Shown one piece after another: positions 1 to 33,313 of a stretch of DNA of 33,313 nucleotides; within the stretch, counting starts at the first letter, position 1, and each line of letters starts with the position of its first letter. The notes beneath the pieces are model-generated. The model saw only the letters and a program-made list of their open reading frames with translations, was not told the origin of the DNA and ran no database searches. Source of the DNA: a virus (taxonomy: Duplodnaviria; Caudoviricetes); IMG/VR virus record IMGVR_UViG_3300027785_000072, positions 1 through 33,313 of that record, one strand, 5' to 3'. A program made the translations under genes and the position numbers.

Positions 1-136
1 TAATAACGTACCTGATAAGCCCGAAATACTATATTCAATAGCAAGTGTATAGTTACCTTGACCGAATGTATTTAATATTTCATTCCAATCGCACGTTGCA
101 TAGAAGGCATTGATTTCATTTGGGAAAGTATTAATC
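1..136. repeat. Terminal overlap (left copy) showing circular assembly
   Basis: 1-136 equals 33178-33313 except position 10 (A) versus 33187 (C); the remaining 126 nt are identical. Confidence 0.97.
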
Positions 137-702
137 TCGAATGTGCCTAAAACGTTGGCATCACAGTCTAATATCTGAAATTCTGCGGTATCTGCATCCG
201 AAGCCAATTTTATCCAAAAAGACGTAAGGTCATTTTTCCAACTTTCCGCACTTGAGCCTAAAACAAGCTGTTCACAACAACAATCTTTGATGCCACGGTC
301 TTGTTCAGTGAATGATTGCGGAAGTTTAATAGCAATGTATTCTCTAAATATACGGTCTTCAATACCACAATTAAGAATGATAGGTATACAATCAGCAGTC
401 GTAAACTCGTCAAATATTGCTCCCATTTGAGTCCATACGGGCATACTTCCTAAAGGCGGACAAGGCGGCTCAGAAGATTTCCAAGCCGTTGCAACTGGAA
501 AAGCAGGAGAGCCAAGACCTCCATAAGTAACTTCCCATTGACCACCTCCTGAAGGATTATAATACAGATAATAATCAACACTTAAATAAGTCCAAGTGTA
601 ATAATTCTCGCTGTTATAAGTGCCTGCAATATCTAACTCTACAACTGTAGAGGATAGCTCGTCACGGAGTCGAAATTCAATACGTATACATTCGCACGCC
701 AT
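1..702 (-). CDS. 5' part (234 codons) of a ~393-aa putative virion/tail protein spanning the circular junction
   Basis: Missing from the ORF track. ATG at 702 (MACECIRIEF...) is open to position 1 and continues in frame at 33177 into ORF 32698..33120; follows the tail-fibre genes. Confidence 0.85.
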   Translation of the reverse strand, partial: MACECIRIEFRLRDELSSTVVELDIAGTYNSENYYTWTYLSVDYYLYYNPSGGGQWEVTYGGLGSPAFPVATAWKSSEPPCPPLGSMPVWTQMGAIFDEFTTADCIPIILNCGIEDRIFREYIAIKLPQSFTEQDRGIKDCCCEQLVLGSSAESWKNDLTSFWIKLASDADTAEFQILDCDANVLGTFEINTFPNEINAFYATCDWNEILNTFGQGNYTLAIEYSISGLSGTLL

Positions 703-704
703 AA

Positions 705-1010
705 TTATAGTATCTCAGTTGTGTAGCCAATTTGCTCAAATGCTAAACTTGCGTACTTGTTAGCTGCATTAATGTCTTGTAATTCCGTATCTAAAATTTC
801 AACTGTAAAACTACCTTGCTGAACATCTGTAAAGATAGGTTGGTTACTTTCATAAGTCAACTGACTTGCGTATGTTACAACTGCTATTTCAAGTGTTTTA
901 CCGTCTGCTCTAGCTGCGAATTCAAGTCTTGCATAGATGCTATTTAATGTTAACTCAGTACCTAAAATTGTGATACTCTTGTCTTTGTTTGATTTTATTA
1001 AAATTGCCAT
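705..1010 (-). CDS. Hypothetical protein, tail-fibre associated (101 aa)
   Basis: Tightly packed ORF directly downstream of the fibre gene. Confidence 0.7.
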   Translation of the reverse strand: MAILIKSNKDKSITILGTELTLNSIYARLEFAARADGKTLEIAVVTYASQLTYESNQPIFTDVQQGSFTVEILDTELQDINAANKYASLAFEQIGYTTEIL

Positions 1011-1019
1011 AATTTTGTT

Positions 1020-2825
1020 TTATACTATTGTTAAAATTCCTAAATTATTCCAAATATCGCCCGTTACAAGTCCACTTGATGAAGTAGGCAAACTTGCCGC
1101 ATTCAATACTCCCGTGCCTTTAACAATAAATAGATTAGCAGTATTTGCTGAATTCCTTACTCTTAAAGCTAAATCAGTACTTAGATTTCCTTGTGCAAAT
1201 ATATCTAATTTGGCAGCAGGAGCCGTTGTTCCTAATCCTAAAAAACCATTTCTTTTCAATGACATTCTAGTTGTGTATGCTCCAACATCGGATGAAGCCG
1301 TATTGAATGCAATACCACCACCACCGCCTGATTCAACATCAGGAAATATTTGAGCTACATTTCCAGTATTTGCTCCGATTCCTTGTTGAAAATTAAACTC
1401 TATGCCTAAAGAATTGCCTAAAGCGTTGCTGTTAGATGTTAAAATAATTTTAGAAGCAGCATTCGACTGTGCAACTAAAGGAATAGCTGTATTTGGAGCA
1501 GTTGATGTTGTAGGTCTATTTATTGTAACAGTACCATTATAACTTGTGCTTGGCACTAAAGCCAATCTTCTAAATGAAGCTGTTAAAGAAGTAATATACC
1601 CAAATTGATTTGTATTATCATGTCCTATCTTGACTCTATTAACAGTTTCTTGAGAACTTGTACCTCCACCAATTTCAATTGCTTTATTTGTATTGTCCCA
1701 AAACAACCCCGAATCTGCTCCAAATGCACCCGCATTATTAAACTGAATTTGTCCAGTTGTTCCTGCAGGAGTGCCTCCGCTGGCAGTTGGAATATTTAAA
1801 GTATCTGCTATAAATGTAGCCGCACCACTTCCCGTAGTTGTTAATGTTATTTGATTCTGTTTACCGTTAAAAGTACTCCAATTAGCACTACTCAAAGCAC
1901 CTCTATTCGTTGCGCTCGCTGTTGGTAAATTGAAAGTATGCGTATCTGTTGCCGAGTTAATAGCGAAGTCTGTTCCACTTGTTCCAACGGCTAAATATTG
2001 CGTTTGCTCAGTCAAGCCATTAATCGAAGATAAACCACTTGAAAAGGTAGTTATAACTTGACAAAGGTGTGAATTCTGAGTATGATTAATTATTGTTCGT
2101 CCCAAAACAGAATCAACAATGTACACTCTTAACGCTATTCTGTCAGTAGTTAACATAGCAGTTAAAGGTACAGCAACCGAAGTCAAATATAAATCAATAG
2201 CCGTTCCGCTTGTTATGCTTTCGGGTGCTGCTGAGTTATCAGCAATAGTTGTAAATGTTGCCCCGTCATATTTTAATATTTCTATGTAAAATTTAGGCAC
2301 TCCACCGCTTGAACTAGCACTGAAAAACATCTCAAAGTTCCAATTTCCTGCAGGAATTTCCGTAACGTTTGGGTCTGAAACATCTGTAAGCCACTGACTA
2401 ATTAAGCCGTTACCAGCAAGCGAGAAATCTACACCCGTGCCAATAACAGCCGTTTTACTCATCTGATAGTAAGTTGCTACACTGGCAGCCGTCCCGCCGT
2501 TTAGATAATAATTTACACTATTTCCACCGCCTCCACTCGTTGGGAACGTTGCAAGTGTTCCATCACCGCGAATATATTGATTAGCAAGTCCCGCAGCCGT
2601 TAAAGTAAGCGTTCCCGTTCCATCGGTTGGGCTTCCACCAACAATAAACGCAGCAGGAGCCGTTAAACTTATCGCAATGCCTGACAACATCGCAGCCTTA
2701 ATTGTTGAGCCTAATATCTTCGCCGTTTGATAAACTGCACCGTCCCAATAGTCGATGTCGTAGTAGTCGTCATCACCATAAACAAAACGTTCTAAAGGAT
2801 ATTCGTGTATTTTTTGATTTGCCAT
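1020..2825 (-). CDS. Tail fibre / receptor-binding protein (601 aa)
   Basis: G/S/T/A-rich; fibre-type motifs QYIRGDGTLATFP, RGALSSANWSTFNGKQ, GQIQFNNAGAFGAD, GLGTTAPAAKLDI; position at the end of the tail module. Confidence 0.8.
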   Translation of the reverse strand: MANQKIHEYPLERFVYGDDDYYDIDYWDGAVYQTAKILGSTIKAAMLSGIAISLTAPAAFIVGGSPTDGTGTLTLTAAGLANQYIRGDGTLATFPTSGGGGNSVNYYLNGGTAASVATYYQMSKTAVIGTGVDFSLAGNGLISQWLTDVSDPNVTEIPAGNWNFEMFFSASSSGGVPKFYIEILKYDGATFTTIADNSAAPESITSGTAIDLYLTSVAVPLTAMLTTDRIALRVYIVDSVLGRTIINHTQNSHLCQVITTFSSGLSSINGLTEQTQYLAVGTSGTDFAINSATDTHTFNLPTASATNRGALSSANWSTFNGKQNQITLTTTGSGAATFIADTLNIPTASGGTPAGTTGQIQFNNAGAFGADSGLFWDNTNKAIEIGGGTSSQETVNRVKIGHDNTNQFGYITSLTASFRRLALVPSTSYNGTVTINRPTTSTAPNTAIPLVAQSNAASKIILTSNSNALGNSLGIEFNFQQGIGANTGNVAQIFPDVESGGGGGIAFNTASSDVGAYTTRMSLKRNGFLGLGTTAPAAKLDIFAQGNLSTDLALRVRNSANTANLFIVKGTGVLNAASLPTSSSGLVTGDIWNNLGILTIV

Positions 2826-2827
2826 AG

Positions 2828-5089
2828 TTAAGCTATTATTTTATTATCGTCATCAGTAGTTAATTTGTCTAAATCCGTTGTAGTGATTTTAAACATTGGA
2901 GATTCAAGCGAACAACCTTTTATTTTAGTTGTGAATTTCACACCGTTTGAAAGGTTAATTAGATCGGGGTTGAAAAAACACTCCATTTTTGCAAGTGTAG
3001 GAGTCGGAAAAGTAAGTTTACATTTCGTTTCACCAACTAAAGGAATCAATGGATTTGAAGGATTGTTGTCGTAATCAATAACCGTTGAACTTATAAATCG
3101 AGGGTTGCTTTCGGTTGGTTCGACTGTTATCATTCCCCACGTTACAGCATCGTCCCAAACCTCGCCACTAATAAGTGAATGAGTTGCAATAACACGCATT
3201 AATTGACCCTCTGTAACGATACCTACGTTCGTATTTGTTGCGTCAATATACAATTCTATGTTTTGAACAATTAACGGCTCTGAATCGTAGTCTTTATCAA
3301 GTACCGTATCTTCAAAAATGTACGCCAATCCGTCTTTTACTAACTCAATGTTTAAACGTAACTCCCAATCTCCTAAGTTATTGAAGTTGAACCAATTTTT
3401 AGTTTGCTCATTAGGGTAAAAATCAGCATCAGCATTGAGTTGTTGCAGCCAATATTCCCAACGTAATAAGAACGGAAAATATACCTTAATACCGTATTCG
3501 GTTAAAGTGTCGATTGTAGGCTCTAATTTTAAAGTAGCTATTCTTTTTGCACTTGTCGTTGGTAACGTGTTCTGAACGGTGTTAGATTGATTAATTATGT
3601 ACTGACCGCCAACAAATGGAATAGTTGAAATGTTAAAGAAACAAGTATTTAAATCAAAACTTTCAAGCGTTGTAGGGTTGTAAGCCACTATTCGATACTC
3701 CATTGAATCGTAAGTAGCCCCATTTTCAAGTAAGAATTTACCACAAAAAGCAAGGTCATCCTCCGTATTTGCCTCGTAAGTTAATGCAGAATCAACTGAC
3801 TCCATTGAGTTATCTGAATGGTCAATAAATATATTTTGAACAGGAATTAATGGTCCACCAACGGGCGGTGATTTACTCAGTTGGTCGTTAAATACTAATA
3901 AATTAAGATTACCGAATTTTACCCACAGTTTAAACAGCCTATCTCCATCTTCTAAGCCATCAAAGAACGTTGTAAATGAAGCGTTCGGAGTGAATGTAAT
4001 ATTCAATGTATTAACCGTGCCAACAGTCGTAATAGAATTCAATTCAAGCGTATAATTTGCGCCAAATTCATTCGTTTCAGATGTATAAGCTGTTGCAATA
4101 GTAGGAATAGTTGACCCTAAAACCATTGATATATCAGTCTGTGAGTAAGGTCTGTTTTTATAATAGTCTACGTTAACTGAATCGTAAGCCGCACCGAACC
4201 CATAATCAGAACTTGTCGAATCTATAATTACTTCAAAGGTTGTTGGTAAAGACCAATCTAAAGTATTTACGCCTTGAACAAGTGTAGCATCAACAACTCC
4301 AGTGTTAAATGGTTGGTCGAAATAACCAGTGTCGCCAGCTTCATTTAATAAAGATACTGACTTTGCGAACGGCTCACCTGCCAAAGAAGCCCATTCTAAT
4401 TTAACGTATGCTTTTAAACATTCAGCGGTAAAAAACCACCCCGAATTCCGTATACCACTTTGAATAAATTCTAATTCAAGTAAAAAAGAACTTTCATTTG
4501 CAGAATAATCAGTTTGTCTTGTCAATTTACTACTTGTCAAATATTGACCTGACTTGTTAATTATTTCAACTCCATTAATAATACCAGCAGGAGCAAGCGT
4601 ATCTGTTCCATCAAATTTTATTCGAGTACTTTCACCATCAATAAGCGAGAAAGGCATTCCTGCAGTTGAATTAAGCACGTGATTAAGTAATACTTCTAAC
4701 GTTGCTCTTCTACGTGAAGTTACTGAAATGGTTACAAATTGCTGAGCTGTATTGTCATACCAATAATCTGCATTACTTAGCGTACAAATACTGCCATCTA
4801 CATAGGTAATAGTTGCTGTAAACGTGTTAAAAAGTATACCATTGACATCGTAAATAATTATAGTTACCGTGTCGCCTGCTCTGAAACCCTCTTCAATCCA
4901 ACTTTGTGAAGCAGAAGTAATTGTGTTTGTTGTCCAATCTAAAAATAATGGGTTTGTAAGCGAAGTAAATCGAATAGTTGTGTGTAAAGTTAGCGCAAGT
5001 TTTACCTTGTCGCCTGCATTCATTCTGTAATATCCAAGCGAATTTCCGAATATATCAGTATAAGATTTATTAAATATTTGTACTGGCAT
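2828..5089 (-). CDS. Large tail-tip structural protein (753 aa)
   Basis: Beta-rich acidic ORF between the tape-measure region and the fibre gene. Confidence 0.7.
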   Translation of the reverse strand: MPVQIFNKSYTDIFGNSLGYYRMNAGDKVKLALTLHTTIRFTSLTNPLFLDWTTNTITSASQSWIEEGFRAGDTVTIIIYDVNGILFNTFTATITYVDGSICTLSNADYWYDNTAQQFVTISVTSRRRATLEVLLNHVLNSTAGMPFSLIDGESTRIKFDGTDTLAPAGIINGVEIINKSGQYLTSSKLTRQTDYSANESSFLLELEFIQSGIRNSGWFFTAECLKAYVKLEWASLAGEPFAKSVSLLNEAGDTGYFDQPFNTGVVDATLVQGVNTLDWSLPTTFEVIIDSTSSDYGFGAAYDSVNVDYYKNRPYSQTDISMVLGSTIPTIATAYTSETNEFGANYTLELNSITTVGTVNTLNITFTPNASFTTFFDGLEDGDRLFKLWVKFGNLNLLVFNDQLSKSPPVGGPLIPVQNIFIDHSDNSMESVDSALTYEANTEDDLAFCGKFLLENGATYDSMEYRIVAYNPTTLESFDLNTCFFNISTIPFVGGQYIINQSNTVQNTLPTTSAKRIATLKLEPTIDTLTEYGIKVYFPFLLRWEYWLQQLNADADFYPNEQTKNWFNFNNLGDWELRLNIELVKDGLAYIFEDTVLDKDYDSEPLIVQNIELYIDATNTNVGIVTEGQLMRVIATHSLISGEVWDDAVTWGMITVEPTESNPRFISSTVIDYDNNPSNPLIPLVGETKCKLTFPTPTLAKMECFFNPDLINLSNGVKFTTKIKGCSLESPMFKITTTDLDKLTTDDDNKIIA

Positions 5090-5288
5090 ATTTGTTTTGA
5101 ATTTCGTTTAGTGCTAAAATATTTCCGTCTTTTGCTGCTTTTAACGCCGCATTTATATCATTTTGAATAGGTAAAACAGCCTTTTGCTGTTCTTCGGTCA
5201 AGTCTTTCAATAAATTTTTGTTTAAATCGAGAAGTTTTTTAAGTGAATCACTCAAATTTTTATTCAATTCTTTAAATTGTTCTTCCAT
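5070..5288 (-). CDS. Hypothetical helical protein (72 aa)
   Basis: Fills the gap between two tail genes with overlap. Confidence 0.7.
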   Translation of the reverse strand: MEEQFKELNKNLSDSLKKLLDLNKNLLKDLTEEQQKAVLPIQNDINAALKAAKDGNILALNEIQNKYASTNI

Positions 5289-5289
5289 A

Positions 5290-7008
5290 TTAAGCGTTTA
5301 TTGTTAGTGTTGTAACCTTTCCACTAGCATAATTATCAGGTATTCTGTACGTAATTGTTGCTAAACTCTTTTCATCTATCCATTCAAGTTGAAGAATCTC
5401 ACAATTTACGCCGTCAATCTCTGCATAATTATTATTTAGCAAAGTTACGAAATCTTCCTCCATTATTCTTAGTCTAACCGAACTTTTAATTTTCCAACTG
5501 TTTAATTGAATTTGATTTATGTAATGGTATTTGTCCCATAACGATTTTGCACTTACAAAAGTCTTGAAATTAGCGGGTTGTTTTCCTGCAACCGTATAGA
5601 GTAATTTAGTCACAGAAAAGAAGTTTTGACTAATAACCATAACACCCACACGTGCATCAATTTTAGGTGCTAAATTCGTACCTCCTCCGAATACTCCGCT
5701 CACTTCGTCAATTAATTCAAATAGTTTTTTAGCTTGCTTTTCAAGCCAGTTAAGCTCGTCTTTTCGTTGTCCTAAAGAAAACGGTGGTGACACGTCTTGA
5801 AGTCCCTTAATCGTTACTAAATCGGCATTAACAATGTTTACGGGCTCAGTACTAAATTCTGCGTCGTGAATATCATACAATTCATCCATCGTATTTAAAT
5901 CCATCGAATCTAAAGTATAATGAATATAATAACGCTTCCAAACGTCCTCCGCATTATAGCTAAATTCATCTTGTCGGTCTGCTTGAATAACCATAGCAGG
6001 AACAACGTTCATAGAAGTAACATCCTGCCAAAAGTCCCTACGTTCAATTTGTACAACTCCATCAACAACTTTTGTACGTGCGTTAAATGTAGTTTCAACA
6101 GCCGTTATAAGACTTCCTAACGTGCTTACACTGTCACTTGAACTCGGAACACCTTTATTAAATGGAGCAACAAGGTCATCAGAAACGAATTTGAATATTC
6201 CTTTACGCCCTCGAACCAGGGGAACAGGAACAATAGTAAAATTTGTACTTGATAATAGAGTTGAATCTAACGTAAATCCTAAATATTGACAACCTTTTTC
6301 TATTAAATCTTTGACTTTACACGCTCCCAAATAACGAATTTTAGGAAAAATCAAGTTGAACATTTGAAGACCTAGATTAGTAACCGCCACCAATAACGCT
6401 GCAATGTAGATAACTTGCGCTAATATGTTAAGCACGTAGCTTATAATGTCACCAAGTCCAATCACGGGACCAGTTGCTCCAACAGACGGTGTGCCTGCTT
6501 GAACGCCTTGTGAGATCGTTGTCGCTAAATCTTTGATTGCAGAAATTAACGCCTGAGTCATCGTATAAAGTCCCAACGCTAAACTAATTGCTAACTCCGC
6601 TTGATTATCTTTTATAACTAAGTAAGGCACTTGAAAACGAGGAAAAACAACGCCTTTTTTAAGCATCAATTCAAACGATGTACCGTTGGCATCTTCAAAG
6701 AATTTATCTGCGGATTGTCTACGTAGAATTTTCAACTCACATTCGTAACTGCGGAAAATTGGCGCACTTGTCAAGTCAACATAATAGTTCAAACTTATAC
6801 CGTTTGCCATCTGAACTCTATAAGGAATACCCTCAAATAAACCAAGCGTTGTAATGTGGTCTTTTACGATTCCGTAGGCTTCACGGGGCAAAATTATAGT
6901 GTCTACATTGATTTTAAGCACCTCGGGGTTATCTGTAAAGTCGGAAATTACCCCTATTTCTTCACGGTTGCGAGGCGTTATTTCAATCTCATTTAAAAAG
7001 TGTCTCAT
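5290..7008 (-). CDS. Tail-tip/hub protein (572 aa) with a hydrophobic helical segment
   Basis: ATGA-coupled to the tape measure stop; synteny. Confidence 0.7.
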   Translation of the reverse strand: MRHFLNEIEITPRNREEIGVISDFTDNPEVLKINVDTIILPREAYGIVKDHITTLGLFEGIPYRVQMANGISLNYYVDLTSAPIFRSYECELKILRRQSADKFFEDANGTSFELMLKKGVVFPRFQVPYLVIKDNQAELAISLALGLYTMTQALISAIKDLATTISQGVQAGTPSVGATGPVIGLGDIISYVLNILAQVIYIAALLVAVTNLGLQMFNLIFPKIRYLGACKVKDLIEKGCQYLGFTLDSTLLSSTNFTIVPVPLVRGRKGIFKFVSDDLVAPFNKGVPSSSDSVSTLGSLITAVETTFNARTKVVDGVVQIERRDFWQDVTSMNVVPAMVIQADRQDEFSYNAEDVWKRYYIHYTLDSMDLNTMDELYDIHDAEFSTEPVNIVNADLVTIKGLQDVSPPFSLGQRKDELNWLEKQAKKLFELIDEVSGVFGGGTNLAPKIDARVGVMVISQNFFSVTKLLYTVAGKQPANFKTFVSAKSLWDKYHYINQIQLNSWKIKSSVRLRIMEEDFVTLLNNNYAEIDGVNCEILQLEWIDEKSLATITYRIPDNYASGKVTTLTINA

Positions 7009-9971
7009 CTTCTAACTTTATAACGGTTGTAAGTAGTTGTATTTCCTTGTTTCGTACTCTTTACGATTTCCATAACTGACTGCGTAATTTCGCCTATACC
7101 GATGTTTGTTTCGGGCTTCATTTTAATAGCCTCCTTTAATTCTCGCATCTCATTAACAAGTATTGCAGTGTCAAAAGAGCTGCCTATTTGACTATTTGAG
7201 CGTATTATTTTACCGTTTTGATATTCATTCGCCATCTTTGCAAGTGCCTCATTCGATAAACCACCGATTTGCTCGTTAAGGCTTTTAGGTACTACTCGTT
7301 CGTTCGGGTGCAAAATAGCGTGAAATCCGCCCTTACCGTCAATACCGTTGCCATTTTTGCCAGTGTCCTCTGTACCATCGTGAAAAGTAGGCAAACTTGC
7401 GATAAATTGCTGTAATAACATTGTATCTTTTATAGTGTCAAGTAGTGGATGTTCAGAACCTCCCGCTACTTTGGCATTATAAGTTGAATAAACCAATTCC
7501 CCTAACTTAATTCTTTGCTGTTTTTTTAGCTCTTTTGCTTTCTGTGCATTGGCTTCATTTATGATTTTCTGCTGTTCTGCAAGACTTTCTTTAGCGTTAA
7601 TGTTACCGTTTGCTGCTAGCGTTTGCAAGGTTGTATATTGCGTGTTTGCTGCTGCTATCTCCTTATCAATTTGCTCTATCTTTTTGTTTGATTGTGCAAT
7701 AAAGAAATCTGCTGCTGCCTTTACTAACTCCTCTTCAGTTTTTTGGTTCTTTGCTTTTTGCTCTAATCTTTTTGTATCTAAATTTAGTATTTCTAATTCA
7801 GCTCTTTTTTCTAATTCAATACGCTCATTAATATTATCAGTTAACTTTAAATCAATTGCTAATTGTGCTTGTATTGATGCTATACGAGCGTTTTTAAGCT
7901 CTTCTTCTGCTTTTACAATAGCTTTAGTATTTCCGCTACCCTCCAATCTTTTAAGTGATAATTCAGCTTCTAAAACTCGTAAATCAGTAATAGATTTCGT
8001 TCTATTTACATCAATCATTTCAGCGGCTTTCATATCCTCAACTAATTGCATTGAAGCATTATGTCGCTCTTCTTTTAGTAGCCTTGTCGCCTCTCTTTGA
8101 GAATTAAGCCATTCTTCAGCATCCATTAAAGCAACAGTATTTTCTCTAACGGCTTTCGTATCTTTTGTTGTTTCTGCGCTGTGATTTGTAATTTTAATAC
8201 TATAATCTTTAATTGCGTTTTCAGCTTTAATAGTGTTGACTTCGTTGTCAAAAAGCGCATCATTTAATTCAGTTTGTGTTTCTGTTAAATCCTTAACTAC
8301 TTTTGCATTCCTTGTCATTTTTGAATTTAAAGCGTCCTGAATCTTTACAAATGGGTCTGTGTCAAACATACCTTTTTGACGTGCTCCATATTTATCAACT
8401 AATCCTGTTAATTCACTCCAATTTCCTTCTTTATCTTTTAAAAGAATTTCCATTCTATCGGAATCTTTTTTCGCTGCTGAAAATTGTTTATTGCTATATT
8501 TTATCCTTGTATCAATATTCTTTTTTGACTCTTCAAGAATCTTACGTTCTCTTTGCTCTTGTTCTAATTGTAATTTTTTAGCATCCTCTCCAAGTGCCTC
8601 ACGTTTGCGAATTTCTTGGTCTAATAATTTTAATTTATTATCAACAATTTTCTTTTCTTTTGTTGCCGCTCCTTCTGCAATTTTAGCTCCTTGTTCAACA
8701 GAATTTTTATACATATCTTGCTGTCTACGAGCTTCAGCGTGTGCGCTTGCTAAATTATAAACCATTGCTACAAGTCCTGCGATAGCTGCTATAATTGCAA
8801 TAATTGGCAGTGCTTTCATTGCCTTACCGAGTCCACTTGTAGCCACCGTTGCAGCCTCAGTAGCTACCGTTTGCGTAGTTGTAACCGTTGTATCCACAAC
8901 CTTTGCACTTGTAAATAAGCCTAACTTTGAAGCAGCTGCCACAAATGAAGCTCTAACTTCCGTCATGGTATCCTTTAAAGCACCTAAGCCCTGCAAAGCC
9001 TCTGACATTGCGGCAAGTTGTTGTAATTTCAACATTGCAGCCATTGCGCTTTCACTTTCAACACCAAAAAAGCCTAACGCCCCCGTCATTCCTGCAAACG
9101 CATCAATACCAACTTTCCCTACTTTGGCTATTCCGTTACCTAAGTTTTCAACAGCAGAACCCGCAGTGGACTTAATAACGGCATTTGTGTCCATTATCGT
9201 ATCTTTTAAGTTACCAGCATCAATTGACATTTGACGGAATCTAGGGTCGCTCGAATCCATATTTTGAAGAGCAACAGTCATTTCACGTAACTGCTGTTTA
9301 AGCCCTTTTGTCGCTTGTTCGTAATTACCTACATTTCTGAAACTATCACCGACTGTTTTATCAATAGATTTTAGTTCTGCATCTCCTGCTTGCGCCGCTG
9401 CTGTTACTTCTCGAAATTGTGTTTCAAGTGCTGCATAAGCCGCCGTATTTGTTCGTCCCGCTTTTTCAGAGGCTAACATTTGCGCTCCTAATTCCTTACT
9501 TTGATTCTTAAGGTCACGTGTGCTTGCTGCAAGTTGCTTATAAGTATCCATTTCAACCTTACTTGCTTGTGCTGCTTTCTGAGTTGCTTTTGCTTTGTCG
9601 TTTTCGCTTTTTGCTATTGCGTTATTCGTCTTAATTTGCTCCTGTGCTAACTTTTGTTTCTTGATTTCGATTTCTAAGAGTGCTTTATCAGCAGCAGCAA
9701 CGTCCTTAGTAGCTTGCGCAAGTACTTTATCAATTTGTACGGCATCTGTTTTGGCTTTATTCGCCTTTTGAGTAGCAGCAACAAACGAATTTATGCCTTT
9801 TGTATTGCCGAAATCAGCAGTTGATAAGTCCTTTTTTAGGTTACCAGCAAGTTTTTTAACCTCCGCATCAATCTCTTGAAACGATAAAATAGTTTTTTCC
9901 GCACTTTGGCGAATACCTAAAAATATATCCTCCTCTTGAAATATATCACTTGCGCTTATTTTCTTTGCCAT
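7005..9971 (-). CDS. Tape measure protein (988 aa)
   Basis: Longest ORF; Ala/Lys/Glu coiled-coil with hydrophobic stretches; RNVGNY motif and C-terminal FHDG...LHPNERVVP motif. Confidence 0.9.
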   Translation of the reverse strand: MAKKISASDIFQEEDIFLGIRQSAEKTILSFQEIDAEVKKLAGNLKKDLSTADFGNTKGINSFVAATQKANKAKTDAVQIDKVLAQATKDVAAADKALLEIEIKKQKLAQEQIKTNNAIAKSENDKAKATQKAAQASKVEMDTYKQLAASTRDLKNQSKELGAQMLASEKAGRTNTAAYAALETQFREVTAAAQAGDAELKSIDKTVGDSFRNVGNYEQATKGLKQQLREMTVALQNMDSSDPRFRQMSIDAGNLKDTIMDTNAVIKSTAGSAVENLGNGIAKVGKVGIDAFAGMTGALGFFGVESESAMAAMLKLQQLAAMSEALQGLGALKDTMTEVRASFVAAASKLGLFTSAKVVDTTVTTTQTVATEAATVATSGLGKAMKALPIIAIIAAIAGLVAMVYNLASAHAEARRQQDMYKNSVEQGAKIAEGAATKEKKIVDNKLKLLDQEIRKREALGEDAKKLQLEQEQRERKILEESKKNIDTRIKYSNKQFSAAKKDSDRMEILLKDKEGNWSELTGLVDKYGARQKGMFDTDPFVKIQDALNSKMTRNAKVVKDLTETQTELNDALFDNEVNTIKAENAIKDYSIKITNHSAETTKDTKAVRENTVALMDAEEWLNSQREATRLLKEERHNASMQLVEDMKAAEMIDVNRTKSITDLRVLEAELSLKRLEGSGNTKAIVKAEEELKNARIASIQAQLAIDLKLTDNINERIELEKRAELEILNLDTKRLEQKAKNQKTEEELVKAAADFFIAQSNKKIEQIDKEIAAANTQYTTLQTLAANGNINAKESLAEQQKIINEANAQKAKELKKQQRIKLGELVYSTYNAKVAGGSEHPLLDTIKDTMLLQQFIASLPTFHDGTEDTGKNGNGIDGKGGFHAILHPNERVVPKSLNEQIGGLSNEALAKMANEYQNGKIIRSNSQIGSSFDTAILVNEMRELKEAIKMKPETNIGIGEITQSVMEIVKSTKQGNTTTYNRYKVRR

Positions 9972-10494
9972 ATTCTTCTATCAAATTAAAATATTCCTTT
10001 GTCGTTATTGCTTTTACATTTATCCAACTTCCCAACCATTTACTCAGATGAATTAATGATTGTTCGATTGTCACTCCACTACCTTTATTATTCAACATAG
10101 CGTCTAAATTCGCTATTTGCATCTCTATTTCTGTCAATTTAAAACGTTCTCTTGTCACAATATAATCAACTTCCAACAACGCTTTCTTCTTCATAGCGTT
10201 TAACAGCTTTTTGTACATATCTGATAGTCCATATTCAGCAATGTAACTATCATAAATCCTTTGCCACGCTTCAATATCTTCCTCTTCTGTGCCATTTTTA
10301 TCTCTTCTAACGTACTCTAATTCGTTCGATGTACATTTTATCCAATTAAATAACGGAAGTTCATCAATAGCCTCGTAATAATCTGAGGCTTTCGGTATAG
10401 TATTTTTCTTTGAGCTCTTTAATAAGTTTGATTTTACTCTCGTCAGTAAGCCCAAGAATTTTATCCGTAAATCTTTCAAGTAAATCCGTGCCAT
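9946..10494 (-). CDS. Putative tail assembly chaperone (start uncertain)
   Basis: Immediately upstream of the tape measure; the only upstream ATG lies 131 nt inside the previous gene. Confidence 0.6.
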   Translation of the reverse strand: MARIYLKDLRIKFLGLLTRVKSNLLKSSKKNTIPKASDYYEAIDELPLFNWIKCTSNELEYVRRDKNGTEEEDIEAWQRIYDSYIAEYGLSDMYKKLLNAMKKKALLEVDYIVTRERFKLTEIEMQIANLDAMLNNKGSGVTIEQSLIHLSKWLGSWINVKAITTKEYFNLIEEYGKENKRK

Positions 10495-10822
10495 CGTCTT
10501 TTATTCCGTCTGCATTAATAATTATACCATCAGGCAATACCTCCATCATAAACGATTTATAGAAGTCGCCAGTGTCTTTAAGTGTATAAGGTGTATTTGC
10601 CACCTTTTCGGGGTTAAATTCCATCTGTGTACGTACCGAATAAACACCGATAACTTGATTATCTTCGTTAACACCTTGTTCAAATAGTTGGTCAATACGT
10701 ATAAAATCGAGTACTTTTGTCTTGAATTTCATATCTGAGAACACGTAAAACCATATTTCACGCTGAGAAAGTGCTTTACTACGATCCATCAAATCACCCA
10801 AAACAGTATCCATTAACCCCAT
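10364..10822 (-). CDS. Neck/tail-completion (virion morphogenesis) protein (152 aa)
   Basis: YTLKDTGDFYKSF motif. Start moved to ATG 10822 because a terminator and a TAACTTTG box occupy 10828-10869. Confidence 0.65.
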   Translation of the reverse strand: MGLMDTVLGDLMDRSKALSQREIWFYVFSDMKFKTKVLDFIRIDQLFEQGVNEDNQVIGVYSVRTQMEFNPEKVANTPYTLKDTGDFYKSFMMEVLPDGIIINADGIKDDGTDLLERFTDKILGLTDESKIKLIKELKEKYYTESLRLLRGY

Positions 10823-10827
10823 TAGCA

Positions 10828-10835
10828 CAAAGTTA
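10828..10835 (-). promoter_or_regulatory. Bacteroidota -7 promoter box TAACTTTG
   Basis: Matches TAnnTTTG, 5 nt upstream of the ATG and just after a terminator. Confidence 0.6.
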
Positions 10836-10839
10836 CAAT

Positions 10840-10869
10840 AAAAAAAGGGTGCAACCGTAGCCACACCCT
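10840..10869 (-). terminator. Intrinsic terminator
   Basis: AGGGTGTGGC-TACG-GTTGCACCCT followed by a T run. Confidence 0.85.
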
Positions 10870-10894
10870 AATTTATCCTTTCTAAAGATAGTTA

Positions 10895-11056
10895 TCACTT
10901 CTTAGTTGAACGCTTCTTAACCCCTTTATTCGCCAATTCAAACGCTACCTTAACCACGTTGGGCTTGATATGTTTGAACAACAAATAAGCGTCTTTTAAC
11001 GACTTGTCAGTTAATTGCTCAACTGCAAATTGTGTGTTACCAACTTGAACGTACAT
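10895..11056 (-). CDS. Small protein after the major tail gene (53 aa)
   Basis: Not in the track. MYVQVGNTQFAVEQL...RSTKK; its ATG overlaps the tail-tube stop (TAATG). Confidence 0.75.
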   Translation of the reverse strand: MYVQVGNTQFAVEQLTDKSLKDAYLLFKHIKPNVVKVAFELANKGVKKRSTKK

Positions 11057-11958
11057 TATACTTCAGTGTAAGATACTTCACCGTCAAAACCTGCTTTAGA
11101 TACACTTAAAACCATTGCATCACCAGTTCCAGGAGTTGTATAAGTAGCAACGTATTCACCGATTGTACTCAAACTTTCAGTAACCGTTAAAGGCGTTACA
11201 GCAACCCCATTAGCCGTTAAAGTCCAATCAACAGAAAGTGCACCACTGTATGAAATCGGGTTTAAAGCCGTTCCATAATCAAGCGCAGCTGTGAAAGTCA
11301 AAGAACCTGCAGCAATAGTAACAGCTGTTAAATTCACATCAATAAGACCTGTTAAGTCATTGAAATTAATTCCTGCCTCAGTTGGTGTAATCATGTACAT
11401 TGTAGACTCATCGAATAAACGATCAAAGTCAAATCCTAACATAATTTTTTGCGTAGTTGAATCAGTTGCAAATGTGAATGTCGGGTTGAAACTTGGATTA
11501 TCAACAGCAATAGGATACAAAGCATCACCTACTTTAGAACCTACTAAATTACCGTTAATGTCAACGATATAAACACCGAAATCTACACAACGATTATTTT
11601 GAAGTTTACCCAACAATGTTGGAGTTGAATCATCTGCCCAAAGTTCACCTGCAAAACTTCTTTTACCTTGTCTAAGGAATACCATACGCCCACTGTTTGC
11701 CTCTTCGAATTGGCTATCAGCTTTAGGCATTTCAACGTTCTCGAAGTTTGGAAGTGGAAACCATCTTTTAGTTGCATCTACTTCGTTGATTAAATCCGCC
11801 CACGTTGGAAGTGGTGAAGTCAAATCAATAAAATTTGCTGTTCCATCTGCTCCAAACAAAGGGACCATTATTAACTTACTTGTTACGCTTTGAAGTGGTA
11901 CGCAATTAGGTCTTCCCGTGTTGCTTAAGCCGCTTGCGCAATTACATCCTATACTCAT
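11056..11958 (-). CDS. Major tail (tube) protein (300 aa)
   Basis: Size, position, beta-rich composition, Ig-like C-terminal region. Confidence 0.75.
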   Translation of the reverse strand: MSIGCNCASGLSNTGRPNCVPLQSVTSKLIMVPLFGADGTANFIDLTSPLPTWADLINEVDATKRWFPLPNFENVEMPKADSQFEEANSGRMVFLRQGKRSFAGELWADDSTPTLLGKLQNNRCVDFGVYIVDINGNLVGSKVGDALYPIAVDNPSFNPTFTFATDSTTQKIMLGFDFDRLFDESTMYMITPTEAGINFNDLTGLIDVNLTAVTIAAGSLTFTAALDYGTALNPISYSGALSVDWTLTANGVAVTPLTVTESLSTIGEYVATYTTPGTGDAMVLSVSKAGFDGEVSYTEV

Positions 11959-11979
11959 AATTTTTGTTTTTTTAATTAA

Positions 11980-12660
11980 TTAACATTTACAATTTTCCTT
12001 ATACTTTGTGAGCGTAATTCTTAACTCTACCCCCGATAAATTTGCGTCTAAAATGTTTTGGAACATTCCGTTTTCTTGTTCAACTCCGAACCTCGTAAAT
12101 TCGATAATCTCCCAATCTTCAATGGTTTTAAAATTTCTATTTCTGTTTATGGTCTCAATAAACTCCTTTGCGAGTTGCTCCATTGGGTAAACAACTTGCG
12201 TAATATGGTCAGCAGTGTAATAATTAGCTACATCGGTCTCATCTAAGAAGAAGATACGCACTGAACTTTCAATGTCGATAGTGCTTTCACGCCCAAACTG
12301 TTTATAATTCAAAGAACCAAGCAGCCAAATAATTGGCGTTTTAGCCGTGACATCGTTACTTAAGATTGTCCATTCTCTGTTGGTTGCCTTTTTAGTTCCG
12401 TGAATAAAAAACGGTTGTGGTAAATTAATTACACCGTCCAAATCTATCAAATCAACATTTTGACCTACTAGATAATTATTCTCATCAATTTCAGTGATTA
12501 AAAACTCGTCACCATTTGAATTAGTAACTTTCTTCCCTACACGTGCCCATTTAGTATTACAACTTAATGTTTTATCAACATCAAATGTTCCATCAATAGT
12601 TGAATCCATCTGAGAAACAACATTAGCAATAATAGTTGATAGTTCATTGATCATATCCAA
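11980..12660 (-). CDS. Putative tail terminator/neck protein (226 aa)
   Basis: Between the adaptor and the tail tube; C-terminal LSGVELRITL. Confidence 0.55.
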   Translation of the reverse strand: MDMINELSTIIANVVSQMDSTIDGTFDVDKTLSCNTKWARVGKKVTNSNGDEFLITEIDENNYLVGQNVDLIDLDGVINLPQPFFIHGTKKATNREWTILSNDVTAKTPIIWLLGSLNYKQFGRESTIDIESSVRIFFLDETDVANYYTADHITQVVYPMEQLAKEFIETINRNRNFKTIEDWEIIEFTRFGVEQENGMFQNILDANLSGVELRITLTKYKENCKC

Positions 12661-13397
12661 TAAGCTGTTTGTTTCTGAAAACCATTAAAAGTGTTGAAGT
12701 GACCTTTTCCAATATACGTTACCGTAAACGTTCCAAGTCCATCGCCACCCGTAACCGTTACTACTTCGTTAAGTTGATAATTGCTACCTGCTGCGTTAAC
12801 TGTTCCTGACTCGATTAAACTACCATCTGTTAAAATATCAAGCGTCAACCCACTACCAAACGTAGCTGTAGTTGGAACGTTCAAAGCATCTACATAAGTA
12901 CTCCCTGCATTCAATAGCTCAACTGTGACCGCTTGACCCGTTACAATAGTCATATTTACTTGTATGTACGTTTGAATAGCCTTGTAACTTCGAATCGCTT
13001 CGTTATAACGTGCATAAATCATTGAGTAAAGCGTGCTTACTGGCTCTGAATTTTCACTAATTGGTCGAACATTTCCGTACGGAGTCATTTGATTAATCAA
13101 ATCTTTCGAGTATTCAAAGTAAATAAAGCCTTTCAACATCTCTTTTATACCATCTGAAATAATCAACTGTCTAAACGTTAAATTCTCATAGAACGGATTA
13201 AACACCTTTAGAAAGTTAGGCGACTGTGGCACGTTTGCCAACAAATCATCTGCGAATTCAGTGTATAAATTAGCTCCGAATAGTTCGATTAAATAGCGTT
13301 TTTCGTACTTGTCGATGTAGTCCTGCAATTTAACAGTGTCATACATACCAGTACTAAGTTGATATTTGCCCGTGAAATCAGAAATAGTTACAATCAT
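12651..13397 (-). CDS. Putative head-tail adaptor with an inserted beta domain (248 aa)
   Basis: Position after the capsid gene; helical N-terminal part (LQDYIDKYEKRYLIELFG, GIKEMLKGFIYFEY). Confidence 0.6.
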   Translation of the reverse strand: MIVTISDFTGKYQLSTGMYDTVKLQDYIDKYEKRYLIELFGANLYTEFADDLLANVPQSPNFLKVFNPFYENLTFRQLIISDGIKEMLKGFIYFEYSKDLINQMTPYGNVRPISENSEPVSTLYSMIYARYNEAIRSYKAIQTYIQVNMTIVTGQAVTVELLNAGSTYVDALNVPTTATFGSGLTLDILTDGSLIESGTVNAAGSNYQLNEVVTVTGGDGLGTFTVTYIGKGHFNTFNGFQKQTAYWI

Positions 13398-13400
13398 TAC

Positions 13401-13703
13401 TTATTTTTTTAGTTTTCCGAAACCTCTTTTCAAGAATTGCTTAAGCATCTCACCGCTAATTTTGAATATTGCGCCCTTCGGCAAGTGCTTTGATTGTCCG
13501 TTACCTTCAAATTCATAAATCACTTTGTCATCAAATTCAATTGTTGCTCTAACACCTTCACTATCCTTTTCATAATGCACATCAATAATTCGAGTATCCA
13601 GGTCTATTTCTGTTCCTGTAACGTCTCTTTTCACTGTTATTTCGGCATCGTTAACGTTTAATTTAACGTTTAAATCCTTTTTTTTACGAGTCTTTCTTTC
13701 CAT
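13401..13703 (-). CDS. Hypothetical protein (100 aa)
   Basis: ORF between capsid and adaptor with its own TAAATTTG box at 13708-13715. Confidence 0.7.
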   Translation of the reverse strand: MERKTRKKKDLNVKLNVNDAEITVKRDVTGTEIDLDTRIIDVHYEKDSEGVRATIEFDDKVIYEFEGNGQSKHLPKGAIFKISGEMLKQFLKRGFGKLKK

Positions 13704-13714
13704 TGTGCAAATTT

Positions 13715-13741
13715 AAAAGGGGGGTTAAGAACTCAACCCCC
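13715..13741 (-). terminator. Intrinsic terminator after the capsid gene
   Basis: GGGGGTTGA-GTTC-TTAACCCCC then CTTTT. Confidence 0.8.
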
Positions 13742-13753
13742 GTTATTTTTTAA

Positions 13754-14953
13754 TTATGGTGCAACTTCTAAAGCAGCAATTGCAGTAGCGATATTTCCGT
13801 CAACGAATGCAGGATAGTCGTTCTCCTTAACATATTGAACTAATCTAGCTTCAGCAAGAATTGTAACCATATTACGTTGGAAATCGTCATTTACATAACC
13901 AACTTGTACATTCATTGCCTCACGCATTCTTACGTTAGATTTTGTGAAATCACCTACTAAGAAAGTACCTGCAACCATATTAGTAGTTGGAACAACGATC
14001 AAGTTTGCAACCTTATTAACGTCCATCAAGAACATTGGATAAGTATACTCACCTGCAGTAGTTTTAGTCAATTGCATAGCAGCAATATCAGCAGGGTGTA
14101 AAACAACGTGCGTAGGCTCAAAGTTAGCACCTTGAATTTGTGAAATAGCTACTCTAATAACATCAGAAATATTAGGTTTCACTACACTAGCAGCAAATGT
14201 ACCAGCTGAGAAAGTAACTGAATTAGTCAAGATACCATTGATACCACCAACAGCACCGTTCAATAACGCCGCTTCGATAGCCTGGTCAATTGAAGCCATT
14301 AAGTCAGTATTGATTTCCGATTGAACAAAAGATAAATCAGCAAGCATTTCCTTAGAAATCTTTACAGTACCTGCGATTTTCTTAACCTCTTCTGAAATCT
14401 CTTCGTAAGATGGTTGTCCTGAAATTTTACTACCTGCTTCGTCTACCCATTCAGAAACAGTTTGAACTTTTTGAGAGATATAAGTAACAAACTTTGAGTT
14501 AGTGATACCCATATTAACGATGTCACGAATCTTGATTATCGGACGAGCAATTTTAGATACTCCCGCCTCCAATGTAGACAATGCGATGTTACCAGTGTAA
14601 TCACCATCGATAGTTGTATCATAAAGAGCTTTAGTTTCAAGACTCATCATACCGCCTTTTTCAGCAGTTTCCTTGATTTTGTCGATGTTAGAAACATACG
14701 CTTGAGAGATTGCCTCCCCTAATGAACGTGGTTTACGCTCAGATTTGAAACCTTTTTCTGAGATTGCTTCCATTTTACCCTCGAATCTAGCTATTGCTTT
14801 CTCGATTTCTTGACTCTTAACCTCTAATGCTTTTAGAGCGTCTACATCATTCTTAAGACCGTCAAAGTCTCCTTTAGTTGGCATTGTAGCCAAAGTTGCA
14901 TTGAACTTTTCGTTGATTTTTTCAACTACTTGTTCTGGTGTTAAATTTTCCAT
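13754..14953 (-). CDS. Major capsid protein, HK97 fold (399 aa)
   Basis: Coiled-coil delta domain; WVDEAGSK, KKIAGTVKISKEMLAD, DDFQRNMVTILAEARL motifs. Confidence 0.95.
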   Translation of the reverse strand: MENLTPEQVVEKINEKFNATLATMPTKGDFDGLKNDVDALKALEVKSQEIEKAIARFEGKMEAISEKGFKSERKPRSLGEAISQAYVSNIDKIKETAEKGGMMSLETKALYDTTIDGDYTGNIALSTLEAGVSKIARPIIKIRDIVNMGITNSKFVTYISQKVQTVSEWVDEAGSKISGQPSYEEISEEVKKIAGTVKISKEMLADLSFVQSEINTDLMASIDQAIEAALLNGAVGGINGILTNSVTFSAGTFAASVVKPNISDVIRVAISQIQGANFEPTHVVLHPADIAAMQLTKTTAGEYTYPMFLMDVNKVANLIVVPTTNMVAGTFLVGDFTKSNVRMREAMNVQVGYVNDDFQRNMVTILAEARLVQYVKENDYPAFVDGNIATAIAALEVAP

Positions 14954-14972
14954 ACTTTTTTTTTGTTTTTAG

Positions 14973-15722
14973 TTAAAATTTGTTTATTACTTCACTCCAA
15001 TTGAATGACTCAACTACTGTTATTGGCTCGATAATAGGCGAATGTTCTTTAACAAACGGTTCACTTTTTGCGAGTATAAGCATTTGACTATTCAAATATT
15101 TTAATTTCATTTCCATTTCATAAAGGCGTTCATCACTTCCCTTACCATTTGCGAGACCTTTAATAAGCAAATCAATATCATTCGAGATTTTAACCGCCTT
15201 ATCAATCTTATCTTCGCTTTTCATTACGTCAACTACATTTGTTTCACTATTAGCTCCAAACGTTACAGCAGAACCTTCATACAACTTAAGTTCTGAAATC
15301 ATCCAATAACCTTGAGCGGGCGCATTAACGTCGTCAATCCACTTCATCTTATCCTGTATGTACTGAAACCCGATTGAATGTTCACGAATAATACCGTCGT
15401 TGTAATCATTCCAAGCGTCCTCACCGATTTGACTATTGCCTAACTGACTAATCGCAAACAATCCGTAATCATCCTCTTGAAGCGTTAAAAACTTTCCGAT
15501 AGGTTTTTCCCAATCGTGCCAACGCAAATTAGCGATTTTACGATTAGAAGAACTTTCAGGACCACGTTCTTGTATTGACTTGGTAAACGCCCCTTTTTTA
15601 ATCATATCGTTATCTGAGTCTATATTATCGAACTTAGCTAAGTATATTGCTACTTGTCTCTTATCGGAGCTTATGTCCTTTATTTCGGCAGCCCCTTTTG
15701 TTTGGTATGTGTTTGATTTCAT
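14973..15722 (-). CDS. HK97-family prohead protease (249 aa)
   Basis: DSDNDMIKKGAF, WHDWEKPIG, EHSIGF, ELKLYEGSAVTFGAN. Confidence 0.93.
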   Translation of the reverse strand: MKSNTYQTKGAAEIKDISSDKRQVAIYLAKFDNIDSDNDMIKKGAFTKSIQERGPESSSNRKIANLRWHDWEKPIGKFLTLQEDDYGLFAISQLGNSQIGEDAWNDYNDGIIREHSIGFQYIQDKMKWIDDVNAPAQGYWMISELKLYEGSAVTFGANSETNVVDVMKSEDKIDKAVKISNDIDLLIKGLANGKGSDERLYEMEMKLKYLNSQMLILAKSEPFVKEHSPIIEPITVVESFNWSEVINKF

Positions 15723-15724
15723 AA

Positions 15725-17167
15725 TTAAAACGTTTGTGGTGTTTGTGGATTTTCAGGAGTTGCGGTTATCATTGATTCAGCAACAATACGGTCATATCCA
15801 TAATAATTTACCAAAGTATTAACCGCAATTTCATTAGTCATTTGTCCTGTTGCAACAGCTGTATTAAGTGAAATAATACCATTTAAACCTCCGACTGTTC
15901 CTCTCAATTCTGTTTGTGCTTGAATAAGTCCGTTTTGTTGCGCTTGTGCCTTGTCAATAGGTTCTAAAGTATAGCCAAATTCAGCAGCATATTGTTCCTT
16001 AGTGATAACACCATCTGTTAATAATAGGTTATAGGCAGTCACTTTCTCAGTTAACGCTTGATATTCTGCCAATTCGTCATCTTGTAGTACCGGCAAATGG
16101 TCGAAACAAGCCTCTATGCGTATGCCCTCTTTGTCCAATCCTAATTGGTGACAAATTGAATCATACATTTGCTGCGTTTCAGGAATAATTGTATCTGTGT
16201 AAACCATACGAATTGAATCCTTAACGTTGCTGAACGTGCTACCTTTTTCACTTGAGAATAAGTTAGCATTCATTCCGTAAGCATCTATAATAGCCATTTT
16301 GTCAGCGTTAAGCTCTTCAAATAGCATTAAATCTCTTGTAGGATATGACATCGATTGCCAATTAACTTGACTCTCAGTAATGATTATTTCGTCTTTTGAA
16401 CGGTTAAACCAATCCTTTTGAATCTCTCTTTTCTCTTCTGGAGTCATTGGTATTGCTCCACCTATATCACTATTTTGAGCAGATAAAATACCGATTGCAC
16501 CTATATTTTCTAATAGTACGTTTCGCTTATGGTAACTTGCCTTGATGTTCGATAAAGGATATTTCAGCGCATCGATTCGGCTTGTGGGTTTGATTATGTT
16601 CATTCCGTCTGTAGTAGTTAAATAAATAACATCTTCTACTGCCAAAGATTCGATTTCGTTGTCGTCGTACTCAAACTTATAACCTTCAATAAGACCGTTT
16701 ACGTCCATTTGTTTAAGCGTTTTACCACTCGTTTGAATTTGGATTTTGTTAGAAGGTAGCGGTACGAATAAGTTTCTTTGATTAAAAGTTCTTAAAGGGC
16801 AAAAGGCGAACGCATTTGAATACAACGCATCGTTAACCGATAGCGAATAAACAACATCTGACCAACTTTGAACGGGGTTTGGTCGATTAACCATATCTAA
16901 AAACCAATGCTCCGTGATTTCAACGTTATCTTTATCGTATAACTTCGGAATATTCGAACTCATCATTGAGGCACGCTTATCAATAACGGCTCTGAACTCT
17001 GGAATCGTTAGAAACCACTCCCAAGCGTTGTTAGTGTCAATCCAAATGGCGTTTTTTACACCCCACACTTGGTTCTGTATAGGCTTTAAGCGGTTGAATT
17101 GGTTTATGAATCTGTTTTGTTGACCGCTGTTAACGCCAAAAAACGATTCCCAAAAATTTATCTCCAT
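15725..17167 (-). CDS. Portal protein (480 aa)
   Basis: Between TerL and the protease; NRPNPVQSW and STFSNVKDS motifs of HK97-type portals. Confidence 0.92.
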   Translation of the reverse strand: MEINFWESFFGVNSGQQNRFINQFNRLKPIQNQVWGVKNAIWIDTNNAWEWFLTIPEFRAVIDKRASMMSSNIPKLYDKDNVEITEHWFLDMVNRPNPVQSWSDVVYSLSVNDALYSNAFAFCPLRTFNQRNLFVPLPSNKIQIQTSGKTLKQMDVNGLIEGYKFEYDDNEIESLAVEDVIYLTTTDGMNIIKPTSRIDALKYPLSNIKASYHKRNVLLENIGAIGILSAQNSDIGGAIPMTPEEKREIQKDWFNRSKDEIIITESQVNWQSMSYPTRDLMLFEELNADKMAIIDAYGMNANLFSSEKGSTFSNVKDSIRMVYTDTIIPETQQMYDSICHQLGLDKEGIRIEACFDHLPVLQDDELAEYQALTEKVTAYNLLLTDGVITKEQYAAEFGYTLEPIDKAQAQQNGLIQAQTELRGTVGGLNGIISLNTAVATGQMTNEIAVNTLVNYYGYDRIVAESMITATPENPQTPQTF

Positions 17168-17188
17168 CTGAATTGATTAGAATTTAAG

Positions 17189-17196
17189 CAAAGTTA
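17189..17196 (-). promoter_or_regulatory. -7 promoter box TAACTTTG upstream of the portal gene
   Basis: TAnnTTTG overlapping the TerL stop codon. Confidence 0.55.
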
Positions 17197-18552
17197 AGAC
17201 AATTTTTTAAACATTGATTGAACAAATATAGATAATCCACTTAAGCAGTCAGGAGCGTCGTCGTTTTTGTTCTTACCCTCCTTGCTAAATGATAGTACAT
17301 TTTGGATAAATAGCTCGCTTTGATTGTCACCATTACGTATAAAAATCATTGAATTCATTACGTGAGCACTTGCCATTATTATGCGTGTTATCTTATTTTG
17401 CGTGTTATGTACTTGTAATATTTTTGTCCGTGTTTGCGTCTGTAGTTGTCTACTGAACATTGCGCCCATACTATTCGACTCTACCCTACAATAACTTACG
17501 TTCCATTTATCCAACATCGCAGCCGTTTGAGGTATCGTTATATCGGTATTATCTCGAGTCATTAAATAGTCCACAATAAACAGCTGTTTCTTCACAATTG
17601 CGCAAATTGCAACTGACGTATAATCAGTACCTTGGTCACTAACGTCCACGTAGCCAAGACAACCCTCAATAGGGTTAGATTTCGTGATTTCGGCAAACTC
17701 CTCTTTTGATAAGAAATTAAGGTTATTAAACAACCGTCCTTTCATGTCAACGGGCTGTTGTTGGTATTCAGCTTCCCATATTTCAGGAGCTGTACGTTTC
17801 TTTTTTTCGATATATTCGGCTGTTGTTAGCACGTCCTCGCAAAATGACTCCCCTTGGTCATTCATAGCACTAACAATAATTGACTTGTCGTATATCTTTG
17901 ACTCAATATTGCGGCCTATAACGTCGTTTAAAGACCAACGTGTACCTATATCAATCCTGGCGCATCCACTCTCAAATCGTGAATCGTGTGTTGATTCCTT
18001 CCATTGATTGATTCTATCGTTCACAGTGTCACTTAGTGCATCTTCAATGCCTCGATATAAATCATCTGTTATCGCAACGTTACTTGCTCCAAACCCGATA
18101 ATAGTACCACCAACACCCGCACCAAAGTAACCTACTTGCTTACTTGTGTTAGTATTCCACCCTTGTAGATTCGATTTATCATCTGATAGGCTTACATTGG
18201 GGAATATTGAACGGTATTTGTCACTTTTCACTATTGCTCTAACGTCATAACTGAACTTTAAGAACAATGTAGCCGTGCAAGTGTTACGCATTACACTCTT
18301 AGTCGGATTTCTTCCGATTGTCCACGCACAGAATAACGAAGTGATATACGATTTACCAGCTCTTGGTGGCATTGAAACAGATAAACTTTTGATTATTTTC
18401 TCTTCAATCTCTTGAAAGGCATCCGCTATTTCTTTGAGGAACGGTCTATTTACGAAAAAAGTACGGTCATAAGCCAAACAAAACTCCCATAGTGAGCGTC
18501 TTGAAAGCTCATTTCTAAGCATTCGTTTAGCGTATTCCTTACGTTCATTCAT
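17194..18552 (-). CDS. terL: Terminase large subunit (452 aa)
   Basis: Walker A SMPPRAGKS, Walker B AITDD, GTRW, YQQQP; nuclease YVD...DY, VESN, NDDAPD. Confidence 0.95.
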   Translation of the reverse strand: MNERKEYAKRMLRNELSRRSLWEFCLAYDRTFFVNRPFLKEIADAFQEIEEKIIKSLSVSMPPRAGKSYITSLFCAWTIGRNPTKSVMRNTCTATLFLKFSYDVRAIVKSDKYRSIFPNVSLSDDKSNLQGWNTNTSKQVGYFGAGVGGTIIGFGASNVAITDDLYRGIEDALSDTVNDRINQWKESTHDSRFESGCARIDIGTRWSLNDVIGRNIESKIYDKSIIVSAMNDQGESFCEDVLTTAEYIEKKKRTAPEIWEAEYQQQPVDMKGRLFNNLNFLSKEEFAEITKSNPIEGCLGYVDVSDQGTDYTSVAICAIVKKQLFIVDYLMTRDNTDITIPQTAAMLDKWNVSYCRVESNSMGAMFSRQLQTQTRTKILQVHNTQNKITRIIMASAHVMNSMIFIRNGDNQSELFIQNVLSFSKEGKNKNDDAPDCLSGLSIFVQSMFKKLS

Positions 18553-18889
18553 CTTCCTTTAATAAGTCCCTTAATTCGTCCGTTGTAAGGTTTGAGAGGT
18601 CTATTTCAGTGTTCGTTTGCTCGATTTGTTGAACGGGTGCGCCATATCCTGAGTCCATCAATGCTTTGTATGCGTTAGTGTCGCCATCCCTTGCCTTTTT
18701 TATTTGCGCTAAAGTCATCAAATCTTCTTGACTTAACGTTTCATTGTCGCCAGTCAATGGATTCTTTAAGTTTTGATTTACCTCTAACCATTTCCGAGCG
18801 ATTGTGCTTCGATTCTTTGCGCCTTTTGGTCTTCCGTTTGGGTTTCCGCTTTCGCCTTGCTTAAATGGTATTAAATCTTCTTTACTCAT
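18545..18889 (-). CDS. terS: Terminase small subunit, DUF5681-type (114 aa)
   Basis: FKQGESGNPNGRPKG motif, directly upstream of TerL; start moved to ATG 18889. Confidence 0.85.
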   Translation of the reverse strand: MSKEDLIPFKQGESGNPNGRPKGAKNRSTIARKWLEVNQNLKNPLTGDNETLSQEDLMTLAQIKKARDGDTNAYKALMDSGYGAPVQQIEQTNTEIDLSNLTTDELRDLLKEDE

Positions 18890-18894
18890 GATAT

Positions 18895-18927
18895 TTTTGT
18901 TCTGTATTTGTTCTGTATTTGTTCTGT
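18895..18927. repeat. Three copies of an 11-bp tandem repeat (ATTTGTTCTGT)
   Basis: 18895-18905 (first base T), 18906-18916, 18917-18927. Confidence 0.9.
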
Positions 18928-18936
18928 TTTTTTTAT

Positions 18937-18944
18937 TATATTTG
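18937..18944 (+). promoter_or_regulatory. -7 promoter box TATATTTG for the tRNA-like RNA
   Basis: TAnnTTTG 10 nt upstream of the tRNA-like 5' end; no well-spaced -33 box found. Confidence 0.65.
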
Positions 18945-18954
18945 TCAAACAAAT

Positions 18955-19025
18955 GCGATATTAGTGTAATGGTTACATACTTAACATTCCAGTTGAGAGT
19001 TGGAGTTCGAATCTACCATATCGCT
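18955..19025 (+). tRNA. Non-canonical tRNA-Gly(TCC)-like RNA
   Basis: Acceptor GCGATAT/ATATCGC plus U73; T8A9; D-arm GTGT-AATGGTT-ACAT; anticodon arm CTTAAC-ATTCCA-GTTGAG; T-arm GGAG-TTCGAAT-CT(A)CC; no encoded CCA (CAA follows). Confidence 0.85.
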
Positions 19026-19718
19026 CAAATTAATAACCTTACGTTCTTGTAGGGTTATTTTTTTTCCTTTATACATACCTGCTCCCATTTCATCTATTTT
19101 GCTAAATGGTAATATAGGAACGGTTAATTTGCTATTCCTATCAATTAAATATATATATCTAATTTGGAATCCGTTTAACTTTTTACCTCCATTATCTTTT
19201 ATCCAATTTGTTCCGCTTTTACCGTTACTTTCTTTTGTTCTATGCGCTGAACTAGTTAAACTACAAACTACTTCGCCATTTGGCATTTGATACGTGCTTG
19301 TGTTTTTATTAACGCCTATTAATTGAAACCCACTTGCTCTATAAATTGTCCCATCACCGCACAAATTACCGTCTGAAAAACTTAATATCCATTTTATTTG
19401 GGGCGCATTTTTTTTAATTAATTTTATTGATATTGCTATACATCTACTTTCTGAATATTTAGGTAAATAGTCATCAAAAGCCATTCTATTCAATTCTATT
19501 ACTTCATTCCATTTCGTGTTTTCAACATAATGAATAACTTTTGATTTTACCATTGGGCTTCCATAACTCATCACACCATGTAACTCATTATCTAAAAAAC
19601 AACCAAAATGTAAATTACTATTTGGAACTACTTTACCGCTATAATGATGTTTCTTTACAAACTCATTAGCAATTTTTGAAGGTATTACTTTAACAATTAT
19701 TTCCTTTGCCCTGCCCAT
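18981..19718 (-). CDS. Mom-family (GNAT-like) DNA adenine hypermodification enzyme (245 aa)
   Basis: FVKKHHYS, ELNRMAF, ESRCI, ILSFSD, DGTIYRASGF, QIRYIYLI motifs typical of Mom-like proteins. Confidence 0.85.
   Translation of the reverse strand: MGRAKEIIVKVIPSKIANEFVKKHHYSGKVVPNSNLHFGCFLDNELHGVMSYGSPMVKSKVIHYVENTKWNEVIELNRMAFDDYLPKYSESRCIAISIKLIKKNAPQIKWILSFSDGNLCGDGTIYRASGFQLIGVNKNTSTYQMPNGEVVCSLTSSAHRTKESNGKSGTNWIKDNGGKKLNGFQIRYIYLIDRNSKLTVPILPFSKIDEMGAGMYKGKKITLQERKVINLSDMVDSNSNSQLEC
19032..19065 (+). terminator. Intrinsic terminator closing the tRNA-like transcript
   Basis: AATAACCTTAC-GTTCTT-GTAGGGTTATT with a T run to 19065. Confidence 0.8.
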
Positions 19719-20296
19719 TGCATAATAATTAAATAAAGAGCGTTTCCGTTCGTGTTTTCATTTCCCATTGTTTCAGTATATTTATACTCTTCGGTTGTTT
19801 TAATGTCTGCCATTGCGTTTTTAATCTGTTCCGCTTGTTCATCTGCAAGGGTGAAAGTCATTTGTTGAAACGGCGCTTTGTCTCCATCAGGTAAACTAAA
19901 TTCAGTTCCTAATTCATCAGCGTTTAAATCAAAGCCGGGCAAATCCAATCCCCAATCCTCTAATTTTTCGGTGTCCCATTCATTCGCTAATTCACTCCAA
20001 TCCCATTCTCCAAACCCTACGTTATCTTTAACTATGAATTCGTGTTTTTGTTCCTCTGTCAGGTCGTTTGCTTTGATTATAAACACTTCCTTTAATCCAG
20101 CCTCAATACACGCTTTAAAACGCATATTTCCGCCTAAAATGATATTGTTTTCATCAACTACAATCGGTCTTATTTCCAACATTTGCGGAAAATCTTTTAT
20201 TGATTGAACCAATTTGACAAACTTATCATTTTTGATAATTCTGGGGTTTGATTTATTCGGTATTACTTCCTTAATGGTTACTTTTTGTGTTATCAT
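19697..20296 (-). CDS. ParB/Srx N-terminal domain protein (199 aa)
   Basis: PNKSNPRII, RPIVVDENNIILGGNMRFKA, IVKDNVGFGEWD. Confidence 0.85.
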   Translation of the reverse strand: MITQKVTIKEVIPNKSNPRIIKNDKFVKLVQSIKDFPQMLEIRPIVVDENNIILGGNMRFKACIEAGLKEVFIIKANDLTEEQKHEFIVKDNVGFGEWDWSELANEWDTEKLEDWGLDLPGFDLNADELGTEFSLPDGDKAPFQQMTFTLADEQAEQIKNAMADIKTTEEYKYTETMGNENTNGNALYLIIMQWAGQRK

Positions 20297-20457
20297 TTTT
20301 TCGTGTTTCTGTAAGGTACTATTTTATTCAATAAATCCTTTCGTTTTCCGCAGTTGCACGTCTTAATAACGCTCTTTACTACTTTGGCTATTCCTGTTGC
20401 TTCGAGGATGTTCTCTACTGAGTCACCTAGCCCGATTGGATTCTTATTCAACCCCAT
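20293..20457 (-). CDS. Small protein with a GLGD...TGI...CxC motif (54 aa)
   Basis: Not in the track. MGLNKNPIGLGDSVENILEATGIAKVV...TCNCGKRKDLLN; ATGA-coupled to the ParB gene. Confidence 0.75.
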   Translation of the reverse strand: MGLNKNPIGLGDSVENILEATGIAKVVKSVIKTCNCGKRKDLLNKIVPYRNTKK

Positions 20458-20679
20458 TTAGATGAATAATCTTATTGTCCAATAAATGCCTAAAATCACT
20501 CCTAATGACAATACACGTGTGAATGAAGATGCCATCTCTTTTTGACCTTCAAACCACGTTGTTATTTTTGATTGTTGTAACCACGGCAAAAAGAATAACA
20601 TTGCTCTATCAATAAAGAAGATTATTCCAAATATTGGTAGCAAGGTTATTCCTAACGCTACTTTTAGTTTTTTGTTCAT
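20458..20679 (-). CDS. Small membrane protein (73 aa, two hydrophobic segments)
   Basis: Start moved to ATG 20679, downstream of the leader hairpin. Confidence 0.7.
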   Translation of the reverse strand: MNKKLKVALGITLLPIFGIIFFIDRAMLFFLPWLQQSKITTWFEGQKEMASSFTRVLSLGVILGIYWTIRLFI

Positions 20680-20698
20680 AATTGTTCGTTTTAATGTT

Positions 20699-20739
20699 AA
20701 AAATACGCACAAAGGTTATATCTCTACTTCCCTTGTGCG
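20699..20739 (-). terminator. Terminator/attenuator-like hairpin
   Basis: CGCACAAGGG-14 nt-CCTTTGTGCG then TATTTTT. Confidence 0.55.
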
Positions 20740-20765
20740 CTACAAAACCTAAACACTAGTCAATG

Positions 20766-20773
20766 CAAAGGTA
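20766..20773 (-). promoter_or_regulatory. -7 promoter box TACCTTTG
   Basis: TAnnTTTG in the intergenic gap ahead of the ParB/Mom/packaging genes. Confidence 0.55.
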
Positions 20774-21037
20774 TTAATTTTCGTTTGAATAACGTAAAAA
20801 ATAAATATAGTGCAAATGTCCGATTGATTTAGTGGTTAATATTCCTATTTCGTGTTTTCGTAGTTCCTGTTTCAATTTCCAAATGTTAATGCTTTTTTGC
20901 ACGCATATTGTTGGTATAGCATCCGTTTTAAAGCCTATCGAGTAACCTATCAAGGCTTCTTTATACTTTACGGTTATTATCGTTGCTAGCAACTCTTCGG
21001 TCGGTATTCCATTTAGATATTTAGCGCATTTTTCCAC
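20774..21037 (-). CDS. Hypothetical protein (87 aa)
   Basis: GTG start after an A-rich tract. Confidence 0.55.
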   Translation of the reverse strand: MEKCAKYLNGIPTEELLATIITVKYKEALIGYSIGFKTDAIPTICVQKSINIWKLKQELRKHEIGILTTKSIGHLHYIYFLRYSNEN

Positions 21038-21066
21038 GTGTTTTTTGCGAAAGATAATGAATAAAT

Positions 21067-21120
21067 TGATAACAAAGTATAAGCGGCATTGAAAAACGCC
21101 CGCCTATACGATAGTTATGG
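21067..21120. mobile_element. attC-like recombination hairpin (54 bp)
   Basis: TGATAAC-AAA-GTATAAGCGGC...GCCCGCCTATAC-GATA-GTTATGG: AAC/GTT cores, unpaired spacer, one extrahelical base. Confidence 0.65.
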
Positions 21121-21211
21121 TAAAGTGGCTGATTTGAGTTATCTGCGAGGTAATTAATACACCAACAGCTTATCTTATCTAAATAGTTCCGAGAAACTAA
21201 CGCCACCTATC

Positions 21212-21603
21212 CCATAACAGCAAGTAAAAGAAATTAAGGAGTTTCGTTCTTCGATTCAAGTTCTTTTCTACAAAAAGTTAAAGCACGTTCTAATACTTCA
21301 AGGCTTTCAATATTTGCAAATAACAATCTAACATAATCTTTTGATTCAGTTTCTAAATCTAAATCTTGACCTATATTGTTTTTATCACTTAATATTGAAA
21401 GGTCTATGAATGGAAATTTGTGTTTTTCTTCTAATGTATTTTTATCAGAAAAAGTAATTCTACCTGATTTCACACCCACAATACCAAATCCAAATTCGTA
21501 AACTTTCAAGTATTTTATTATTTTAACTTTTTGTGTTTCTTTTTTCATCTTTCGTTATTTTTTAATTAGTTCCTTAACTTCTTTTACTTGCCTACCGTTA
21601 TAA
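21212..21603. mobile_element. Long attC-like element whose two arms enclose a gene
   Basis: Left arm CCATAAC-AG-CAAGTAAAAGAAATTAAGGA (21212-21240); right arm TCCTTAACTTCTTTTACTTG-CCTACC-GTTATAA (21571-21603); 19/20 inverted match. Confidence 0.65.
21234..21548 (-). CDS. Hypothetical cargo protein inside the attC-like arms (104 aa)
   Basis: Very AT-rich; its stop codon lies in the left repeat arm. Confidence 0.75.
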   Translation of the reverse strand: MKKETQKVKIIKYLKVYEFGFGIVGVKSGRITFSDKNTLEEKHKFPFIDLSILSDKNNIGQDLDLETESKDYVRLLFANIESLEVLERALTFCRKELESKNETP

Positions 21604-21604
21604 A

Positions 21605-21814
21605 TCATTTCGATTCTAAATAATTGTAGTAACTTCTCTTCCCGTTACTTAAGGATTTATCGTTTGCTGAGTCGATTGGGTCTAAATAGTAGTAAACCTT
21701 CTTTTCTATCCGTGTTTTTATCACCTTTTTTTCGGGCTTCAATATCCAAAATACTGCGAATACTTGCGCACAAATTACGATAAACACTCCGATTTTAAAT
21801 ATTGCTAGTTTCAT
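21605..21814 (-). CDS. Small single-TM protein (69 aa)
   Basis: N-terminal hydrophobic helix; stop lies 1 nt from the TTATAAC core. Confidence 0.65.
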   Translation of the reverse strand: MKLAIFKIGVFIVICAQVFAVFWILKPEKKVIKTRIEKKVYYYLDPIDSANDKSLSNGKRSYYNYLESK

Positions 21815-22022
21815 AATCTAATAGATATTTGCCTATTTTCTCTAGTGTTGTCGTGTGAAGACCTTTAGTCGTGTTTTCAGCGTTTAAATATAGCCAAATT
21901 TGATTTTGACTCAATCCTGCATCTCTTGAAAACTTCGCTAATGTGATATTTTCAGTGAGTAAATGGAGCTGTATCATTTCCCTTGCTAAGCTGTTAACTT
22001 TAGATAGTTGTTTTGCTGTCAT
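21795..22022 (-). CDS. XRE/Cro-like HTH regulator (75 aa)
   Basis: ITLAKFSRDAGLSQNQIWLYLN...LHTTTLEKI. Confidence 0.7.
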   Translation of the reverse strand: MTAKQLSKVNSLAREMIQLHLLTENITLAKFSRDAGLSQNQIWLYLNAENTTKGLHTTTLEKIGKYLLDYETSNI

Positions 22023-22237
22023 TCTTTCGTGTTTTTAAATGTTTCATTGTAGTATTTTTCAAATTCTTTTTTATGGAATGATAAACTATTTTCTCCATTC
22101 ACATAATTAGTTTTAATGTATTCCCACATCTGTTGCTTTTCCATTTCTTTGGCTTTTTGCAATAGCTCTTCAAACTTTTGATTTGTTATCAATTTCCCCC
22201 CTTTGATTTCTCCTGCTATCCATTCTACCGCTGTCAT
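22019..22237 (-). CDS. Hypothetical protein of the TAVEW...AKEMEKQQ...YYNETF type (72 aa)
   Basis: Motif pattern I recognise as recurrent in freshwater Bacteroidota phages. Confidence 0.75.
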   Translation of the reverse strand: MTAVEWIAGEIKGGKLITNQKFEELLQKAKEMEKQQMWEYIKTNYVNGENSLSFHKKEFEKYYNETFKNTKE

Positions 22238-22254
22238 AATTTTATTTTTAAAGG

Positions 22255-22464
22255 TTAGTATCCATTTATTTCACCCCAACTTGGGTAATCTTTTTCATTT
22301 TCTTTGTCTAATTCATCAATTTCTTTATCTGTTAAAATAGTCTTGTTATTTTTAAAACCATTCATCAATTTTAAAATTGAAGTTTTCAAGTTATTATCAT
22401 TTACAATTTCTGTAAATTCTTTTGCATCTTTTGTGGCTTTGTTGTAATATTCTATTGCCGTCAT
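22255..22464 (-). CDS. Hypothetical protein (69 aa)
   Basis: MTAIEY start paralogous to its neighbour. Confidence 0.65.
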   Translation of the reverse strand: MTAIEYYNKATKDAKEFTEIVNDNNLKTSILKLMNGFKNNKTILTDKEIDELDKENEKDYPSWGEINGY

Positions 22465-22476
22465 TTTTTCGTGTTT

Positions 22477-22692
22477 TTAAAGGTTTCGTTTTAAACTTTC
22501 AAGTCTTGAAAATACTCGTATTATACTTGAATCATTACCATAAATTCGAAGCATTTCTAATACTGATTCATTCTCTTCTATTTGTGCTTTTAATTTTTCT
22601 TGCTTTTTTTCTGTATTTTCAATCTTTATTGTGGTCTTTCATCGGCTGTTGGCTCCTCGTTCATGTTCTTTCGATAACTGTTTACGTGACAT
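22477..22692 (-). pseudogene. 71-codon ORF interrupted by one in-frame TGA
   Basis: ATG 22692, MSRKQLSKEHERGANSR*KTTIKIENTEKK...SLKRNL; TGA at 22639-22641. Confidence 0.55.
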
Positions 22693-22732
22693 TATATTAT
22701 TATTACTCGTCTACGACTTACAGACCTATTAA

Positions 22733-23074
22733 TTAAAAAGGAAAATTGTCGTTTTCAACCGTGTTTTGTATTAGCACGTTTGTCACAGCGTTATTCAAGT
22801 CTAAAACGTCCAACTTCCAACCTTCCAAAGTATTAAAACACGTCTCAACACCTGCTGCATTCGTCCATAAACGCCCTTTAATATTGATTTCTATACCTAC
22901 CTTATTACCTACTGCTAAATTCTGTAGCAAGGCACACTTGTCATTTACAAACTGAATTGATAAATATTGCTTGTATGGTCCTTCATCTACTTCTAAAATA
23001 ACATCTTGTTTAGTGAATTTCTCACTCTTAACCTCTTTTGTGCCAATTTTGTACACTAACCCTTCAATTTTCAT
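22733..23074 (-). CDS. DUF3127-type single-stranded DNA-binding protein (113 aa)
   Basis: FTKQDVIL, YKQYLSIQFVNDK, INIKGRLW, FNTLEGWK; acidic tail ending DNFPF. Confidence 0.88.
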   Translation of the reverse strand: MKIEGLVYKIGTKEVKSEKFTKQDVILEVDEGPYKQYLSIQFVNDKCALLQNLAVGNKVGIEINIKGRLWTNAAGVETCFNTLEGWKLDVLDLNNAVTNVLIQNTVENDNFPF

Positions 23075-23751
23075 AATCTATTTTTTAACTGTTGATAATA
23101 TTCACGTGCAACCTCTACACGTTCTTTAATTTTCTCTTGTGCGGCTTCGTCTTTTTGTACGATAAATCTTTTAACCCTTAATTCATCCGGTATGTGGTCG
23201 AAATTATGCATCTTTTGTACAGCATCTCGAACTTCCAAATCCTCTTCTATTAAATTTAACTTCCAATGCTGGCGACGTATCTCATCTTCTACAATCAATA
23301 ACGGCGTGTTCATCAAACAGTATACAAGTTCGCTTGTATCGTGTCCTGTAAGCTGCATATAACCTTGCAATTGATAGTAATAATCTTTGTTTTTAAGCGT
23401 TTCGTCAAATAAAGGAAATGTACTACCGTTCCAAGAACATTTTATATCCGCAAGTAAGGAATCAGTATTAATGTCCGGCTCGCCCGTTATCCAATCGTTA
23501 TTAAACCTGGTCTCATTTTTAACTACGAAATCCCAATTTAATACCTCTGAGGCAAACTGAATAGCTTCGTCCTCCATCTCCAAGCCTTTATCAGTATATC
23601 GGCTAGAAAACTCCTTATAAATACCCAGTTCACGCTCTTTGAATAAGTCTTGAATATAACTCTTTGCCGTTTCTGACAATGTTTCGCTTTTTGTTCGTGA
23701 GTCCGTCATCAGCTTTCCAAGTGACGAACATCTAAATAGTAACTCTTTCAT
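23071..23751 (-). CDS. YqaJ/lambda-exonuclease-like nuclease (226 aa)
   Basis: RCSSLG, KGLEMEDEA, TGEPD, DIKCSW, YYYQLQGYM. Confidence 0.85.
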   Translation of the reverse strand: MKELLFRCSSLGKLMTDSRTKSETLSETAKSYIQDLFKERELGIYKEFSSRYTDKGLEMEDEAIQFASEVLNWDFVVKNETRFNNDWITGEPDINTDSLLADIKCSWNGSTFPLFDETLKNKDYYYQLQGYMQLTGHDTSELVYCLMNTPLLIVEDEIRRQHWKLNLIEEDLEVRDAVQKMHNFDHIPDELRVKRFIVQKDEAAQEKIKERVEVAREYYQQLKNRL

Positions 23752-24335
23752 AACAATTTCAATGCTGATTTTTGCAAATCGGTTAACTCAAATTTAAATA
23801 AATCTTCTTTTTTCGCCTTTCCGTCATTTACTGCGATAATAGCCTTTTCAAAACGTTCGTTTGATATCGGTTGTTTAACTACTTTTGCAGCTTCATTTCC
23901 ATCGTCATCAACAGCTTGCATTGATAATAGTGATTGTAAAGTACCTCTTCGATAATAAGTTATGGAAGCGATTAATTTCTGAGGGTCTGTAATCTCAGGA
24001 AGTTTTAAAATGCTTTCGATTTTGTTTCCGTTTTCAATATCTATTATCTGAGTACACACACAGCCCTCTAAAATAGGTTGTAAGAGTATTAAACCATATT
24101 TTAATAGGATTGGTTCGGTTGCTTCTAAAATAGCGTTTAAATCGGCATATTTTGATTTAAAGAAAGGATTGTTACTTCCTTTCGTAACTTTTCCGATTTC
24201 CTGCTTAGCTAAATGTAGCTTGTGGTAAATTCCATTTGGTTTTGGTAAATCAATTAAATTGTCTACTTCTTTAACTGCGTTTTGCTTTGAGATTTCCAAG
24301 TAATCTTCAAAACTTAATTTTTCTTCTGTACTCAT
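23748..24335 (-). CDS. ERF-family ssDNA annealing protein (195 aa)
   Basis: NPFFKSKYADL, DPQKLIASITYYRRGTL, DDDGN. Confidence 0.92.
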   Translation of the reverse strand: MSTEEKLSFEDYLEISKQNAVKEVDNLIDLPKPNGIYHKLHLAKQEIGKVTKGSNNPFFKSKYADLNAILEATEPILLKYGLILLQPILEGCVCTQIIDIENGNKIESILKLPEITDPQKLIASITYYRRGTLQSLLSMQAVDDDGNEAAKVVKQPISNERFEKAIIAVNDGKAKKEDLFKFELTDLQKSALKLL

Positions 24336-24359
24336 TTGACTTGTTTTAGTTTTGTTTTA

Positions 24360-24388
24360 CAAATATAAACTTTCTTTTTATATAAACA
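24360..24388 (-). promoter_or_regulatory. Promoter (TATATTTG) with an overlapping palindromic operator
   Basis: TAnnTTTG at 24360-24367; ATATAAA-N7-TTTATAT at 24363-24383. Confidence 0.7.
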
Positions 24389-24392
24389 ACTA

Positions 24393-24938
24393 TTATTTTA
24401 ATTTATTTTTATAAATGTTGATTATTTCTTTTAATTCATCAATGCTATACTTCTTTTCAGCGTGTGCAATACTATCTAAATATTCGAGTTTTGCTATTCC
24501 GTATTTTCGTATAAATCCAATTCTGTAATTATTCGGGTCTCCGCTTAAATCTTTGTTGCAAGGTCTAGAACATTGACTATTTACATTAAGTTCATTAAAT
24601 CGCACGTTTGCGTGTCCTCCTGCGCTCCATAGGTGACCTGCGTCACAATTACCCTCTTTAATTGCTTTACCACAGCTTATACAATTCAATCCTTCGTCTC
24701 TTTGTCTTATCCACTTATTAAAGACCTGTTGAGCAATTTTAAGATAGTCTTGTAAAGTAAGCATATCTTTTTTCAGTTTCGATTTTCTTTCGCTCCATTC
24801 CTTTGAGTCGCTTTTTTTCTTTTGTTCGAGTTTTTGTAGGGCTTCAATTAGCTTACAGTCGCTGTTCCAGCAATATTTTTCTAAAGTTGAAAATCTCGGT
24901 TCAAATGGTTCTCGGCATTCCTTGCACTTTTTGCTCAT
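24393..24938 (-). CDS. ninG: NinG/Rap recombination nuclease (181 aa)
   Basis: KCKEC, AQQVFNKWIRQRD, CISCG, DAGH, RFNELNVNSQC. Confidence 0.92.
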   Translation of the reverse strand: MSKKCKECREPFEPRFSTLEKYCWNSDCKLIEALQKLEQKKKSDSKEWSERKSKLKKDMLTLQDYLKIAQQVFNKWIRQRDEGLNCISCGKAIKEGNCDAGHLWSAGGHANVRFNELNVNSQCSRPCNKDLSGDPNNYRIGFIRKYGIAKLEYLDSIAHAEKKYSIDELKEIINIYKNKLK

Positions 24939-24939
24939 A

Positions 24940-25620
24940 TTAAAATAGTTTTTGTTGTATTCCTATGTTTCTTTTTATACCCCATTGTGAAGCCATTGCT
25001 TCTGCTATTCCTGGAAACGTTTTACTTCTTAATGTTCGTCTTTCTTCTTTATTATAGCCGTGTTTCATAAAAGCGTCAGCATACCACTGCGGCTGTTTTT
25101 TTATTTTACCCGTTTTTTTATCAGTCCATTCGAAAAATTCTCCTTTACCAACTATTTTTGTAGGTTGTAAGTGAGGTAAATTCTTTAACCATAAACAAGT
25201 ACTTTTTTGAGCTTCATCTCCAAACATCCAAGGTTGTATTATTTGGTCTGGTTCTCTAATAAAAGAACTAATTACTGATACAGGATTTTCAATACAAATT
25301 CGGTCAATATCTACATCCATCAATTTATGAACAAATTCCAAAGCATCCATTTGATTGTTCCATCTTTCTTCATTTCTGCTACCATCTTTATTATACATCC
25401 ATCCAGCACCACTAACTGATAAAAAAGTGCAAGGAGGATGAAATATTCCAACATCAAATCTTTCTTCACGTTCTAAAACATCAAATATAGATTCTTGAAA
25501 ATGCCATTCAGGATGACCACCACTGCAAGGAAGTAAATCACAACTAAATGCTTCAATACCTATTTTTCTAAACGCTTTTGTAACAGCCTGACTTTCTTCA
25601 CATCCTATAATAACTCTCAT
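24940..25620 (-). CDS. Short C5 cytosine DNA methyltransferase-like protein (226 aa)
   Basis: GCEESQAV, SCDLLP, FHPPC (catalytic PC), IENPV, RSKTFPGIAEAMASQW. Confidence 0.82.
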   Translation of the reverse strand: MRVIIGCEESQAVTKAFRKIGIEAFSCDLLPCSGGHPEWHFQESIFDVLEREERFDVGIFHPPCTFLSVSGAGWMYNKDGSRNEERWNNQMDALEFVHKLMDVDIDRICIENPVSVISSFIREPDQIIQPWMFGDEAQKSTCLWLKNLPHLQPTKIVGKGEFFEWTDKKTGKIKKQPQWYADAFMKHGYNKEERRTLRSKTFPGIAEAMASQWGIKRNIGIQQKLF

Positions 25621-25910
25621 ATCCCAGTCATTAAATTAGCGTTTATTTCCTTTAATTTTTCCATCTCAAATCTTAACTCCATATTTTCCTTATGGAAGTT
25701 GAAATTCATCTTTTGCAATGTATCGAATTCTTTGCTTTGTTGTTTAAATATTAAAAATGTTTCATTCATTTGGCGAAGGTGTTTTTCCATTCCTTGAATA
25801 AATACTTTTCGTTCAGGGTTCTTTTCCCTCAATTCATCAACAGTAAATTTCAACGATTCGATTATTGCTACTATGTTTGTTTGGGCAATTATTACGTCTA
25901 AATATTCCAT
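25617..25910 (-). CDS. Hypothetical coiled-coil protein (97 aa)
   Basis: ORF coupled to its neighbours. Confidence 0.7.
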   Translation of the reverse strand: MEYLDVIIAQTNIVAIIESLKFTVDELREKNPERKVFIQGMEKHLRQMNETFLIFKQQSKEFDTLQKMNFNFHKENMELRFEMEKLKEINANLMTGI

Positions 25911-25919
25911 AATTTTTAT

Positions 25920-26915
25920 TTAAAAAGGTAAATTTTGATTGTTCAAAGTGTGATAAGATTCTGAAAAACTTTTTAATTCATTGACTGATTTTTGATTGTG
26001 GTTTTTTCTATCTGCATAAATTTCTTTATTTGAATAGTCTTTAATGTAATATTGGTATTTTTCAATATTAAGAAACATTTTGTAAGTTCCGTTTTTACTC
26101 ACTCCTTTTGGTTTGGATTTCGCTATCCTAACGTGAAGTTCATTTTCAGCAAAATAACCGCTTTCATTCTCTGCTATTCCTGCTGGAGGTCTCCAAAGTG
26201 TTATCATTAATAAACCTTTTCTAAACCATACTTGACCGCCTGCTAAATCTCTTGCGCTTGGTGCAGGGTAATATGTTACTCCGTCTTTTGTTACTGGTTG
26301 CTGGTCCCGAACGTGTGTTATAATACAATTATGTCGGTTCTTTTTTCGGGCGTTTTTACGTGCATATCCTAAAATTCTGCTTAAATATTTATCTTCACGT
26401 CCCAAATCATTTGGCTCAAATTGCTCTGTAAGTTCATTCCAAGGGTCAATTGTCGTTGTGTGAATCGTTATATTCAAATCATTTTCGATATTATCAACTA
26501 TTTTATAAAATTCTGTTACTATTAAATCTTCATCTATTGGGTCAATAACGATAAAATGTTCGTTTATAAAATATTCAGCTTTTGCCCGTTCACTTTCTGT
26601 CATTGAATTTTCTCCGTTAACGTATTTTTTTCCTATGTATTTATGACAAAGTTCTGAAAATATATCTTTTGAGTCGCCAGTCTCAGGAGAATAAACTACG
26701 TGGTTCCATCCGTGCAAACAACTTAAATTGATTAATATTTCAAACCACCATTCCGTTTTTCCACTTGCAGGAGCAGCTCCTATAAAAGTTGTACATTTCA
26801 GTTTTATAGTCAGTGGCAATTGTTCCCAACTCCATCCCATATCTTTGCCTCTTTCAACTCCATTTGTTCTGAAATGGTCTAATTCGGTCTTTACGTTTTC
26901 AAGTCTTTTATACAT
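25920..26915 (-). CDS. SF4 (DnaB/Twinkle-like) replicative helicase (331 aa)
   Basis: Walker A GAAPASGKT, YSPE, IDPWNE, DLAGG, IAKSK. Confidence 0.85.
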   Translation of the reverse strand: MYKRLENVKTELDHFRTNGVERGKDMGWSWEQLPLTIKLKCTTFIGAAPASGKTEWWFEILINLSCLHGWNHVVYSPETGDSKDIFSELCHKYIGKKYVNGENSMTESERAKAEYFINEHFIVIDPIDEDLIVTEFYKIVDNIENDLNITIHTTTIDPWNELTEQFEPNDLGREDKYLSRILGYARKNARKKNRHNCIITHVRDQQPVTKDGVTYYPAPSARDLAGGQVWFRKGLLMITLWRPPAGIAENESGYFAENELHVRIAKSKPKGVSKNGTYKMFLNIEKYQYYIKDYSNKEIYADRKNHNQKSVNELKSFSESYHTLNNQNLPF

Positions 26916-27589
26916 CAGTCAATTATTCTATTGTGAAATGCATAAATAATTTTATTTTGTTTTGTAACGTTAGAATATTTATCTAAGGTTTCAGCTCTAC
27001 TAAAAAACTCTGGAGTGCAATATTGGTAATTTTGTTCTTTATGGTAATCATTTATTTTACAATTATTAATAGCGTCCATTATTTGGTCTTTTGTATAACC
27101 ATCTTTTAAACGAGCTTCATAACTTGAACGTACTTTTTTATTAATCAATTTGAAATCTCTACTAAATTCTCTATTCAACGTCTCAAGCAACGCTTGATAA
27201 TCTATTTTATTTATTACATTAACAGTTACAGTATCATTTACAGTTACATTAACAGTTGAATTTGTTGAGCTTTGTTGAACAAAATCAACATTTGTTAAAT
27301 TTGTTGAGCTTTGTTGACTTTCTTTTAATAATCTTCTAGCTTCTGCACTTGCTTTTCCTGCGGTGCTTCTAACACCTTTGGTTGCTAACCACTTTATTAA
27401 ATCACGTTTCATCTGTAATTTAATAGGCTCAAATGCAAGTAAAACTAAAGGGTCGTTATTGATTGGATTCTCATCATTAACGTATGCAAAAATATGTTTT
27501 AATAGTATTCCTGCCTTATCATCTGGCAGCATTTCAATAATTGAACGTTGGTCTGAATACAAAACGAATGATTTTTTATCTTCAGCCAT
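26915..27589 (-). CDS. Replication initiator/replisome organiser, DUF6291-type N-terminus (224 aa)
   Basis: KKSFVLYSD...AGILLKHIFAY, VNVTVND linker, C-terminal ARLKDGY...TPEFFSR; internal iterons. Confidence 0.85.
   Translation of the reverse strand: MAEDKKSFVLYSDQRSIIEMLPDDKAGILLKHIFAYVNDENPINNDPLVLLAFEPIKLQMKRDLIKWLATKGVRSTAGKASAEARRLLKESQQSSTNLTNVDFVQQSSTNSTVNVTVNDTVTVNVINKIDYQALLETLNREFSRDFKLINKKVRSSYEARLKDGYTKDQIMDAINNCKINDYHKEQNYQYCTPEFFSRAETLDKYSNVTKQNKIIYAFHNRIID
27255..27318. repeat. Iteron-like repeats (probable replication origin)
   Basis: AATTTGTTGAGCTTTGTTGA at 27259-27278 and 27298-27317, built from TTTGTTGA units. Confidence 0.75.
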
Positions 27590-27592
27590 GAT

Positions 27593-27817
27593 TTAAAGAT
27601 TTACTTTGTATTTAACTATAACAAGACCTGTTTTATCAATTCTTAACTCTTGAAATACAAATTCAAAAATACCATTCATGTATTCAATTTCTATTGATTC
27701 AGTATAAGAGTCTAAATTATAGACAATACTTTCTAATTCTGATAAAATTGAAAATGGTTTATCAATTCCTACGTGAAAAAACTCTTTCAAGTTTATTACA
27801 ATAATTCTTTTTTTCAT
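27593..27817 (-). CDS. Hypothetical protein (74 aa)
   Basis: Start moved to ATG 27817; the upstream part of the track ORF is a structured leader. Confidence 0.65.
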   Translation of the reverse strand: MKKRIIVINLKEFFHVGIDKPFSILSELESIVYNLDSYTESIEIEYMNGIFEFVFQELRIDKTGLVIVKYKVNL

Positions 27818-27839
27818 AAGTAATAATTTTATAAAATGC

Positions 27840-27916
27840 AAAAAGCCCCTATCTTCAAAGTGTGCAGACTTCTCAGATAAGAGCTTAAATAGTTTCTTTA
27901 TGTTCCTGCACGAACG
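27840..27916 (-). ncRNA. Kissing-loop structured leader RNA ending in a terminator-like hairpin
   Basis: GUUC-GUGCAG-GAAC and AAGCUCUUAUCU-GA-GAAGU-CUGCAC-ACUUU-GA-AGAUAGGGGCUU followed by U residues; the two loops are complementary. Confidence 0.7.
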
Positions 27917-27920
27917 TGTA

Positions 27921-27928
27921 CAAATATA
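27921..27928 (-). promoter_or_regulatory. -7 promoter box TATATTTG for the replication operon
   Basis: TAnnTTTG immediately upstream of the structured leader. Confidence 0.7.
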
Positions 27929-27942
27929 CAAATAATATCTAA

Positions 27943-28752
27943 TTAAATAGCAATTGGAAAAGATTTCTCAACGTCTTTATTGTATCTCAAGACTTTTATA
28001 TCTTGTCGTAATCTATAGAAGTTCCAAGCCTTAATTATTAGTGCATTTTTATGCTCTCTATCCATCTTGCTTGTGCCTGTTCTATCCTCTATCAATTTGT
28101 TTCTTAAAAGATAAATAACTTGATTAGTTACGTTTTGTCCTGTGCATAGTTCACTAAAAAATAACTCACAATCCGCAGAACTTTTTGAATTAAAATGAAT
28201 AATAAAGCTACCGATTAATGATGGACTCATAATTTTTGCAAATTGGTGATAAAATACAACAGATTTTGCCGCAATATGAATGTAATAATCTTCATTATCA
28301 TTAAATTCTTTTAATACTGATTGACTTGTTTGCTTTAAAAAACTATTACTGTTATGGCTACTTTTACCGCCATCATTTAAAATGTTTGATAATCTAATAA
28401 TGGAAGGAATAATTGATGCATATTTTGCACCAGCAATTGTGAAAATATCTGAATCACTTCTTTTTGCTCCAATATCTAAAACGTCAAAAATACTATCTTC
28501 TAATTCAAAAGCAACGTACATTGTTAACTCAATATCTGCTTTAATAATAGCCATTAACCGATGTTGACCATCTAATAAACGATTTGTTTTTGATATTTTT
28601 ATTAACTCCCCAGTGTTCTCTTTCCATTGACCTTTTAGCATATCAGCTACATATTGAGCTACAATTCTAGGCTTAACATTTCTGTTTTTGTCATTGTTTT
28701 TTAGCATTTGTTCCGCTACTTCCTTGTTGATTTTTACTAATTCTACTCTCAT
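27943..28752 (-). CDS. ParB-like DGQHR-motif protein (269 aa)
   Basis: NDKNRNV, LLDGQHRLMAI, LDIGAKRS. Confidence 0.75.
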   Translation of the reverse strand: MRVELVKINKEVAEQMLKNNDKNRNVKPRIVAQYVADMLKGQWKENTGELIKISKTNRLLDGQHRLMAIIKADIELTMYVAFELEDSIFDVLDIGAKRSDSDIFTIAGAKYASIIPSIIRLSNILNDGGKSSHNSNSFLKQTSQSVLKEFNDNEDYYIHIAAKSVVFYHQFAKIMSPSLIGSFIIHFNSKSSADCELFFSELCTGQNVTNQVIYLLRNKLIEDRTGTSKMDREHKNALIIKAWNFYRLRQDIKVLRYNKDVEKSFPIAI

Positions 28753-28757
28753 AATGT

Positions 28758-29018
28758 TTATTTATTTATTTGATTATTAATTAAAATTATTTGTGTTAAT
28801 ATCTTTCCTTTAAGACCAACACAATGATAAAATCCTTTTTCAGATGTTGATAAGTACGAAATAGTGTCGAAATTATAAATCGTAATACCTTTCATTTTGC
28901 TGATTCCGTCATTTTTAACGTAGCCATAAAATTCAAATTTTCTAACGTTGTCAGGAAAGTTGATTAATTTCGTTTCAATGGTCCGATATTGATTAATGTA
29001 TCGTCTTAATGTTCTCAT
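28758..29018 (-). CDS. Hypothetical protein (86 aa)
   Basis: Packed ORF. Confidence 0.6.
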   Translation of the reverse strand: MRTLRRYINQYRTIETKLINFPDNVRKFEFYGYVKNDGISKMKGITIYNFDTISYLSTSEKGFYHCVGLKGKILTQIILINNQINK

Positions 29019-29022
29019 ATTC

Positions 29023-29409
29023 TTAGTTGTTATCTTCGTAATTAACTGATTTTACCTTTACTCTGGGACTTCTAAAATGGTTAATTCTGCGGATAGTTGG
29101 CAAAGGTCGTTTAGTGTAAACAATAGTCACCTTCTCGCAGTTGTTGAGCTGTGCTTCAATGCTTTTAATGTTCCATAAAAATATTTCGTCTTTTTCTTTA
29201 ACGAAATAATAGTAAACTTTCAATGCGTGTAATACCGTTGCGTGGTCTTTATTGAATAACTCACCTATTGCAGTCAAAGATAGCTCAGTGTTTTGTCTAA
29301 TGAAGTTAAATGCTGCGGCACGTGCGTATACCGTTTCCCTTTTACGAGATGGTTTTATTAACCCGTTACGCTCGCAAATGTAAACCACTTTTTTTAAATC
29401 AATTTCCAT
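29023..29409 (-). CDS. DnaA domain-IV-like HTH protein (128 aa)
   Basis: SRKRETVYAR...LSLTAIGELFNKDHATVLHA. Confidence 0.82.
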   Translation of the reverse strand: MEIDLKKVVYICERNGLIKPSRKRETVYARAAAFNFIRQNTELSLTAIGELFNKDHATVLHALKVYYYFVKEKDEIFLWNIKSIEAQLNNCEKVTIVYTKRPLPTIRRINHFRSPRVKVKSVNYEDNN

Positions 29410-29650
29410 TTGTTAAATCTTTAAATTGTTCTTCCATCCACGCTAAAAACGCTCGTTGGATATTGTTCTGTTGAATTATGGTTTCGTTGTCGGCAACGTC
29501 CATAAAATGCTTATCCTGGTTCCGGATCGTTCTAACAACATCGTTTTGTAATTGTTTTGCCTTGAATCTAAACGGAAAATCCTCAAGTTTATCGGCAACA
29601 CTTGGAAGGATTGACATTATAACGGTTAGGTTAAAATCTTCTCTTGTCAT
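29399..29650 (-). CDS. Hypothetical protein (83 aa from ATG 29650)
   Basis: Track ORF uses TTG 29692; ATG 29650 preferred. Confidence 0.65.
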   Translation of the reverse strand: MTREDFNLTVIMSILPSVADKLEDFPFRFKAKQLQNDVVRTIRNQDKHFMDVADNETIIQQNNIQRAFLAWMEEQFKDLTNGN

Positions 29651-29735
29651 TCTCGGATTTTTGACCTCTCCAGTGGCGAACCATCTGCGCAAGGTTTGGA
29701 GTTAGTTTTATAAATGTGTTTATTTTTGCTTTCAT
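29631..29735 (-). CDS. Short peptide (34 aa), possibly truncated
   Basis: Not in the track. MKAKINTFIKLTPNLAQMVRHWRGQKSENDKRRF; ATG lies 1 nt after the previous stop. Confidence 0.45.
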   Translation of the reverse strand: MKAKINTFIKLTPNLAQMVRHWRGQKSENDKRRF

Positions 29736-29736
29736 C

Positions 29737-30069
29737 TTATTTTGTTTTTAGTTCTTGTGAAGTCAATGCAAAATATAGGTTTTGAAGTTGGTGCAAAAAC
29801 TCCAATTGATACCAAAATCCTTGAAAGTCGAATTTAAATATCTCATTCTCGTCTAAAGTAATTGTAAATGGCGAGTTGAAAATGTCATTCTGTATAATTT
29901 TGAAATGTGTTTTATCTAATTTATCAAATCCTAACTTCAATAACCATTCTTCTGTTAATGGGATTGGATGGTATGCATCTGCAAATTTAATGTTACCATT
30001 CAATCCTATTGTAATTAATCCGATACTATCATTTACATAATTACCAATTCTTAATTCTTGTGCTTTCAT
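29737..30069 (-). CDS. Conserved hypothetical Bacteroidota-phage protein (110 aa)
   Basis: ELRIGNYV...PIPLTEEWLLKLGF...HQLQNLYFALT pattern. Confidence 0.8.
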   Translation of the reverse strand: MKAQELRIGNYVNDSIGLITIGLNGNIKFADAYHPIPLTEEWLLKLGFDKLDKTHFKIIQNDIFNSPFTITLDENEIFKFDFQGFWYQLEFLHQLQNLYFALTSQELKTK

Positions 30070-30311
30070 CGTTCTGCAATTTTTGTTATTACTCTAATTT
30101 TCTGTGAATCTTCTAGGTCGTAATCTTCAACAACTTCTAAAATCTCTGTTAAATTCTTTTCTAAACTTGCAACCTTTTTAGCACATTCACGTTCATTTGT
30201 CAAGTCGTTTACCAATACTTCTATTGAGCGTTCAAGTTGCTTAGATGGATTGTTTTCGTATGCTTCAATCATTATACACAACGTGACTAATGTATCTTTT
30301 AATTCTTTCAT
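30066..30311 (-). CDS. Early hypothetical protein (81 aa)
   Basis: ATGA-coupled. Confidence 0.65.
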   Translation of the reverse strand: MKELKDTLVTLCIMIEAYENNPSKQLERSIEVLVNDLTNERECAKKVASLEKNLTEILEVVEDYDLEDSQKIRVITKIAER

Positions 30312-30520
30312 AATTCTAAAATTTGCGCTAATGTTTTTTGATAACTGTATTTTAATCTTTTAATTCCTGCTTCAACTATTTCAGTGTCTTTTAAAGTGAA
30401 TCCGTTTGCCCCTGCGAGACGATTGTAAGCCTTCATAGTGTTTAAACGTTCAATCATACCCTCGTACATATTTAAATAGTCTGAGGCTCTTAAATGAAGT
30501 GTTTGTATTTTTTCTAACAT
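30308..30520 (-). CDS. Early hypothetical protein (70 aa)
   Basis: ATGA-coupled. Confidence 0.65.
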   Translation of the reverse strand: MLEKIQTLHLRASDYLNMYEGMIERLNTMKAYNRLAGANGFTLKDTEIVEAGIKRLKYSYQKTLAQILEL

Positions 30521-30521
30521 A

Positions 30522-30728
30522 TCAATTATTTAAGTATTGTGAAATTTTATCCTTTAATTCTCCTTCAAAATGTTCCATAATCAAGGTAACATCACCGCCT
30601 TTATGTTCTACTTTTAGGATTTCAATAACTTCTGGCGTTCCGAAATTGTTATCCTCGTCAATTGCTGCTAGGTAGTTAAACTCAATATTAAATTCAACTT
30701 CTTTAAATTCTATCGTTACATTCATCAT
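30522..30728 (-). CDS. Early acidic hypothetical protein (68 aa)
   Basis: First ORF after the promoter at 30752. Confidence 0.65.
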   Translation of the reverse strand: MMNVTIEFKEVEFNIEFNYLAAIDEDNNFGTPEVIEILKVEHKGGDVTLIMEHFEGELKDKISQYLNN

Positions 30729-30751
30729 ACATATTGTTTTGTTTTGTCTTA

Positions 30752-30783
30752 CAAATATATATAAACTTTTCTTTTATATAACA
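30752..30783 (-). promoter_or_regulatory. Probable early promoter (TATATTTG) with a palindromic operator
   Basis: TAnnTTTG at 30752-30759; TATATAAA-N7-TTTATATA at 30758-30780. Confidence 0.7.
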
Positions 30784-30807
30784 TACATTCACGAAATAAG
30801 TTAATAA

Positions 30808-30853
30808 TTACGTAGAACTACGTAGATAAACTAAGTAGAACTACGTAGATAAA
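30808..30853. repeat. Two 23-bp tandem copies built from CTACGTAG palindromes
   Basis: TTACGTAGAACTACGTAGATAAA / CTAAGTAGAACTACGTAGATAAA (21/23 identical). Confidence 0.9.
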
Positions 30854-30857
30854 TGTA

Positions 30858-31730
30858 TTAAATGGGAAATTTTCTGCTATCTATAACTTTGTTTGTAGGT
30901 CGAAATCCTTCGTGGCATAATCTATTAATGTCAATTGTTAAGATACGCCCTCCAATAGGCTTAATCGGTGCGCCACGTTCAACGTGCCAACCTTTAGAAC
31001 CATCTTCATATTCCTCTTTATACGCCCCAGTCAACATTAAATGTAAATCTTTGTGTTTGATTTGATAGTCATTTCTATTGTCAACAATTTCCCTTGAATC
31101 ATTACGTGCTGAGTTTTCGTGAATGTGACCCATTGCGAACACGTCAAAACCTTCATACAATTCAAGCGCACGTGTTAAATTGATTGCTCCTTTTGTTACA
31201 ACACCGCCACCACCTGAGCCGTGAAAGTATTTTATTTTTGTGCTTAAAGTCATTGTTTTTGTGATTTGCTGTTTGATAATAAACCAACCGCCATAACCGC
31301 CTGTTTGAACATTCGTTCCATTTGTATAGTTAAGCAAGTCAACAAATCTTTGTAGTATATCGGTTTCTTGCCATTTAATTATTGCTGTTTCGTGATTTCC
31401 ATAACCTATAACAGTTAATAAATGCGCATACGGTGACCACCAAGTAACAGCAGTTTCAACAACACTATCAAGATATTTAGAATTATTATGTTCGGGTCTT
31501 ATATCACTTTTCGAGCTTCTTTTATCCCCTCTTCCCTGCATTAAACAGAACATATCACCGTTAATCATTATAGGCATATTCTCAGCAACACAATAATCTA
31601 AATGTCGCTTAAGATAGTTCCAATCACATTTAGGGTTGTCCCAATGTATATCGGAAAGCATTGCAATTTTAACGTTTTCGCCAATCATATCTAATGAATG
31701 AACGTTTTTATAATGTTTAGTTAATTTCAT
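30858..31730 (-). CDS. Calcineurin-like metallophosphoesterase (~290 aa)
   Basis: SDIH, NGD, GNHE, FHG, MGHIH motifs. Confidence 0.9.
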   Translation of the reverse strand: MKLTKHYKNVHSLDMIGENVKIAMLSDIHWDNPKCDWNYLKRHLDYCVAENMPIMINGDMFCLMQGRGDKRSSKSDIRPEHNNSKYLDSVVETAVTWWSPYAHLLTVIGYGNHETAIIKWQETDILQRFVDLLNYTNGTNVQTGGYGGWFIIKQQITKTMTLSTKIKYFHGSGGGGVVTKGAINLTRALELYEGFDVFAMGHIHENSARNDSREIVDNRNDYQIKHKDLHLMLTGAYKEEYEDGSKGWHVERGAPIKPIGGRILTIDINRLCHEGFRPTNKVIDSRKFPI

Positions 31731-31745
31731 CAAGTGGTTTAAAGT

Positions 31746-31773
31746 AAAAAAAGCACCCGTTACAGATGCTTTT
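31746..31773 (-). terminator. Intrinsic terminator after the endolysin gene
   Basis: AGCATCTG-TAA-CGGGTGCT followed by a T run. Confidence 0.8.
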
Positions 31774-31776
31774 ATA

Positions 31777-32241
31777 TTAAAATAGTAGATTAGAATTCTC
31801 TTCGTAAGGTAAATATGAAGTTTTGCCGTTCTTTTTTACAGCTATTAACGCTTGCTTTCTATTCCTGCCTTTACGGTAAGATATGTGGAACCAACTTGCT
31901 TTGCCATTTATCGGAAATTCTGCAATCATTTGGTCAAACACAACATTTTCAATTATCCAATCAAATAATTCTTTATCGTGCAAATCAACATCCATCGCCT
32001 CACCTTTGCAATGCTGGCTTGAAACAGCCCCACCAATGCGAGAATTCACACGCAGTGAGCGAAAGCCTGACGAGATGTTAATTGGTCGTTTAATGTGTTC
32101 CCGTATAGGCTCGAAGACGTTTTCACACAATAGTATTGCTGCTGTTTTTTCAGCAAAGCCCATTTTATTAGATATACCGTGTTTCACAGCAGTAGATGAA
32201 CGCTCGAATTCTGCAATAGTTACGTGTTTAGATAATATCAT
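31777..32241 (-). CDS. Endolysin, peptidase M15 family (154 aa)
   Basis: ISSGFRS, SQHCKGEAMD, WFHISY zinc-ligand motifs. Confidence 0.92.
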   Translation of the reverse strand: MILSKHVTIAEFERSSTAVKHGISNKMGFAEKTAAILLCENVFEPIREHIKRPINISSGFRSLRVNSRIGGAVSSQHCKGEAMDVDLHDKELFDWIIENVVFDQMIAEFPINGKASWFHISYRKGRNRKQALIAVKKNGKTSYLPYEENSNLLF

Positions 32242-32441
32242 TTGATTGTTTTTTGTGCGTGAAATAATGCTTTGCCTCCAAATACAGCTGCACCAACACT
32301 AAGCAATGCGATTCCAAGCGGAGCTGTTACAACTCCCAAAGTTAGAATAGTTGCACAGGCAACACCGATAGCGGTTGCAATTTTACCTTTTTTTCTATCA
32401 GATAAAGGCGTTCTGTTTTTTATTCGTTCGATTAAATTCAT
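32238..32441 (-). CDS. Putative holin (67 aa)
   Basis: Two hydrophobic segments and a basic N-terminus; coupled to the endolysin gene. Confidence 0.7.
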   Translation of the reverse strand: MNLIERIKNRTPLSDRKKGKIATAIGVACATILTLGVVTAPLGIALLSVGAAVFGGKALFHAQKTIK

Positions 32442-32671
32442 ACTTTTTTTATTTTTATGGTTAATTTTTCGGGAATAATAGCAAATAAATGTGAAGGAGA
32501 TTCTGTTTTACGCTCGCTTTTCTGTTGGTTACGGATTTCGTACATCCTATCACTCCAACAATCTTCGAGTTTCGTTTCTAAATTGCCGACTCTCATCGTA
32601 GTAATCGAGAGCCAAGCGCACAACACTCCCGTCACTCCGTATTTTTTGGTTAATTCTGCTATTTCATTCAT
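32438..32671 (-). CDS. Lysis-module membrane protein (77 aa)
   Basis: N-terminal hydrophobic segment plus a short coiled coil; ATGA-coupled to the holin gene. Confidence 0.6.
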   Translation of the reverse strand: MNEIAELTKKYGVTGVLCAWLSITTMRVGNLETKLEDCWSDRMYEIRNQQKSERKTESPSHLFAIIPEKLTIKIKKV

Positions 32672-32697
32672 TATATCTTATGGTTTCAGCTTCAAAG

Positions 32698-33177
32698 TTA
32701 GTAAAAAGTACGTTGACTCTTGAATTTATCCGCTACTTTACATTTTAAAACCGCCTTTCTACTGAAATCTTTATACTCAATTTCGGGACTTTCAGATACG
32801 ATAACGGGCAAATCTAAATATCTATAAGAGTGATTATGAGCGTTGTAATCTGATATAAATAACTCATTTTCCGAGATAAAAAACAACTCTAATAATGGGC
32901 GTAAAATACATTCATTTTCAGGATCGGTTATAATTTCGTAGTCGTTTAGATTTTCTCTGATTACACGCTTCATTTCTCGGTTGTCGTAGATAATGTTGTC
33001 TATTGCCATATTAGGTTGTCTATTGCCTAAGTAACCGTAAAATCTGTGAGTACTTTCCACGTTTGAATTTGTGAAATCTATACCGTCAATGGTTTGTTTA
33101 CCGTTGAATATAGCACGCACTCGAGCCGTTTTAAGAGCGTTATGTATGCTGTATGGTAATAACTTATAATCACCCCA
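32698..33177 (-). CDS. 3' part of the junction-spanning ~393-aa putative virion protein
   Basis: Frame is open from 33177 (WGDYKLLPYS...) through the track ORF to TAA at 32698. Confidence 0.85.
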   Translation of the reverse strand, partial: WGDYKLLPYSIHNALKTARVRAIFNGKQTIDGIDFTNSNVESTHRFYGYLGNRQPNMAIDNIIYDNREMKRVIRENLNDYEIITDPENECILRPLLELFFISENELFISDYNAHNHSYRYLDLPVIVSESPEIEYKDFSRKAVLKCKVADKFKSQRTFY

Positions 33178-33313
33178 TAATAACGTCCCTGATAAGCCCG
33201 AAATACTATATTCAATAGCAAGTGTATAGTTACCTTGACCGAATGTATTTAATATTTCATTCCAATCGCACGTTGCATAGAAGGCATTGATTTCATTTGG
33301 GAAAGTATTAATC
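33178..33313. repeat. Terminal overlap (right copy)
   Basis: Copy of 1-136 with one mismatch. Confidence 0.97.

Follow-up and report, generated by a model that had tools for sequence, protein, structure and literature searches.

The virus record analysed here (33.3 kb, taken as a whole and called the window) carries, at the end of a gene for a Mom-family DNA modification enzyme, the gene for a tRNA-Gly-like RNA with a bulged T-stem. We consider it probable, at roughly two chances in three, that this RNA is a reserved glycyl donor for the Mom modification of phage DNA adenines. Silva et al. (2026, PMC13219725) have shown that Gly-tRNAGly, the donor named in the initial annotation, supplies the glycine that Mu Mom puts on N6-dA, and this makes a dedicated, ribosome-excluded glycyl donor likely. 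If true, the virus encodes a tRNA that serves DNA modification and not translation. Such a tRNA would also explain how enzymes of the Mom type obtain Gly-tRNA in competition with EF-Tu, for which that paper looks to late timing.

The mom cassette and its RNA gene

The window carries HK97-type head genes, a terminase and replication genes, and profile annotation places all its annotated genes on the minus strand. Upstream of the terminase, parB-N and mom overlap by 22 nt at the mom start (Table 1). The RNA gene is antisense to the last 14 codons and the stop of mom, and its hairpin sits within the mom coding sequence (mom codons KKITLQERKV).

Table 1 Features of the cassette and of its immediate context in the window
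Feature	Position	Strand	Basis
ParB-N protein, 199 aa	19697..20296	-	PF02195 E 4e-6
Mom-family GNAT DNA adenine aminoacyltransferase, 245 aa	18981..19718	-	PF25680 E 1e-52, phrog_1384
tRNA-Gly-like RNA gene, 71 nt	18955..19025	+	sequence reading, ARAGORN, alignment A1 pair counts
Bacteroidota sigmaA -7 box (TAnnTTTG), sequence TATATTTG, likely RNA promoter	18937..18944	+	motif position across homologues
Hairpin and T-run, likely intrinsic terminator of the RNA	19032..19065	+	terminator scan, homologue comparison
Probable small terminase (DUF5681); context, outside the cassette	18545..18892	-	PF18932, position before TerL
TerL	17194-18552		phrog_38

The initial annotation had described a box, a cloverleaf and a hairpin with a T-run at the end of mom, and sequence reading finds all three where it had put them. 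The cloverleaf runs from G1 at 18955 to U73 at 19025, which is followed by CAA, CCA not being encoded. It has a 7-bp acceptor stem (G1-C72, C2-G71, G3-C70), a 4-bp D-arm, an 18-nt anticodon arm with a TCC anticodon at 18988-18990, and a T-arm (GGAG/TTCGAAT/CT-A-CC) whose bulged A lies at 19015. The bases of the glycyl-tRNA synthetase (GlyRS) identity set, G1-C72, C2-G71, C35, C36 and U73, are present, as is A37, whereas the 5-bp unbulged T-stem and the 7-nt anticodon loop of a canonical decoding tRNA-Gly are both absent. The RNA retains G18G19 and TTC, which we count against the donor reading. The minimum-free-energy structure is this cloverleaf, bulge included, at z -1.5 alone and z -3.4 with the hairpin; since the fold is weak by itself, the proof of an RNA structure has to be comparative.

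Several other sequences in the window are recorded here as observations in their own right. A second DNA-modification gene, a methyltransferase (phrog_757), lies at 24940-25620, and GATC is rare (16, both strands counted). A 10-nt unit occurs three times at 18899-18929, just upstream of the small terminase start, and twice in a homologous locus (L048). The 9-mer AAACACGAA (gene strand) occurs seven times (19513, 19749, 20039, 20300, 20849, 22026 and 22468; 0.9 expected), always in one orientation and within 3 kb upstream of the terminase. The two orientations were counted 102 versus 2 times in Mom/ParB loci and 105 versus 6 times in terminase loci, Mom-less ones included, and the 9-mer is a possible directional packaging or protein-loading site.

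A covarying RNA family with a bulged T-stem

Alignment A1 comprises 49 distinct copies, 54-99% identical to the window RNA, extracted with G1-C72 imposed and a CCA-like word favoured. Of its 1026 stem cells 99.6% are paired, a level reached in none of 500 shuffles, slid controls giving 34-54%. Two-sided changes occur in 18 of the 21 pairs, among them 32-38 and each of the four pairs that flank the bulge in the T-stem, and C2-G71, C35, C36, A37, the bulged A and U73 are each found in 49/49 copies. The 4-bp T-stem with its bulged A and the retained GlyRS identity elements, both claims of the initial annotation, are conserved across A1, and the invariant C2-G71, C35, C36 and U73 match published GlyRS determinants (PMC10464925). 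That annotation had also left the anticodon loop at 6 or 8 nt; because C32-G38 covaries, we prefer a 6-bp stem with a 6-nt loop to the 8-nt alternative. A second alignment of 25 copies, mostly of a 5-bp bulged form, is 94.3% paired with two-sided changes in 16 of 22 pairs, and in alignment A6 the window form equals the 5-bp form less one pair beside the invariant A.

We then tallied 254 distinct elements with a parser that passed 1/490 control segments and wrongly scored two loci (L198 and L211) as lacking the RNA. Since it imposes G1-C72, C2-G71 and an NCC anticodon, the tallies of those bases are circular and carry no weight here. The T-stem has 4 bp and a bulge, as in the window, in 165 elements, 5 bp and a bulge in 84, and no bulge in 5; it is therefore bulged in 249/254, the bulge being A in 243. 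Positions 32 and 38 are paired in 235/240 elements and the anticodon loop is canonical in 1/240; base 34 is T, A, C or G in 189, 39, 9 and 3 cases (ACC occurs 39 times), U33 is often lost, the D-arm is absent in 23/254 and the T-loop reads TGC in 61/254. By comparison, the host tRNA-Gly genes read by eye in four bacterial genomes were canonical in 7/7 cases.

Pairs 49-65, 50-64 and 51-63 set EF-Tu affinity (PMC3239215), and set against such published determinants the anatomy of the elements indicates that bases read by GlyRS are fixed and features read by EF-Tu and the ribosome are altered. The bulged A, which lies two pairs in from the junction with the acceptor stem, is thus a natural, covariation-defined candidate EF-Tu antideterminant. 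A few copies whose T-stem is near canonical count against this, among them that of Microbacterium phage Appa and that of Arthrobacter phage Shade, which has A51-U63 and no bulge.

The family also has outlying members. Psychrobacter phage Y8A (OQ059336.1; L155:3662-3802) carries two tandem unannotated D-armless tRNA-Gly(CCC)-like genes after mom, both with a bulged A and an encoded CCA. A single Mom-adjacent element from Methanobacterium ferruginis (L482:2097-2176) has A73, an enlarged D-loop and no bulge. A73 is the archaeal tRNAGly discriminator (PMC3990555), and the archaeal comparison is mixed, the Methanobacterium copy having A73 and a Woesearchaeota MAG copy U73. Two Bacillota copies (L488:2125-2197 and L511:1719-1791) have shrunken anticodon loops and no CC anticodon, and are either decayed or use a different identity mode.

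The RNA follows Mom

Among 80 viral loci with Mom relatives (64-94%), relaxed ARAGORN called a tRNA at the mom end in 44, and the element can be seen in the raw sequences of nearly all. Where 120 nt or more of downstream sequence was available, the parser found it in 78/78 loci (47 sense, 31 antisense); left out were a locus cut inside mom (L056) and one with no element in its 111 nt (L077), so that the fair count is 78/79. The initial annotation had asked for conservation of the bulge, the odd loop and the co-occurrence with Mom, and all three are found, the first two in A1 within a covarying structure. In the reverse direction, a DNA pattern holding no protein information retrieved 120 viral loci of an estimated ~610, and the Mom HMM matched 77/80 of the RNA loci with 1.5-kb flanks and 37/40 of those with 0.3-kb flanks. 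Two of the three misses with long flanks end at contig edges and the third is a true miss (L164:1500-1580), with a typical element before a terminase, a TAnnTTTG-like context of its own after it, and no Mom within 1.5 kb; it is either an orphan copy or one whose mom lies farther away.

As a lineage control we collected 80 loci with a TerL query (terminases 69-100% identical), 72 of them with at least 700 nt upstream. The RNA was present in 4/4 terminase relatives with Mom and in 0/68 without it (Fisher p 1e-6, not phylogenetically corrected). These loci (L276-L354) have nearly identical terminases and differ in the cargo between ParB-N and the small terminase: in the sample it was an N6/N4, C5 or D12 methylase, TET/JBP with an FkbM-type methylase, TAGT, ABC-GNAT or Mom, and some had none. 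DNA-modification genes are exchanged in this slot as a cassette, and the RNA comes with Mom alone.

A second, PF25680-positive Mom clade, ~16-27% identical to the window Mom, is also accompanied by the RNA. The parser found the element in 69/79 loci retrieved with a Psychrobacter-phage query and in 62/79 viral loci of this clade; in GTDB loci of the clade it was found in 36/80 by the parser, in 33/80 by a covariance model and in 38 by both combined, leaving 42/80 without. Titles of records with the element name Bacteroidota, Acidobacteriota, Planctomycetota, Pseudomonadota, Bacillota and others. Annotated phage records carry it in 4/17 cases (Y8A, Salinibacter phage B2_17, Shade and, antisense, Appa); the 13/17 without it include Mu, Mu-like Moms being without RNA. 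Overall 406/478 Mom loci have the RNA and 72 do not, these being related, partly redundant loci and not independent events. About 55 of the 72 RNA-less loci have ParB, and losses occur here and there, those in gut Bacteroidales, Bacillota and enterobacteria being prominent. It is with Mom that the RNA travels, and not with ParB or the phage lineage.

The window protein is a Mom-family enzyme

The window Mom scores 179 bits against PF25680 (cut-off 27.1) and matches the Mu Mom structure 8BV8 at a phmmer E of 4.5e-22. Its AlphaFold model (142-row alignment, pLDDT 88) has 8BV8 as top Foldseek match (E 3e-18), the next being a GNAT at 4e-6, so HMM, sequence and fold all bear out the family named in the initial annotation. 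Mu residues H58, Y59, R111, S124, D149 and Y159 correspond to H25, Y26, R78, S91, D116 and Y126, which are invariant or nearly so across the 142 rows. Mu R151, W48 and W181 are not kept, and pairwise alignment puts N118 at the position of R151, which is essential in Mu Mom (PMC13219725); an arginine after Y126 in the window's Mom clade may substitute for it. By analogy with Mu Mom, the window enzyme is predicted to form 6-NcmdA on dsDNA from Gly-tRNAGly.

The Mom tail after GAGMYKG varies from 9 to 50 residues among relatives, and since its length is variable, it is the RNA and not the protein that constrains the overlap of the two genes. Positions 19180-19310 (Mom residues about 136-180) are the counterpart of the HTH-like DNA-binding insertion of Mu Mom and are hypervariable and mosaic; in L048 the ParB, the tail and the RNA are almost exactly those of the window, yet the Mom insertion is different. 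This mosaicism likely reflects swapping of target specificity.

Expression signals and orientation

TAnnTTTG is the consensus of the Bacteroidota sigmaA (PMC9723704). In the AT-rich window the motif alone is at chance level (58 found, 50 expected), so it is meaningful only through its position across homologues. A strict TAnnTTTG lies no more than 60 nt upstream of 61/75 antisense elements, as against 2/75 on the opposite strand, and also near 45/179 sense copies; a sigma-70 promoter scan found nothing. The hairpin at 19032-19059 (12 pairs), with its T-run, is the sole terminator-like site in 18700-19300, and among AT-rich loci a terminator hairpin follows 51/68 antisense versus 3/121 sense elements. 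That antisense copies gained a box and a terminator indicates that production of the RNA is selected for in either orientation.

The antisense position given in the initial annotation holds for the window and fails as an essential trait, since 179 of the 254 distinct elements are sense by the parser, sense being the commoner orientation. Since the interior of Mom is mosaic, the 19 sense/antisense changes on the Mom tree are not taken to be inversions. The promoter motif, together with the hosts of prophages sharing the RNA architecture, points to a Bacteroidota host.

ParB-N as a possible partner

The C-terminal ~60 aa of ParB-N are nearly invariant in this clade; the domain belongs to no known family, and its look-alikes have no Pfam family. 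A role for ParB domains in coupling modification to packaging was reportedly described by Iyer et al. in 2013. When the C-terminal domain was co-folded with Mom the pair scored 0.57 against 0.01 for the best control, with runs agreeing in at least 55% of contacts and a partner pLDDT of at least 72; the co-folding mark was reached by 116/157 solved and 2/215 mismatched pairs, and at 0.60 or under by 18 solved pairs and both mismatches. The model thus hints, weakly, that ParB-N contacts Mom, which lends something to the partnership suggested in the initial annotation. Although 74/74 new loci found with the window ParB also contain Mom, ParB-N stands beside other cargo, and the RNA is absent, in 25 of the 68 terminase relatives that lack Mom. 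On the Mom tree (FastTree; Mu, with <120 nt downstream, left out) the association of ParB-N and RNA has too few independent pairs (4; p 1). ParB-N is a general occupant of the pre-terminase slot, beside many RNA-less DNA modifiers.

Proposed function and alternative explanations

In the reading that we favour, conserved signals suggest that transcription of the RNA would start at the TAnnTTTG box and stop at the hairpin. Host enzymes would trim it and add CCA, and host GlyRS would glycylate it through G1-C72, C2-G71, C35, C36 and U73. With a bulge at 51-63 and with 32 and 38 joined in a pair, it would stay out of translation, and Mom would move the glycyl group to N6-dA, giving 6-NcmdA and restriction resistance as shown for Mu Mom. 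Against the donor reading stand Mu and 72 other Mom loci, which do without the RNA, the ability of Mu Mom to work with all three E. coli tRNAGly, the absence of R151 from the window Mom, the single element with no Mom nearby (L164) and the poor charging of an engineered D-armless tRNAGly described below. The RNA is likely an accessory supply with no absolute requirement.

The main rival, which we regard as unlikely, has the uncharged RNA fill the donor site of Mom as an inhibitor or buffer, so that a toxic enzyme is held in check until late in infection; antisense copies might in addition dampen mom mRNA. The promoter and terminator of the antisense copies would permit expression apart from the late operon. 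Mu Mom is selective for the tRNAGly body, taking all three E. coli tRNAGly isoacceptors and rejecting Gly-tRNAAla (PMC13219725). Moreover L. plantarum GlyRS, which touches the T-stem with its beta subunit, hardly charges an engineered D-armless tRNAGly (PMC10464925), and the bulged and D-armless forms may therefore be poor substrates. A mimic of this kind does not fit the invariance of C35 and C36, which are GlyRS determinants, when Mom probably reads no more of the tRNA than its acceptor end (PMC13219725), nor the finding that most copies are sense and co-transcribed.

Destruction of tRNAs is an established part of phage defence. The RNA could thus be a glycyl donor deformed mainly against host anticodon nucleases, tRNA-targeting toxins or deacylases, and not against EF-Tu, feeding Mom when host tRNAs are destroyed. 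The remodelling of the anticodon loop in 239/240 elements agrees with this, but the one departure that never varies is the bulge in the T-stem, where EF-Tu binds, and we judge this reading quite unlikely. If the element were an RNase P/Z punctuation signal or an antisense regulator, keeping expression of mom apart from that of the terminase with no role for aminoacylation, this would explain why it always sits at the mom/terminase junction, often over the last mom codons. Such a role is improbable, because the element is absent when other modifiers fill the slot, both orientations work, and glycine identity would be unnecessary.

A role in translation, for instance as a Gly supplement or +1 frameshift suppressor, is very improbable. 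The 32-38 span is 8 nt in 29/49 A1 copies and the Appa copy is near canonical, as such a role would have it; set against these are the invariant bulge, the paired 32-38, the frequent loss of U33, the free base 34, the D-armless forms and the strict tie to Mom. Furthermore +1 shifting would not fuse parB and mom, since mom is in the -1 frame of parB. That the RNA is a decaying tRNA or integration-site relic is scarcely tenable: ARAGORN, run as the initial annotation had proposed, does return an unassignable tRNA-??? at 18955-19026, and Rfam cmscan of 17500-21500 gave no family match below E 1 and no tRNA match at E<=5, but covariation of all four stems at 54-99% identity contradicts decay, the differences from host tRNAGly are systematic, and 18500-21300 has no repeat copy.

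The donor reading can be widened. We put it at slightly better than even that there is a distinct class of cofactor RNAs, derived from tRNA-Gly, bulged and hidden from EF-Tu, in mobile elements across many bacterial phyla, which together with Mom and a ParB-N partner would make up a three-part DNA-hypermodification machine at the packaging genes. If true, such an RNA is a virus-encoded, translation-orthogonal aminoacyl carrier for DNA chemistry, and some phage 'pseudo-tRNAs' may be enzyme cofactors.

Comparison with known systems

The window enzyme shares with Mu Mom (PF25680, 8BV8) the family, the fold and most catalytic residues, and a Gly-tRNAGly-dependent N6-adenine modification is predicted for it. 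Whereas Mu Mom stands alone and uses host tRNAGly, mom here overlaps parB-N before the terminase and has its own deviant tRNA gene. A term search of the main text of PMC13219725 returned no phage-encoded donor, ParB or non-proteinogenic tRNA.

Staphylococci settle the same competition for Gly-tRNA with the non-proteogenic tRNAGly species NP1-NP3, which feed Fem transferases, bind EF-Tu weakly and have an anticodon stem of 6 bp (PMC7826273). Like the RNA described here, they combine Gly identity, a 6-bp anticodon stem and an altered EF-Tu site; they are donors for a GNAT-fold tRNA-dependent transferase, as the RNA here would be. Their extra 32-38 pair is C-G in the window. Their A49-U65, U50-A64 and A51-U63 pairs and TGC/TGT T-loop are replaced in the window by G-C, G-C, the bulge and TTC, although 61 of the 254 elements share TGC. 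The staphylococcal genes are chromosomal and serve the cell wall, and their escape from EF-Tu, shown experimentally, comes from weak pairs (A51-U63) in a regular 5-bp stem; in contrast, here the gene is a phage gene, the target would be DNA, and EF-Tu would be evaded through a bulged A.

A precedent for the gene arrangement comes from the Dehalococcoides ssrA islands, where a 76-bp tRNA-Gly-like locus lies inside a mom homologue next to parB (McMurdie et al. 2011, PMC3146451), and where parB, mom and a conserved pseudo-tRNA-Gly (anticodon DCC) likewise form one module. It differs in belonging to a genomic island and in having the RNA within the first 150 bp of mom, and the locus is presented there without a function or a link to Mom chemistry. 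Our literature searches, which covered openly available papers and the main text of PMC13219725, returned no proposal of a phage-encoded donor tRNA for Mom or of a bulged T-stem. Mom chemistry and non-proteogenic tRNAGly were known already; what is new is their union in phages and the architecture of the RNA.
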